64,000 bases of DNA from Halarcobacter sp. (lineage in GTDB: Bacteria > Campylobacterota > Campylobacteria > Campylobacterales > Arcobacteraceae): NCBI GenBank assembly GCA_048571215.1, contig CP182352.1, forward strand, positions 2,144,001 to 2,208,000. The letters run 5' to 3'. The translations under genes and the position numbers were made by a program. The notes under the pieces were generated by a model. That model did no database searches and had not been told where the DNA came from. It saw only the letters and a list, made by a program, of their open reading frames with translations. Numbering within the stretch: the stretch's first letter is position 1; the number at the start of each line of letters is the position of its first letter. Shown here piece after piece: positions 1 through 64,000 of the stretch.

Positions 1-91
1 GAGCAAGTACTCCATCTTTACCATTGATATTTTTACCTGCAAGTAAATCTTGTACAGCTTCATTAAAATCAAATTGTTTTTTCTTTTCCAT
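1..91 (-). CDS. IS256-family transposase, N-terminus (runs off the window edge)
   Basis: Manual translation from ATG at 91: MEKKKQFDFNEAVQDLLAGKNINGKDGVLA, resembling the 'FDF..A...L..G....GKDG.L' start of proteobacterial IS256 transposases; AAGGA RBS at 101-105. Confidence 0.75.
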   Translation of the reverse strand, partial: MEKKKQFDFNEAVQDLLAGKNINGKDGVLA

Positions 92-150
92 CTATATCAA
101 TCCTTATAATATTTATTATATCAGACTGACACAGATTTTCTAACACTCCC
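1..150 (-). mobile_element. IS256-family insertion sequence, left end
   Basis: Minus strand from 150 reads GGGAGTGTTAGAAAATCTGTGTCAGTC, typical of an IS256 terminal inverted repeat, followed by the transposase start. Confidence 0.7.
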
Positions 151-197
151 TAATAAACTCATTATATATATAAATTGCTATGTTCATTACTATATTT

Positions 198-1817
198 TTA
201 CTCAAATAATTTATATTTTTTTACTAAGCTCATACCTGAAGAAGTTAAAAATGTACTACATTCTTCTTTTATTATAAAAATATCTTTTTCATCTAAATAT
301 TTATTATAATTATTTATTTTTCCCTCTCTAACTCTAAGACTTTCTTTATTTATGGTGTCTAAATCATATCCTGCTACACCTTTTTCAATTTCAACTTTCT
401 GCATATTTTCAAAACTTCCATTATTTATTGCTTCAATTATAATTTTATCATCAATAGGTAATTCTAAAAAAAATATCAATTTTTTTATATTTGTATAAAT
501 ATTTAAATGCATATTTTCATATGTAATAAAAAAATTTGTATTATCACTATTATCAAACAGACTATAATTATTTAATAATTCACAATACTGTTTTAAAACA
601 TTTGTATTTTTTATAAAATCACACAATTTTCCCTCAAAAATTTTCAAGCGATTTTTTTGTTGAAAATAATCTGATACAATAATTTCAAAAATATTTCTTA
701 ACAAAATTATTTTAGGGAAGCTATTTATCCCTTCACTTATATTTTTATGACTTGATATGATTAATGGAAACTTACTATTTTCATAAAAATCATATCCTAA
801 AATACCCTTTATATTTTCATATTCTTCATTTGGCATTAAAGAAAACATATTTTTCAAATTTAAATCTATATTTAAATTAAATATCTTATTAATATATGAT
901 GCAATAATAAATCTTAACCAAGTCCTTCCTGATTTTGGAATCGAATACAAATAAAATATTTTTTTCCTTTTTAAAATTGAATTGAAAAAATAGTTTTTAT
1001 GATTACTTATTTTTTTTGTAATTTTTGTTTTTTCTTCACTTAAATTAGGCACAAGTTTAAAATTTTTAAAACCAATATCAGATAGTTTTTTTACGTCAAA
1101 AAATACATGACCTAAATCTAATCTAGGGATTAAATCTTTTGAGCATGCTTGCATTGAAGAAGTTATAGTATTATTATTTTGATGAGATATTGTATTATAA
1201 CAAATTCTAGCCGTACAATTATAGGCACAATTAGCGTTTGCAAAAAGTGTAATTCTATCTTTGTTAGGTAATGAAATTAGAAAATCATCATCATCATTTT
1301 TATCCATTGGAATAACAATATTATCATAAATAGTTAATGCATTTATAACTTTTTCAAGAGTATTTAAATTTTTAATTAAACTTGCTTTTATCTTATACTT
1401 AGGAAAGTCTTTCCTTATTTGCTTTGCAAGTTCGTCATTTACACAAACTACAGAATTTCCTTTTTTATGATGCTTTTTAAGAAATTCTAAACTTTCTTTA
1501 TAAGTATTTATATCAAAAGAATGATTAGTTAAAGTCAATGAGACACCTATTGAGTTATCCATTAAAGTTTGAAGATGAAAAGAATCCAATGAATATTTTT
1601 TCTGATATATTCTTCCTCCATATAGTTTACTATATTCAGTTGTTGAACCAAAAATACTTTCAATACTTTTAAAAGGTATATACATATAAAATATTCTTAA
1701 ATAGTCCAAGATATTCATATCTTTTTCAATTCCTCTAGAAGATAGAGTAAATTTAAGGCCTTCAATATTAAAACTATTTTTTACGTCAGATGGTTTAATT
1801 AAATTATTGTTTTTCAT
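198..1817 (-). CDS. Fusion protein: N-terminal peptidase-U32-like (putative Fe-S) domain plus C-terminal PAPS-dependent sulfotransferase domain
   Basis: N-half has FGS..YGGR, IKAS, ANANCAYNC..RIC..C and IGFKNFKL, resembling U32 motifs. C-half has the 5'-PSB loop YSIPKSGRTWLR, LRN..E..VSDY (3'-PB), ITYE and RVREGK. Confidence 0.65.
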   Translation of the reverse strand: MKNNNLIKPSDVKNSFNIEGLKFTLSSRGIEKDMNILDYLRIFYMYIPFKSIESIFGSTTEYSKLYGGRIYQKKYSLDSFHLQTLMDNSIGVSLTLTNHSFDINTYKESLEFLKKHHKKGNSVVCVNDELAKQIRKDFPKYKIKASLIKNLNTLEKVINALTIYDNIVIPMDKNDDDDFLISLPNKDRITLFANANCAYNCTARICYNTISHQNNNTITSSMQACSKDLIPRLDLGHVFFDVKKLSDIGFKNFKLVPNLSEEKTKITKKISNHKNYFFNSILKRKKIFYLYSIPKSGRTWLRFIIASYINKIFNLNIDLNLKNMFSLMPNEEYENIKGILGYDFYENSKFPLIISSHKNISEGINSFPKIILLRNIFEIIVSDYFQQKNRLKIFEGKLCDFIKNTNVLKQYCELLNNYSLFDNSDNTNFFITYENMHLNIYTNIKKLIFFLELPIDDKIIIEAINNGSFENMQKVEIEKGVAGYDLDTINKESLRVREGKINNYNKYLDEKDIFIIKEECSTFLTSSGMSLVKKYKLFE

Positions 1818-1895
1818 ATAGTATAATATTTTATTTTTACTAATAAAAAGTTTTAAAAAAGCTTCTTAAAATAAATTCATAAAAAAAGGTAGCAT

Positions 1896-2807
1896 TTGTT
1901 TCACTATAAAGCTTTTAATTTACATCTATCAGTCCCATTTGAATGTCCAGAATTAATTGAAATAGATAAAAAAGAAAATGAGTTAGATTTAATATCAGTT
2001 TATTATACTTCATCTTTACCTGAAAAACTAGACAACTTTACCAACTCAGGTCCAACTTTTACTTCAAATAAAAATCAATTTTTATTAAATACAAAAGCAG
2101 ATGTAAAGTTTTTAGTAATAAATGGAAATAAAATATATATTGATTTAGGTGAAGATTGTACAATTGAACAGATGAAACTTTTATTTTTTAGTTCTGTCAT
2201 GGCAGCCTTATTTATGCAAAAGAAGATGTTAGTTTTTCATGCGAGTACCATAAATATAAATGATAAAGCTGTACTTTTTTGTGGAGATTCAGGTCTTGGT
2301 AAATCAACAATTTCAGAAACTTTAGTTAAACAAGGTTATAAAAAACTATCGGATGACATGAGCGTAATATATTATAATAACGAAAAACAAAAAATTATGT
2401 GCATACCATCCTATCCACAATCAAAACTTTGGGAAGAAAGTATAAACTTATTAAATATAGATACTAATGGATTAAAACATGTTCATAATAGATTAAATAA
2501 ATATTTAGTAACAAATAAAGAAAGTTTTTATCATAAAGAACTTCCTGTAGAAAAAATATATATATTATCCATTAATAATAAACAAAATGTATTATTAAAC
2601 GATATAGATAAGTTAAAAGCTATTTATGAAATTGAAAATCAGACTTTTAGAAAAAAATTTTATATAAAAGATGAATATCGAAAGAACTATTTTAATTTAT
2701 TCGTAAAAATAGTTGAACAAGCTACTATTAAACACCTATCAAGACCCTATAAAACGAACTCTATATCTGAAATTAAAAATATATTAAACAATGATTTAAA
2801 TGGATAA
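1896..2807 (+). CDS. HPr kinase-like lasso peptide kinase (PadeK/ThcoK type)
   Basis: FHAS, Walker A GDSGLGKST, LSDD and PSYPQSKLW motifs; lies next to a lasso precursor and cyclase; TTG start. Confidence 0.8.
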   Translation: MFHYKAFNLHLSVPFECPELIEIDKKENELDLISVYYTSSLPEKLDNFTNSGPTFTSNKNQFLLNTKADVKFLVINGNKIYIDLGEDCTIEQMKLLFFSSVMAALFMQKKMLVFHASTININDKAVLFCGDSGLGKSTISETLVKQGYKKLSDDMSVIYYNNEKQKIMCIPSYPQSKLWEESINLLNIDTNGLKHVHNRLNKYLVTNKESFYHKELPVEKIYILSINNKQNVLLNDIDKLKAIYEIENQTFRKKFYIKDEYRKNYFNLFVKIVEQATIKHLSRPYKTNSISEIKNILNNDLNG

Positions 2808-3639
2808 TGGTATTTATTGGATAGTATCATATCCTAAAAGTGGCAATACTTGGTGTAGGATGATTTTAAATAATTATATTGCAAACTTAAATGAACCTTT
2901 AAATATAAATCATTTAAATACAAAATTCATATCTTCAAATAGAAAATTTTTTGATGAGATAATTGGTTTATCATCATCAGATATGAGTGAAGATGAGATA
3001 AAACTATATCAACCTGAAGTTTATAAAGAGTTAATAAAAAACACAAATGAAGATTTATTTATAAAAGTACATGATGCATATATTTTTAATAAAGATAATA
3101 AACCTATATTTCCAGAAGAAATTACTAAAGGGGTAATATACATAGTTAGAAACCCTTTAGATGTTGTAGTTTCATATGCAAATCATATGGATGAAACTAT
3201 AGAAAATACAATTAAAATTCTAAATAATAAAACACATACTTTGGATATTCAATTTGATGAATTAAATATAAGATTACCACAATTTTTAGGAGATTGGAGT
3301 TTTAATGTAAATTCATGGTTAGATTCAAAATTACCTATACATTTAATTAAATATGAAGATATGCTTGACAATACATTTAGTACCTTTTATAAAACATTAG
3401 AATTTTTAGGATTTGATATAGATACAAAAAGATTACAAAAAGCAATAGATTTTTCCTCTTTTAAAGAGTTACAAAAACAGGAAAAAATACATGGTTTTAT
3501 AGAAAAGTCACCTAAAACTAAAAAGTTTTTTAATAGTGGTAAAAAAGATATTTTTAAGGAACATTTAACAGAAAAACAAATAAAATATATTGTATACAAC
3601 AATTTTCATTTAATGAAAAAATTAAATTATATTCATTAA
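2800..3639 (+). CDS. PAPS-dependent sulfotransferase (Sulfotransfer_1)
   Basis: WIVSYPKSGNTW (5'-PSB), KVH, YIVRNPLDVVVSY (3'-PB), IKYEDM, FF.SGK; overlaps the kinase stop. Confidence 0.88.
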   Translation: MDNGIYWIVSYPKSGNTWCRMILNNYIANLNEPLNINHLNTKFISSNRKFFDEIIGLSSSDMSEDEIKLYQPEVYKELIKNTNEDLFIKVHDAYIFNKDNKPIFPEEITKGVIYIVRNPLDVVVSYANHMDETIENTIKILNNKTHTLDIQFDELNIRLPQFLGDWSFNVNSWLDSKLPIHLIKYEDMLDNTFSTFYKTLEFLGFDIDTKRLQKAIDFSSFKELQKQEKIHGFIEKSPKTKKFFNSGKKDIFKEHLTEKQIKYIVYNNFHLMKKLNYIH

Positions 3640-3677
3640 AATGTGATGTATGCACTGCTTTATAAATGGAGGAAAAT

Positions 3678-3821
3678 ATGGAAAAGATTGAATTAGATGA
3701 AAATCATTTACAAGCTGAAAATAAAGAAACTTGGGAAATACCTGCAATAGAAGTTTTAGATACAGATGAAACAAAGGTTGGTGCTCCTGGTCCTTTTGAT
3801 GGAAGCGGGCCATACTCTTAA
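3678..3821 (+). CDS. Lasso peptide precursor, 47 aa (missing from ORF track): MEKIELDENHLQAENKETWEIPAIEVLDTDETK-VGAPGPFDGSGPYS
   Basis: GGAGG RBS at 3668-3672; WxxPxxEVL leader motif; Thr at -2; Gly/Pro-rich core with Asp8 and C-terminal Ser; directly upstream of the cyclase. Confidence 0.85.
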   Translation: MEKIELDENHLQAENKETWEIPAIEVLDTDETKVGAPGPFDGSGPYS

Positions 3822-3837
3822 TCTAGATTAAGTTATT

Positions 3838-5616
3838 TTGAATAGTTTTTTATGTGAATATAAGAAAAATTTTCTTTACCCATTTTCTAATAATGATAAT
3901 ATTGACACTTTCGAGTATAAAAATATAACTTGTACTATAGATAATAAAGATTCTACATATCTAGATATAAAAAATAGTTTTTTTTATATACTTATAGGTG
4001 ATATTTATAATATAGATGAACTTTATATATTAGAAAATCTAAACAAAGAAACTACAAGTAAGTTTGAACTTATCGAAACTTTATATCAAAAATATGATAA
4101 AAATATATTTGATATGTTGATAGGAGATTGGTTTTTACTTATTTATAATAGTGTAATTGATAGCTTAATATTTGCACAAAGCCATCTAGGTTTCTGTGCA
4201 ATATACTACTATATGGATGATAATAAACTTTTCTTTTCAAATACTCTTGAAAAACTTTTAAATATAGATGAGATTCCTAAAAAAGTCAATTATAATTATA
4301 TTAAAAATATACAACTATTTTCCATACCAAACCAATATAATGAAACCTCGTTTTTACATATCAAAACTTTAAATCCTGGGAAATATATGTATATAGATAA
4401 AAACAACTTTATACATAAAAAATATTGGTATCCTGAAAATCTAGAAAAGAATAAATCTATCAAAAAAGAAGAAGCTATAATTAAAGTAAAAGAGATTTTC
4501 ACTGAAGCTATAAGAGCTAGAATAAAAGATAAAACTATAGTAAGTTCAATGCTTAGTGGTGGATTAGATAGTAGCAGTGTTTCTATTATATCTTCAATAT
4601 TACTAAAGGAAAAAAATAAAAAATTAAATTGCTTTAGTCATATTCCAGCTTTTGATGTTGATAAAAATAAAATACCAAAAAATAGAATATCAAGTGAAGA
4701 AAAGTTAATATTAAAAATATTAGATAAATATCCAAATATAAAAGAAAACTTTGTAGATTCAAAGCAATACACAATACTTGATGGTATAGATGAGTATATA
4801 AATACTTTCAATGAAATACCACTAAATCTTAATGCTTATTGGTTGATAGATATTTGTAAAAAAGCTAAAGAATTAAATTCAGATATTTTACTGACAGGAG
4901 ATTTAGGAAATTATACAATCTCTTATAAAGGAGCTAAAAATAGTTTAAATATATTTAAATATTTTAAATTGTTTGGTTTGAAACATACCCTTAAAGAAAA
5001 AGTGATAAAAAAGTTAATATTCTACAAATACAAAACTATTTATACTATAAATTCTACTTTTATAAAAGAAAGCTATATAAATAAAAGATATATAAATAGA
5101 TATAAATTATTTAAGTTTAGACTTATCAAAATGAATTATTTAAATAATGGAAAGTTTATGTTAGCTGGGCATTATCAAAGAGCAAAGATTATGGGTGGAT
5201 TTGTATCACAGCTTCAATTAAATATAAGTGACCCAAGCTCCGACAAAGAACTTATTGAGTTTCTTTATCAATTGCCACAGGAGTTCTTTTTCAGTAAAAA
5301 AGGGGAAGAAAAAGATATAATAAAAAACTTTATGAAAGATTTAACGCCAGATAAAGTCTTGTTTCAAAAGAAAAGAGGACTACAAGCTTCTGATATTTTT
5401 GAACGTATATTATTGGATGTTGATAAAATAGAAAATATAATAAAAAACTTTAAAACAGATGATTTAGATTTTGAACTTTTCAATAAAACAAAAATGTTAG
5501 AAGACCTAGAAAGATTAAGAAAAAAAGAATTACCTTTAGAATCATTACATTCTTTAGTAAAAACTGTAGCCCAAATGAAATTTATAAATTATGTTAAAGA
5601 TAAATATAAAGTCTAA
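3838..5616 (+). CDS. Lasso peptide cyclase (asparagine synthetase-like)
   Basis: MLSGGLDSSSV ATP motif, LLTGDLGN, DP..D.ELIEF, KRGLQASD; no N-terminal Cys; follows the precursor. Confidence 0.8.
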   Translation: MNSFLCEYKKNFLYPFSNNDNIDTFEYKNITCTIDNKDSTYLDIKNSFFYILIGDIYNIDELYILENLNKETTSKFELIETLYQKYDKNIFDMLIGDWFLLIYNSVIDSLIFAQSHLGFCAIYYYMDDNKLFFSNTLEKLLNIDEIPKKVNYNYIKNIQLFSIPNQYNETSFLHIKTLNPGKYMYIDKNNFIHKKYWYPENLEKNKSIKKEEAIIKVKEIFTEAIRARIKDKTIVSSMLSGGLDSSSVSIISSILLKEKNKKLNCFSHIPAFDVDKNKIPKNRISSEEKLILKILDKYPNIKENFVDSKQYTILDGIDEYINTFNEIPLNLNAYWLIDICKKAKELNSDILLTGDLGNYTISYKGAKNSLNIFKYFKLFGLKHTLKEKVIKKLIFYKYKTIYTINSTFIKESYINKRYINRYKLFKFRLIKMNYLNNGKFMLAGHYQRAKIMGGFVSQLQLNISDPSSDKELIEFLYQLPQEFFFSKKGEEKDIIKNFMKDLTPDKVLFQKKRGLQASDIFERILLDVDKIENIIKNFKTDDLDFELFNKTKMLEDLERLRKKELPLESLHSLVKTVAQMKFINYVKDKYKV

Positions 5617-5620
5617 TATT

Positions 5621-7594
5621 TTAAATCTTCTTAATCTTTTCTATTTCATCTCTTAATCTAATAGCCTCTTCAAAGTTCAAGTCTTTTGCAGCTTTTGTCA
5701 TCTTTTTATTTAACTCTATTAAGATTTTTTTACGCTCTGCTGCTGGCATTTTTTCTATTTTATTTTTCTTCCATGCCAAATCATCATACTCTTCTAATTT
5801 TAGACTTTCCTCTAATCTTCTTATTGTAGAGGTTGGTGTTATATTATGCTCTTTATTGTATGCTTCTTGTATCTCTCTTCTTTTATTTGTCAAATCAATT
5901 GCATACTGCATAGAGTCTGTGATTCTTTTTGCAAAAAGTATTACCCTACCATTTTGATTTCTTGCAGCTCTTCCCATAGTTTGAACTAAAGAGGTTCTAC
6001 TTCTAAGAAAACCTTCTTTATCTGCATCAAGTATAGCTACTAGTGAAGTTTCTGGGATATCAAGTCCCTCCCTTAGAAGGTTAATTCCAACTAAAACATC
6101 AAACTCACCAAGTCTTAACTCTCTTATGATTTGGTTTCTTTCAATAGCATCTATATCACTATGCATATATTTTACTTTGATACCTAAGTCTTGATAATAT
6201 GTCGTTAACTCTTCTGCCATTTTTTTTGTAAGTACTGTTACTAAAACTCTTTCATTTTTTTCAGTGACTTTTTTTATCTCATCATGTAACTTTTCAACTT
6301 GAAACTCACTATCTATTACCTCAACAACAGGATCTAAAAGTCCAGTAGGTCGAATAATTTGTTTTGCAACAACATCACTTTTTTCTATTTCAAGTTCAGC
6401 TGGAGTTGCAGATACAAAAAGGTAGTTTGGTGCTTTTTTTATAAACTCATCAAACTTTAAAGGTCTATTATCTAAGGCACTTGGAAGTCTAAAACCATAA
6501 TCAACAAGAACCTCTTTCCTACTTCTATCAGCTGCATGCATCCCTCTAAACTGAGGAAGTGATACATGAGACTCATCAACTATAAGTAAAAAATCTTTCC
6601 CTATTTGTTCAAAATAATCCATCATAGAGTATGGGGTTTCACCAGGTTTTAAACCAGTAAGATGTCTAGCATAATTCTCAATACCCTTACACATTCCAGT
6701 ACTTTCAATCATCTCTAAATCAAACTCAACCCTTTGTTTAAGTCTTTGATACTCTACTCTTTTATCCTCTTTTTCATAATACTTTAGTCTCTCATCTAAC
6801 TCTTCTTCTATTTGTTTTACTGCTCGACCTAAATTCTCACTTGTAACAACAAAAGGATTAACTGAATAGATTATTGCTTCATCTAACTCTTTTCTTTTTT
6901 CATTTGTTAGATATTCGTGTTTAGTTATAGATTCAACCTCATCACCAAAAAACTCAACTCTAATAAACTCATCTTCATAATATGCCGGAAAGATATCTAT
7001 AACATCTCCATTTACTCTAAAATCAGCTCTATCAAAAAAACTATCATTTCTCTTATAACCCATCTCAACAAGTTTTAGTAAAAACTGTCTTTGTGAATAT
7101 TCAAAGCCCACTTCTATTCTTTGAACCATTGCTTTATATTCACTTGGATTTCCTAAACCATAGTTTGCAGAAACTGAAGCTATAACAATTACATCATCAA
7201 AACTAAGAAGTGATGCAGTTGCACTAAGTCTTAATCTTTCAAGTTCTGCATTTATAGATGAATCTTTTTCTATAAATAAATCAGTTCTTGGTATATAAGC
7301 TTCTGGTTGATAATAATCATAGTATGAGATAAAATATTCCACATGGTTGTTTGGGAAAAAAGCTTTAAATTCACTATAAAGTTGAGCTGCAAGGGTTTTA
7401 TTATGAGTCATAATAAGTGTGGGCATTTGTGTTTTTTCAATCACCTTTGCCATAGTATAGGTTTTACCTGAACCCGTTACACCCTCTAAGGTTGTATATC
7501 TATTCCCACTTAGGATAGAATCACTTATCTGTTTAATTGCAACAGGTTGATCACCTGCTGGTTTGTATTCGCTATTTACTTTAAATTTTGCCAT
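5621..7594 (-). CDS. uvrB: Excinuclease ABC subunit B
   Basis: [23 protein letters not shown]-terminal UVR motif. Confidence 0.98.
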
Positions 7595-7681
7595 GGAGCG
7601 ATTATAACTAATTGTAGCTTTTTGAAGCTTTTATAAATTGTTCAATATATAAGCAAAACTACAATTAAGTTAAATATTTGT

Positions 7682-8584
7682 TTAAGATTCTTTTTTTAGA
7701 CTTCTTAATCTTTTTGTTTCATCCATAATCTCTAATTCTTTTTTAGCAGTAATTACAATATTAGGATCAACTTCAAAATCTAATCTACTATCTCTTCCCT
7801 CATAATCCACTTTATTTAGTATTGTTTTTATTGCATTATATCTTGCTTCAAACTTATTATCACTTCTTATTATAGTCCAAGGAGATTTTGATGTATTTGT
7901 ATCTTTTAACATTCTATATTTTTTTGCTGTAAACTCATCCCATCTTTCTTGCATTTGCAAATCTATTTCACTTAGTTTCCACTGTTTTAATGGGTTTTCT
8001 TCTCTCTCTTCAAACCTTCTTGATTGCTCCTCTTTTGATACTGAAAAATAGATTTTCAAAAAGTGGATCTCATGTTCAATTAAATCCTCTTCAAACCTAG
8101 GTACAGTATTCATAAAAGTTTCATACTCTTTATCAGTACAAAAACCAAATACAGGCTCTACCATTGATCTGTTATACCAACTTCTATCAAAGATTACAAT
8201 CTCCCCTGCTTTTGGAAACTGTTGTACATATCTTTGAAAATACCATTGACTTCTTTCCACATTTGAAGGTTTTCCTAAAGCAACAACTCTATAATGTTTT
8301 TCATTCATATATCTAGTGATTCGTCTGATTGCTCCACCTTTACCTGAAGCATCCCTTCCCTCAACTAAGATTATCATCTTTTCATTATGTTTCTCTAAAT
8401 GTTCTTGCAGTTTAATAAGCTCAACTTGTAACAATCTTAAAGCTTCTTCTTGAGATCTATATTCATATTTTTTATGTAAATCTTTTAAAAACTCTTCAGA
8501 GGGACCTTCTTTTAATTTGTTTATAAAATCTTCATAATCTAAAATATCTTCCAAATCTTTATCATATAGTTTTTCTATTTGCAT
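7682..8584 (-). CDS. ppk2: Polyphosphate kinase 2
   Basis: EGRDASGKGG, WYFQRY, FDRSWYNR. Confidence 0.95.
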   Translation of the reverse strand: MQIEKLYDKDLEDILDYEDFINKLKEGPSEEFLKDLHKKYEYRSQEEALRLLQVELIKLQEHLEKHNEKMIILVEGRDASGKGGAIRRITRYMNEKHYRVVALGKPSNVERSQWYFQRYVQQFPKAGEIVIFDRSWYNRSMVEPVFGFCTDKEYETFMNTVPRFEEDLIEHEIHFLKIYFSVSKEEQSRRFEEREENPLKQWKLSEIDLQMQERWDEFTAKKYRMLKDTNTSKSPWTIIRSDNKFEARYNAIKTILNKVDYEGRDSRLDFEVDPNIVITAKKELEIMDETKRLRSLKKES

Positions 8585-8638
8585 TTATCACTCCCTTTTA
8601 AAAGAAATATACTATAAATTAATTACACTTTGATTATA

Positions 8639-9193
8639 CTAATTATACTTTTTATAGTTTGCTAAAAAATAAAAGATTATAGATATCTCTCTATTTGACC
8701 AAATATACTCTTTAGACAAAAAATCCTTACTTGCATTTATATCAACATTTGTTTTGTATTTTCTAAGTATTCCATTCATCAAACTTTTTATACTATTTTT
8801 ATCTGCTTTTAATAAAAAGTCATGGAATACCTCTTCTTGATTTGGAATAAAAAACTCCTCATCATATTTAAATAACATCAAAACCAAAGAGACTTGCCAA
8901 GTATGCCACTCTTTTTTATCTAAGCTATTTAAACTCATATTTTTGTAATCAAATACAGTATAAGCATCATAAACTTTTTTGACAATTCCTCTTAGATTGT
9001 ATTTTGATATATCTTCAATATTTTTAGGTAACCATAATCCTATGGAGCTAGGCATTGGGATATCTATTGGTGTATTTTTTACTACATAACTTTTTTTATT
9101 TACACTCTTTTTATTTTTTTTTAATAATATAAAAAAAACAATCAAAACTACTACAAATAAAAAAAAAGCAACTAGTACTTCAATCAAATTCAA
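8639..9193 (-). CDS. Hypothetical protein with N-terminal membrane anchor
   Basis: Hydrophobic N-terminus; overlaps the upstream gene in an operon-like manner. Confidence 0.6.
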   Translation of the reverse strand: MNLIEVLVAFFLFVVVLIVFFILLKKNKKSVNKKSYVVKNTPIDIPMPSSIGLWLPKNIEDISKYNLRGIVKKVYDAYTVFDYKNMSLNSLDKKEWHTWQVSLVLMLFKYDEEFFIPNQEEVFHDFLLKADKNSIKSLMNGILRKYKTNVDINASKDFLSKEYIWSNREISIIFYFLANYKKYN

Positions 9194-9885
9194 AAATCTA
9201 CCACCAAAAACTCATCTTCTAAAATAAAATATTTTTTATTGCAACATAAAGATGGGATATTTACATAGGTTTTATTTTCTGATTTATAGATTTTTCCTTG
9301 ATGAAAATGTCCCTCAATTACTAAATCACTTTTGTAGTTTTTTAATCTTCTTTTTGCAAAAGAGTCAAAGTCATCTATTGTTGAACAAATACTCTTTTTT
9401 TGTAAGGTATAAAAGATTTTTTTAGATATGAAATTATTAAAATCAATCATATTTAAAAAAGTCAATAAAGAATGATTTCTAATAATCTTGCAATATAGAT
9501 TGTAATGCCATGGTGTAAAATTGTCCCCATGGGATAAATTTACACTTCTATCTTCAAAAGTAGCAAATAGAGGTTGATCTTCCCTTTTTATAACAATAAT
9601 ACCTGGAAATAAAACCTCCATATTATAATCATGATTACCCTCTAAATATACTATTTGTATATCTTCAGATAACTCATTTATAATATCAAGTAATTCTTGA
9701 TTTCTTTTTACGAAATATTTACTTTCACCAGAGATAAAATCAAACATATCACCCATCAAAAAAAGTTGAGTTGTTTGTATTGTTTTATCTTGCAACTTTT
9801 TTAAGAAAACTAAAAACTCCTGATTTATCTCATTATAGTGGGAATCGGCTACAAAAATAGCCCCTTTTTGTATATTAAGGTACAT
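9190..9885 (-). CDS. lpxH: UDP-2,3-diacylglucosamine diphosphatase (metallophosphoesterase)
   Basis: DSH, GDMFD, EGNHD, HGD, GHFH motifs. Confidence 0.75.
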   Translation of the reverse strand: MYLNIQKGAIFVADSHYNEINQEFLVFLKKLQDKTIQTTQLFLMGDMFDFISGESKYFVKRNQELLDIINELSEDIQIVYLEGNHDYNMEVLFPGIIVIKREDQPLFATFEDRSVNLSHGDNFTPWHYNLYCKIIRNHSLLTFLNMIDFNNFISKKIFYTLQKKSICSTIDDFDSFAKRRLKNYKSDLVIEGHFHQGKIYKSENKTYVNIPSLCCNKKYFILEDEFLVVDF

Positions 9886-10879
9886 AGGCTATTTTTGGTA
9901 TTCCTTCACCCTCTTCAAATCCACACATAAGATTTGCATTTACCACAGCTTGTGATGAAGCCCCTCTTAGAAGATTGTCAATTGAAGAGTTTATAAATAA
10001 TGCTTTTGCATTTTTTGCTACAAAGATATCACAAAAGTTTGTTCCTGCTGTCATTTTTATATCAACTGCACTATTTCTAATTCTTACAAACTCTGAATCT
10101 TTATAAGCATCTTCTAAAACTTTTTCAACATCAATATCCTCTTTTAGTGTTGCATAAACAGACACTAACATCCCTCTTGTAACTGGGATTAGGTGTGGTA
10201 CAAAATTGATTTGGAAATCTTTTTGTTTTAAAAGTTTTATTTTTTCTTCTATCTCTGGCATATGTCTATGTTTAAATGGATTATAGGCATGAATATTTTC
10301 ATTTAGATTTGCAAAATGTGCTGCTTCTGTAAGCTTTTTTCCTGCTCCACTTATACCTGTTTTTGCATCAATAAATATAGGTGTTCCCTCTTGAATATAA
10401 TCAATAAAAGGGAATAATGCCAAAAGTGAGGCTGTTGGATAACACCCTGGGTTTGCTATTAGTTTTGCATTTTTTATTTCATCTTTATAATATTCTGGCA
10501 AACCATATACCGCATCTTTAATATGCTCTTTATCTTCATGTGGACAATAATGTTTTTCATAAGTATCTAATTCTAGTCTATAATCAGCACTAAAATCAAC
10601 TACTTTTATACCCAAGTTTAGAAGCTCTTTTGCAAAAAACATTGAAGTTTTATGAGGAAGTGCTAAAAAAGCAAGTTCGGCATTTTTTGCTACATCTGCA
10701 GCATTTGCACAACTAACGTCTATATTTATAACATCTTTTAAACATGGATGTAAATCTTGAACATTCTCATTACCTGTTGAGTTTGCAATATATGTTATAT
10801 TGAACTTTGGATGGTTTATCAGTATTTTAATTAATTCTAAACCTGTATATCCGCTTGCACCAATAATTGCTACATTCAT
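9875..10879 (-). CDS. argC: N-acetyl-gamma-glutamyl-phosphate reductase
   Basis: GASGYTG, ANPGCYPT, DNLLRGASSQA. Confidence 0.97.
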   Translation of the reverse strand: MNVAIIGASGYTGLELIKILINHPKFNITYIANSTGNENVQDLHPCLKDVINIDVSCANAADVAKNAELAFLALPHKTSMFFAKELLNLGIKVVDFSADYRLELDTYEKHYCPHEDKEHIKDAVYGLPEYYKDEIKNAKLIANPGCYPTASLLALFPFIDYIQEGTPIFIDAKTGISGAGKKLTEAAHFANLNENIHAYNPFKHRHMPEIEEKIKLLKQKDFQINFVPHLIPVTRGMLVSVYATLKEDIDVEKVLEDAYKDSEFVRIRNSAVDIKMTAGTNFCDIFVAKNAKALFINSSIDNLLRGASSQAVVNANLMCGFEEGEGIPKIAYVP

Positions 10880-11364
10880 GATAGTTTCAACTCCTTATAA
10901 CCAACTGATAATATTTCAAATATTTTTTCACCACCTGGAAGTTTTGCGGTAATCTCATCACCCTCTTCTTTTCCAAGTAATTGTTTAGCTAAAGGTGAAT
11001 TAAAAGAGATAAATCCTTTTTCAACATTTGATTCAACTCCCCCAACTATTGCATAAGTAAACTCTTCATCTGTATCAACATCAACTAAATTGATAGTTGA
11101 ACCAAAACTTACTTTATCATGAGGAAGAGTTTCTGGGTCAACAATAACTGCTTTTGAGATAACTGCTCCAAGCTCTGCAATGTGAGAGTCTATCAATGCT
11201 AACTTATCTTTTGCCGCATGGTATTCAGCATTCTCTTTTAAGTCACCTAACTGTCTAGCTTCATCTAAGGCTATTACCGTTTCTGGTCTTTCTGTTCTTT
11301 TTAAAAATTCTAACTCTTTTGTAATCTTTTCATATCCGATTCTGGTCATTGGCTCTTTTTCCAC
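10876..11364 (-). CDS. greA: Transcription elongation factor GreA
   Basis: GDLKENAEYHAAK, ISFNSPLAKQLLGK; GTG start. Confidence 0.96.
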   Translation of the reverse strand: MEKEPMTRIGYEKITKELEFLKRTERPETVIALDEARQLGDLKENAEYHAAKDKLALIDSHIAELGAVISKAVIVDPETLPHDKVSFGSTINLVDVDTDEEFTYAIVGGVESNVEKGFISFNSPLAKQLLGKEEGDEITAKLPGGEKIFEILSVGYKELKLS

Positions 11365-11444
11365 ATAAGCCTCCTATATATATTATTTTAAAATTTTAAT
11401 ACTTTAATTTGGTATAATACCGAAATTTTAATAAAAGAGTGTAA

Positions 11445-12092
11445 ATGCAACAATATGATAGAACTATAAAACTATTTGGTGAAGAGAATTTTAAAAAGTT
11501 TCAAAAAACAAAATTAATACTCCTAGGGGTAGGTGGTGTAGGAAGTTTCGCTTTGGATTCTTTATACAATACTGGTATTACAGATATAACAATAGTTGAT
11601 TTTGATACTTATGAAGAGTCTAATATGAACAGACAATTAGGAAGCCATGGAAATATTGGTAGAATAAAAGTTGAAAGTTTAAAAGAGAAATACCCAAAAA
11701 TAACTCCAATTCATGCAAAAATAACTCCTGAATGGATAGATGAATTTGATTTTTCTTCTTATGATTATATTTTAGATGCAATTGATGATATAAAACCAAA
11801 GGTTCATTTAATCAATAAATTCTTTACAAAGGTTATTAGTACAAGTGGTAGTGCCAAAAGATTAGATCCTAGTAAAATAGAGTATAAATCTATTTGGGAT
11901 ACATATAATGATCCATTTATAAGAAAAATAAGATATGAATTAAAACAAAAAGGTTTTAAAAAGAAATTTAAAGTTGTTTTTTCAAGTGAAGAGCCAAAAT
12001 CTATTGAAAAGGGCAGTTTTGAGGCGGTTACAGGCTCATTTGGTTTTATGATTACCTCAGTTGTTATAAAAAAGATTCTTGACAAAAAGTGA
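11445..12092 (+). CDS. ThiF/MoeB-family protein, probable tRNA threonylcarbamoyladenosine dehydratase (TcdA-like)
   Basis: GVGGVGS, SNMNRQ, DAID, VVFSSE. Confidence 0.75.
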   Translation: MQQYDRTIKLFGEENFKKFQKTKLILLGVGGVGSFALDSLYNTGITDITIVDFDTYEESNMNRQLGSHGNIGRIKVESLKEKYPKITPIHAKITPEWIDEFDFSSYDYILDAIDDIKPKVHLINKFFTKVISTSGSAKRLDPSKIEYKSIWDTYNDPFIRKIRYELKQKGFKKKFKVVFSSEEPKSIEKGSFEAVTGSFGFMITSVVIKKILDKK

Positions 12093-12166
12093 TAAAATAA
12101 TTTTCTAAAGTTAAGTATAAGAAAAAAAGCAATATAATTTAGCTATATTTGATATAAAGGGACTTC

Positions 12167-13069
12167 ATGAGTGGTATTAATAGTGTTGAACAAATGACCC
12201 AAGGTCATTTAAGAAATGTACAACAGCTAGCAGTTTTCTATACTGGTCACAATAATATTTATGCAATAAATATTGCAAAAGTTAAAGCATTTATAATAAC
12301 TGAAGAAGTAACAATTAACGAAACACCTACTGATTCAAATGTTATAGCAGGTATAGCAACAATTAGAGGGGAACCTATTACACTTATTAATCTTGATGCT
12401 TGGTTAAATATTCCAACACTTGATATAAAAGAGTATAAACTTATTATCTACTGTGAATTTAATCATAAAAAAGTAGGTTTTTTAATAAAAGACATGTTAG
12501 ATATTGTCGAAAAAACTACTGATGAATTAAGACATACAGAAGAAGCTAACTCAAAAATTACATATACTACATATGTAAAGGTTCATAATAAAGATGAGTT
12601 ATGTTCTGTATTCAATGCAGAGCAACTTCTAAAAGATTTAGGATGGGTTGATGATGGAGATGATACAGTAAATAAATATGTAGAATCACCTTTTAACACA
12701 GATAAACTTGTATTAGCAGCTGAAGACTCAGGAGTAGCAAGAGAAGTTTTAAATAAATTTTTCAAAAAAGCAAAAATAAGTTATGAAATCTATAATGATG
12801 GTGCTTTATTACTTGAACGAATCAAAGAGTTAGATCCAAATGATATTGGAATGGTTATTACAGATATAGAGATGCCTGAAACTGATGGTTTTCAAGTTGC
12901 ATCTTTTATAAAAAACAGTAATAAGTATTCACATATTCCTGTAATAGTAAACTCATCTATGACTACAGATGCAGTAAAAAATAAAATGAATAATATTGGG
13001 ATAGAAGGTTTTATTGGTAAAACTGATATCCAATCACTTTATACTACAGTAAAAAAATTCTTGAACTAA
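12167..13069 (+). CDS. cheV: Chemotaxis protein CheV (CheW + receiver)
   Basis: YAINIAKV CheW domain; AEDS and TDIEMPETDG receiver domain. Confidence 0.92.
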   Translation: MSGINSVEQMTQGHLRNVQQLAVFYTGHNNIYAINIAKVKAFIITEEVTINETPTDSNVIAGIATIRGEPITLINLDAWLNIPTLDIKEYKLIIYCEFNHKKVGFLIKDMLDIVEKTTDELRHTEEANSKITYTTYVKVHNKDELCSVFNAEQLLKDLGWVDDGDDTVNKYVESPFNTDKLVLAAEDSGVAREVLNKFFKKAKISYEIYNDGALLLERIKELDPNDIGMVITDIEMPETDGFQVASFIKNSNKYSHIPVIVNSSMTTDAVKNKMNNIGIEGFIGKTDIQSLYTTVKKFLN

Positions 13070-13074
13070 ATCTT

Positions 13075-13104
13075 AACTAAAGATAGTTTTACTATCTTTA
13101 GTTT
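13075..13104. terminator. Bidirectional hairpin between convergent cheV and argH
   Basis: AACTAAAGATAGT-ttt-ACTATCTTTAGTT inverted repeat. Confidence 0.65.
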
Positions 13105-13107
13105 TTA

Positions 13108-14499
13108 TTAGTTATTTTCTAACCACTCTTTAAATTGCCCTATTTGATTCTCAGTTTGAGCAGAAGATGTTCCCCCATATGATTTTCTTGCATTCATAGA
13201 GTTTCTCAAGTCTAAATAAAATAAAATCTCTTCATTTATATCTTTTATCTCTTCATTTGAAGATCTAATCTCTTCAATTGTAAGTTCACTAATATCTTTA
13301 TCTAAAGAGTTTGCACAAGCAACTACATCTTTTGTAATATAGTATGCAGTTCTAAATGGCATATTCTCTTTTTGTACTAAATAATCTGCTAAATCCGTTG
13401 CACATAGATGACCTATTTTACAAGCATTTTGCATTTTATCAACATTTACTATCATAGTTTTAATAACTTCATTTAAGATTTTAATAGAAATTTCAGCAGT
13501 TTTAACAGAATCAAAAACCCCCTCTTTATCCTCTTGTGTATCTTTATTATATGCAAGAGGCAAGCCTTTCATTACTGTTAGAAGTGAAATTAGATTTCCA
13601 TACACTCTCCCTGTTTTACCCCTTAAAAGTTCTGGAACATCTGGATTTTTCTTTTGGGGCATAATTGAAGAAGTTGTTGCGTATTCATCACTCATTCGTA
13701 CAAACTGAAACTCATAAGATGACCATAAGATAAGCTCTTCTGAGATTCTACTTATATGCATCATAAGTGTACTAATATTAAATAAAATCTCTAAAGCAAA
13801 ATCCCTATCACTTACTGTATCCATTGCATGAGGTGTTGGTTCTTTGAAGCCTAATTTTTCACAAGAACTATCTCTATTTATATTGTGTGGAGTTCCAGCT
13901 AATGCTGCACTTCCTAAAGGTGAATAATCATTTCTTTCAATTGAGCTTTCAAATCTTTCAAAATCTCTTTTAAACATATTTGCATAAGCTAATAGATGAT
14001 AACCAAAATTTAAAGGTTGGGCATGTTGTAAGTGGGTCATTCCAGGAATTAGCGTTTCGGTATGTTTAGAAGCAACTTCAACAAATGTCTCTACTAGATC
14101 TTTTAGTAAAGCCTTTATATCAATAGATTTTTCTTTTACATATAGTCTAAAATCTGTTGCCACTTGATCATTTCTACTTCTTGCAGTATGAAGTCTTTTT
14201 CCAGGTTCTCCAATAATTTCAGTAAGTCTATTTTCTACTGCCATATGAATATCTTCAAAAGCTAAAGAAAACTCAAACTCTCCACTTTCAATTTCATCTT
14301 TTACTTGAAGTAAACCTTTTTCAATTGCCTCTTGTTCCTCTTTATTTAAAACCCCTTGTTCACAAAGCATTTGTGAATGGGCAATACTTCCTTTTATATC
14401 CTGAGAATATAACTCTTTATCAAACATGATTGAAGCGTTAAATTCATCTAAAATTTGCGCATTTGTATTTTTTAAGATTTGATTATTTTGATTTGACAT
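13108..14499 (-). CDS. argH: Argininosuccinate lyase
   Basis: [28 protein letters not shown]. Confidence 0.98.
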
Positions 14500-14553
14500 C
14501 TGTATCCTTATGTTCTAATAAGCTTTTTAGGGCATATTATAACATAAGTGATA

Positions 14554-15822
14554 TTAGTTAAAAGTGTTTAAATCCATTGGTTTGGTTTTTACTATAGTTT
14601 GATACTTTTTTATTGCAAATAAAATATTAACTAAAAATAAAATATTTGATACTATAAAAATAATTGCTGCAATATACAAAAATATTTCACTTAAAAAGTT
14701 TGCTAAAATAAATACTAATAAAGAGCTTGCATAGATATAAAATTGTACCTTTATCATATCTTCAACAATTAGCTCCCTCATAGTTGGAACAGCAAAATAT
14801 CCCTTTGAAGTTAAATGAAACCAACACAAAAATGGGATAATCTTATATATCATCCCTTGAAGTAGTGAATATAAAAAGCCAAAAGCTATAGTTATAGCAA
14901 GCAGATAATTGTTTTGTGAAAGAAAAAGCCAGACAAACATAGAGATAATAAGACTCCATAAAGATAATTTCCAATAAAGCAAAGTAACATCAAAAATTGG
15001 TCTTTTTCTATTATTTAAACTATCTAAAGCAAAATATGAAAATACAATTACTACTAGGGAAATAAATACCTTAACAAACGAGGTATCAATTTGTGTTATC
15101 TCAAAAATTGAGTATAATAATAAAAAACAAAATAATATATTAACAAGCTTATCTTCTACAAATTTAGGAAACTTCTTAGCCACATAAAACATTGGTATCA
15201 CTTGAAATGAGACACCAACTATTATAATAAGTGCAAAACCAAAGATACCAAATAACATATGGATATTTACTATATTATAATGTAGAGTACCTATATTTAA
15301 GAAAATATGAGATGAAGCTAAATAGATACCTAATAAAATTGTAATAAAACCAGCTATAGTAAAAACACGCATAGCTTTAACTGTTGGTGTTAAAAACTCA
15401 ACTTTAAATAGCAATCTCATTGAATATGCAAAAAAGGTAAAAAAAGAGATTGCTAAAAAGATTGTTGCAAATATTAGTAAATTTTTATTTCCCATTAAAA
15501 AATATAAAACGAAAACTATTGTACCTAATGTTAAAAATAGGTGAATAACAGTTGCAAATATTTTTGGCTTTTTTATAACTGCTCCTGCTAGAACTGGCAT
15601 CATTTGTTGCATAGCACCCATTATAATCATAGATAATATCCCAAGGGTAAACAAATGAACCATTGCAATAGCAAGATTTGAGTATCTATTAGTAATCATA
15701 CTTGCATCATTGCTTAATATCAAAATACCAAGAACAATAGCAAATATTGGTGCAGTTATAAAAAACCGAAAGGGTACTGATATAGGAGGTGCTTGTTCTA
15801 AAGATAAGCCTTGGTTAAACAT
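14554..15822 (-). CDS. Polytopic membrane protein, NnrS/DUF2249-associated type
   Basis: About 12 hydrophobic segments; LSLEQAPP, HLFTLG, YKIIPFLCWFHL; downstream of a hemerythrin gene. Confidence 0.6.
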   Translation of the reverse strand: MFNQGLSLEQAPPISVPFRFFITAPIFAIVLGILILSNDASMITNRYSNLAIAMVHLFTLGILSMIIMGAMQQMMPVLAGAVIKKPKIFATVIHLFLTLGTIVFVLYFLMGNKNLLIFATIFLAISFFTFFAYSMRLLFKVEFLTPTVKAMRVFTIAGFITILLGIYLASSHIFLNIGTLHYNIVNIHMLFGIFGFALIIIVGVSFQVIPMFYVAKKFPKFVEDKLVNILFCFLLLYSIFEITQIDTSFVKVFISLVVIVFSYFALDSLNNRKRPIFDVTLLYWKLSLWSLIISMFVWLFLSQNNYLLAITIAFGFLYSLLQGMIYKIIPFLCWFHLTSKGYFAVPTMRELIVEDMIKVQFYIYASSLLVFILANFLSEIFLYIAAIIFIVSNILFLVNILFAIKKYQTIVKTKPMDLNTFN

Positions 15823-16260
15823 CTATAAACTTTTCATCTCTTGAATAATATTTGTAGAATCTTGTGCCAAATGCATATCTGCCATTTTATAAAGCATCTG
15901 TTCCTCTTTCATATTGTGTTGTTGCATCAACATCATTAAAGTTTCACTAAGACCAAAAAAATGGTTTTTATCTTTTTTTTCAATATCATTTTGCATTTGC
16001 TCTAATACTTGTAACATTTGAGAATGTTCCATTCTCATAACTTGTGTTGGTCCACCACGCATACCAGTTTTATCTTCAAACGCTTTAAACATAACCTTTT
16101 CTTCCATATCAAAGTGGTGTTTTAAATCCAAATTAAACTCATTAAATAGTTTTTTTACTTCACTCCAATTTTCACTTGCAACACTATTTTCTAGTTTTGC
16201 AAACTCTTCATCACAGTTTCTATGATCTTGTGTTAAAAATGTTGAAATTGTCTCACTCAT
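15823..16260 (-). CDS. Hemerythrin-domain protein
   Basis: DHRNCD, HHFDMEE, MEH, QHNMKEEQMLY. Confidence 0.88.
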   Translation of the reverse strand: MSETISTFLTQDHRNCDEEFAKLENSVASENWSEVKKLFNEFNLDLKHHFDMEEKVMFKAFEDKTGMRGGPTQVMRMEHSQMLQVLEQMQNDIEKKDKNHFFGLSETLMMLMQQHNMKEEQMLYKMADMHLAQDSTNIIQEMKSL

Positions 16261-16312
16261 AATCTAACCTTTATTTTTATGGAAAGTATATAAAAAAATA
16301 CTCTTTTTTTAA

Positions 16313-16326
16313 TTGATTATAATCAA
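16313..16326. promoter_or_regulatory. Crp/Fnr-family (NssR/FNR-type) box
   Basis: Perfect TTGAT-TATA-ATCAA, 53 bp upstream of the hemerythrin start. Confidence 0.7.
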
Positions 16327-16356
16327 GTTTTAGATTAAATTTGCTATTCTTAAAGG

Positions 16357-16644
16357 ATGAATACTTTAGAACTAATAAAAAAATTATCCCTATGGGAAGA
16401 TAGATTAAATCGATATAAAAGAGCCTTTAAAGATAATCAAGATATTGAGAACTATGAAGAGGTCAAAAGATTTTTAGATACCATAGATGAATTTATTGAT
16501 ATGTATAACACTACAGAAACAAAAAAAGATGAAAAGAGATATTATAATTCAATTAAATATTGGATAAAGATGAATGAAAACTATATGCAACTTTTAGAAA
16601 ATCTATATAAGGCATATGAAGAAGAGTATTTAAAAAATAAATAG
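16357..16644 (+). CDS. Hypothetical protein
   Basis: 95-aa ORF with AAGGA just upstream and a terminator-like hairpin after the stop. Confidence 0.55.
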   Translation: MNTLELIKKLSLWEDRLNRYKRAFKDNQDIENYEEVKRFLDTIDEFIDMYNTTETKKDEKRYYNSIKYWIKMNENYMQLLENLYKAYEEEYLKNK

Positions 16645-16669
16645 AAGCCTTAGCTTCTATTTATATAAA

Positions 16670-17650
16670 TTAGATAGGTAAAACTCTGATGTTTTCATCA
16701 ACTTTTTGTTTTAAAACTGATTCAATAGCATAAAGTGTACCAGTATCACCCGAAGCACAACCATTACATGCTCCAAGATATCTAATATAAATATCATAAT
16801 GAGGAATATTTTCTTTAATATCAATAATCTCCATATTACCACCGTCCATCATTAACATTGGTCTGATATCACTATCTAAAATCTCATCAATCATTTTAAT
16901 TCTTTGAACAATAGTCATTTTATCAAATGAAGATTCCCCTGCAGCACTTGCATCAGCAGCTTGTTTTAATTTATCATGCTCTAACTCATTTCTAGTATCA
17001 GCTAAAATATCTACAAGATACATCTCTTTTTCTTCATGTCCACCTGGTTTAATACATGATTTACAAAATGCACCTGCTTTTGTATAATCTGTAATCTCTT
17101 CAACAGTTTTTAAATCATTTAATTTAATAACTTCTTGTAGAGTTGCTAATGAAACCCTTGCACACTCACAAACAATAAACTCTTCTTCTAAAGAGTCCAT
17201 ATCTACACCTTTGTATTGTGAAGCTGCTTTTTTGATAACATCATATGCCATAACTGAACAGTGCATTTTTTGTGGTGGTACTGCTGGAACATCTGGATGA
17301 TCTCTTAATGCTTTTTCAACATCAATATTAGTTATCTTAATAGCTTCATCAACTGTTTTACCAATACAAAGTTCTGCCATAGCATCAGATGAAGCGATAG
17401 CTGTACCACATCCAAAAGATTTAAATTTTGAATCTAAAATTTTATCTGTTCCCTCTTCAACACACCAGTAAAGTCTAACTGCATCCCCACATGATTCAGC
17501 TCCAAAGTCTGCAACAATTAGTTTTCCACCTAACTCTTTTGCTTTTTCTTCTGTAATCTCACCTTGATGAGTTGGTTCGTCCATTCTTCTAATAACTTGA
17601 TTTGAGTACTCGTCCCAAATTGAACCACTAATTAAATCATTCTTAGCCAT
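16670..17650 (-). CDS. nifU: Fe-S cluster scaffold NifU
   Basis: SCGD, FGCG, KMHCS, CECARV, AGAFCKSC, GACNGC three-domain layout. Confidence 0.96.
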   Translation of the reverse strand: MAKNDLISGSIWDEYSNQVIRRMDEPTHQGEITEEKAKELGGKLIVADFGAESCGDAVRLYWCVEEGTDKILDSKFKSFGCGTAIASSDAMAELCIGKTVDEAIKITNIDVEKALRDHPDVPAVPPQKMHCSVMAYDVIKKAASQYKGVDMDSLEEEFIVCECARVSLATLQEVIKLNDLKTVEEITDYTKAGAFCKSCIKPGGHEEKEMYLVDILADTRNELEHDKLKQAADASAAGESSFDKMTIVQRIKMIDEILDSDIRPMLMMDGGNMEIIDIKENIPHYDIYIRYLGACNGCASGDTGTLYAIESVLKQKVDENIRVLPI

Positions 17651-17676
17651 TTTTTTTCCTTATCTTATTTTTATTT

Positions 17677-18894
<1,218 letters not shown>

Positions 18895-18957
18895 TCATGC
18901 AATAATCATTCCATGAAAAATACCAATTTTTGATTAATTTGTGAAATTATATTTTAA

Positions 18958-18978
18958 ATAGGATAAAAATTGTCTTAA
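18958..18978. promoter_or_regulatory. Putative Rrf2/IscR-type operator upstream of nifS
   Basis: ATAGGATA-N5-TGTCTTAA, an imperfect copy of the perfect palindrome upstream of sufB. Confidence 0.55.
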
Positions 18979-19246
18979 TTAAAAAAGTTACTCTTCAATT
19001 TTGTAAAAAATGTTATTTATAGAAAAAACAGATTTTGTCTAAAGTAGTTACTTTATAATTAGAAGCTTAAAATATAGTTTCATTTTTATTATTGTAACTG
19101 CTTAATATACATCAATCAAGATTAAAATTGTATAAGATATATACACTTATTATTAATTTAACCATATGCTTCTAAGAATTTTAAAAAAAGTATACAAAAT
19201 ATAAAAACCCCACTTTTTCTACACTTTAATCTACTATAATTACAAC

Positions 19247-19334
19247 AAGTAAACATAAATAACAACTTTTCCCAATATTTGTGTTTATATTCCTCCAAGT
19301 TAAAGGAAAGATTTACTCCTTTTCTTTCCTTTTC
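19247..19334 (+). ncRNA. Candidate small RNA with RepG/CJnc190-like architecture
   Basis: TATAAT at 19235-19240; hairpin 19250-19261/19276-19287 with C/U-rich loop; UUCCUCC linker; terminator hairpin 19302-19311/19323-19332 with UACUCCU loop; no ORF. Confidence 0.55.
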
Positions 19335-19578
19335 ATATTCCTAAAGTGTAAAAGCTTTCAAAAACTTGATTATTTTTAAAAATATTTATACTTTTTTTCC
19401 AAGTTTTTGATTAAGCTTTCTAATTTTCATATAAATATCGTATTTTGGTATATATCATATCTTTTTTCATATATATAACTACTACTTATAATTAATATAT
19501 ATATTTTATATATTATTTTTATCTTAATATTATTTTTTATTTGATATAGTTAATTTATACCGAAAATAAGGAGAAAAT

Positions 19579-20037
19579 ATGAAAAAGATTTTATTATCTT
19601 TATGTGTGATTTTTATAGGATTTGCATTTGCTGCAAAACCTACTACCCCAGAACCTTTAGAAGCTGCAAATTATGGCGCTAAATATATTGCTATTGCTGA
19701 TGCAAAAAAACTTTTTGATAATGGTGCAACTTTTTTAGATACAAGAAAACCAGTAGATGTATCTAAAAGTAAAATCAAAGGTGCAAAAAGAGCTTTTTAT
19801 AATGAAAAGGGTGGAAACAAAAATAGAATTGCCCAATGGGATACTTCAAAAGATAAATTTCAAACAGAAAATGTTCCAACAGATAAAAATGCAGTAATTG
19901 TAACTTATTGTAATGGAGCACAATGTTGGAAATCTTATAAAGGTGCTGTAACACTTACAAAAATGGGTTATACAAATGTACATTGGATGAGAGATGGAAT
20001 TCCAGCATGGCAAAAAGCTGGTTATCCTGTAGAATAA
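19579..20037 (+). CDS. Exported rhodanese-domain protein
   Basis: Signal peptide ending AFA-A; LDTR, YCNGAQCWKSY, GY.NV.W.RDG...W. Confidence 0.88.
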   Translation: MKKILLSLCVIFIGFAFAAKPTTPEPLEAANYGAKYIAIADAKKLFDNGATFLDTRKPVDVSKSKIKGAKRAFYNEKGGNKNRIAQWDTSKDKFQTENVPTDKNAVIVTYCNGAQCWKSYKGAVTLTKMGYTNVHWMRDGIPAWQKAGYPVE

Positions 20038-20065
20038 ATTTTATTTTCAAAAACTATAAAAAAGT

Positions 20066-20074
20066 GGGGGGGGG
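20066..20074 (+). repeat. G9 homopolymer in the intergenic leader of the MCP gene
   Basis: Nine consecutive G in an otherwise very AT-rich region. Confidence 0.85.
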
Positions 20075-20145
20075 AAGATAATTTCCCCCTTTTTATATTT
20101 ATGTCAAAATTTACTTATAAGTTTTGACATAAATATAAAAGGATT

Positions 20146-22008
20146 ATGATGAAAGATTTTAGCTTTAAATCAAAAATTTTAGTACTAGTATCTATTGGTT
20201 TACTTGGTATATTATTTGCAACTTTTATGACTATACAAAATGCTCATAAAGGTAAAGTATCTTTAAATGATTTTATTCAAAAAGCAGTAATACCAAATAG
20301 CAAATTAGAAAAACTAGAACAAACAATAAATTGGACTTATGCAAATATGGTTGAAGTCACAAGTGATTTTGCTCCTACTGTTGCATCATATGATTTAATG
20401 AAGACCAAATTTGTTGAAGTTGAAAAACAATTAAACAATTTAAATAATGAAGTTTTTATAGAAAACAAAAAATTAATCAATGATATAAAAAAAGATTGGT
20501 TTTCGATGAAAAAAGTTATTATAGAAAAAATTCTACCTGCATATGAAGATGAAGATTTAGAATTAGTTGGAGAGATAACGCAAATAGATATTTCACCCTA
20601 TTTTTTCAGTATCAAAAAAACTTTTAAACAATTGAATATAAAGGTGAAAAAATACTATCAAGAGATACAAGAGAATAGTACAAAAAGACTTGATGACAGT
20701 AGTAATTTTTCACTTATTATCTCAATTATTAATATAATTGCTGTTTTACTTATAGGATATTATATTGCAGTGACCCAGTTTACAAAACCAATTTTAGAGT
20801 TTCAAAAAGGTTTATTGTTGTTCTTTGATTATATGAATAAAAAAACAACACAAATCACTTTATTGGATGAAAATAGAAAAGATGAATTTGGGCAAATGGC
20901 AAAAGTTTTAAATGAAAATATCTTAAAAATTGAGAAAAACCTAAAAATAGATTTTGAACTTATTGAAGATACTACACAAATAGCAAACAATGTAAAATCT
21001 GGTGATTTAACATCTAGAGTTACAAAGATATCAAATAATGAGGAACTTAACAAGTTAAAAGATGTATTAAATCATATGATTGACTCAATAGATACCTATA
21101 TATCAAAAATACTTAATGTACTTGATAGCTACTCTAATCTTGATTATACTAAAAAAGTTAAAGATATAAATGTTGAAGCACAACTAGCTCAACTATCAAA
21201 TGGAATAAACAACTTAGGGGAAACCATCTCTAAAATGTTATTAGATAGTTTAAACAATGGCTCAAAACTAAAAGAAAATGCCAATTTTTTACAAGAAAAT
21301 GTTGAAAAAGTAAGTGCAAGTACAAGTCAGGAAGCTGCTAGTTTAGAAGAAACTGCAGCAGCTTTAGAGGAGATTACTGAAACAATAGTGAGTAATGCAA
21401 CAAATATAAATCAAATGTCAAATTATGCAAAAGAACTAGCAAGTGCAGTAAAACAAGGAGAAGAATTAGCCCATAAAACAACCTCATCAATGGATAAGAT
21501 AAATACAGAAATAACAGCAATAAATGAAGCAATTACAGTTATAGACCAAATCGCTTTTCAAACAAATATATTATCTTTAAATGCTGCAGTTGAAGCAGCC
21601 ACTGCTGGTGAAGCAGGAAAAGGTTTTGCTGTTGTAGCAGGAGAAGTTAGAAATTTAGCAGCAAGATCAGCTGAGGCAGCAAGTGAGATAAAAAACTTAG
21701 TTCAAAGTGCTACAACTAAAGCAAATGATGGGAAAATTGTTTCTGATAGTATGATTGAAGGTTATAATAATCTAAATAGAAATATACAAGATACAATTGA
21801 ACTTATAAATAATGTATCTATATCATCATCAGAACAAAAAACAGGGATAGAACAAATCAATGATGCAATAGGAAAACTAGATCAACAAACCCAAGCAAAT
21901 GCATCTGCATCAAGTCAAACAAAAGAGATTGCTAACCTTGTAAATAAAATGGCTGAAAATATTGTAACAGAAACAAATCATAAAAAATTTATTGGAAAAG
22001 ATATCTAA
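20146..22008 (+). CDS. Methyl-accepting chemotaxis protein
   Basis: Two TM segments, periplasmic domain, [34 protein letters not shown]. Confidence 0.96.
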
Positions 22009-22029
22009 AACACTAAAACTTTTGTAAGT

Positions 22030-22899
22030 TTATATTTCAATAATATAAAAACTTTCAAAAGTTTCATCACTATTTAAAATATTTATACCTCTTTTTTCTT
22101 CAAGTTTTTGATTATGTTCTATAAAATCAGCAACTCCATGCCAAGGCTCTATACAAATAAATGGTGCACCTGTAGGTTTTGACCATAAACCTAAATAAGG
22201 AAAACCTTTAAAATCTATTTTTATAAATCTATTGTTTTTAGTATTTTTAAAACAGATAGTATCAATACTTTTATCATTTAAAACAAGGGCATCATCTTTA
22301 AATATTGTTTCATCTAAAAAGAGTCTATTTTCTTTTAGATCTATCTTCACACTATTTTTATCTACACCATGATTAGTCAAAGGAAATCTTTCTAAACTAT
22401 TTATATTTTTAAAAGCAAAATAACAATCTTGTTTCTCTTCATTTTCTAAAGGCCAATTAAATGCTGGATGAGCCCCAATTGAAAAATAGATTTTGTCATT
22501 TGATTTATTTACTACTTTATAACTAACTATCAAAGAACTATTTTTTAAAGTGTATGTTATAAAAAGCTTAAAGTAAAAAGGATATTTTTTGTAACTCTCT
22601 TTTGTATTTTCAAGTTTTAAAGTGATCTTATCATCTTCTTTTTCAACAACTTCAAATAAACTATCCCTTGCAAACCCATGTTGCCCCATACTATAAGTTT
22701 TCTCTTTATAAATATATTTATCATCCAAAAGTTTTCCAACTATGGGAAATAGTACAGGGGCGTGTCTATTCCAATATTTAGCATCACCTTGCCAAATATA
22801 TTCAATATCCTCATCATTTTTTTTTAAACTACAAAGTTCTGCTCCAAAATCTTTTATATTTGCTTGTAAAAAACTATTTCTTATGGTGTATATTTTCAT
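22030..22899 (-). CDS. Aldose 1-epimerase family protein (LacX-like)
   Basis: HAPVLFPIVG, QHGFAR, GAHPAF, FICIEPW. Confidence 0.9.
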   Translation of the reverse strand: MKIYTIRNSFLQANIKDFGAELCSLKKNDEDIEYIWQGDAKYWNRHAPVLFPIVGKLLDDKYIYKEKTYSMGQHGFARDSLFEVVEKEDDKITLKLENTKESYKKYPFYFKLFITYTLKNSSLIVSYKVVNKSNDKIYFSIGAHPAFNWPLENEEKQDCYFAFKNINSLERFPLTNHGVDKNSVKIDLKENRLFLDETIFKDDALVLNDKSIDTICFKNTKNNRFIKIDFKGFPYLGLWSKPTGAPFICIEPWHGVADFIEHNQKLEEKRGINILNSDETFESFYIIEI

Positions 22900-22907
22900 A
22901 AAATCTC

Positions 22908-23558
22908 TTATTGTTTTAATATTTGTATTTTTTTTAATAATAATTGTTTTTGATTTATATCATTTTCTATTTTATAAAGATAATTTAACCAATATAAAAC
23001 CAAACTTTTATATCCATAAAATGATGCTTTATCTATTAAATATTTTATATCTTCTTTTTTTAGCTGTTTTTTTACTAAACTTGCTGCTATAAATTGAGAA
23101 GAGACTTGTTTTATTGATTTGATAGACTCAAATAATAACTCATAGTTTTTTTCTAAATTATACTTTTCAAAAGTTTGATACTGTTTTGGTAAGAGTTCTA
23201 TTTGTTCTTTTTTTATTTTATTTTGCAACATTAAATAATAAGCATTTAACTCTTTTGAAGAGATCAACTCTTCTATTTGCTTAAACTGCAAACACTTATC
23301 ATCTTCCCCCACACTTATATTTAAAGCGCAAGAACCTAAGTAAATCCTTCCTAATTGGTTTAAGTTTGCACTTTGTTTTGCATATTTTATTGCCCTATTT
23401 AAATCATCCTTTGCTAAGTCTATATCTGCACTTAAAAAACTTTTTGTATATGAACTAAAAGCACTTGAGCTATTGTATTCCCATTGATTTTCAGGTGCTT
23501 TAAAAGAACAACCATAAAAAAGAACTATTAAAAAAACTATTAAGATATTTAGTTTCAT
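22908..23558 (-). CDS. Lipoprotein (Mce-operon associated)
   Basis: Lipobox LFYGC; overlaps the MlaD-like gene. Confidence 0.7.
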   Translation of the reverse strand: MKLNILIVFLIVLFYGCSFKAPENQWEYNSSSAFSSYTKSFLSADIDLAKDDLNRAIKYAKQSANLNQLGRIYLGSCALNISVGEDDKCLQFKQIEELISSKELNAYYLMLQNKIKKEQIELLPKQYQTFEKYNLEKNYELLFESIKSIKQVSSQFIAASLVKKQLKKEDIKYLIDKASFYGYKSLVLYWLNYLYKIENDINQKQLLLKKIQILKQ

Positions 23559-24469
23559 GGTAAAACTACCTTTTGATTTTTTTGCTCTAAGAATAGATTA
23601 TCAACTTTTTCTATGATTTTATTTGATTTTGTTATTGCTGCTTTTACCTGTTGTTTTATTTGAATTAAATCTTTTTCTGATGAACCAACTGAGTTAACCA
23701 CACCATCTAAACTTTTCAGTTTTTTTTGTATATCTTGTGCAATATTCCCTAACTGTTTCATAAACTGAGCTAACTGGGGTATTACATCGCTATTTACATC
23801 AGAGCTTATTTTATTGAATTTTTTTAATAAGATAGGTAGTTCATTTATAGTTTTTATAAAAGATTCAGTTGATTTTTTATCTCCTGTTATACTTGTAAGC
23901 AAGGATTTGTTCTCCACTAAACTTGCACTAAATTTTTCTATGTTTTTAACAATTTTCATCAACTCAGAATCATCTTTGGCAAGATAAGTTGTGATTTTAT
24001 CCACAGAAGTAACTATATTTGATATTTTAGAGATTATAGGTTCTAAACTTAAAACTAAATCATTTATATCATTGCTAACTATTGTGTTTATTGTTGAGCC
24101 ATCTTTTAAAATAGGATTTCCAATAGCAGAATATAATATGATTTGAGCAGAACCTAAAACAGGTTTTTGTATCATTAGTAAACTTCCTTCACTAAGCCAC
24201 TTTTGGTTTTCTTTATCTACTGAAAAAGTAAATTTTACATTCCCATTATCTAAAAGTTTAATTGTATCTATTCTACCAATAGCAAAACCAGAAACTTTCA
24301 CAGGCATCCCAACAGTAAATGAATCAGCACTAAAAGTTATAAAAGAGTAGTTATATCTTTTATCAAAAGTGCCTTTTTTTACTAAGATATAATATACCAC
24401 ACCAAAAAGGTTTAAAAGTAAGAAAAGTACAAATAATCCCACCTTAAATTTTATATTATTATAAGTCAT
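23555..24469 (-). CDS. MlaD/MCE-family protein
   Basis: KVGLFV TM anchor, GMPVKVSGFAIGRI, coiled-coil tail. Confidence 0.85.
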   Translation of the reverse strand: MTYNNIKFKVGLFVLFLLLNLFGVVYYILVKKGTFDKRYNYSFITFSADSFTVGMPVKVSGFAIGRIDTIKLLDNGNVKFTFSVDKENQKWLSEGSLLMIQKPVLGSAQIILYSAIGNPILKDGSTINTIVSNDINDLVLSLEPIISKISNIVTSVDKITTYLAKDDSELMKIVKNIEKFSASLVENKSLLTSITGDKKSTESFIKTINELPILLKKFNKISSDVNSDVIPQLAQFMKQLGNIAQDIQKKLKSLDGVVNSVGSSEKDLIQIKQQVKAAITKSNKIIEKVDNLFLEQKNQKVVLP

Positions 24470-24483
24470 TTTTTTCCTAAATT

Positions 24484-25239
24484 TTAATAAAGTATCAATA
24501 TAAACAATGATTCTACTAAGATTAGCATACTTAATATTATGATTAAATTTTTTATTACCAATCTAGTTACATCAGAGGCACTCTTTCTTATATGCCCTGA
24601 ATAAAGTGGTATAAAAACACAAATAAAACCAAAGATAGCACCCTTTATCAATAAAACTAAAATATTTTTAAAATTAATAGAAGTGATAATCATATTTTTA
24701 TATGTCATAAAATCGATATTTAGATATAAAGAAGAAACAATATAACCACTAGCTATCATAATAGTTGCAAACAACAAAGCCATTAGGGGTACTATAAATA
24801 AACCTGTTATCAATTTTGGTATATAAACCTTACTACCTAAAACATTTTGCTCTTTTTTCATATCATGTATTTTTTCTTGTAAAGATAAACTATAAACTAA
24901 AACAAAAAAGATAGCTGTAAAAAATGGTGAAAATTCATTTATCACAAATAAAATCAATAACTTACCCATTTGATCAACAAGATTAAAACTTATTGAAAAA
25001 CTAATTGCAAGTACCAAAAGAGCTGAACCCAAAAATAAAGCTAAAAAAATAAAAGAAAATAGATTTCTAATACCACTTAAATAAATTTGTTCAACAAAAA
25101 TAATTCTCGAAGATTTACCATAATTTCTAGGCAAAAATATATTACCAAGGGATTGAAAAAGAAAAATAAAAAAAGCATAAGTAGAGATAGAATAATCAAT
25201 AACCCTACTTCCGATATTTTCTACAAATTTTACAAACAA
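24484..25239 (-). CDS. MlaE-like ABC permease
   Basis: Hydrophobic; NEFSPFFTA and PKL motifs; adjacent to MlaD. Confidence 0.75.
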   Translation of the reverse strand: MFVKFVENIGSRVIDYSISTYAFFIFLFQSLGNIFLPRNYGKSSRIIFVEQIYLSGIRNLFSFIFLALFLGSALLVLAISFSISFNLVDQMGKLLILFVINEFSPFFTAIFFVLVYSLSLQEKIHDMKKEQNVLGSKVYIPKLITGLFIVPLMALLFATIMIASGYIVSSLYLNIDFMTYKNMIITSINFKNILVLLIKGAIFGFICVFIPLYSGHIRKSASDVTRLVIKNLIIILSMLILVESLFILILY

Positions 25240-25333
25240 ATTTGACTCTTTCAGATTATGTAAAACTATATAATCATAAATTTTATATTAAATAATAGTA
25301 CCAAAATAGTAATGAATAGTGTATAAACTCTAA

Positions 25334-26251
25334 TTAATTGTTTAATGAAAGTAATTTTTGTTTGAGTTTTCTTTTTAACATTTTTTTAAAAGATTGGGGA
25401 GATATAATATTTATATTTGGTAACCATTTAATTACTAATTCTGCAAGCTCATTCAATGAACTTACATTATAATGTACTTCTATATCTCCATTATCAAAGG
25501 TGTGGACAACTTCTTGTGAAGGAAGATACTTTTTGAAAATAAAAAATCTACTTACTTTTTTTGAAACTCGTAATTTTACAAGGATATTATCTTTTCCAAA
25601 TACCGCCCAAGGTGTTTGTATTTTTTTAATGAACTTTTGTATATCTGAATGTGCATAAAATGTTTTTTTTGTATCTGTCACTTCCTCAATCATAGAGATA
25701 CGTCGAAATTCAAATTGTGATTTAGAAGCGTTTTCCCCAACAAGATAGAAGTTTTCATTTAAAAATAGTATTTTGTACGGTCTAAAATTTGTTTGAGTAA
25801 CAGCTCTCTCACTTTTATACTTTATCTTTACCTCTTTGTTGAACTTAATCGCATGCTCAAGTTTTTTTATTACTTCAATCTTCTTTATACTCTCAAATGG
25901 GCGAGATTTAAAGTCATATACACTCATTGACTGCTTTATCAGTGCCTTTGTTTTATCAGAGATAAGAGATTCTTTTTGCGTAATGCCAAAAAGATTAACT
26001 ATATTTGCTAATGTCATCAAGTCTCTAGCATTAAGTACATCTTCAAGTAATACTTTTTTGTAAGCTTGATAACACTCTCCCTCTTTGCTCACAAAGTCCC
26101 CAAAAATCTCTTTTATCAGTTCAAAATCTCTTCGTATAGTTCTGTCACTAACTTCATATGCAGTAGCTAGATTTGAAATACAAAGTTTTTTACCAGCATT
26201 TAGATCTTTTAAAATTTCTATAGTTCGATATAGGCTAGATTTTTGGCTCAA
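25334..26251 (-). CDS. HTH-WYL-domain transcriptional regulator
   Basis: HTH EVSDRTIRRDF; RPYKILFLNENFYLVG (WYL variant), FRRISMI; TTG start. Confidence 0.88.
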   Translation of the reverse strand: MSQKSSLYRTIEILKDLNAGKKLCISNLATAYEVSDRTIRRDFELIKEIFGDFVSKEGECYQAYKKVLLEDVLNARDLMTLANIVNLFGITQKESLISDKTKALIKQSMSVYDFKSRPFESIKKIEVIKKLEHAIKFNKEVKIKYKSERAVTQTNFRPYKILFLNENFYLVGENASKSQFEFRRISMIEEVTDTKKTFYAHSDIQKFIKKIQTPWAVFGKDNILVKLRVSKKVSRFFIFKKYLPSQEVVHTFDNGDIEVHYNVSSLNELAELVIKWLPNINIISPQSFKKMLKRKLKQKLLSLNN

Positions 26252-26796
26252 TTATTTTTTCCATTTATGATATCTAAATACTCTTCTTTGACATCATCAT
26301 CTATTTCAACACCTTTATTGCCACCATAGAGTTTGTCACTTTGATTTTTTTTGAAACCACTAATCCAGTATTCTTCCCCTGTATCTACATCATAATAATT
26401 AGATTTGTATCCATTACCTTTTAAACTAGAAAATCGTTTATCGCCATAATATAAGCTTTTACCAGACTTAGAAAAATAAACTCTACCTATACGTCCATCA
26501 CCCAATATGCCACCACCTTTATATTCTATATACATGATACGTGATTTGAGATTTTTCTTTAATGGCATAATCCAATCATCATTGGATTCTACTGCCTCAC
26601 TTTCACACTCTTTGATAATTTCATCAGCCTTTTCTAATATCTGCCATTTTTCAAAACCACGACTTTGAAGTTCATATTCTATACGTCTTTTTTTAGCATT
26701 TAAGTATCTACGATTTTTATTGTATTTAGAATTTTCTTCATCATCAACACATTGAGCGAAATTTTCCAATAAAGTTTCTGTTGGGATATTTTTCAT
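26248..26796 (-). CDS. Conserved hypothetical protein of the RNA-repair locus
   Basis: C-terminal domain IMYIE.K..GRIGRV.FSKSGKSLYY..NYYD..TGEEYWISG; overlapping start/stop codons with neighbours. Confidence 0.6.
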   Translation of the reverse strand: MKNIPTETLLENFAQCVDDEENSKYNKNRRYLNAKKRRIEYELQSRGFEKWQILEKADEIIKECESEAVESNDDWIMPLKKNLKSRIMYIEYKGGGILGDGRIGRVYFSKSGKSLYYGDKRFSSLKGNGYKSNYYDVDTGEEYWISGFKKNQSDKLYGGNKGVEIDDDVKEEYLDIINGKNN

Positions 26797-27116
26797 TTTA
26801 AGTATTCCTCTACTGATGTTTTTAACAATTTTACCAATTCTTCATCCATATATTGATACTCATCAGGAATATCAAGAACAATAATTTTTTTATATTGTAG
26901 TTGTCTAGAAAAGTCAGATTTTAGCCTTTCTTTATGTTTGTACTCCATCACAAAGATAAGTTCTGCCCACTGTATATCTTTAGCATTAACTATTTTTCTT
27001 GCACTTGGACTTGTTCCGGCCGAGCGAACATTGACACGATCATCTTTGCTATATATTTTCTCAGCCGTAGGGCTTCGCCATTGGTTACGGCTACATATAA
27101 ATAGGATGTTTTTCAT
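26793..27116 (-). CDS. Low-molecular-weight protein-tyrosine-phosphatase-like protein
   Basis: FICSRNQWRSPTAE (CX5R), SAGT, LDIPDEY. Confidence 0.85.
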   Translation of the reverse strand: MKNILFICSRNQWRSPTAEKIYSKDDRVNVRSAGTSPSARKIVNAKDIQWAELIFVMEYKHKERLKSDFSRQLQYKKIIVLDIPDEYQYMDEELVKLLKTSVEEYLK

Positions 27117-27643
27117 CTTATCTTTATTCGTTTCTTTTTAAATTTTTTAAATCCATAGGCAAGTACTCTTTGAATAAGTTTTAACTCTTTTGCATTGAAC
27201 TTTGGATGATATGGTGGATTATTTTGAGTTACACTTGGTAAGTTTGTGCCAAAAAAAACTTTTTCATATACTTTATATGCTTTTACAGCTTTACTACGAT
27301 ATGCTTGTAATTCATCATTATCAAGCTCAAAAGTATTTGCCATATCAATAAAAAAATTCCAAACAGTTAAGATGTCTGTACACTCAATTTTACCTTTAGC
27401 ATTCTTTTTTATCCATTTCAAAACTATGTCTAAATTATGCACTATAGGTTCAGAGTCTTTTACCACTTTTATATCTCTTTTTTTTGCATATTGTTTTAAA
27501 AATTTTAATTCTGTAAAAACAGGAATTTTGTTAGATTTTTTATCAATATAAAATGTATCTTCATTCTCATCATCTATTTCTAAAATAAGATACCTATTCT
27601 TTTTATTTAATCTATAGAGTAATGGGTAAAATTTAGTTTTCAA
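27113..27643 (-). CDS. Hypothetical protein
   Basis: 176-aa ORF, TTG start with AAGGA RBS; first gene of the divergent operon. Confidence 0.55.
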   Translation of the reverse strand: MKTKFYPLLYRLNKKNRYLILEIDDENEDTFYIDKKSNKIPVFTELKFLKQYAKKRDIKVVKDSEPIVHNLDIVLKWIKKNAKGKIECTDILTVWNFFIDMANTFELDNDELQAYRSKAVKAYKVYEKVFFGTNLPSVTQNNPPYHPKFNAKELKLIQRVLAYGFKKFKKKRIKIR

Positions 27644-27730
27644 AATAAAATACTTCCTTTATTTAAAACTGGACAAAATACGTCAAAAAAATATTGTAAC
27701 ATCTTTTCAATAAAAAATAAGGAGTCAAAT

Positions 27731-27841
27731 ATGAAATCATTAACAAAACAAAATCAACACAATACACAAAACAAAAATAACAAACCATGGAGAAATAATG
27801 GACAATTTAACAATCATCGCTTCAAAGAAAAACTGGATTGA
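27731..27841 (+). CDS. Putative 36-aa N/Q-rich leader ORF overlapping the rtcB start (MKSLTKQNQHNTQNKNNKPWRNNGQFNNHRFKEKLD)
   Basis: AAGGAG RBS at 27719-27724, ATG at 27731, TGA at 27839-27841; different frame from rtcB. Confidence 0.4.
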   Translation: MKSLTKQNQHNTQNKNNKPWRNNGQFNNHRFKEKLD

Positions 27842-28859
27842 TACTAGAAGCGTAGAAACATTAAAAAATATTACACAATTTAAAGGTGTAAAAAAAGTAG
27901 TCGGATTACCAGACTTAAGTATAGGACTTGTCCCTAATGGCAGTGCAATACTAACAGAAGATAGAATCTATCCACATCTAATAGGTGGGGATATAGGATG
28001 TGGAATGAGCCTATTTGAGGTGCCTTTAAAAGCTAAAAGAATAAAAGTATCAAAATTTGTAAAAGCTCTTTCAAAGATAGAAAGTTTAGATGATATTGAT
28101 ATAGATGAACCATCACTTGGATACCATTTAGGAACTATAGGAAAAGGGAACCATTTTGCTGAGTTACATCTTGTAAATGAGATTAAAGATTATATGCTTT
28201 TTAAACAATTAAGTTTAGATGAAAATTCACTTTATACTTTAGTACATAGCGGTTCTCGTGCATTTGGACAGATTATATTTGATAAAGTAGCTGGACAATA
28301 CAATCCAAATGAGGGTTTATCCATTACTCAAGCAAGTAGTTATTTAAAAGAGCATGATAAAGCAATTATATATGCAAAAAAAAGTCGTCTACAAATAGCG
28401 AAAAAATTACTCAAAGCTATAAAACTAGAATCTAATTTAAAATGTGTAAGTGATACAGCACATAATAGTATTGAAAAAACAAAAGATGGTTTATTGCATA
28501 GAAAAGGTGCAACACCTACAAATAAAGGTGCTGTAATAATAGCTGGAAGTAGAGGGACACTTAGTTACCTTGTTATGGCAACGAATGACACAAAGAAATC
28601 TAATTATTCATTGGCTCATGGTGCAGGGAGAAAATGGGAAAGAAGTTCAGCAGAAGCTAAACTAAGAAACAATTACAATAAAACTGAATTGGAACGTACT
28701 TCTATAGGTTCACGTGTACTTTGCAAAGATAAAAAGTTACTTTATGAAGAAGCACCACAAGCTTATAAAAATATTGAAATTGTAATAAATGATTTAGTAG
28801 ATGCAGGACTTGCAACTGTTATAGCTACATTTAAACCTATACTTACATATAAGGAGTAG
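27798..28859 (+). CDS. rtcB: RtcB-family RNA ligase (PrfH-associated RtcB2 type)
   Basis: GGDIGCG, LGTIGKGNHF, VHSGSR, HN, HRKGA, HGAGR, EEAPQAYK. Confidence 0.9.
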   Translation: MDNLTIIASKKNWIDTRSVETLKNITQFKGVKKVVGLPDLSIGLVPNGSAILTEDRIYPHLIGGDIGCGMSLFEVPLKAKRIKVSKFVKALSKIESLDDIDIDEPSLGYHLGTIGKGNHFAELHLVNEIKDYMLFKQLSLDENSLYTLVHSGSRAFGQIIFDKVAGQYNPNEGLSITQASSYLKEHDKAIIYAKKSRLQIAKKLLKAIKLESNLKCVSDTAHNSIEKTKDGLLHRKGATPTNKGAVIIAGSRGTLSYLVMATNDTKKSNYSLAHGAGRKWERSSAEAKLRNNYNKTELERTSIGSRVLCKDKKLLYEEAPQAYKNIEIVINDLVDAGLATVIATFKPILTYKE

Positions 28860-28862
28860 AAA

Positions 28863-29456
28863 ATGATTATCTATATTAGTAGTGGTAATGGAGTAGATGA
28901 AGTTTGTAGAGCAATATGGCTTTTTTGTAACTGGCTAGAAAAAAACTATGACTTTGAAATTATCTCTATAGAGAAATCATCTCATGATTGTTATAAGTCG
29001 GTTCTTATAAAAAGTGATGATAAAAGCTTTAAGCATTTAGAAGGAACACATCTTTGGAAATCAACCAGCCCATTTAGACCAAAACATAAAAGAAAAAATT
29101 GGTATTTTTCTTTACAATGTTACGAAGAAAATAAAATTGAGCAAATAGATATAACAAAAATCATCTATCAAACAATGAAAAGTCCTAAAAAAGGTGGGCA
29201 ACATGTTAATACTACATCAAGTGGAGTGAGAGCTTTATACCCACCTTTGAATATAGAAGCATTAAGTTATGATGAAAGAAGTCAGCATCAAAACAAAAAA
29301 ATTGCACAAGAAAGACTTTTACAAAAAGTAAATTCCATAAATCATAAAAAAATACAAAAAAAAGCAATAATGATGTGGAAAGAAGGAAAAGAGATTGTAA
29401 GAGGAAATCCTATAAAGATTTTTGAAGGGCTTAAGTTTAAAGAGCTAATAAAATAA
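28863..29456 (+). CDS. prfH: Peptide chain release factor H
   Basis: SSG.G..E, SPFRPKHKRKNW, GGQHVN, RSQHQNK; downstream of rtcB. Confidence 0.9.
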   Translation: MIIYISSGNGVDEVCRAIWLFCNWLEKNYDFEIISIEKSSHDCYKSVLIKSDDKSFKHLEGTHLWKSTSPFRPKHKRKNWYFSLQCYEENKIEQIDITKIIYQTMKSPKKGGQHVNTTSSGVRALYPPLNIEALSYDERSQHQNKKIAQERLLQKVNSINHKKIQKKAIMMWKEGKEIVRGNPIKIFEGLKFKELIK

Positions 29457-29478
29457 AGATTATCTTACAATTTATCTC

Positions 29479-29501
29479 ATTCCCAAGCTAAGCTTGGGAA
29501 T
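29479..29501. repeat. Perfect palindrome, REP-like or bidirectional terminator
   Basis: ATTCCCAAGCT-A-AGCTTGGGAAT between convergent genes. Confidence 0.6.
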
Positions 29502-29507
29502 AAATAC

Positions 29508-29885
29508 TTACTTTATTTTAGCCAAGATATTTCTATAAATCTTGTTATTTACATCTTTAATGATTATTTGAGAACGAAAAAGTGCCCAAAGTTCCACAAT
29601 TGAGATCAAAATAATCATTCCAAGCCCTATTTTATAATCTCCTTCAATTATCAATATTATACCAATAATAAAAACTAATAAATTTATACAAGCATTAATC
29701 CATTTTTCCAAATAAAAATGGTGTAAACCAGCTACAAAAAACCAATTTAAGGTTGCATATGTATCAGGGTCTTTTATTTTATCTTTTACCTCCAAATAAA
29801 AATTTTTTCTTTCTTCCTCACTTAAACTACTAATTTGATTACGTAGTTGTTCCTCTTCTTTATTTATTTCATCTTTATCAAGCAA
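29508..29885 (-). CDS. TM2-domain membrane protein
   Basis: KDPDTYATLNWFFVAGLHHFYL. Confidence 0.75.
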   Translation of the reverse strand: MLDKDEINKEEEQLRNQISSLSEEERKNFYLEVKDKIKDPDTYATLNWFFVAGLHHFYLEKWINACINLLVFIIGIILIIEGDYKIGLGMIILISIVELWALFRSQIIIKDVNNKIYRNILAKIK

Positions 29886-29888
29886 TGC

Positions 29889-30119
29889 CTACTCCTGTTT
29901 TTCTAATGGGTCAATACATTTACAAATACTATCATGTCTATTACAATTTTTCATTCTATTTATCCCCAACTTAATTCCAGAAAATAAACCAAATTTATCT
30001 ATTGCTTGGTAAGTGTATAAAGAACAAGATGGTTCAAAATTACATTCTACACCAAACCATCTTTTACCACCACCAGTTTGACGATATTTTTTTATCATAA
30101 TTAGTATTAATTGTTTCAA
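29889..30119 (-). CDS. YidD-like (membrane protein insertion efficiency factor) protein
   Basis: CNFEPSCS.Y...AI.KFG...G....RM..C. Confidence 0.8.
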   Translation of the reverse strand: MKQLILIMIKKYRQTGGGKRWFGVECNFEPSCSLYTYQAIDKFGLFSGIKLGINRMKNCNRHDSICKCIDPLEKQE

Positions 30120-30123
30120 AATC

Positions 30124-30345
30124 TTAACGCCCTAAAGTGATAATAGCAGCTTCTCTTTGCCAAAACAACCAAAATCTTTTTGATTCTATAACTTGAAAAG
30201 CAAGTTGCCAACCTTCACTTGCATGATAATTCAACTCTGCTTCTATCTTTTTTAATGGTAAACCAGCTGAACCTAAAAATATTGTTCCACAACCACCTTC
30301 TACAACATAAATTACCTTATATTCTTTAAATCTATTATTTTCCAT
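30124..30345 (-). CDS. Small DUF4177-like protein
   Basis: EYKV..ELN....GWQL pattern. Confidence 0.65.
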   Translation of the reverse strand: MENNRFKEYKVIYVVEGGCGTIFLGSAGLPLKKIEAELNYHASEGWQLAFQVIESKRFWLFWQREAAIITLGR

Positions 30346-30479
30346 AATTTACCTTTTTCTTTTATTATTATGATTATAAAAATATCTATAATAAATAATA
30401 TTATGAAAACAAAACTTAAATCTTTATGTTACTTTATAGTATAAATAGTTTTTTAATGCACATATGTTACATTATAGAT

Positions 30480-30500
30480 ATAGGATAATTTATATCCTAT
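30480..30500. promoter_or_regulatory. Palindromic operator upstream of the suf operon (Rrf2/IscR-type)
   Basis: Perfect ATAGGATA-ATTTA-TATCCTAT just upstream of the sufB RBS. Confidence 0.65.
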
Positions 30501-30519
30501 TTAAATTAAAGGAGTTATT

Positions 30520-31956
30520 ATGGCTTCAAATGCACATATAAAGGAATTATTAAAACAAGATTATAAGCTAGGTTTTGAAACCTTGGTTGAGAGTGATACT
30601 TTCCCAAAAGGCTTAGATGAAAATATTATTAAAGCTATCTCTAAAAAGAAAGATGAGCCTGATTGGCTTTTGGATTTTAGATTAAAGGCTTTTAACAAAT
30701 GGCTTAAAATGGAAGAACCTTCTTGGGCAAATTTAAAATATCCTAAAATCGATTACCAAGATATCTCTTACTATTCAGCTCCTAAAAAAAGTCTTGATAG
30801 TTTAGATGAAGTTGACCCTGAGATTTTAAAGACTTACGAAAAACTTGGGATTCCACTTGAAGAACAAAAACTTTTAGCAGGGGTTGCAGTGGATGCTGTT
30901 TTTGATTCGGTTTCTGTTAAAACAACTTTTCAAGATGAACTTGAAAAACTTGGAATAATCTTTTGTTCTATTTCGGAAGCAGCGCACAATCACCCAGAGC
31001 TTTTAAAAAAATATTTAGCTTCAGTTGTGGGTTCAGGAGACAATTTTTTTGCCTCATTAAATGCTGCTGTATTTACAGATGGAAGTTTTGTATATATCCC
31101 ACCAAATGTTAGATGCCCTATGGAGTTATCAACATATTTTAGAATAAATGCTTTAAATACAGGACAATTTGAAAGAACACTTATCATAGCAGATAAAGGA
31201 AGTTATGTTTCATACAACGAAGGGTGTTCAGCCCCAAGTAGAGATGAAAGACAACTTCATGCAGCAGTTGTTGAACTTGTAGCTTTAGAGGATGCCCAAA
31301 TAAAATATTCTACTATACAAAATTGGTATCCTGGGGATGATGAAGGTAAAGGTGGTATTTTGAACTTTGTAACAAAAAGGGGTATTTGTAAAGGTAATAA
31401 CTCAAAAATATCTTGGACACAAGTTGAAACGGGTTCATCACTTACTTGGAAATACCCTTCCTGTATACTAAAAGGGGATAATAGTGTTGGAGAGTTTTAC
31501 TCTGTGGCTATTTCTAGCCATGCCCAACAAGCTGATACAGGTTCAAAGATGATACATCTTGGAAAAAATACAAAATCAACTATTATCTCAAAAGGGATTT
31601 CAGCTATGCATGGGGTAAATGGTTATAGGGGATTGGTTAAAGTTGCTAAAAATGCTGACAATGCAAGAAATGTATCACAATGTGATTCCTTGTTGATTGG
31701 AAATAAATGTCAAGCAAATACCTATCCATACCATGAAATTGGAAATATGACAGCAAACATTGAACATGAAGCAACCACTTCTAAGATATCAGAAGAACAA
31801 CTGTTTTATTTAAATCAAAGGGGTATCAAAGAAGAGGATGCCATAGCTATGATAGTAAATGGTTTTTGTAAAGAGGTTCTAAAAGAGCTTCCAATGGAGT
31901 TTGCAGCTGAAGCTAAAGAGTTACTTAGTATCTCTTTAGAGGGAAGCGTTGGATAA
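30520..31956 (+). CDS. sufB: Fe-S cluster assembly protein SufB
   Basis: [35 protein letters not shown]. Confidence 0.97.
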
Positions 31957-32082
31957 AAAGTAGAAGACAACTCGTTGTCTCCTTTAGAGTTTGTTTCTTT
32001 AGGTGTGGCTTTGCCATACTGATAAAAGAAATTATAAAAGAAAAAGTTCCCTTAAAAATGGGACATTTTTGAAGGAAATATT

Positions 32083-32826
32083 ATGTTAAGTATAAATAAT
32101 TTGAAAGTTAATATAAATGAAAAAGAGATTTTAAAAGGACTTAACCTTGATATAAATGAGGGAGAAGTTCATGTTATTATGGGACAAAATGGTTCAGGTA
32201 AATCTACTTTAGTAAAAACTATATCTTCCCATTATGATTGTGATATCACTGAGGGAAAGATGATTTATAAAGATAAGGATTTATTAGAATTAGATGCAAG
32301 TTCTAGAGCAAATGAGGGTATATTTTTGAGTTTTCAAAACCCTGTTGAAATACCAGGGGTAAATAATAGCTATTTTTTAAAAACAGCTATAAATGAAAAA
32401 AAAGCATACCACAAGGAAGAGCAACTTGATTCTATGGAGTTTTTAAAACTAAGTAAACAAGAATTAGAAAAATATGGTATCGATAAAAAACTTCTTCAAA
32501 GGGATTTAAATGATGGCTTTAGTGGTGGTGAGAAAAAAAGAAATGAACTTATTCAACTGCTACTTTTAAAACCTGATTTAATTATGCTTGATGAGATTGA
32601 CTCAGGTTTGGATATTGATGCCATTAAAACAGTGGCAACGGTAATAAACGATTTATTAAAGGACAAAAAAAGATCCCTACTTATGATTACCCACTATGAT
32701 AAATTGCTAAATCTTATAAAACCTGATTTTGTACATATCTTAGAAGATGGGAAAATTATCAAAAGTGGAGATGCCTCTTTAGCTAAACAAATAAATGAAA
32801 AAGGTTTTAAAAATGAGACCAATTGA
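32083..32826 (+). CDS. sufC: Fe-S assembly ATPase SufC
   Basis: GQNGSGKST, GFSGGEKKRNE, LDEIDSGLD. Confidence 0.96.
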   Translation: MLSINNLKVNINEKEILKGLNLDINEGEVHVIMGQNGSGKSTLVKTISSHYDCDITEGKMIYKDKDLLELDASSRANEGIFLSFQNPVEIPGVNNSYFLKTAINEKKAYHKEEQLDSMEFLKLSKQELEKYGIDKKLLQRDLNDGFSGGEKKRNELIQLLLLKPDLIMLDEIDSGLDIDAIKTVATVINDLLKDKKRSLLMITHYDKLLNLIKPDFVHILEDGKIIKSGDASLAKQINEKGFKNETN

Positions 32827-33838
32827 TTTAAAAAATATAAACTTTCCAACAAAAAAAGATGAAGAGTTTAGAAAAATAGATTTATCGAAACTTTTAAATG
32901 ATGAGTATGATAAAACAAAAGATTATGCTCTTGATTTAACTTTAGTTGATAAAAAACTAAAAGGTTTAGGTGAGTTTTCAAAGATAAATGAAACACTTGA
33001 ATCTAAAACCTATCAACTAAAGATTAGCAAAGATACAAAAGAACCTATAGTTTTAGTTCATAAACTAGATGAAGATAAAACTATATATACTAACTCTTTA
33101 GAGATAATTGTAGAAGAAGGTGTAAATGCTGATGTTATAGAGATTTTTCTATCAAAATGCCAAGAATCATTTTATAGTATAAATAGAAGTTTGCAAGTAA
33201 AACAAGCTGGAAATTTAAACTATATAAAATATCAAGATATACAACAATCAAATAAAATCATATACAACTGTGATACAAATTTAAAAAAAGAAGCAAGTTT
33301 GTATAAAACAAACTTTGAAATAGGAGATGGAATAAATCTAAACCTATATAATACAAACCTAAATGAAGAGGATTCAAAATATAATCTTTTTGGTCTAGTT
33401 AGATTAAAAAATAGTGCAAATAGTTCAAGCATATTTAATACTTTGCATAACACAAAAAATGCCCTTAGTAATATTAAATATAAACACTCTTTGCATGATA
33501 AGAGTAAAGCTGTATATGAAGCTAAATCAATAGTAAATCAAAAAGCTTTAAACTCTAAGGTATTTCAAGCTTCAAATACTATTTTATTGAGTAATGATGC
33601 CACAATCTTTGCTAAACCTCATCTTGAAATCTCAATAGATGAGCTTGAAGCTAGCCATGCAGCTACAACAGGAGGTTTAGATAAAGACCAACTACACTAT
33701 TTACAAACAAGGGGAATACCAAAAGATATGGCTTTTGGGATGTTATTAAAAGCTTTTGAGAATGAAATATTTGATACTATTGTAAACGAAAAAGCAAAAG
33801 AGCTTATACTAGGTTTTAAAAGGAGCGATTATGTTTAA
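32813..33838 (+). CDS. sufD: SufD
   Basis: P.KKDEEFR, KPHLEI..D...ASHAAT, YLQTRG; start placed at the second Met. Confidence 0.9.
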   Translation: MRPIDLKNINFPTKKDEEFRKIDLSKLLNDEYDKTKDYALDLTLVDKKLKGLGEFSKINETLESKTYQLKISKDTKEPIVLVHKLDEDKTIYTNSLEIIVEEGVNADVIEIFLSKCQESFYSINRSLQVKQAGNLNYIKYQDIQQSNKIIYNCDTNLKKEASLYKTNFEIGDGINLNLYNTNLNEEDSKYNLFGLVRLKNSANSSSIFNTLHNTKNALSNIKYKHSLHDKSKAVYEAKSIVNQKALNSKVFQASNTILLSNDATIFAKPHLEISIDELEASHAATTGGLDKDQLHYLQTRGIPKDMAFGMLLKAFENEIFDTIVNEKAKELILGFKRSDYV

Positions 33839-35012
33839 AAAAGATTTTCCATATTTTAAAAATAGTAAAACCATATATTTAGACAATGCAGCTACAACAC
33901 AAAAACCTCAAAGTGTTATTGATTCACAATTAGAATATTATACATTTTATTGTGCAAATACCCATAGAAGTAGTTTTGGTGATGCAAACAAAGCTACAAT
34001 GGCTTATGAAAATGCTAGAAAAACACTAAAAAATTTTATAAATGCAGCAAAAGATGAAGAGATTATTTTCACAAAAGGTGTTACAGAGTCTATAAACTTT
34101 ATCGCTTCAAGTTTTGCAAAAGATTACAAAACAGTAATCATCTCTTCTTTAGAGCATCACTCAAATATTGTTCCATGGCATATGCAAGGAAGAGTATTAC
34201 ATAAAGGTTTGGAAGTAGTAAGTTGTAATGAAAATTTAGATTTTGATTTCAATCACTTCACCCAACTTTTGAAAAAATATCCAAACTCTTTTGTAAGTAT
34301 TACTCACATCTCAAATGCCTTTGGAAAAATCCATGATATAGAAGCTATTATCAATCTAGCTCATAAATACAATAGTGTTGTGATGATTGATGCTGCTCAA
34401 AGTTTAGCACATATGAGTGTTGATGTACAACAATTAGATGTGGACTTTTGTGCAATATCGGGGCATAAAACCTTTGGACCAACAGGAGTTGGCGCTATTT
34501 ATGTAAAAGATAAATTTTTAAAAGATTTGAAACCATATCAAACAGGTGGTGCTACCATACATGAAGTTGATTTTGAGGGTTCTAGCTTACTTGACTCTCC
34601 CTATAAGTTTGAAGCTGGAACTCAAAATATTGCAGGAGTTATTGGTTTTGCAAAAGCTTTAGAGTATATTTCATCTATAGGGTATGAAAATATAGAAGCA
34701 GTGGAAAAAGATGTTTACAATTATTTAGATGAAGAGTTAAGTAAACTTCCTAATATTGTTTTTTATAATGATATTGAAAATTGTATTGGGAGTAGAAGTT
34801 TTAATTTTAAAGGTATAAGTCATGATGATATAGGTATCTTAGTTGATAAGATGAATATAGCTTTAAGGGTAGGACATCATTGTGCCCAACCTATTATGAA
34901 AATGCTGGAAATTAAAGGAACAATAAGAGTTTCAATAGCTTTTTACAATGATTATAATGATGTAAATGAATTAATAAAAGCATTAAAAAAAGCTTTAAAT
35001 ATGTTAAGTTAA
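33831..35012 (+). CDS. sufS: Cysteine desulfurase SufS
   Basis: YLDNAATTQKP, SGHK, RVGHHCAQP. Confidence 0.95.
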   Translation: MFKKDFPYFKNSKTIYLDNAATTQKPQSVIDSQLEYYTFYCANTHRSSFGDANKATMAYENARKTLKNFINAAKDEEIIFTKGVTESINFIASSFAKDYKTVIISSLEHHSNIVPWHMQGRVLHKGLEVVSCNENLDFDFNHFTQLLKKYPNSFVSITHISNAFGKIHDIEAIINLAHKYNSVVMIDAAQSLAHMSVDVQQLDVDFCAISGHKTFGPTGVGAIYVKDKFLKDLKPYQTGGATIHEVDFEGSSLLDSPYKFEAGTQNIAGVIGFAKALEYISSIGYENIEAVEKDVYNYLDEELSKLPNIVFYNDIENCIGSRSFNFKGISHDDIGILVDKMNIALRVGHHCAQPIMKMLEIKGTIRVSIAFYNDYNDVNELIKALKKALNMLS

Positions 35013-35021
35013 GGGTTAGAT

Positions 35022-35429
35022 TTGAGTATAAAACAAAGAGTTGAAAAAATAAAAGAGGATTTAGACTTTTTTGAAGATGAGTTACAAAAATATGAGTTTA
35101 TTATTGATTTGGGTAAAAAGTTGGAACCCTTTGATGAAAAAGATAAAATCCCAGAAAATATTGTGCATGGATGTACCTCGCAAGTTTGGTTAACTTGTGA
35201 AAAAAAAGATGATAAACTTTTTTTCTATGGTACTTCTGATACAGTAATAGTTAGAGGTTTAGTTTATATTATTTTAAATATTTTTTCCGATTCAACTATA
35301 AAAGAATTAAAAGAAGTTGATATGGATATAGTATATGAACTAGGTCTTAGTGAAGTTATAACTCCTAATAGACAAAGTGGAGTTATAGGAATGATGAAAA
35401 AAATAAAAGAGTATGCACATAAAGCCTAA
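35022..35429 (+). CDS. sufE: SufE
   Basis: VHGCTSQVW, SD..IVRGL, TPNRQSG. Confidence 0.93.
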   Translation: MSIKQRVEKIKEDLDFFEDELQKYEFIIDLGKKLEPFDEKDKIPENIVHGCTSQVWLTCEKKDDKLFFYGTSDTVIVRGLVYIILNIFSDSTIKELKEVDMDIVYELGLSEVITPNRQSGVIGMMKKIKEYAHKA

Positions 35430-35441
35430 GAAGGAGATATT

Positions 35442-35783
35442 ATGTTAAATATTGATGAAGACAGCCTAAAAGAAAAAGTAATACACAATCTAAAACATGT
35501 TTTTGACCCAGAAATTCCAGTAAATATTTATGATTTGGGACTTATTTATAAAATCGAATTTGAAGTAAAAGAGAACTATATTTATTGTTATATTGATATG
35601 ACCCTAACCTCACCTGCTTGTCCTGTGGCAGAAAGTTTACTAGATCAAGTTAAATATGTCTCATTAAGTGTAGATGAGATAGATGAAGCACAAGTTAACT
35701 TAGTATTTGATCCAGTCTGGACTCCTGAAATGATGAGTGAAGAAGCAAGAGAAGTTATGGGATCATCAGGTGCAATCATCTAA
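35442..35783 (+). CDS. sufT: DUF59/SufT Fe-S assembly protein
   Basis: DPEIPVNIYDLGLIY, MTLTSPACP. Confidence 0.9.
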   Translation: MLNIDEDSLKEKVIHNLKHVFDPEIPVNIYDLGLIYKIEFEVKENYIYCYIDMTLTSPACPVAESLLDQVKYVSLSVDEIDEAQVNLVFDPVWTPEMMSEEAREVMGSSGAII

Positions 35784-35784
35784 G

Positions 35785-36459
35785 ATGTCTAAAAATAAGA
35801 ATATCAAAATTTTATATGTGGAAGATGATGAAATCACAAGAGAAAATGCGGTTGAATACTTAGAAAACTATTTTGAAAATATTTATGAGGCAGATAATGC
35901 AATAGATGCCCTTAAACTTTATAACCAAATTGACCCACATATAATAATCACTGATATTCAAATGCCTAAAATAAATGGTTTGGAGTTTATAAGAAAAATT
36001 AGACAAAAAAATAAAAGCACTCAAGTTATTGTTTTGAGTGCTTACTCAAACAAAGAATATCTTTTTGAAGCTATTGAATTACAATTGATAAAGTACCTAA
36101 CAAAACCTATAAAAGAGTTTGAACTAAAAAATGCATTAGATACTTGTGTAGCAAATTTAGAAAATGATAATACAAATATTATAAAACTAAAAGAGAACTG
36201 CTATTATGATATTTATAATAATACTCTAAAATTAGATGGAGAACTAGTAGCCTTAAGAGCAAAAGAGATTGATTTGCTAAACTTACTTCTAAAAAATCAA
36301 AATAGGTATGTAAGTTATGAAGAGATTGAAAACTATGTTTGGAAAGAAGCTGTGATGACTAAAGATGCTTTAAAAACTTTGATAAAAAATATAAAACAAA
36401 AAATTCCAAAAGAGATTATCTCAAATCTTACTGGGCATGGGTATAAGATTGAATTATGA
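35785..36459 (+). CDS. OmpR-family response regulator
   Basis: VEDD, TDIQMP, TKP, C-terminal winged helix; probable start at ATG 35785. Confidence 0.9.
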   Translation: MSKNKNIKILYVEDDEITRENAVEYLENYFENIYEADNAIDALKLYNQIDPHIIITDIQMPKINGLEFIRKIRQKNKSTQVIVLSAYSNKEYLFEAIELQLIKYLTKPIKEFELKNALDTCVANLENDNTNIIKLKENCYYDIYNNTLKLDGELVALRAKEIDLLNLLLKNQNRYVSYEEIENYVWKEAVMTKDALKTLIKNIKQKIPKEIISNLTGHGYKIEL

Positions 36460-37771
36460 TTTATATATGATACTAACCTATGGTATCATCTTTGGCATAC
36501 TTATTATGACTATTATTTATACTCTTATTAGATATATCTATTCAAAAGAGTTAATGTATATTGCTTATTGTTTTATGCAGTTTTTTTCTTTGATTTTTAT
36601 CTACTCTTATAGTAAACTATTTGAAACAAGTAAACTTATTGAAGATCTTTCACTATTATTTGCAACCCTTAGTGCCCTTGTTTTTGCCATATCATTTTAT
36701 GAGGGTAGATTTTTCCCTATAATAAAAAACAACAAAGAGTTATTTATAAATACTATACTTTTAAATATAGTTATCTTAACCTCTTTTTATCATTATATGC
36801 TTTTTGAGTATATACCTTATACTATCATATATGCAATACTTTTTATCTCTGTTATATTTAATATAAAGCAAGGATATAAACCCACTTTGATATATGTAAT
36901 TGGCTGGTCTATATTTTGTCTTTTGTTATTTATATTTGATTTTAAAACATATTACCAAAGTATGGGGCATATAGACATCGTTCTTTTAGCTTTTGCAATT
37001 GAGGCTGTTTTATTTACCCTATCTGTTTCATATAAATATGCAGAGCAAAAAAAACATAATATCAAAATAGAAAATATGCTTTTACACCAATCAAAACTTG
37101 CAAAAACTGGAGAACTAATAGCAAATATCACCCACCAATTTAGACAACCTTTAAACAATATCTCATATATTTTAATAAATATAAAAAAGCGTTTTGAAAA
37201 CGAAAAACTTGACAAAAAATACTTAGAAAGAAAAATCAATCAAGCAAATGAACAACTAAACTTTTTATCAAATACAGTTGAAAACTTCAAAGAGTTTTAT
37301 GCCCCTTCAAAACAAAAAGAGAATTTTTCTATAAATGAGTGTATAAAAAACACCCTGTCAATTCTTAGTTCAGATTTGAAAAAACAAGGAACCTTAGTAA
37401 ATACAAAATTTAATACCCACGAAGATATAAAAGTATATGGGGTCAAAAATGAACTTTCGCAAGTTTTATTAGCTTTGATATCAAATGCAAATGAAGCACT
37501 AAAAGATACTTTTCAGCCATATATAAACATAAGTGTTGATTCAACTTCTGCTGAAGTTATAATAAATATAGAAGACAATGCAGGTGGTATAAATAAAAAA
37601 AATATGCAAAAGATTTTTGAACCATATTTTACAACTAAACAGATGGGTTCAGGTATTGGATTATATCTTGCAAAAACAATTATAGAGAATAGTTTTGCTG
37701 GCAAGATAGAGCATAAAAATACTAAAAAGGGAGCTTGTTTCTCCCTTTTTATAGAAAAAAGTTTTGATTAG
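36437..37771 (+). CDS. Sensor histidine kinase with multi-TM (7TM-DISM-like) input
   Basis: About 7 TM segments, THQFRQPL H-box, DNAGG, GSGIGL; exact start uncertain. Confidence 0.9.
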   Translation: MGIRLNYDLYMILTYGIIFGILIMTIIYTLIRYIYSKELMYIAYCFMQFFSLIFIYSYSKLFETSKLIEDLSLLFATLSALVFAISFYEGRFFPIIKNNKELFINTILLNIVILTSFYHYMLFEYIPYTIIYAILFISVIFNIKQGYKPTLIYVIGWSIFCLLLFIFDFKTYYQSMGHIDIVLLAFAIEAVLFTLSVSYKYAEQKKHNIKIENMLLHQSKLAKTGELIANITHQFRQPLNNISYILINIKKRFENEKLDKKYLERKINQANEQLNFLSNTVENFKEFYAPSKQKENFSINECIKNTLSILSSDLKKQGTLVNTKFNTHEDIKVYGVKNELSQVLLALISNANEALKDTFQPYINISVDSTSAEVIINIEDNAGGINKKNMQKIFEPYFTTKQMGSGIGLYLAKTIIENSFAGKIEHKNTKKGACFSLFIEKSFD

Positions 37772-39102
37772 ATTTCGTTTTTATTATAGATAAAAGCTAA
37801 CTCTTTTATCATACTAACACGCATATCCTCTTTTGCATACACTTGTACTTTTATTTTTTTAATAGAGTCTTTATTTAAAGTTTTTAATTTATTTTTAGAA
37901 ATACCAACAATAAGAACAGATTTTTCTCTTTTTTGAGACTCTAATTTTAGGGGTCTAAATCTTTTTAGATAAAAACCTTCACTTAATACTTTTAATTCAT
38001 AAGTATATTTCTCTTTACTTTTATTTTGTATGGTAAGCAGATAATTATTTAAAGTATTTCCTTTGCTATCTACTTTATAAAGGTTTGTTGTTCTATTTAC
38101 ATTTAATAAAAAAGGCTCTTTTTCAGTGATATAATAGGTTGTAAATAGGAAACAAACTATTAGTGATGCCATATAAAATAGATTTCTTTTTGATAACAAT
38201 TTTGAGATTCTATTTTTTAGAACACTATTTGTACTTCCCCAATATATTAAAGATTTTTTTCCAAGTTTTCCCATAACAGTTGCACAAGCATCAGAACACT
38301 CTAAACAGTTTATACATTCAACTTGTAAACCTTTTCTAATATCAATATGGGTTGGACAAATCTTTACACAAGCTTCACAGGTGGTACACTCTTCATTGGC
38401 ACTAAACTGCTTTATATCAAAAATAGATTTTTCACCATTTTGATAAATATTACCACCTCTATTTGTATTATAAACTACTTGTTTTGTGTCATCATCATAA
38501 AGTGCTGATTGGATTCTAGAATATGGACAAACATAGGTACAAAAATTTTCTTTCATAAAAACTATATCATATATTAAAAAAACTGCAATACTTATAACAA
38601 ACATAATTAAAACTGGATGTTCTTTTGGTTCTTGAATATATTTGAAAAAATCTTCAGGTGGAACAAAATACCACATAAAATTTGTTGCAATTATCAAAGA
38701 TAATATACCCCATAAAATAAGTGAAATATATTTTCTTATTTTATTGCTGTTTTTATTATAATCTATATCTTTTTGTTTATTTTTAATTCTTCTAAGTTTT
38801 AAAACAAAAGTTTCTATTAAATCCCTATAAATTACTCTAAATATTGTTTGAGGACATGCCCAACCACACCAAACCCTACCAAATATTGCAGTCATTGCAA
38901 AAATACCAATAAATAAAATCATAAGTAAAAATGGCATAATAAATAGCTCATTCATACTATATGATACCCCTAAAAAGTGAAACTCAAATTTATCAAACGA
39001 TAAAAGTAATAGGTGATTCCCATTTATAGTAATAAACGGTACAACAAGTGTAAATATCGTAAAAACTGCATAAGTTAGATATCTTTGTTTTGCATAATTC
39101 AT
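37768..39102 (-). CDS. ccoG: Cytochrome c oxidase accessory Fe-S protein CcoG
   Basis: GRVWCGWACPQT, FCTYVCPY, CTTCEACVKICP, CINCLECSDAC; start moved to MNYAK. Confidence 0.92.
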   Translation of the reverse strand: MNYAKQRYLTYAVFTIFTLVVPFITINGNHLLLLSFDKFEFHFLGVSYSMNELFIMPFLLMILFIGIFAMTAIFGRVWCGWACPQTIFRVIYRDLIETFVLKLRRIKNKQKDIDYNKNSNKIRKYISLILWGILSLIIATNFMWYFVPPEDFFKYIQEPKEHPVLIMFVISIAVFLIYDIVFMKENFCTYVCPYSRIQSALYDDDTKQVVYNTNRGGNIYQNGEKSIFDIKQFSANEECTTCEACVKICPTHIDIRKGLQVECINCLECSDACATVMGKLGKKSLIYWGSTNSVLKNRISKLLSKRNLFYMASLIVCFLFTTYYITEKEPFLLNVNRTTNLYKVDSKGNTLNNYLLTIQNKSKEKYTYELKVLSEGFYLKRFRPLKLESQKREKSVLIVGISKNKLKTLNKDSIKKIKVQVYAKEDMRVSMIKELAFIYNKNEI

Positions 39103-39196
39103 AAAATTTCCTTTTTTTATTTTTTGTAGTTTATTTTCTTTTGGTGTCCCTTTGGTGGTATGCAAAAAAAAATCTAAATTTAGATATAATTTAAAA

Positions 39197-40342
39197 ATGA
39201 AAAAAAGTGAATTACTTATAATTATCTATACAATTACTGTACTTTTATCAGTGATGTATGCAACCCAACCTTTACAACCACTTTTAGCAAATGAGTTTGA
39301 AATATCTATAGTCAAAGCCTCATCATTTACAGCGGTTATTATGTTATTTTTAGCAATCTCGCCAATAGTTTACGGATATATTTTAGAATCTGTAAAAGCT
39401 AAAACTGTATTAATTACAGCATCAATTTTATTGTTTTTTACAAACTTGGCATTAAGCTTTTCTAACTCATATGAGATGTTTTTAACTATTAGAACTATTG
39501 AAGCTATAATAATCCCTGCCATATTGACAGGATGTATGGCTGTTTTAGCCAATGATAAAGAAAAAACAAAAGTTAATATGTCTATATATGTAGCTTCTAC
39601 CGTATTTGGTGGTTTAGTAGGAAGGGTGTTTTCAGGTTTTATTGCTGAACATTTTGGCTGGAGAATGGTGTTTTTTTCACTTTCATTAGCTTTATTATTG
39701 GTTTTATTTTTTATACAAAAACTAAAACTAAAAGCAGAGGCAAATTTAGTAAAACCAACACTTAAGGATATAACAAATATTTTAAAAGACAAAAGGTTTA
39801 TTGTTATTTATACCCTTATGTTTACCATATTTTTCGTATTTGCAGGACTTTTAAATATCTTGCCATTTAGGGTAAAAGAGCTTATACCAGAAACTTCAGA
39901 AACCCAAATCGGACTACTTTATTTGGGTTATGGTATGGGGATTATTGTTTCTTTAACTATTCATAAAATTGTAAACTTTTTCAAAAAAGAGCTTAGAGCT
40001 ATAATATTTGGTATATCTATATTTATAGTTTCAACCATATGTTTTTTTAGCTTAAATGCCCTATTTTTATTTGCGTCAGTATTTATTTTTTGTGTTGGTA
40101 TGTTTATTATTCATACCCTATCAACCAGAATTGCAAACTCCCTAAGAGCTTCACAAAAAGCATTGACCTCGGGTATGTATTTGACTTTTTATTATATAGG
40201 TGGAACTGTGGGTTCTATACTACCATCTATAGTATATGAAAAATTTGGTTGGAACAGCACGATTTTAATGTTTAGTTTACTTTTAGTGTTTATTTTGATA
40301 TTTGTACATTTAAATAGAAAACTATTTAAAGCTTTTAATTAA
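39197..40342 (+). CDS. MFS transporter (YnfM-like)
   Basis: MYATQPLQP, GGLVGR, YLTFYYIGG; start moved to MKKSE. Confidence 0.88.
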   Translation: MKKSELLIIIYTITVLLSVMYATQPLQPLLANEFEISIVKASSFTAVIMLFLAISPIVYGYILESVKAKTVLITASILLFFTNLALSFSNSYEMFLTIRTIEAIIIPAILTGCMAVLANDKEKTKVNMSIYVASTVFGGLVGRVFSGFIAEHFGWRMVFFSLSLALLLVLFFIQKLKLKAEANLVKPTLKDITNILKDKRFIVIYTLMFTIFFVFAGLLNILPFRVKELIPETSETQIGLLYLGYGMGIIVSLTIHKIVNFFKKELRAIIFGISIFIVSTICFFSLNALFLFASVFIFCVGMFIIHTLSTRIANSLRASQKALTSGMYLTFYYIGGTVGSILPSIVYEKFGWNSTILMFSLLLVFILIFVHLNRKLFKAFN

Positions 40343-40362
40343 TAGTTCAAGATTTAAAATCA

Positions 40363-40683
40363 TTAATTAGACACTAGTTTTAAGCCTATAATTGAAGCAA
40401 TTAGTGTAAAAAGAAAAAATAATCTCAATAAAGTTGCCGGTTCATTAAAAAAAACAATTCCTATAATAATTGTTCCAAAAGCACCAATTCCTGTCCAAAC
40501 AGAATACGCTGTACCAACAGGTATTGTCTCAATAGCTTTAGTCAAACTATAAAAACTTAAAATGGCAAAAATAATAAAAACAACTGTAGGGATAAGTTTA
40601 GTAAAATTTTCAGTTAATTTAAGCATCAAGGCAAATCCAATCTCTAAGATACCTGCCAATAATAAATATATCCATGCTGACAC
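40363..40683 (-). CDS. gdx: SMR-family guanidinium exporter (Gdx/SugE type)
   Basis: W.YL..AG.LE, PVGTAYSVWTGIG; last gene of the guanidine operon. Confidence 0.8.
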   Translation of the reverse strand: MSAWIYLLLAGILEIGFALMLKLTENFTKLIPTVVFIIFAILSFYSLTKAIETIPVGTAYSVWTGIGAFGTIIIGIVFFNEPATLLRLFFLFTLIASIIGLKLVSN

Positions 40684-40750
40684 TACAACTCCTTTTATTT
40701 TTTGCCAATAAACTCTTCTAATCTAGTAATAATTAAAAAAAATGTTAATC

Positions 40751-41149
40751 TCATAAATTTTGTGAGATAAAGGTTCTCCAGCTTTTAAACCCACTAATCT
40801 CTTTTGTATCTTTTACAAAATCACTCTCACATAAAAACCCATAAACTACACTTTCATCTTCTAAATAAACACTACCAATTCCAAGAGGGGAAGCAATCTG
40901 TTTCATAAACTTCCCAAAGTTTTCTACTGGCATTGACCATACCTCCACATCTATTTGATATTTACTTAAACTATCATATATCATTCCAGGTCTTATGGGG
41001 TCTTTGTTTTCGAGTACAAATAATCTATAACCTACTTTTGTTTTTGTTTTTTTAACTAGAACCGCATCTAAATTAGTTAGTTGCCAATTAAGGGGCAAAC
41101 CACTCATATGAGCTCCACAAACACCTACTAATATTTCATTTTCATCCAT
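40751..41149 (-). CDS. Allophanate hydrolase C-terminal domain (separate ORF)
   Basis: VCGAHMSGLPLNWQL, YRLF, RPG, VEVW, PLGIG. Confidence 0.9.
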   Translation of the reverse strand: MDENEILVGVCGAHMSGLPLNWQLTNLDAVLVKKTKTKVGYRLFVLENKDPIRPGMIYDSLSKYQIDVEVWSMPVENFGKFMKQIASPLGIGSVYLEDESVVYGFLCESDFVKDTKEISGFKSWRTFISQNL

Positions 41150-41150
41150 A

Positions 41151-42479
41151 TTAGGCCTTTAAATACTTACTTGAATAAGATAGCAGTTTCTCTTCTTCAA
41201 ACTTATCAGCAACAATTGTCACACCAAAAGGGAGTCCATTTTCTCTAAAACCAGCAGGTACAGCAATAGCTGATAGATCAAGAAGATTCATATAATTTGT
41301 ATAATATCCTAGATTTGTATTTAATTGTATTGGATCATTATTTACTTCATCAATCTTATAAATAGTTCCTGTAGTTGGAGTAAGCATAAACTCAAACTCA
41401 TTAAATATCTTATCTGCAATTTTTCTATTTTTCTTTAGAGTATATTCTGATTCAAAATAGTTCACAGCATCTATTTTATCTCCACCACTTATGATGGCTC
41501 TTACTGTTTTTTCTACAACTTCAGGTGTTTTTGTAATAACATCTTTTATAGCGATATATCTCTCAGTTACCCAAGGTCCACTATAAAGTAAATTTGCACT
41601 TTCATTAAATGGTTCATAATCAATCTCTACAGCTTTTCCACCAAGTGATTCAAACTTTTCAATTGCATCAAAAAATAGTTTTTGTGCTTGCTCATCTCCA
41701 AAAAATTTCAACTGCGACTTCCTAGGAGTTGCAAACAAAAACTCATCTTTTGCTTTTTTTGTTGTAGCTTTATATTTACGACTGTAGATATCCTCTTCAT
41801 CATATTTATTTACAACTTCAAAAACTGCTTCAATAGAGTCTAAACTTTTAGCAAACACAGTAACACAATCCAAACTTCTACAAGCAGGAACTACTCCACT
41901 AGTACTTACTACCCCTTTTGTTGCTTTTAATCCTATTAAATTATTAAAAGCAGCTGGAACTCTTCCAGAACCTGCGGTATCAGTTCCAAGTGAAAAAGAA
42001 ACCATATCAAGGGCAACACTTACTGCACTTCCTGAGCTTGAACCTCCTGAGATATATTCTGGGTCAATAGAGTTTTTACACTCCCCATAAGGGCTTCTAG
42101 TTCCTACTAATCCTGTAGCAAATTGATCTAAGTTTGTTTTTCCAATGGGAATGGCACCTGCTTCAATTAGTTTTTGAACCACAAAAGCAGATTTGCTTGG
42201 AGTATACTCATACTCTTTACACCCAGCAGTTGTAGGGATATTTGCTAAGTCTATATTATCTTTGATAGCAAAAGGGATTCCATATAGTGGTAAATCGTTT
42301 ATATTTTTAGACTCCAAATCTTTTATATATACCTCAAGCTCTTCATCACTTAAGGTATATATCCAGATATTTGAATCTTTATTTTCTTCAATACTTTTTT
42401 TGATATTTTCAATAACTTCTCTTATTGTTACCCTATTATCAAGATAGTTTTGTTTTAAGCTTTCAATATTTAAATTCAT
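41151..42479 (-). CDS. atzF: Allophanate hydrolase, amidase domain
   Basis: KTNLDQFATGLVGTRSPYG, GGSSSGS, GTDTAGSGRVPA. Confidence 0.93.
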   Translation of the reverse strand: MNLNIESLKQNYLDNRVTIREVIENIKKSIEENKDSNIWIYTLSDEELEVYIKDLESKNINDLPLYGIPFAIKDNIDLANIPTTAGCKEYEYTPSKSAFVVQKLIEAGAIPIGKTNLDQFATGLVGTRSPYGECKNSIDPEYISGGSSSGSAVSVALDMVSFSLGTDTAGSGRVPAAFNNLIGLKATKGVVSTSGVVPACRSLDCVTVFAKSLDSIEAVFEVVNKYDEEDIYSRKYKATTKKAKDEFLFATPRKSQLKFFGDEQAQKLFFDAIEKFESLGGKAVEIDYEPFNESANLLYSGPWVTERYIAIKDVITKTPEVVEKTVRAIISGGDKIDAVNYFESEYTLKKNRKIADKIFNEFEFMLTPTTGTIYKIDEVNNDPIQLNTNLGYYTNYMNLLDLSAIAVPAGFRENGLPFGVTIVADKFEEEKLLSYSSKYLKA

Positions 42480-45400
42480 TTTTCATCCTTTCTTATCACA
42501 ACCAAGACATCACCACTTTCAATATTGTCACCCTCTTTATATAAGATTTGAGATACTGTTCCAGCAACTTCGGTTTCAATATCCACTTCCATTTTCATAG
42601 ATTCTAAGATAACTAAAACATCTCCAGCTTGAACCTCATCACCCACTTTAACCTCTATCTTCCAGATATTTCCAGACATAATAGACTCAACTACCTCTTC
42701 ATCATCTGCAAGTATTAGTTCATCTTTATCATCAACGGCTACAACTTTTGTATCAAAGCTATCAAGCCCTTTTTCTTTCCACATCAATCTTTCATCTTCA
42801 AAAGCTTTTTGGCGTTTTGTTTGGAAAGTATCAGATACCTCTTTGTTCTTCTGTAAAAACTCTTTGTACTCTTTTAATTTAAATGTTTTATCTTCAATAG
42901 TAAGTGGAAATTTTCCATATAAAAACTTCTCTCTTATATCATGTAACTCATCTGTTGTCACAGGATAAAATTTTACTTGATCAAAAAATCTAAGTAACCA
43001 AGGTTTTGTAAACTCATTGGTTTGTCTATATCTATTCCACATTTGAAGAGTTCTACCAAATAGTTGATATCCTCCTGGTCCTTCCATACCATATACACAC
43101 ATATAAGCTCCACCAATACCCACTGAGTTTTGTGCTGTCCAGGTTCTTGCTGGATTGTATTTTGTTGTTACAACTCTATGTGAGGGGTCAAGTGGAGTTG
43201 CTACAGGAGCTCCTAAATATACATCACCTAATCCCATTACAAGATAATCAGCATCAAATACAATATTTTTAACCTCATTGGTATCTTTTAATCCATTGAT
43301 TCTTCTAATAAAATCTATATTTGATGGACACCAAGGTGCATTTGGTCTTACACCTTGTTGGTACTTGTCAATTGCAATTTGGATTGATGGGTCATTCCAT
43401 GATAGTGGAAGCCATACTGTTCTTGAATCAACTTCAAGGTTTTCAATATCTTTTAATCCATTTACAGCTTTTTTAATAGTCTTTAACAATTTAACTCTAC
43501 TAATAATTTGTGAGTCAAAATGTATCTGTAAACTTCTAATACCTGGGGTTAAATCAACTATGCCATCTAAATCACTATCTTCAATATAACCCATAAGTGC
43601 ATGGATAAAAAATCTAAGCTCAATATCAAGTTTAAGTTCACCCGCTTCAATTAAAAGAAATTCATTTCCTGCAGCTCTTATTGCAATATTAATATCAAGT
43701 TCATCATGCTTTAATATATCAATAATTGGTGTTGCACTTTCTACTTCAAAATCAATAGTATAATCTTCAAGTTTAGGTAAAGTTGAGTTTCTTAATATAG
43801 CTTCTTCATAAGCTTTACTCATGGCATCTGCATTTTCTAAACTGATTGGCTTAAACTTTATCTTATCACCAGCTTTTAACTGTCCCACCTTATATAACTC
43901 ACAAGAGATAATAGTAACAGGACAAACAAATCCCCCTAAGCTAGGACCATCAGGTCCAAGAATTACTGGCATATCTCCTGTAAAGTCAATAGTACCAAAA
44001 GCATAAGCATTGTCATGGATATTTGATGGATGAAGTCCAGCTTCTCCCCCATCATTTCTAGCCCATTTTGGTGCAGGTCCTATTAGTCTTACACCAGTAC
44101 GACTTGAGTTAAAGTGCACTTCCCATGAAGCTTCAAAAAACTCTTTTATATCATCATTTGTAAAAAAATCAGGTGCTCCATGTGGTCCATAAACTACACC
44201 TATCTCCCACTCATTTGATAAACTTGGAATTTGTGCAAGTGGCGTAAATGTTTGTTCTTTTGCAGCATTGAAACTAAGTACATCTCCAGCTTTTAAAGCT
44301 CGTCCACCATGTCCACCAAACTCACCTAAAGTAAAGGTTGAAGCACTCCCAAGATATTTAGCAGTATCAAAACCACCCTCAATTGCTAGATAAGTTCTAT
44401 TCCCATCTCCTATGATTTTTTTAAACTCTAAAGTATCTCCACTCTTTACAGATAAAGGCTCATACATACTTACAAATTCACCATTGATTTTAGCTTGCAT
44501 ATCAGCCCCACCAATAGCGATAATGGTATCTTGTCTAAATTTATAACTTGCTCCCATAAAAGTCATCTCTATAAAGGGTGCATCTTTTTTATTATTTAAA
44601 AGTTGGTTTAAAAGTCTTGGAGTTAAACTATCCATTGCACCAGATGGTGGAATACCTACAGCCCAATACCCCTGACGTGCTGGAAAATCTTGAATTGTGG
44701 TCATTGTTCCAGATTTAATAATATCTACTTTATAAGGTTTATATTCAAAGCTATCTAATACTTTTGTATAAAAAGTAGAGTCTACAAAAAACTCTTGTTT
44801 TGAGATCTCTTCAAGATATGAAAAGTTAGATTCTATTCCATAGATTCTACTTTTCTTTAGTGCATTTTGAAGTTTTAGAACATTCTCTTCTCTTGTATTG
44901 CTTACTGTTATTATTTTTACTAAAAGTGGATCATAAAAAGGGCTAACTTCACAACCATCTTCTATCCAAGTATCACATCTAGTGTCATTTGGTAGCTCAA
45001 CTTTTGTGATAAGTCCAGTACTTGGTTGAAAGTTTTTCCCACCATCTTCTGCATAAACTCTTACTTCAAAAGCATGACCTTTTGGATTGTGCTTATATTC
45101 TAATAAAGGTTTATTATCCCCCGCTGCAACTCTTATCATCCACTCAACTAAATCAACACCACAAACCTCTTCGGTGATACCATGTTCAACTTGAAGTCTT
45201 GTGTTTACCTCTAAGAAATAAAACTTTTCACTTTGGGTATCGTAGATATACTCAACAGTTCCCGCACTTTTATAGTTTACTGCCTTAGCTAATTTATAAG
45301 AAGCTTCAAAAAGCTGAATTCTAAGTTCATCAGATATATTTGGTGCAGGAGTTTCCTCTATAACTTTTTGGTTTCTTCTTTGGATTGAACAATCCCTCTC

Positions 45401-46072
45401 ACCTAAAGTTTTAACATTTCCAAGTCCATCCCCAAAGATTTGTACCTCTATGTGTCTTGCCGTTTGAATATATTTTTCTAAAAATACTCCACTATTACTA
45501 AAGTTTGAACCAGCAAGTTTAATAACTCCATCATAAGCATCAACTAGCTCTTGTTCGCTAAAACATAGTTTCATACCAATACCACCACCTCCAGCAGTAC
45601 TTTTTAACATAACTGGATATCCAATATTTAAAGCAGTCTGTTTTGCTTCATCTATACTATTTAATAGTTCACTTCCTTCAAGTAATGGTACATCATTATC
45701 TTTTGCAATTTGACGTGCTGTATGTTTAAGTCCAAAATCCTCAATATGTTTTGAGTTTGGTCCAATAAATACAATTCCATTATCCTCACAAGCTTGTACA
45801 AAATTTACATTTTCACTTAAAAACCCATATCCTGGATGAATTGCATCTATATCATACTCTTTGCAGATATTTATAATCTTTTCATAATCTAAATATGTCT
45901 CATCTAAAGATACCCCATGCAAAGGAACTGAAATATCTGAATTGATTACAAAAGAGGCATGTTTATCAGCTTCACTATAAATAGTTACAGACTCAATATC
46001 CATCTTTTTTAAAGTTTTTATGATTCTATTTGCAATCTCAGCACGATTTGCAATTAAAACTCTTTTAAACAT
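42476..46072 (-). CDS. uca: Urea/guanidine carboxylase
   Basis: Biotin carboxylase + carboxyltransferase + biotinyl domain (ESMKME); GLHPSNIHD, TTKYNPART. Confidence 0.96.
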   Translation of the reverse strand: MFKRVLIANRAEIANRIIKTLKKMDIESVTIYSEADKHASFVINSDISVPLHGVSLDETYLDYEKIINICKEYDIDAIHPGYGFLSENVNFVQACEDNGIVFIGPNSKHIEDFGLKHTARQIAKDNDVPLLEGSELLNSIDEAKQTALNIGYPVMLKSTAGGGGIGMKLCFSEQELVDAYDGVIKLAGSNFSNSGVFLEKYIQTARHIEVQIFGDGLGNVKTLGERDCSIQRRNQKVIEETPAPNISDELRIQLFEASYKLAKAVNYKSAGTVEYIYDTQSEKFYFLEVNTRLQVEHGITEEVCGVDLVEWMIRVAAGDNKPLLEYKHNPKGHAFEVRVYAEDGGKNFQPSTGLITKVELPNDTRCDTWIEDGCEVSPFYDPLLVKIITVSNTREENVLKLQNALKKSRIYGIESNFSYLEEISKQEFFVDSTFYTKVLDSFEYKPYKVDIIKSGTMTTIQDFPARQGYWAVGIPPSGAMDSLTPRLLNQLLNNKKDAPFIEMTFMGASYKFRQDTIIAIGGADMQAKINGEFVSMYEPLSVKSGDTLEFKKIIGDGNRTYLAIEGGFDTAKYLGSASTFTLGEFGGHGGRALKAGDVLSFNAAKEQTFTPLAQIPSLSNEWEIGVVYGPHGAPDFFTNDDIKEFFEASWEVHFNSSRTGVRLIGPAPKWARNDGGEAGLHPSNIHDNAYAFGTIDFTGDMPVILGPDGPSLGGFVCPVTIISCELYKVGQLKAGDKIKFKPISLENADAMSKAYEEAILRNSTLPKLEDYTIDFEVESATPIIDILKHDELDINIAIRAAGNEFLLIEAGELKLDIELRFFIHALMGYIEDSDLDGIVDLTPGIRSLQIHFDSQIISRVKLLKTIKKAVNGLKDIENLEVDSRTVWLPLSWNDPSIQIAIDKYQQGVRPNAPWCPSNIDFIRRINGLKDTNEVKNIVFDADYLVMGLGDVYLGAPVATPLDPSHRVVTTKYNPARTWTAQNSVGIGGAYMCVYGMEGPGGYQLFGRTLQMWNRYRQTNEFTKPWLLRFFDQVKFYPVTTDELHDIREKFLYGKFPLTIEDKTFKLKEYKEFLQKNKEVSDTFQTKRQKAFEDERLMWKEKGLDSFDTKVVAVDDKDELILADDEEVVESIMSGNIWKIEVKVGDEVQAGDVLVILESMKMEVDIETEVAGTVSQILYKEGDNIESGDVLVVIRKDEK

Positions 46073-46092
46073 TTTTTATATCCTTAAATCTA

Positions 46093-46140
46093 ATTGTGGG
46101 CCGTCCCGATTGTTTATATTTTATAAGTCGTCCTATAAAA
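46093..46140 (-). ncRNA. Guanidine-II (mini-ykkC) riboswitch
   Basis: Minus strand has two hairpins with ACGR loops, TTTTATAGG-ACGA-CTTATAAAA and GGG-ACGG-CCC, just upstream of the carboxylase RBS. Confidence 0.8.
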
Positions 46141-46174
46141 TAAAGAGAAGAGGATCTCTTAATCCTTTATTAGT

Positions 46175-46798
46175 TTAGTCTTCCCAAATAATAAGTTGTA
46201 TTGGCGTTGGGTTATAACCATTACAAGGGTTATTAAGTTGTGGACAATTTGAGATAAGTACCAAAGTATCCATATGTGCTACCATCTCTACATAATCACC
46301 TTTTGATGATATCCCATCTACGATTGCAAGGTGTCCATCCTCTTCAACTGGTACATTCATAAAAAAGTTAATATTGTTTGATATATCTTTTGGATTCATC
46401 TCTAATTCGCCAACTAAAGTAAGATAGTTATCTCTACAAGAATGCATATATCTTTTATCAAGTCCAAATCTAACAGAATTACTCTCTGCACTACAATGTC
46501 CACCTAAAGTATCATGGTTTCCACAAGTATCTTCAATCACTTCCATTAATACATTATCATCAGAGCTTATTAGTTTTGTACCCTTAGTGATAAAAATACT
46601 TCCTTGTTCTCTTATTGTATCGTTTGGACTGTATCTTTCTGAATAATCATTGTTGTTGTAAAAAAGTGTATCAACTGCTTGACACCCTTCTAAGTCTACG
46701 ATTCTAAATCTTTGACCTTTTTTAACTACACCAGACCAAGGAAGTCCTGATAAAATTTTTTCATTATAAACTGCATTTTCAATATTTTTTGACATCAT
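46175..46798 (-). CDS. cgdB: Carboxyguanidine deiminase subunit (DUF1989)
   Basis: DLEGCQAVD, HDTLGGHC, NFFMNVPV, SNCPQLNNPCN; A/B naming by gene order only. Confidence 0.8.
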   Translation of the reverse strand: MMSKNIENAVYNEKILSGLPWSGVVKKGQRFRIVDLEGCQAVDTLFYNNNDYSERYSPNDTIREQGSIFITKGTKLISSDDNVLMEVIEDTCGNHDTLGGHCSAESNSVRFGLDKRYMHSCRDNYLTLVGELEMNPKDISNNINFFMNVPVEEDGHLAIVDGISSKGDYVEMVAHMDTLVLISNCPQLNNPCNGYNPTPIQLIIWED

Positions 46799-46805
46799 TT
46801 ACCCC

Positions 46806-47522
46806 TTATACAAAATATCTGTTAGTATTTTGGAAACCTCTTTTAGCTTCCTCTGAAAAATTCACATAATCTTCATCTTTGAATTCAACTGCTTCAAAAA
46901 TTGAGATTTCAATATCACTTGGATTATATTCACCCTTATCCATTGCATGTGGTGTATTTGAAAGAATAAGAAGTACATCCATATGGGCTGTTAATTCTAT
47001 AATATCACCCTTTTTTGCACATCTAGGATTTAGTTCTAAAAGTGAACCCTCTTTTACATCTACTTTTCTAAATAGATTAAGAGCAGGAATCATATCTTTT
47101 TTACCCATCCCATATTTTCCAAGTTCAATTAAAAAATTCTCTCTATCACTTTTATGGTAAGCATTTCTACAACTCTCAAATGTTGCTTCATTTGAAAAGT
47201 TTTCTTTGATAAGTCTATCATTGCTAATACCTCCTAAGGTATCAAATAAACCATCAGTAGTATCTTCAGTAATAGCAAATAAAACTCTTCCCATCTCTGA
47301 AAATAGAACTTTTCCTTTATTTAAAAAAGCATTCCATTGTATCTTTACAGTATCAGCACTATTAAATCGCTCTGCACTATTTGAAGCATTATAAAACATA
47401 GCTGATAAACTTGCATTGTCACCACTTGCTTTTAACTGAATTGTTTGTCCTCTTTTTATAATCTTTGACCATTTCACACTTGAAGGCAAAATTTCATTTA
47501 ATATAATATTTTCACTTTTCAT
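46806..47522 (-). CDS. cgdA: Carboxyguanidine deiminase subunit (DUF1989)
   Basis: ERFNSADTVKIQ, SEMGRV, ELGKYG, NTPH; A/B naming by gene order only. Confidence 0.8.
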   Translation of the reverse strand: MKSENIILNEILPSSVKWSKIIKRGQTIQLKASGDNASLSAMFYNASNSAERFNSADTVKIQWNAFLNKGKVLFSEMGRVLFAITEDTTDGLFDTLGGISNDRLIKENFSNEATFESCRNAYHKSDRENFLIELGKYGMGKKDMIPALNLFRKVDVKEGSLLELNPRCAKKGDIIELTAHMDVLLILSNTPHAMDKGEYNPSDIEISIFEAVEFKDEDYVNFSEEAKRGFQNTNRYFV

Positions 47523-47529
47523 AATTTTG

Positions 47530-48258
47530 TTATTTCCTTTCTTTACTTGCATCTATATCATTTACTATTGTTGACCCATATCTATTTGGGAAATCTTTAT
47601 CAACTTTCACTTTATCAAAAACCAATACTCTTGTACCTAATTTAAAAGCCTCTGAAATATCATGAGTTACCATCACTACACCAAAATTCAGTTTTGAATG
47701 AATCTCTAAAAGAAGATCATGCATATCCTGACTAATCCCAGGATCAAGAGCACCAAAAGGCTCATCCAAAAGTAAAAGTTTTGGCTCTTTTACAAGTGAT
47801 TGAGCTATGGATAATCTTTGTTTCATTCCACCTGATAATTCATGGGGATACTTGTTTTTAGCATCCTCTAAACCAACTGCTTTTAAAATTTCAGTAGCTT
47901 TATCTCTTGCTTCATTTTTCTCTTTTCCAAAAAGTTTTCCAAGGAGTTTTGACTTTTCAAACTCTAAGCCAATAACCACATTATCAATCACATTTAAATG
48001 ACTTAAAGTTGAATATCTTTGAAAAACAATCCCTCTTTCGTCACTAGGTTCCTTAGGATAATCGTTTCCTTCAAAAAAAAGTTTTCCTCGTGTTGGTTCA
48101 TCTACACCCAATAGCATTCTCAAAAAAGTTGTTTTACCACACCCAGAAGGACCTACTAAAGTACAAAATTCACCATCTTTCATTGAAAAATTTAAATTTT
48201 CTAAAATGATATTATTGCCATACTCTTTCCAAATATTTTTTGCATTTACTAAGTTCAT
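47530..48258 (-). CDS. ABC transporter ATP-binding protein (guanidine uptake)
   Basis: GPSGCGKT, LSGGMKQR, LDEPFGALD. Confidence 0.92.
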   Translation of the reverse strand: MNLVNAKNIWKEYGNNIILENLNFSMKDGEFCTLVGPSGCGKTTFLRMLLGVDEPTRGKLFFEGNDYPKEPSDERGIVFQRYSTLSHLNVIDNVVIGLEFEKSKLLGKLFGKEKNEARDKATEILKAVGLEDAKNKYPHELSGGMKQRLSIAQSLVKEPKLLLLDEPFGALDPGISQDMHDLLLEIHSKLNFGVVMVTHDISEAFKLGTRVLVFDKVKVDKDFPNRYGSTIVNDIDASKERK

Positions 48259-48260
48259 TT

Positions 48261-49073
48261 CTACTCCTTCCCAAACCAAGGAAATAGTCTTTGATTAAAT
48301 TGTCTTAAAACAAAATCAATCAAAAATGCTAAAAGTGTAATCCAAATAACATAAGGTAAAATCACATCCATAGCAAGATATCTTCTTACTAAAAAGATTC
48401 TATATCCTAAACCTTCAGTTGCAGCAATTGCTTCAGCTGAGATCAAAAAAATCCAAGCTGTTCCAAGTGTCAATCTAATAGAATCAATCAACCTTGGTAA
48501 GATTTGAGGTGTAACTACTCTGGTAATAATTTGCCAAGTATTAGCACCTAAGGTTTGAACTTTAATAATCTGTTCACTTGGTATCTCTTTTACTCTTTGG
48601 TAAATATCTCTTGTCATAATAGGTGCAACACCTATAATTATAAGTACCACTTTTGAAACTTCACCTAATCCAAAAACAATAAACAAAATTGGCAACAATG
48701 CCATAGTTGGTATCAGTGAAAAAAACCATATCAAAGGAGAAATGGTAGATGTTACATAAGGAACAACTCCAATAGCAATCCCAACTGCTAAAGCAAATAC
48801 AGCACTTATTAAAATACCCATAGCTAATCTTTTTAGACTTGATAAAGTATCATTTAGTAAAATATATTCACCACTTCGTTTACTCTTTTCAAATGCCAAT
48901 TTACTCATAGAATCAATACACTTTTCAATAGAAGGGAGTAGTTTATCATTTGGATTTTGGGCAAGTCTTGCACTTGAAGATCCAATATAAACTACTGCAA
49001 TCAAAAGAAAAGGTAGAAGCCCCAAAAACAAATTTGTTGTTTTTGACGGGACTTGATTAATTAACCTTTTCAT
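48261..49073 (-). CDS. ABC transporter permease
   Basis: Hydrophobic; AEAIAATEGLGYRIFLVRRY. Confidence 0.92.
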   Translation of the reverse strand: MKRLINQVPSKTTNLFLGLLPFLLIAVVYIGSSSARLAQNPNDKLLPSIEKCIDSMSKLAFEKSKRSGEYILLNDTLSSLKRLAMGILISAVFALAVGIAIGVVPYVTSTISPLIWFFSLIPTMALLPILFIVFGLGEVSKVVLIIIGVAPIMTRDIYQRVKEIPSEQIIKVQTLGANTWQIITRVVTPQILPRLIDSIRLTLGTAWIFLISAEAIAATEGLGYRIFLVRRYLAMDVILPYVIWITLLAFLIDFVLRQFNQRLFPWFGKE

Positions 49074-49086
49074 TTTAATATCCTAA

Positions 49087-50166
49087 CTACAGCTTACCAT
49101 CCGCTGCCATTTTCATATATGTATCATCAAATCTTAATTTGATATTTCCTTTATCTCCTACAACTTTTCCATTTGGAAATTCAATCCCAACAAAACCATA
49201 ATCACTTGCACCTTCCCCATATAAACCGTGATTAAATGAGAATTTAGCAACAAACTCCATAGTCTTCATAATCTCTTTTGAGTTATTAAATTTAACAGCA
49301 TCTTTTGCATCATAAAACATATTTGTAGTTTTTAATTGGTCTTCAAAACCAGCTAAGTCAGTACCTGAAGCTTTTGCCATGGCAGTTTTAACCTCTTTAG
49401 CTTTTTTTGAATCTGAATTCATTAAACCCATCATTTCATACCAAGCTCCAGCCATTGCTTTACCAAATGCAGGATTATCTTTTAGTGTTTGAGTATTTAC
49501 AACCATTAAATCGATAATTTCCCCTGGAATCTTAGAACTGTCAAATAAATTGTTTGCCTTTGGCATAGCCATGATTTCACTTACTTGTGGTTTCCAAGTA
49601 ACAACCGAACTTACATCAGCAGTTGTATAAGCGGAAACAATATCTGCATCACTTGTATTTACAATAGTTAAATCTTTTTCAGCCAGTCCATTTAGTTCTA
49701 AACCACGTGCTAATAAATAGTGAGAAATAGATAATTCAACTAAATTTACTCTAGTACCTTTTAAGTCTTTAATTGATTTTGCATTTTTAGAAATAACTAC
49801 ATCATTTCCATTTGAGAAGTCTCCAATGATTAAAGAAGTAGAATCAACTCCACCAGCAGCAGGAATTCCTAAAGCATCAGTATTTGCCATAGTACAACCA
49901 TCAAATTGACCTGAAGTGAATTGATTGATTGATTCAATATAATCGTTGATTTGTACAATTTCAATATTTATATTGTATTTTTTAGCCCATTTGTCCATTA
50001 TTTTTTGAGATTCCATTACATCCCAAGGCATCCAACCTACATAAATACTCCATGCAACTTTGAAGTCTTTTTTAGTCTCAGCGTAAAGAGAACTTGTTGT
50101 TAATCCCATAAACAGAACAGACAGGGTAAGTACTTTAATAAATTTTGTGAAAGTAGATGATTTCAT
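49087..50166 (-). CDS. ABC substrate-binding protein (urea-carboxylase-associated, guanidine-binding type)
   Basis: Signal peptide; WSIYVGWMPW, NDYIESINQ; start at MKSST. Confidence 0.92.
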   Translation of the reverse strand: MKSSTFTKFIKVLTLSVLFMGLTTSSLYAETKKDFKVAWSIYVGWMPWDVMESQKIMDKWAKKYNINIEIVQINDYIESINQFTSGQFDGCTMANTDALGIPAAGGVDSTSLIIGDFSNGNDVVISKNAKSIKDLKGTRVNLVELSISHYLLARGLELNGLAEKDLTIVNTSDADIVSAYTTADVSSVVTWKPQVSEIMAMPKANNLFDSSKIPGEIIDLMVVNTQTLKDNPAFGKAMAGAWYEMMGLMNSDSKKAKEVKTAMAKASGTDLAGFEDQLKTTNMFYDAKDAVKFNNSKEIMKTMEFVAKFSFNHGLYGEGASDYGFVGIEFPNGKVVGDKGNIKLRFDDTYMKMAADGKL

Positions 50167-50213
50167 CTTGTTTTCTCCTAAATAGAATTTGAAACACATT
50201 AAGAGGTATTTAA

Positions 50214-50308
50214 CCTCCCGGGCTTTTATCCCTCCGTGTAACTCTATTCAAGAGTCGGTTGCTCTCGGACCAGACATCTAATAAAAGATCGGAACCCTAG
50301 CTACCATT
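50214..50308 (-). ncRNA. Guanidine-I (ykkC-yxkD) riboswitch
   Basis: Minus strand: GCTAGGGTTCCG...CTGGTCCGAGAGC...ACACGGAGGGATAAAAGCCCGGGAGG. Confidence 0.93.
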
Positions 50309-50442
50309 ATGTAGTTGTTTAAGTGAGGTAAAATACCTCTAATATGTTTTCGTTGTAAGCATTATAAAAGTTTTTTTACAAATTATCAAGAACAAAACTA
50401 TATAAAAAATATACAGCTATATTAATAAACCCATATTTTCAA

Positions 50443-50871
50443 CTATAAAATTGATTCTCCCATTATCGTAACAACAATATTTCTACTAGTTGCAAAATCT
50501 CTATGTTCACCCAAATATATCCCTTGCCAAGTACCAAGGTTTAATTTTCCATTAGTTATTGGAATAGTTAAGGAAGATCCAAAAAGTGAGGATTTTATAT
50601 GTGCAGGCATATCATCTTCCCCCTCATATGTATGTTTGAAATAATCTTTATTTGATACTATATCATTTATAAAATTTTCCATATCACTTCTAACTAAACT
50701 GTCACAATTTTCATTTATTGTTAAGCTTGCACTTGTATGTTTTATAAATAAATTTATTGTTCCATGTTCAAACTCTTTTATTTGGGGTATTTTTGTTATT
50801 ATTTCATCTGTGACTAAATGAAAACCCCTATTCTTTTTGGCTAAACTGATTTCTAGTTGAATTATTTTCAT
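50443..50871 (-). CDS. yjbQ: YjbQ/UPF0047 protein
   Basis: HTSASLTINEN, DDMPAHIKSS, LGTWQGIY. Confidence 0.92.
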   Translation of the reverse strand: MKIIQLEISLAKKNRGFHLVTDEIITKIPQIKEFEHGTINLFIKHTSASLTINENCDSLVRSDMENFINDIVSNKDYFKHTYEGEDDMPAHIKSSLFGSSLTIPITNGKLNLGTWQGIYLGEHRDFATSRNIVVTIMGESIL

Positions 50872-50935
50872 TCCTAATAATATTTAAAATTTAAATAAAA
50901 AGCAATAAAATCTTAATAAATATTATGTCATAATT

Positions 50936-51250
50936 GTGATTATGGCAAAAAATGAATCATTACAAAAAAAGAAAACCTTAGGGAATACTCTACTAAGAGT
51001 TGGTATAAAAACTGCAATAGGTCTTGGGATTATTGTATTTATCTATGTTTTTTATGAAAAAATAGATTTCTCAGCAAATAGTTTCTCACCTAAGAGTAGT
51101 GGCAAGACTAGTAGTGCGGCTCCATCAGAATTAAAGTGGTTTAATGACTTTAAAGGGGTAGAGAATGTACCCGTTCAAAACTCTAAACAAAAAGAAAAGA
51201 GTTCAAGTGGTGGTAACTTTTTACAATATGAGGCAGCTAAAAATAAATAA
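50936..51250 (+). CDS. Hypothetical membrane-anchored protein
   Basis: One TM segment; 104 aa. Confidence 0.55.
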   Translation: MIMAKNESLQKKKTLGNTLLRVGIKTAIGLGIIVFIYVFYEKIDFSANSFSPKSSGKTSSAAPSELKWFNDFKGVENVPVQNSKQKEKSSSGGNFLQYEAAKNK

Positions 51251-51263
51251 TAGTTGAAAAATT

Positions 51264-51416
51264 ATGGAAACAGTTTTTATCATTTTATCTATATTATTAT
51301 TTATAGTTTTTATTGTACTGTCATATTCTAGTATAAAATATTTTACTACAATGTGGAAGTTTAAAAATAGAAAAAAAGATGGTAGTGAAGATGATGACTT
51401 TAAATATTTCGATTAA
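51264..51416 (+). CDS. Small membrane protein, 50 aa (missing from ORF track)
   Basis: METVFIILSILLFIVFIVLSYSSIKYFTTMWKFKNRKKDGSEDDDFKYFD; fills the gap to the tolC-like gene. Confidence 0.5.
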   Translation: METVFIILSILLFIVFIVLSYSSIKYFTTMWKFKNRKKDGSEDDDFKYFD

Positions 51417-51433
51417 GAAATAGAAGATAACCT

Positions 51434-52681
51434 CTATTTCTCAAATACTCTATCTAAAGCAGCTTTTGCTAAATACCTATCATAATAAGCACTATCAAAA
51501 CTTTGTTTTGCACTTGTTAAAAGATAATTTGCATTTATCAAATCAGTACTTGTTGATAAGCCCTCTTTAAATCTATTGTTTACTATTTTATAGTTTTCAT
51601 ATGATTGTTCTAAAGAGACTTTTGCAGTTTCATAGTTTAGTTTTGATACATTAAACTCCTCTATAGCTTTTTCATATTGAAGATTTATAGATAATTTCAA
51701 CTCTTCTAATTGCTCTTTATATTGCATCATTCTTTTTTGATAAATTATATCTTGAGAGTTGTCTCTTCCACCATTAAATAGATTCCAACTCATTTTTACA
51801 GTTGCAGCTTGTTGTTCATCTATCCCTGGCTCATCTACACTTAATGTGGCATCTTCACCAAGTTTTGTATACGATAGACTTAAATCTACACTAGGAAGAT
51901 AATTTCCATTATTTGCTTTCTTTTGGCTAACTATTGATTCAATAGAATTTTTTAACGCTTTTATCTCACTTCTATTATCTAAATAGTTTTCATCATTTTC
52001 ATCAAAAGATATCTCTTTTTTTACTAAATCTTCTATTGGTTCAGCCTTATCAAGCTTACCACCAAGTATATTTTTTAACTCAAATCTTGCAATCTTCGAA
52101 TCAGCTTCTGCTCTTGATAATGCTTGTTTTGCTTGAAGCATCTGTGCATTTACTTGAAGTAAATCATTTTTTGCTAAAAGCCCTTGTTCAAATCTATTTT
52201 TTGAATCCTCATATTGTTGCTTTAGTAATTTATATGCATTTTGTTTAGTCTCAATATTTTTTAAACTCTTTAGATAATTTATATAATATACTTTTGTATT
52301 GTATATCAAATCATTTTTTCTTGCCTCATAGGTAAAAAATGAGTTCTTTTCTAAAAACTTTGAACTATTTAATGTATAAAAATCTTTAAGTCCATTAAAA
52401 AGATTATAAGAGACTATTGCACTAGCAGATGAGTTATCTTTTCCATTACCATTTAAATCCTCTTTGTTTGCATCATATTCATAAGAAAGATTTAAAGTAG
52501 GAAGGTAAGATCCCTTTGAATAATTTACCCCCTCTTTTGCCTCATCTAAAACATAACTTTGTTTTTTCAAACCATTATTGTTTTTTAATGCCATATCTAT
52601 AGCTTTATTTAAATCTAATGCATAAAGATTTATACCTAAAAATGGAACAATCAAAATATTTAATAAACTTTTTTTCATCAT
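51434..52681 (-). CDS. TolC-family outer membrane efflux protein
   Basis: Signal peptide, two OEP repeats (YLPTL..YNLFNG; YLPSV..WNLFNGG). Confidence 0.92.
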   Translation of the reverse strand: MMKKSLLNILIVPFLGINLYALDLNKAIDMALKNNNGLKKQSYVLDEAKEGVNYSKGSYLPTLNLSYEYDANKEDLNGNGKDNSSASAIVSYNLFNGLKDFYTLNSSKFLEKNSFFTYEARKNDLIYNTKVYYINYLKSLKNIETKQNAYKLLKQQYEDSKNRFEQGLLAKNDLLQVNAQMLQAKQALSRAEADSKIARFELKNILGGKLDKAEPIEDLVKKEISFDENDENYLDNRSEIKALKNSIESIVSQKKANNGNYLPSVDLSLSYTKLGEDATLSVDEPGIDEQQAATVKMSWNLFNGGRDNSQDIIYQKRMMQYKEQLEELKLSINLQYEKAIEEFNVSKLNYETAKVSLEQSYENYKIVNNRFKEGLSTSTDLINANYLLTSAKQSFDSAYYDRYLAKAALDRVFEK

Positions 52682-52689
52682 TTTCTCCT

Positions 52690-55600
52690 TTATGCTTTAC
52701 TTACATCAACAGGTTCTTTATTTAAACCTTTTGATACTCTTTGTTCTAATTTTATAAAAAACATCAATAGTGCAGGAGTAACAAAGATTGTAAAGATTGT
52801 TGAAAAGGCTAATCCACCTGTAATAACAGAACCTAAACCTCTATAAAATTCACTTCCAGGTCCTGGAATCAATACAAGTGGTAACATACCAAATACAGAG
52901 GTCATTGATGACATATAAATAGGTCTAACTCTTGTTCTTGTAGCCTCTATAACTGCTTGTTTATGATTCATACCACCTTCTCGAATATAGTTCAAACTTT
53001 GATGTACAATCAAAATTGCATTGTTTACAACAATACCAACTAAAATAATAAACCCAAGCATAGTTAAAATATCTAAAGGTTGTGGGGCTATAAACCAGTT
53101 TGTCATTTGTAAACCTATAAATCCACCTGCTGTTGCTAAAGGCACTGTAAACATGATAACAATTGGATATAAAAAGTTCCCAAATAACGATGCCATAAGT
53201 AAATATACAATTACAAGTGCTAAGATAAAGTTACCCATAAGTAAACCAATAGTCTCACTAAGTTTATCAGCAGTTCCAGAGATGCCAATATTTACATCTT
53301 TTGATATCATACCTTTTGCTTCCATCCCCTTTAACATTCCACCAACTATTTTCATAGCTTCATCTATGGTCATACCTTGTTTTGGAGTAATTTGTAAGGT
53401 AATAGTTCTTTTTCCATTTAGGTGTCTAATTTCACTAATACCAGTTGTATTTTCATAACTTGCTAAAGAACTTATAGGTAATAAATCCTTATTTGGCAAA
53501 GCAATTTGTGTAGCTAAGATATCTTCAGGAGTTTTTATAATATTTTCATCTGCTTTTAAAACTAAATCAATTTTCTTTTTACCCTCTTGCTCATAATCAC
53601 CAATTTTTCTACCACTCATCAAGACATCAATAGTAACCCCTAAATCTCGTGAACTCATATTAAGAGCTTTAAGTGCATCTTGGTTTGGCTTTATTCTAAC
53701 TTCGGGATATAACAACTCTACAGATGGCACAGGTCTAATTTGACTACCTTTTAAAGTTTGCATAGTTGCACCATATAACATCGCACCTGTATTTGCAATC
53801 TCTTCAATCTTTTCACCACTAATATCAACATTTACTGTATTTCCTTCACCAATACCACTTTCAAATACTCCTGATTGTAAGGATACTCCAAATATTGAAG
53901 GCATTGAGTTTACAAGTGGTGCAAACATTGGGATTAAATCCCTCGCTCTATCTTCATGCATAGAGGTACCACCAAAAATATTAAAATCACCAAAAGATAC
54001 AAAAAATGCTCGACTTAAACCAGGTATATTTCCTACATCTTTATTGATATGAGGTTCAATACTTTTCATCAAATATGCACCCATATCGTATCTCTCTTGA
54101 TATGATAATCCAGGAGGTGTTATCAAGATATTAAAAATTAAGTTCTTATTACCTTGAGGTAGATAATCAAGTTTTGGGAAAAGTGCATATATTGTAAATA
54201 CTGAAAAAACTGCCAAAGAGACAATTGTCACTATTTTTGATAAGGTACTTTTTAATGACAATTTAACAATTGACATAATTAAATTAACCATTTTATGACC
54301 AAAATTAGCTATAGGTCCTGCATCTTTAGGTTCTTTTTTAGATACACTTGCAAATTTTTTCCAAAGCATTGGTATAACTGAGATTGAAACAAAAAGAGAA
54401 AATGTAACTGCTGATGTAACAGCAATTGCAATATCTTTAAACAGTTGTCCTGCTTCATCTTGTAAAAATACAATTGGTAAAAAAACTGCAATAGTAGTAA
54501 GTGCTGAGGCAATTAATGCACCCCAAACTTCACTTGTACCAACATATGCAGCTTCTGCTATACTCATTCCCTCTTTTCTATGCCTATCAATATTTTCTAA
54601 AACAACGATGGCGGAGTCAACGAGCATACCAACGGCAAAGGAGATTCCAGCTAATGAAATAGTGTTTAAACTTCTTCCCATAGCACTTAGAATAATAAAT
54701 GTCCCAATAATTGAAATTGGAATAGCAACAGATACTACAGCAGTAGGTGAAATACTTCTTAAAAAAACAATCAAAATAATAACAGCTAAAATACCACCTA
54801 TAAGGATGTTTTTTTGTACTAAATCAACAGAACCAACAATATATGGTCTTTGGTCATACAACCATTGAATCTTTAGTTTTTTCTCTTTTAGTATTCCATC
54901 ATTTAACTCATTTACAACTTTTTCAACATCATTTGTAAGTTTTACAACATTTACATCAGAACTTGGCTGAACTCCAAGAAAGATACCATCTTTTCCCAAG
55001 AACATTGCAACAGTACTAGGTGTTTCATAACCAAAATCAACCTTTGCAATATCTGCAACAGTAACTCTTTGTTCCCTATTTGAAATAAGTACAACATTTT
55101 CAATATCTTTAGGGGTTTTAAACTTACTTACTGTTCTAATTCTATATGCTCGTCTTTCAATATTTTGAATACCTGCAGATACATCAATATTCTCATTTTG
55201 TAAGGTATTTATAACTTGTGCAGTTGTTAAACCATAAGAAGCTAGTTTATTTGTATCAAAAACAATTTGCATCTGTTGTTCACGACCACCGCCACCCATA
55301 GTTCCAGCAACTCCGTCAACCCTTTTGATTACAGGTTTAATCTCATCATCAAAAAATGTTTTGTATTCATCTACATGTCTTGGATTATCTTCTAAAGTTT
55401 GAAGCATCATCCAAATAACAGGACTTGCCGTCGCTGTTTCAATTATAGGTTCTTCAACTCTATCGGGATAAGAACTTACCTCATTTAATTTATTTGAAAC
55501 ATCTTGTAATGCTGCTCTTAAATCAGTACCTAAAGCAAAGGTTAGAGTTATCTCTCCTGCATTATCTTTAGCAGAAGATTCATATTCTACTAGATTATTC

Positions 55601-55821
55601 AAACTCTTTAAGGCATCTTCTTGCTCTTCAATAATCTCTCTTTCAACCTCATAAGGAGTAGCTCCAGGCCAAGTTGTTGTAATCTTAATCTCAGGTTTAG
55701 TTACAGAGGGAGTTAATTGATAAGGTAATTTACTCAATGATAAAAACCCAAACAGTACAACAATAAGTACAGAAACAATTATTGTAACTGGGTTTTTAAT
55801 CGAAAATTTTATAATATCCAT
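52690..55821 (-). CDS. RND efflux permease (AcrB/D/F family)
   Basis: 1043 aa; GMLVDSAIVVLENI, GIVVNNAIL, RVRPI. Confidence 0.95.
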   Translation of the reverse strand: MDIIKFSIKNPVTIIVSVLIVVLFGFLSLSKLPYQLTPSVTKPEIKITTTWPGATPYEVEREIIEEQEDALKSLNNLVEYESSAKDNAGEITLTFALGTDLRAALQDVSNKLNEVSSYPDRVEEPIIETATASPVIWMMLQTLEDNPRHVDEYKTFFDDEIKPVIKRVDGVAGTMGGGGREQQMQIVFDTNKLASYGLTTAQVINTLQNENIDVSAGIQNIERRAYRIRTVSKFKTPKDIENVVLISNREQRVTVADIAKVDFGYETPSTVAMFLGKDGIFLGVQPSSDVNVVKLTNDVEKVVNELNDGILKEKKLKIQWLYDQRPYIVGSVDLVQKNILIGGILAVIILIVFLRSISPTAVVSVAIPISIIGTFIILSAMGRSLNTISLAGISFAVGMLVDSAIVVLENIDRHRKEGMSIAEAAYVGTSEVWGALIASALTTIAVFLPIVFLQDEAGQLFKDIAIAVTSAVTFSLFVSISVIPMLWKKFASVSKKEPKDAGPIANFGHKMVNLIMSIVKLSLKSTLSKIVTIVSLAVFSVFTIYALFPKLDYLPQGNKNLIFNILITPPGLSYQERYDMGAYLMKSIEPHINKDVGNIPGLSRAFFVSFGDFNIFGGTSMHEDRARDLIPMFAPLVNSMPSIFGVSLQSGVFESGIGEGNTVNVDISGEKIEEIANTGAMLYGATMQTLKGSQIRPVPSVELLYPEVRIKPNQDALKALNMSSRDLGVTIDVLMSGRKIGDYEQEGKKKIDLVLKADENIIKTPEDILATQIALPNKDLLPISSLASYENTTGISEIRHLNGKRTITLQITPKQGMTIDEAMKIVGGMLKGMEAKGMISKDVNIGISGTADKLSETIGLLMGNFILALVIVYLLMASLFGNFLYPIVIMFTVPLATAGGFIGLQMTNWFIAPQPLDILTMLGFIILVGIVVNNAILIVHQSLNYIREGGMNHKQAVIEATRTRVRPIYMSSMTSVFGMLPLVLIPGPGSEFYRGLGSVITGGLAFSTIFTIFVTPALLMFFIKLEQRVSKGLNKEPVDVSKA

Positions 55822-55829
55822 AATCTATC

Positions 55830-56870
55830 CTATTTATTTAAGATTTTCACAGGTGAGTTAGGGAAAACTCTTTCATTTCCTTTACTAACTATATCCATAC
55901 CAACTTTTAAGTTATCACTTGCAACTGCAACCTTATCATCAAGAAAACCTATTATTTTAACTGGTACCATTTGAGCAGTATTTTTGCTATCTATGAAAAA
56001 TACTACAGTTTGTCCAAACCTTTTAATAACTGCATCTCTAGGTAAAATAAGTGCTTGTGTTTTTTCTTCTTTTGATAAACTCACCTTTGCTTGCTGACCT
56101 TCAAAAGCAAAATTATCTTTTGGTAAGTTTGCTTTAAATTTTATAGGGAAAGTTCTTGTTAACTTATCTCCACTTGGAATAATAGCAGTCAATTTTCCCA
56201 TTACGCTATTTTTACCTATTTGTATCTCATAAGTATCATCTAATCTTAAACCAGCATAAATACTATATGGAACATTGAAAGTGATTTCAGCTTTTGTAGT
56301 ATCTACAATAGAAACAACAGCAGTTCCTGCACTAACCCATTCTCCAAGATTTATCTTTTTTTCTGATATAACACCTGAATAAGGAGCTTTTATTCTCTTT
56401 TTTGAAGCTTCAATTTGAAGTTGTGCTAAGGTAGCTTTTAGGGCTTTTACACTACTTTTTGAAGAATCTTTTTTCAACAATGCATCATCATACTCTTTTT
56501 GAGTAATCGATTTTGATTCCAAAAGTTTTTTATATCTAGAATAATCTTTTGAAGAGTTTTCCTCTTGATCTAAGGCTGCTTGTAAATTTGCTTTTGCTGC
56601 ATCAATTTGTGCATTTAATACATCGGCATCAATTTGAACTAAAGTTTTACCTTTTTTAACCCTATCACCCACATCAAAATTTATAGCTTTTACTACACCA
56701 GAATTTTGTGCTGCAAGAACTGAACTTCTATCAAACTTAACTGTTCCAACAAACTCTTGCAAAGGATTAACCTCCCCCTTTACAAGTTTTGTAACCTCAA
56801 CCAATGATGGCTTCCCAGCTGCAAAAACTGCAATTACTGAAAATACAAAAATTAAAATCTTTTTTATCAT
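55830..56870 (-). CDS. RND periplasmic adaptor (MFP)
   Basis: Lipoyl-like GDRVKKG and IKAPYSG, helical hairpin. Confidence 0.93.
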   Translation of the reverse strand: MIKKILIFVFSVIAVFAAGKPSLVEVTKLVKGEVNPLQEFVGTVKFDRSSVLAAQNSGVVKAINFDVGDRVKKGKTLVQIDADVLNAQIDAAKANLQAALDQEENSSKDYSRYKKLLESKSITQKEYDDALLKKDSSKSSVKALKATLAQLQIEASKKRIKAPYSGVISEKKINLGEWVSAGTAVVSIVDTTKAEITFNVPYSIYAGLRLDDTYEIQIGKNSVMGKLTAIIPSGDKLTRTFPIKFKANLPKDNFAFEGQQAKVSLSKEEKTQALILPRDAVIKRFGQTVVFFIDSKNTAQMVPVKIIGFLDDKVAVASDNLKVGMDIVSKGNERVFPNSPVKILNK

Positions 56871-56879
56871 CCTCTATCC

Positions 56880-57104
56880 TTATTCTTTTATTAATCTACT
56901 AGTGATTTTTTGCACTGCTGGTGCCACAAAAAAGATAATTGGAAAAGCTATTACAAAAGCTTTCCAATAAGCTTCAAACCATATAGAGATAAAACCATCT
57001 ACTAAACCTAGATTTATAAAGGTGATAACTCCACTCATTAAGCAACTCATAAATAAAGACATAAAAAATGCAAAAACTACCCTAGCATATTTTTTAGGTA
57101 TCAT
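56880..57104 (-). CDS. DUF2798-like small membrane protein
   Basis: FFMSLFMSCLMSG..W..AF.IAFP. Confidence 0.75.
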   Translation of the reverse strand: MIPKKYARVVFAFFMSLFMSCLMSGVITFINLGLVDGFISIWFEAYWKAFVIAFPIIFFVAPAVQKITSRLIKE

Positions 57105-57703
57105 TTTTTCACCTCTATTAAATCAAAAACAGTATTTAAAAACTGTTCACAAGTTTTATTTGCATCAAAATCAATTTGTGTCATCTTCATCAAAACAATA
57201 CCTTTTTCAAAAACCATAATGGGCTCTACAAATTTTTTGGCAATAGGTAATAACTCATTTTTTTCTATCCCTTCTTCTATTATCAGTTCTAGTTGATCCT
57301 TAAAAAAAGAGTTGCAAGAACTATTAAAAGTACACATTTCATCATTTGTCTCTGCCAAAACAGTAGACAAATACTCCCTATAACCATTAAAATGTTTTTT
57401 ATTTTCTTCTGTATCATTCATAACAAAATCTAAAAAATAAAATAGTTTCTCTTTTGTTGTTTCTACATTTTCTATATTTTTTAAAAACTTTTGATGATGA
57501 TACTCTATATGCATATTTACAATCTCAAATATAATGTCATCTTTATTTTCAAAATACTCATAAATGGTACCTTTCCCAATCCCTGCAGCTTGAGCAACTT
57601 GTGCTACTGTAAGATTTTTCATACCAACTTTATGAATCAAATCAAAGCAAGATATAGCTATCTCTCTTCTCTTTTCATATTTATCTACTACTTTTGGAGC
57701 CAC
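57101..57703 (-). CDS. TetR/AcrR-family regulator
   Basis: VAQAAGIGKGTIYEYFENK; GTG start. Confidence 0.93.
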   Translation of the reverse strand: MAPKVVDKYEKRREIAISCFDLIHKVGMKNLTVAQVAQAAGIGKGTIYEYFENKDDIIFEIVNMHIEYHHQKFLKNIENVETTKEKLFYFLDFVMNDTEENKKHFNGYREYLSTVLAETNDEMCTFNSSCNSFFKDQLELIIEEGIEKNELLPIAKKFVEPIMVFEKGIVLMKMTQIDFDANKTCEQFLNTVFDLIEVKK

Positions 57704-57738
57704 TTTTTTCCTTTGAAATTTAAAATATATTTTATGAC

Positions 57739-57827
57739 TGACCGTCGGTCAATAAATTTATTTTGAAATTATATTGAAGGAAACTTAAAACTATTTTAAA
57801 ATTTTTATGTAAGTTGACCACTGGTCA
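57739..57827. promoter_or_regulatory. Two TetR-type operators upstream of the tetR-RND operon
   Basis: TGACCGTCGGTCA (57739-57751) and TGACCACTGGTCA (57815-57827), both palindromic TGACC-N3-GGTCA. Confidence 0.75.
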
Positions 57828-57911
57828 GTTAATTTATTTTGCAATAATTTTTTAATCTAAAACTGAAAGTAAAGAGATGTTTTCTTTTTTAAAAGAAAAT
57901 ATCTCTTTTGA

Positions 57912-58538
57912 TTATTTTGTCCAACTATTGGTAATGTTAGAAAAATTTGGAACTACTAAATTTATAGTATCATTTGTTTGATATAAACTATCTAACTGAG
58001 CATATCCTAAATAGTTACCATCACTAGCACATCCATTAGCAGTCATATCAAAATAAGGAAGCTTATTAACATCAACTACTCCTGTCAATCTACAAGCATT
58101 TGTATCATTATAAATATTAACTACCCCACTTAATATATCCATTGTCCAAATATTATTTAGTGAATCTGCTGTTTTATATGTACCATCTAAGCTAGACTTG
58201 TCTATAGTACTATTAATTTCTGTTGGAGTTAATATAAAACCATCACACACTAAGTTATCCTTAGATTGTGTACAAGAGATGTTATTAAAAGTTGCTGATG
58301 TATTTTCACTATTAAATTTTCCTGTGTAGATTATATCTTCATCATTAACATTACTTGTTTTCATAATTGATACACTATCATTTATAAGTACATTTGCAAA
58401 CATATAAGCTCCACTTGCATCTTCAATATAACCAGAATAATCATTTGCTTTTATTTTTTCAGCATCATTACTGTTTCCACATCCATCCAATAAGAAAATT
58501 AATACAATAAATAGAATTGGTATTTTAAAATAATTCAT
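57912..58538 (-). CDS. Putative lipoprotein
   Basis: LLDGC lipobox-like; Cys-containing exported domain. Confidence 0.6.
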   Translation of the reverse strand: MNYFKIPILFIVLIFLLDGCGNSNDAEKIKANDYSGYIEDASGAYMFANVLINDSVSIMKTSNVNDEDIIYTGKFNSENTSATFNNISCTQSKDNLVCDGFILTPTEINSTIDKSSLDGTYKTADSLNNIWTMDILSGVVNIYNDTNACRLTGVVDVNKLPYFDMTANGCASDGNYLGYAQLDSLYQTNDTINLVVPNFSNITNSWTK

Positions 58539-58549
58539 TCTATCTTTCC

Positions 58550-59539
58550 TTATTTAACTAAAGCATTTAATCTATAAGCAATATGTGTAGATTTAGCTCT
58601 AGGTGCATTTTCTGTAGCATCTATTGTACTTATAGCTATGTAAGTATTTGCAACTACACCTTCTGATTTTGTATCAGTATTATCAATTGAAGTGGGGAAA
58701 AAATTTAATCCATATAGATTCATACTTGTATTATAACCATAAGCAGCACCATAACCTTCACCTAAATTTGACCATTTTAGCGCCATTCCCGATTCCCAAT
58801 TTACTTCTGTAAATTTAAATGCTGTTTGTGATGTTAATACATCTGCATCAGGAAGATTTACATTTAGACCCATATTTGGTGCTAAAATTGCCTCATCAGC
58901 TTTTTTTGTAGTTTCAAGTGTTTCTACAATTTTAACTACTTTATCAGCTACTAATTTTGCATAACTTAATGCTTCAGCATCATTTTTTGGAGTACTACCA
59001 GCACTTACAGCAATGGCTGGTATATTATTTACAATTGCTTCATGTGTAGCACCAAGTGTACCAGAAACAAATACTGAAAAACCAATATTTCTTCCTTCAT
59101 TAGGACCTGAAATTACTAAATCTGGATTTTTATTCCAAGTTTCATTTGCTTTAAAAATACCATGTGCTGAAGCCATAAGTGGTGAACCGTTTTTATAATC
59201 TTTGAATGTCTTAGTAGCCTTATCTGCTTCACTATCTCCTACACAATAACCATCTGTACCATTTTGATCATCTATAGTTAAAACACCCTGTGCATCTGCA
59301 CTTAACTTATGAACAGGAACAGCTTGTAAATAAGACCCCATATTACCACCTGTTCCACTTTGATGGGCACAAGGAACAGAAACAAGTACATTATGACCTG
59401 CTGTTTCCAATTTTAATTTTAATTGTTGAATATTTTTAGTTTCATAACTATCGTCATTAACTAAAACAATATTTAAAGCAGATGCTTGAGTTGATAATGC
59501 TAGTAGTGTAGCAACTAAACTTACAGATTTTCTTAACAT
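58550..59539 (-). CDS. Exported SurE-family nucleotidase/acid phosphatase
   Basis: Signal peptide ASA-L; VNDD, QSGTG, PDLVISGPNEGRN, SGT.GA. Confidence 0.85.
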   Translation of the reverse strand: MLRKSVSLVATLLALSTQASALNIVLVNDDSYETKNIQQLKLKLETAGHNVLVSVPCAHQSGTGGNMGSYLQAVPVHKLSADAQGVLTIDDQNGTDGYCVGDSEADKATKTFKDYKNGSPLMASAHGIFKANETWNKNPDLVISGPNEGRNIGFSVFVSGTLGATHEAIVNNIPAIAVSAGSTPKNDAEALSYAKLVADKVVKIVETLETTKKADEAILAPNMGLNVNLPDADVLTSQTAFKFTEVNWESGMALKWSNLGEGYGAAYGYNTSMNLYGLNFFPTSIDNTDTKSEGVVANTYIAISTIDATENAPRAKSTHIAYRLNALVK

Positions 59540-59796
59540 ATTTAACCTTTTTCTAAAATATATATCTATATCTACATATAGAGTTATTTATATTCTAATT
59601 GAAAAAAATTACTATATAATTTCAAAATAAACTATGTAAACATACTGTAATATATATTCTTTTTCTAGATTTATGTATGAAAGTGTTATTTATAAATTGG
59701 GTTATTTCAATGAAAAGGAGTTTTTCTAAAGTTATTCTTCTTTTTATTATAGCTTTTTGCTATATTTGTATTATACGAGATTTATCATCTAAAGTG

Positions 59797-60633
59797 TTAT
59801 TTTTCCCTAAAATTACCAACTAAATTTATTAAAGTGTTTGGTTCAAGTTTATCTTTTACTGCCATCAACTTTTCAACAATCTCTATTCTTTTTTCAAGAA
59901 TTTCTAATGATTTTTGTTCTCTATCAAGAGCAGCATTTTTCAATTCAGAGTATCTTCTTTCAGAAATATCTCTAACTTGTTCTAAAATTAAAACTGTCTC
60001 TGCTTCAACTTTTTCATTTGAAACTTTTTTCCCTTTTAACCATTCTTTTACATGACTTATTGCTTCTTGTCCTATTTCACCTATTTCATCTCTAACTGTT
60101 GTTTTATTTTCTGTATCAATTACAGTATTTAATAAATTGTTTACAGCTTTATAAATCTTCTTAGTTATTTGTTCTAATTCATCTGTAGGTTGTTTAGGTA
60201 ACAATTTTGATGTTGAGACTATTTCAATATTCTTTTGGTTATGATAAAGTTGTTCTAGAACTTCATCTAATACATCAATAAATATTGCAAAAGTTTTCAT
60301 AGCTTTTTTAGTATTCATTTTTGCAATAGATAAAAGAAGACCTTTTCTAGTTACAACCCATATTTCTTTTCTATTACCACCATGTGTTCCACTTGATGTC
60401 ACTCCTAGTGACATCAAAATTTTATCTTCTTCTTTAGTTGTTTGAAAAGCATAATTTTCATCAAAAATATCTTGATGCCTAGTAAAGTTTTGAACATAAC
60501 TTGAAGTTCTTCTATCAAAGACTTTTGCAATATCTGATGCTAACATTACATATTTGTCTCTTAATCTAAAAACCTTTATATTTGGAAATACATTAGAATT
60601 TGTAGTTATTACTTTATTTTGATTCACCTTCAT
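59797..60633 (-). CDS. ORF6N-domain (phage antirepressor-like) DNA-binding protein
   Basis: LR.K.VML.SDIA.VF....R....F...YAFQ.T.EE N-terminus; coiled-coil C-terminus. Confidence 0.7.
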   Translation of the reverse strand: MKVNQNKVITTNSNVFPNIKVFRLRDKYVMLASDIAKVFDRRTSSYVQNFTRHQDIFDENYAFQTTKEEDKILMSLGVTSSGTHGGNRKEIWVVTRKGLLLSIAKMNTKKAMKTFAIFIDVLDEVLEQLYHNQKNIEIVSTSKLLPKQPTDELEQITKKIYKAVNNLLNTVIDTENKTTVRDEIGEIGQEAISHVKEWLKGKKVSNEKVEAETVLILEQVRDISERRYSELKNAALDREQKSLEILEKRIEIVEKLMAVKDKLEPNTLINLVGNFREK

Positions 60634-60785
60634 CCTTAGAAACTTGATGTTATTAGTAGTGATATCAAGTTTATTATATATTTTATCATTATTTTATTTA
60701 CAATTATATATAATTAAAATCTCTTTTTTTAGAAACTTTAATTTATTGACTTATACTTAAAAGTGGAGATTCATCCTCTGGGGTG

Positions 60786-60923
60786 TTATCCAATTAACTT
60801 ATCTGTATCAAGATGATGGTTTATTTCAAGAGCTGTTGCAATATCTTTATCAAATATTTTTTTATTTCCTAATTCATTTGACAATATATCTTTTAATTTA
60901 TCTATTATTTCGTTATAATTCAT
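60786..60923 (-). pseudogene. Truncated phage CI-like/S24 repressor N-terminus (45 aa)
   Basis: MNYNEIIDKLKDILSNELGNKKIFDKDIATALEIN resembles the HTH start of Campylobacterota phage repressors, then stops early. Confidence 0.55.
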
Positions 60924-60960
60924 TTGCTTATTTTAACTAAAAAAACTAAAAAGGATTGAT

Positions 60961-61164
60961 ATGGCATCAACAGGAGAATTAGAAGGTCTAGTAAATAAAA
61001 AAGATGATTTATCATTTGAAGTATTAAAAAGAAAAGCACTTGCTTTAGGTGTAAAATGTGAGCATTGCACTAATAAGGAGTGTGTAATTCTTGCAATAGA
61101 AGATTTAATAGAATATAAACTAGAAAATTCACGCTCTCAAGGATTTAGTGGACCAAGTATGTGA
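60961..61164 (+). CDS. Hypothetical protein (CxxC), divergent from the repressor remnant
   Basis: AAGGA RBS; 67 aa; followed by hairpin GATAAGACC-taatt-GGTCTTATC. Confidence 0.55.
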   Translation: MASTGELEGLVNKKDDLSFEVLKRKALALGVKCEHCTNKECVILAIEDLIEYKLENSRSQGFSGPSM

Positions 61165-61185
61165 TAAGACCTAATTGGTCTTATC

Positions 61186-61512
61186 TTAATAATTAGTTAT
61201 AAAAACCTCCTTAACACTCTTCCTCTTTTTATGCATATTAGCCCCAAGTGTATAGGGTATCTCTTTTGTAGTTCTTATATTGAAGTCCTTATATAGCTCT
61301 CTTACTAGTTCACAATCATTATAACTCAATAAAAATCTACCTTTTACTTTTGACAACAGTGCTGCTAACTCTTCATGCTCTTTTAGTCCAAATCCACCTG
61401 TATTTTTATAGTAGCTTTCTGTTGATACATATGGAGGATCTACATAAAAGAATGCATCTTCTTTATCGTATAAAGGGATTAAGTTTTGGAAAGACTTATT
61501 TTCAATTATAAT
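61186..61512 (-). pseudogene. C-terminal fragment of a Dam-like (D12) DNA adenine methyltransferase
   Basis: IENKSFQNLIPLYDKEDAFFYVDPPYV...FLLSYNDC...EVFITNY*; the frame is closed by a stop at 61573-61575 with no ATG before the DPPY motif. Confidence 0.8.
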
Positions 61513-61892
61513 AAATATTTTAGATAATTTAAATTGTATGTACTCTCTTGAAGAGCGATGCTCTAGGCTTTCTCACTTTTTAGTTGTAAAAGTAAGACAA
61601 AAAGCAACCAGACGCGTTGTTGAAGCTAAAGTTCCCTCCAAGCTTTCTAATTATTTTCTGACCTGTGGGACTTGATATAAAACGTGACAAACTCACGTTT
61701 TAGCAAGTTTTTAGGCACTCAAAAGAGATAAATAAAAAGCGAGGGAACCTTCGGCGCCGAAACAGAAAAAAACGTTATTTTCATATCTCATCAAAGCTTG
61801 TCAAATCACCTACAAAGCCCTTTATATCGATATTTTATGCTATAATTACATTATTCAAATTTTAGCAAAAAAAGTTATATTTTTGCATAAAT

Positions 61893-61911
61893 GGTATCAC
61901 ATAGGTATCAC
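61893..61911 (+). repeat. Tandem direct repeat GGTATCAC (11-bp period), likely integrase arm-type sites
   Basis: Copies at 61893-61900 and 61904-61911, immediately upstream of the integrase. Confidence 0.5.
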
Positions 61912-61929
61912 TAAATTGAAGGAATTATA

Positions 61930-63030
61930 ATGTCAAAGTTTATAAAATCTAAGAAATATGTAGGTGTAAGTTATTGTCTTTTAAAGAACAAAGACAAAAG
62001 TTATTATATCAGTTATAAGCTAAATGGTAAATATAAGAGACTACATATAGGAAAACAAAGTGAAGGTGTTAATGAATCTTTTTGCCATCAAAAAAGAATA
62101 GAAGCTATTAATAATATCAAATTTGGAGATGATAGCCCTATTGTGAATACAAAGAAAAAAGAAAAACTTTTTGATGAAATTGCTGAAATATATTTTGAAT
62201 ATAGTGAAGTTCATAATAAAGATTACAAAAACCAACGTGCTAGATATGAGAAACATATAAAGCCATATACAAGAGATTTAGCAATTGATGAAATCACACC
62301 TGAACTAATAGAAAAGATGATGCAAGATAAAAAGAAAAAACTTGCATTAAAAACAATTAATCATTTAGTTCAAGCAATAGGTACCATTTATAACCATGCA
62401 TTTAATAGAGACGTAATTAAAATTCCTAGTCCTACAAGACTTGTAAAAAAATTTAAAACAAATAATGAAAGACTTAGATATCTATGTTTAGAAGAGATTC
62501 ATGAACTATATGAAGAACTAAAAGACAATGAGCAATTATATTTGTTCACAAGACTAGCTTTAAATACGGGAGCAAGATTAAAAGCTATCACAACTATCAA
62601 AAAGAAAGATTTAGATTTAGAAAACAAGATAGTATCATTGCGTGATTATAAAAATGAATCATATTACAGAGGATTTCTACAAGATGATATAGTTAATATA
62701 TTAAAAAAAAGAGCTTCTAAATTAAGAAGTAATGATTACATTCTAATGTATGATACTAAAGTTATTGGTAACCTTGATGACTATATAAGCAGAAAAATGA
62801 AGCCTGTCTTAGATGGACTTTTTAACAAAGACTTAGACATAAAAGATACTCGAAATAGAGTTGTAATACATACTTTACGCCATACTTTTGCCTCACACCT
62901 TGCAATAAATGGTACTCCCATATTTACAATTCAAAAATTAATGAATCACAAAGATATAAAACAAACTATGAGATATGCAAAACTAAGTCCTGATAGTGGT
63001 AAAGAGTTTATTAATAGGCTATACAAATAA
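61930..63030 (+). CDS. Tyrosine recombinase/phage integrase
   Basis: NTGAR, HTLRHTFASHL, MNHK, RYAK catalytic residues; N-terminal arm domain. Confidence 0.93.
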   Translation: MSKFIKSKKYVGVSYCLLKNKDKSYYISYKLNGKYKRLHIGKQSEGVNESFCHQKRIEAINNIKFGDDSPIVNTKKKEKLFDEIAEIYFEYSEVHNKDYKNQRARYEKHIKPYTRDLAIDEITPELIEKMMQDKKKKLALKTINHLVQAIGTIYNHAFNRDVIKIPSPTRLVKKFKTNNERLRYLCLEEIHELYEELKDNEQLYLFTRLALNTGARLKAITTIKKKDLDLENKIVSLRDYKNESYYRGFLQDDIVNILKKRASKLRSNDYILMYDTKVIGNLDDYISRKMKPVLDGLFNKDLDIKDTRNRVVIHTLRHTFASHLAINGTPIFTIQKLMNHKDIKQTMRYAKLSPDSGKEFINRLYK

Positions 63031-63075
63031 TAAAGAGAATTAGAGCTTTTTAAAATAAACTTGATTTTAAGTAAT

Positions 63076-63150
63076 AAATTCGTATTATATAGATTGTAAA
63101 TCCGTATTTTATATTTAGTAAATTCGTAAAATACTGATATTTATTTCGTA
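63076..63150 (+). repeat. Four phased repeats of AAAT(T/C)CGTA with exact 22-bp period
   Basis: Copies start at 63076, 63098, 63120 and 63142 (last one degenerate, TATTTCGTA). Confidence 0.7.
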
Positions 63151-63164
63151 AAAAGGATTATATT

Positions 63165-64000
63165 ATGGTACATAGAAAGATTGAACCAACAATAGTTGAA
63201 ATGCTTAAATACTTTAGAGTTGTTGCAATAAATGGACCGAGACAATCAGGAAAAACTACTCTTCAAAAGAAAATAGCAAAAAGTAAAGAAATGGACTATT
63301 ACACTTTTGATGATAGTGAAACTTTTGATACAGTAACAAATGATACAAATGGATTCATTGATTATATCTCAAAAGAAAAGAATGTAGCTATTGATGAAGT
63401 TCAAATGATACCAAGAGTAATACCTGCAATAAAAATGGCGGTAGATAGTGAAAATAGAAAAGGCATGTTTTTATTAACGGGTTCTTCTGATATGTTTAAG
63501 AACTCAAAGATAAAAGAATCTTTAGCAGGGAGAATGGCAAGTTTTAATCTATTTCCTTTATCTTACGCAGAGATAAACAAAAGAGATATAAATATTATAG
63601 ATAAACTTTTTAGTGATGATTTTAATGATTTTGAAATTTATAAGGACACATCAAGAGAATCTTTTATAAGTGCAGTTATAAATGGTGGTTACCCTGAAGT
63701 TTATGAGTTACCAACTAAAGCAAAAAAAGCATGGTTCGATTTTTATATAAAATCAAGAATTACAAAAGATATAGCAGATTTTGAAAATGTGCATTTAGAT
63801 AAAATAATTCACTTAGATAAATTACTAAAAGTTTTAGCTTCACAAGTAGGCTCAATTGTAAATTACACAAGTATTGCTAATTCTATTGGACTTGCAGATA
63901 AAACAGTTAGAAAATATATAGGACTTTTAGAAGCTTTATATATCGTAAAACTAATTCCTGCATATTCAAATAATATGCTAAAAAGAGTAATAAAAAGTCC
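63165..64000 (+). CDS. AAA_14/DUF4143-type ATPase (3' end beyond the window)
   Basis: MVHRKIE..GPRQSGKTT, IDEVQ, LTGSS, ESLAGR, GGYPE. Confidence 0.88.
   Translation, partial: MVHRKIEPTIVEMLKYFRVVAINGPRQSGKTTLQKKIAKSKEMDYYTFDDSETFDTVTNDTNGFIDYISKEKNVAIDEVQMIPRVIPAIKMAVDSENRKGMFLLTGSSDMFKNSKIKESLAGRMASFNLFPLSYAEINKRDINIIDKLFSDDFNDFEIYKDTSRESFISAVINGGYPEVYELPTKAKKAWFDFYIKSRITKDIADFENVHLDKIIHLDKLLKVLASQVGSIVNYTSIANSIGLADKTVRKYIGLLEALYIVKLIPAYSNNMLKRVIKS

Follow-up and report, generated by a model that had tools for sequence, protein, structure and literature searches.

Lasso peptide clusters that pair a kinase gene with a sulfotransferase gene have been in print since 2014, and sulfotransferase genes have been noted in paeninodin-type clusters (PMC8498205, PMC9266682, PMC4289311), with no function reported for these enzymes in the portions of the literature that were searched. 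What they modify is the question raised by a locus of Halarcobacter sp., a sediment bacterium with a complete lasso peptide gene set, in which two sulfotransferase domains stand beside a lasso kinase. An earlier note, made on a window of 64,000 nucleotides, had proposed that the locus makes a phosphorylated and/or sulfated lasso peptide. The reading that we favour, at somewhat less than an even chance, is that of an acquired pseudomycoidin/paeninodin-type lasso pathway in which a divergently transcribed fusion enzyme would act on Tyr13, and the kinase-linked sulfotransferase on the Ser14 side.

The five ORFs described in that note were found at their places, and a Pfam search placed PF00733 in the cyclase, PF00685 in both sulfotransferase domains and PF07475 in the kinase above cut-off (Table 1). 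The cluster extends beyond the window, upstream of which are genes for B1, B2, an ABC exporter, a DUF218 protein and a nucleotidyltransferase; all ten cluster genes are open reading frames. Since uvrB lies within 1.5 kb of nth in 22 of the 23 nth-bearing congeners, the 11.4-kb lasso block that stands between these two genes is taken to be an insert. The nth proteins of the congeners cluster with Halarcobacter-named proteins, in line with the Campylobacterota lineage first read from the DNA. The block is indeed more AT-rich than uvrB (GC 22.5% against 31.7%, with 28.5% for the genome), and only 0.06% of 3610 genome windows of the same size are as low in GC. The IS256 element had been regarded as the edge of the island, a view that we rejected because lasso genes are present on both of its sides and it is accompanied by an 8-bp target duplication. 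It is a 1330-bp copy located inside the cluster, at the stop codon of the nucleotidyltransferase gene, and breaks no ORF; the genome holds 15 near-identical full-length copies. Contigs of four DNA runs, possibly from the source sample, contained neither an IS-free joint nor substitutions, and a scan for promoters and terminators gave no excess over shuffled sequences (86 against 97.8, and 1 against 2.1, respectively). The lineage had been described as one not known for lasso peptides; they prove to be rare there but not unique to this genome, B2 being found above its cut-off in 0/183 other genomes of the family and in 7/400 sampled genomes of the phylum.

Table 1. Features of the lasso cluster; positions refer to the window unless marked as L002 coordinates.
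Feature	Position	Strand	Basis
IS256 end (to 150) and right copy of the 8-bp target duplication (151-158)	1..158	-	NF033543 above cut-off
Cytosolic-SULT-type sulfotransferase domain	198..968	-	PF00685 E 6e-18; PAPS motifs kept
U32-like TIM-barrel domain, candidate Fe-S hydroxylase	969..1817	-	Cys C197, C201, C206, C225 invariant; model
HPr-kinase-like lasso kinase K, 303 aa	1896..2807	+	PF07475 35.4 bits, cut-off 33.3
Kinase-linked sulfotransferase ST, 279 aa	2800..3639	+	PF00685 E 3e-22; overlaps kinase stop
Precursor A, 47 aa	3678..3821	+	ATG after GGAGG ribosome site; NF033524 weak
Lasso cyclase C, 592 aa	3838..5616	+	PF00733 and PF13537; SGGLDS ATP loop
B1	4300-4560 (L002 coordinates)	+	PF05402 E 2e-19; NF033536 79.7, cut-off 80
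B2 peptidase	4547-5005 (L002 coordinates)	+	NF033537 67.4, cut-off 33
ABC exporter	5007-6827 (L002 coordinates)	+	PF00664 and PF00005
DUF218/ElyC-like	6820-7608 (L002 coordinates)	+	PF02698 E 8e-25
NTP_transf_5 nucleotidyltransferase	7601-8815 (L002 coordinates)	+	PF14907 E 1.5e-38

Judged by its sequence, the block is a lasso-type cluster, acquired and complete, of the pseudomycoidin/paeninodin type and with one additional gene for tailoring. In 15 of 21 close loci the small ORF is matched by a counterpart, which bears out its reading as a conserved precursor. Its leader has Trp-15, Pro-12 and Thr-2, forming a WxxP leader with Thr at -2 and with the Trp-15 spacing of the paeninodin-like PbaA leader, and the predicted 14-residue core contains Val1, Asp8, Tyr13 and Ser14, with a predicted Val1-Asp8 ring whose Asp falls within positions 7-9. 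The cyclase keeps its ATP loop and lacks the N-terminal Cys of glutamine-dependent AsnB. In a fasttree analysis it groups with lasso-context cyclases, apart from 13 AsnB-type proteins that form their own branch at 100%, so that an ordinary AsnB is rejected and the original assignment as a lasso-type enzyme stands. B2 is the sole NF033537 match in the genome. Against our reading, the cyclase, the precursor and B1 all remain under their NCBIfam cut-offs, the best match of the cyclase being NF033535 (E 4e-44, 151 bits, cut-off 525) and that of the precursor to NF033524 being weak (E 0.002, 17.8 bits, cut-off 27). The cyclase of locus L206 comes from a lasso context. From what is known of these families, it is quite likely that B1 would bind the WxxP leader, B2 cut after Thr-Lys, C join Val1 to Asp8 and the ABC protein export the product.

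With pseudomycoidin of Bacillus pseudomycoides (psmCAKB1B2ND; PMC6993621) the cluster shares C, A, the HPr-like kinase, split B1 and B2, the NTP-transferase, the ABC exporter and the C-terminal Ser, whereas only here are there two sulfotransferase domains, a U32-like domain, DUF218, a Val-first 14-residue core and a Campylobacterota host. Paeninodin (PadeK), ThcoK and SyanK share the WxxP leader, the terminal Ser and an HPr-kinase homologue, and the sections consulted of PMC8498205 and PMC9266682 mention no U32-like gene and report no sulfotransferase function. A kinase above the PF07475 cut-off together with Ser14 is the combination of phosphorylated lasso clusters, and a C-terminal Ser is found in 17/17 lasso loci with the U32-like domain and in 22/24 ST loci without it. 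The PadeK/ThcoK/PsmK precedent favours the predicted phosphate site at Ser14; the earlier view of a phosphate-type cluster had seen the kinase but not the nucleotidyltransferase, from whose presence a phospho-hexosyl Ser is predicted, after the example of pseudomycoidin. If PsmK and PsmN are a guide, there is a somewhat better than even chance that K would phosphorylate Ser14 on the linear precursor and that the nucleotidyltransferase would lead to a hexose on the phosphate, giving a bulky cap that might hold the very short 6-residue tail in place.

Both sulfotransferase domains score above the PF00685 cut-off and have the 5'-PSB loop, the catalytic His and the 3'-PB motif. In ST, an Asn occupies the C-terminal PAPS motif where most relatives have Arg, a point against our reading, and the nearest solved sequences are Teg12 (E 2e-12, distant), Teg14, SULT1A and StaL. 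Within the ST family, 52 of 79 loci carry a lasso gene, as do 38 of the 41 closest, and the kinase lies directly upstream in 40 of the 61 loci with enough flank; in 12 of the 79, sulfotransferase genes stand in tandem and lasso genes are absent, which again speaks against us. APS kinase is found in 11 of the 79 loci, directly beside the precursor in L127, and cysDNC is present in the Halarcobacter genome. Tyr as the general target of ST looked perfect on loci selected by the U32-like domain and failed on those selected by ST, 13 of 24 such loci lacking that domain having no Tyr in any core (the closest relative, L127, included), and several having cores without any aromatic residue. The idea that Tyr13 is the general target of this enzyme is thereby weakened, and no result supports Ser10, the other sulfate site suggested. 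From these comparisons, the common kinase-linked ST appears to need no Tyr. The enzyme would use PAPS, and since its family goes with the kinase and the C-terminal Ser and not with Tyr, the most likely acceptor would be the group on Ser14, whether phosphate or hexose, or else the hydroxyl of a Ser or Thr, a proposal that we place only slightly below an even chance.

The divergent gene had been described as a second sulfotransferase-domain gene. The sulfotransferase domain is present, but the first 283 residues of this 539-residue, two-domain protein (198-1817, minus strand) form a U32-like domain (U) that had been missed. The model of the two-domain protein has a pTM of 0.84, and that of the U domain a pLDDT of 93. 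In two aligners the top match of the modelled U domain is 5d88 (Mk0906), with Foldseek E 1.7e-7 and TM 0.60, and by VIA Z 17.1, rmsd 3.4 and 217 aligned residues (next row Z 11.3), which points to a U32 TIM-barrel fold. As in UbiU/UbiV, RlhA, TrhP and Mk0906, four invariant Cys start after the equivalent strand; U differs from these proteins in its 11% identity, its position below the Pfam cut-off, its sulfotransferase fusion and its peptide context, known U32 substrates being quinone precursors and RNA. The Cys spacing is CX3CX4CX18C and not the U32 motif CX6CX15CX3/4C, from which UbiU and UbiV also deviate (10.1101/587956), and a CX3CX3-5C..C pattern recurs in 119 of 146 wider relatives. PF01136 does not match the protein itself and matches 10 of 84 relatives weakly (best E 0.003), which, like the spacing, counts against our reading; there was no sequence link from U to solved structures, and hhalign gave none to the canonical U32 protein of the genome (0.2%). 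In the sulfotransferase half, whose nearest structures are small-molecule SULTs, S292/P294/K295/G297, H357, R374/S382 and R497/G499 are invariant in 13 fusions. Such fusions occur in dozens of relatives with several domain orders: PF00685 is present in 35 of 37 longer relatives (self included), and there are also proteins that join U to PF03567 or to PF13469, with U on either side.

Among the 21 closest U loci, the kinase is present in 17, ST in 17, the cyclase in 14, B1 in 14 and the U-sulfotransferase fusion in 10, and some sulfotransferase lies within 5 kb of U in all 21. Tyr occurs in the last five precursor residues at 17/17 lasso loci with U, 8/24 ST loci without U and 0/16 loci without ST, the last set being drawn from phylum genomes, plasmid matches and the genome itself. 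In a second cluster of this genome, U is a gene of its own and accompanies K, ST and a precursor that ends in Tyr-Ser; in a third, both U and ST are missing, and the intact precursor contains no Tyr. The U32-like fusion, which is rarer than ST, is found together with precursors that have a Tyr in the tail, although this is not significant after correction for kinship, which leaves only three independent pairs on well-supported branches of a quick tree, one or two of them concordant and none opposite (two or three concordant without L170; sign test p 0.25-1). The locus narrows the question on sulfotransferase genes in kinase-bearing lasso clusters: ST appears to need no Tyr, whereas the U32-like fusion goes with Tyr tails.

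On the basis of fold, fusion and covariation we suggest that the fusion enzyme may act on Tyr13. That its U32-like Fe-S domain would add a ring hydroxyl without O2, and the fused sulfotransferase would then sulfate the hydroxylated product, is a joint proposal that we consider somewhat doubtful. A comparable step without O2, next to a phenol, is that of UbiU and UbiV. According to a 2024 paper (PMC10990095), U32 proteins, whose substrates are lipids or RNA, were still lacking both in vitro assays and a directly demonstrated hydroxylation activity. In its fullest form, which is unlikely, the gene would be the prototype of an undescribed two-step enzyme for O2-free Tyr hydroxylation, probably with prephenate as O donor, and catechol sulfation, and the product would be a lasso with sulfated DOPA beside a phospho-glycosyl Ser. 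If true, no U32-type hydroxylase would have had a peptide as its substrate before, and no earlier lasso peptide would have been sulfated; with an enzyme that is soluble and acts on a peptide of 47 residues, U32 chemistry could be studied in vitro, and peptide engineering would gain O2-independent aromatic hydroxylation and sulfation. In RaxX/RaxST, sulfonated lanthipeptides (SslST) and Thr-sulfated methanobactins, too, a ribosomal peptide receives a sulfuryl group from PAPS (PMC11143521), but they are not lasso peptides, no coupled hydroxylase is mentioned in the consulted part of that paper, and the word "lasso" occurs in it 0 times. CanE of canucin A (PMC9266682) likewise hydroxylates near the C-terminus of a 14-mer lasso precursor, but is a Fe/2-OG enzyme that depends on O2 and modifies Asp, unlike the U32-like domain proposed for Tyr13.

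Foremost among the alternatives, if itself doubtful, is that the fusion gene came along as a passenger from a module for sulfation or surface decoration. Its target would then be a glycan, a secreted protein or a small molecule, and the peptide would receive only phosphate and hexose, with perhaps a single sulfate from ST. The gene is oriented away from the operon, the same fusion adjoins DUF4915 and a giant secreted protein in L035, where there is no lasso gene, and the 59 more distant U loci hold no lasso genes, all of which count against our reading. A passenger would also agree with the absence of the fusion from L127, with U fused elsewhere to DUF4915, TPR and other sulfotransferase families, and with GT8 in 12 of the 21 closest U loci, where further sulfotransferases crowd. 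It agrees poorly, however, with the 17 of these loci that have a lasso kinase and span several phyla, with a tail Tyr at every lasso locus carrying U, and with two separate clusters of one genome that both pair U with K and ST.

Returning to the preferred reading, in which the fusion enzyme modifies Tyr13, it is quite unlikely that one sulfotransferase instead sulfates the unmodified residue while U is chemically idle on the peptide. Teg12, Teg14 and StaL sulfate peptide phenols, on non-ribosomal scaffolds, Tyr sulfation of a RiPP is known from RaxX, and loci with ST have a tail Tyr more often than those without it, but the Tyr-free and even aromatic-free ST loci tell against direct sulfation, which would also leave the conserved Cys domain unexplained. 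Improbable, too, is that the product is branched-cyclic and unthreaded, or the island silent after the IS256 insertion. The tail beyond the ring Asp has only 6 residues (5 in two related cores), IS256 splits the island, and in the sister cluster L018 B2 and the nucleotidyltransferase are eroded remnants; yet 14-mer lassos exist (canucins), bulky C-terminal groups have been proposed as a lock, and here the ten genes are open, with IS256 at a stop codon. Least probable is that U is no hydroxylase and helps sulfuryl transfer by supplying the donor, handling PAP/PAPS or sensing the redox state, therefore fusing to any sulfotransferase family, for although it has fusions with three such families in both orders, a non-canonical Cys spacing and APS kinase nearby in L060, L078 and L082, the U32 proteins of the cited literature are linked to hydroxylation, bar a reported collagenase activity, a gene of an Asp/Asn hydroxylase family occurs, often immediately upstream, in 9 of the 59 distant U loci, and ST-family loci mostly do without U (0/79).

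In the Asn-synthetase-like protein, which the earlier note had read as a lasso cyclase, the ATP loop is intact and the N-terminal Cys is absent. That reading holds, since in a FastTree phylogeny (with long-branch warnings) it groups with lasso-context cyclases, including a Priestia protein annotated as such, and apart from 13 AsnB-type proteins; the five claimed open reading frames were likewise all found in place, with matching family hits. In the 47-aa precursor, the spacing of Trp-15, Pro-12 and Thr-2, also given for the paeninodin-like PbaA leader in PMC13381572, predicts a cut just before Val, leaving a predicted 14-residue core that includes Asp8, Tyr13 and Ser14. In gene content the cluster corresponds to that of pseudomycoidin, whose PsmK places a phosphate on the terminal Ser and whose PsmN is required for one or two hexoses (PMC6993621; PMC9266682). 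The lasso core and the predicted Ser14 phosphorylation have strong precedent. In two fetched loci, L020 and L037, the first acidic residue of the precursor is at core position 11, beyond the usual 7–9 ring size.

The IS256 element, previously taken as a border of the block, is inserted at the NTP_transf_5 stop codon, flanked by an 8-bp duplication, and further cluster genes lie beyond it (see table); the genome, a single contig of 3.61 Mb in which the window spans G000:C1:2144001-2208000, holds 15 near-identical full-length copies. The AT-richness claimed for the block was confirmed (22.5% GC, lowest 0.06% of 3610 same-size genome windows). As uvrB lies within 1.5 kb of nth in 22 of the 23 congeners with nth found (24 searched), the 11.4 kb from B1 to the cyclase is an insert at the uvrB–nth junction. 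This junction is an insertion hot spot, holding differing small inserts in several congeners (L215–L237). The Nth proteins of congeners group with Halarcobacter-named proteins, which bears out the claim of a Campylobacterota host and marks it as Arcobacter-like; sequencing runs containing the locus DNA are labelled sediment metagenome.

Locations of the cluster genes and of further loci (G000:C1, sole contig of the studied genome; L, fetched loci)
Feature	Location	Strand
B1 (RRE protein), B2 (peptidase), ABC exporter, DUF218 gene, NTP_transf_5 gene	L002:4300-8815, upstream of the window	+
cysDNC genes and more sulfotransferases within polysaccharide loci	G000:C1:2070509-2085915 and 692000-701000	
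596-aa sulfotransferase-kinase fusion	L021:16776-18566	
U32-like–sulfotransferase fusion locus, Sulfurimonadaceae	L035:9980-19897	
Second lasso-like cluster	L019:2871-13025 (G000:C1:762871-773025)	
Third lasso-like cluster	L018:4522-10107 (G000:C1:604522-610107)	

The closest solved sequences to the kinase-linked sulfotransferase (ST) are Teg12, Teg14, SULT1A and StaL. Among the best 79 of 567 confirmed stretches from a metagenome scan with the ST alignment, a lasso-type gene is present in 52, tandem sulfotransferases without lasso genes in 12 and an APS kinase in 11, and a kinase lies immediately upstream of ST in 40 of the 61 with enough flank. The closest relative in this set, L127, has the gene order of the studied cluster (B1, B2, ABC exporter, nucleotidyltransferase, kinase, ST), and its APS kinase immediately adjoins the precursor. 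Precursors of ST loci lacking the U32-like domain described below were hand-picked from motif scans (22 of the 79 loci plus two plasmid loci, omitting L147, a copy of L145, and loci without a recognisable precursor). They end in Ser in 22/24, carry a Tyr in the last five residues in 8/24 and have no Tyr in any core in 13/24, indicating that ST goes with the kinase and the terminal Ser rather than with Tyr; for this family, Tyr13 as the sulfate site, as once suggested, loses ground. Arrays of two to four ST relatives in tandem, without lasso genes, occur at L151, L153, L160, L190 and others, and in a Scalindua genome a sulfotransferase-kinase fusion follows a stand-alone kinase. The studied genome has eight PF00685 matches, some sulfotransferases lying in polysaccharide loci, so sulfated glycans are likely too.

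Residues 1–283 of the divergent 539-aa protein matched no Pfam or NCBIfam family. This domain has 85 relatives of comparable length, and at an E threshold of 0.001 the representatives number 1110; four Cys are invariant across 84 aligned sequences. Its model (pLDDT 93) has the U32 protein Mk0906 as best fold match in two aligners, in agreement with Atlas matches and weak Pfam matches of its relatives. Since the Cys spacing is unlike the U32 motif (10.1101/587956) and the score is below the Pfam cut-off, we name the domain U32-like rather than a U32 member. Proteins of the U32 family contain Fe-S clusters and have been linked to a hydroxylation that depends on prephenate but not on O2, with ubiquinone precursors and RNA as substrates (PMC10990095, PMC5727448, 10.1101/587956). 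Judging by sequence, the fusion is a protein family and not a single case: PF00685 is found in 35 of the 37 longer relatives (self included), with Labilibaculum euxinus and Methylomonas methanica as examples, and DUF4915 in two (P0183, P0186). Some of 28 hand-chosen further relatives are fused to PF03567, PF13469 (in either order) or TPR repeats. The two-domain model of the 539-aa protein reached pTM 0.84.

The best 80 of 221 genome matches to the U32-like domain divide into 21 closest loci, with kinase in 17, ST in 17, cyclase in 14, B1 in 14 and the fusion in 10, and 59 others, none with lasso genes; a sulfotransferase lies within 5 kb in 21/21 versus 13/59. An Asp/Asn hydroxylase gene is present in nine of the 59. 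In Gammaproteobacteria (L044, L046, L051, L053, L054, L064) a distant clade of the domain lies immediately behind an Asp/Asn beta-hydroxylase gene, near TPR-sulfotransferases, possibly forming an O2-dependent/O2-independent hydroxylase pair. Behind the Sulfurimonadaceae fusion come a DUF4915-like gene and one for a secreted protein of 2427 aa, and the locus has no lasso genes.

Precursors were identified in 15 of the 21 closest loci; five had none within the fetched DNA and L035 lacks lasso genes. With the two such clusters of the studied genome added, a Tyr lies within the last five residues in 17/17, versus 8/24 ST loci without the domain (Fisher p = 9e-6, kinship ignored; several of the latter contigs are short and the domain may lie past their ends, and the ST of L170 is highly similar to that of L026, a locus with the domain) and 0/16 loci without ST (L117 among them; L212 does carry a sulfotransferase, from a different family; L115, L126, L207 and L211 omitted for want of a precursor). 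A second precursor at L022, beside a second B1/cyclase pair, has no such Tyr. At least three changes in presence of the domain are needed on well-supported (starred) branches of the ST tree, but only three independent pairs bear on its association with the Tyr (sign test not significant). Paeninodin, for which no sulfotransferase is known, has a Tyr in its tail, and this would weaken the contrast between loci with and without the domain. Tentatively, the divergent fusion would hydroxylate Tyr13 and then sulfate it, a reading with well under an even chance. A passenger role for the fusion is almost as likely; direct sulfation of the Tyr is unlikely, and a donor-handling role for the domain is more improbable still. 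We nevertheless keep hydroxylation followed by sulfation as our preferred reading.

Kinase and sulfotransferase genes in lasso clusters are already in print, as the earlier note stated (PMC4289311, PMC8498205); the pairing is known, the new element is the U32-like fusion, and the interest of the locus rests more on the latter. The literature matches listed, which cover neither subscription papers nor large supplementary datasets, include no sulfated lasso peptide and, among the 25 listed for it, no paper with 'peptidase U32', and the search gave none combining 'sulfotransferase', 'U32' and 'fusion'. In a review from 2022 on the modifications of lasso peptides no word begins with 'sulf', and a 2026 review has one, within its references. 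No lasso-peptide study in Campylobacterota is among the 30 best-ranked matches.

In 183 other genomes of the family there was no close cyclase (28 gave just weak AsnB-level matches, E near 1e-21), no B2 above cut-off and no U32-like domain. Among 400 sampled phylum genomes the domain was likewise absent, and B2 was above cut-off in seven, all simpler clusters without ST in the DNA fetched, one being a 2.9-kb contig. The studied genome has two further lasso-like loci, yet a single B2. The second cluster, without its own B2, has B1, cyclase, kinase, ST, a stand-alone U32-like gene and a precursor ending in Tyr-Ser, together with Asp/Asn hydroxylase, GNAT, three tail-collar, two additional sulfotransferase and GT8 genes. 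The third is eroding, with B1, remnants of B2 and nucleotidyltransferase, kinase, a 39-aa precursor, an SGNH-like gene, cyclase and a second, apparently frameshifted precursor-like frame. Beside kinase-bearing lasso clusters of several phyla, tail-collar genes are a recurrent feature, usually three together and often accompanied by a GNAT gene (L124, L208, L022, L023, L029, L132, L146, L192, L203).
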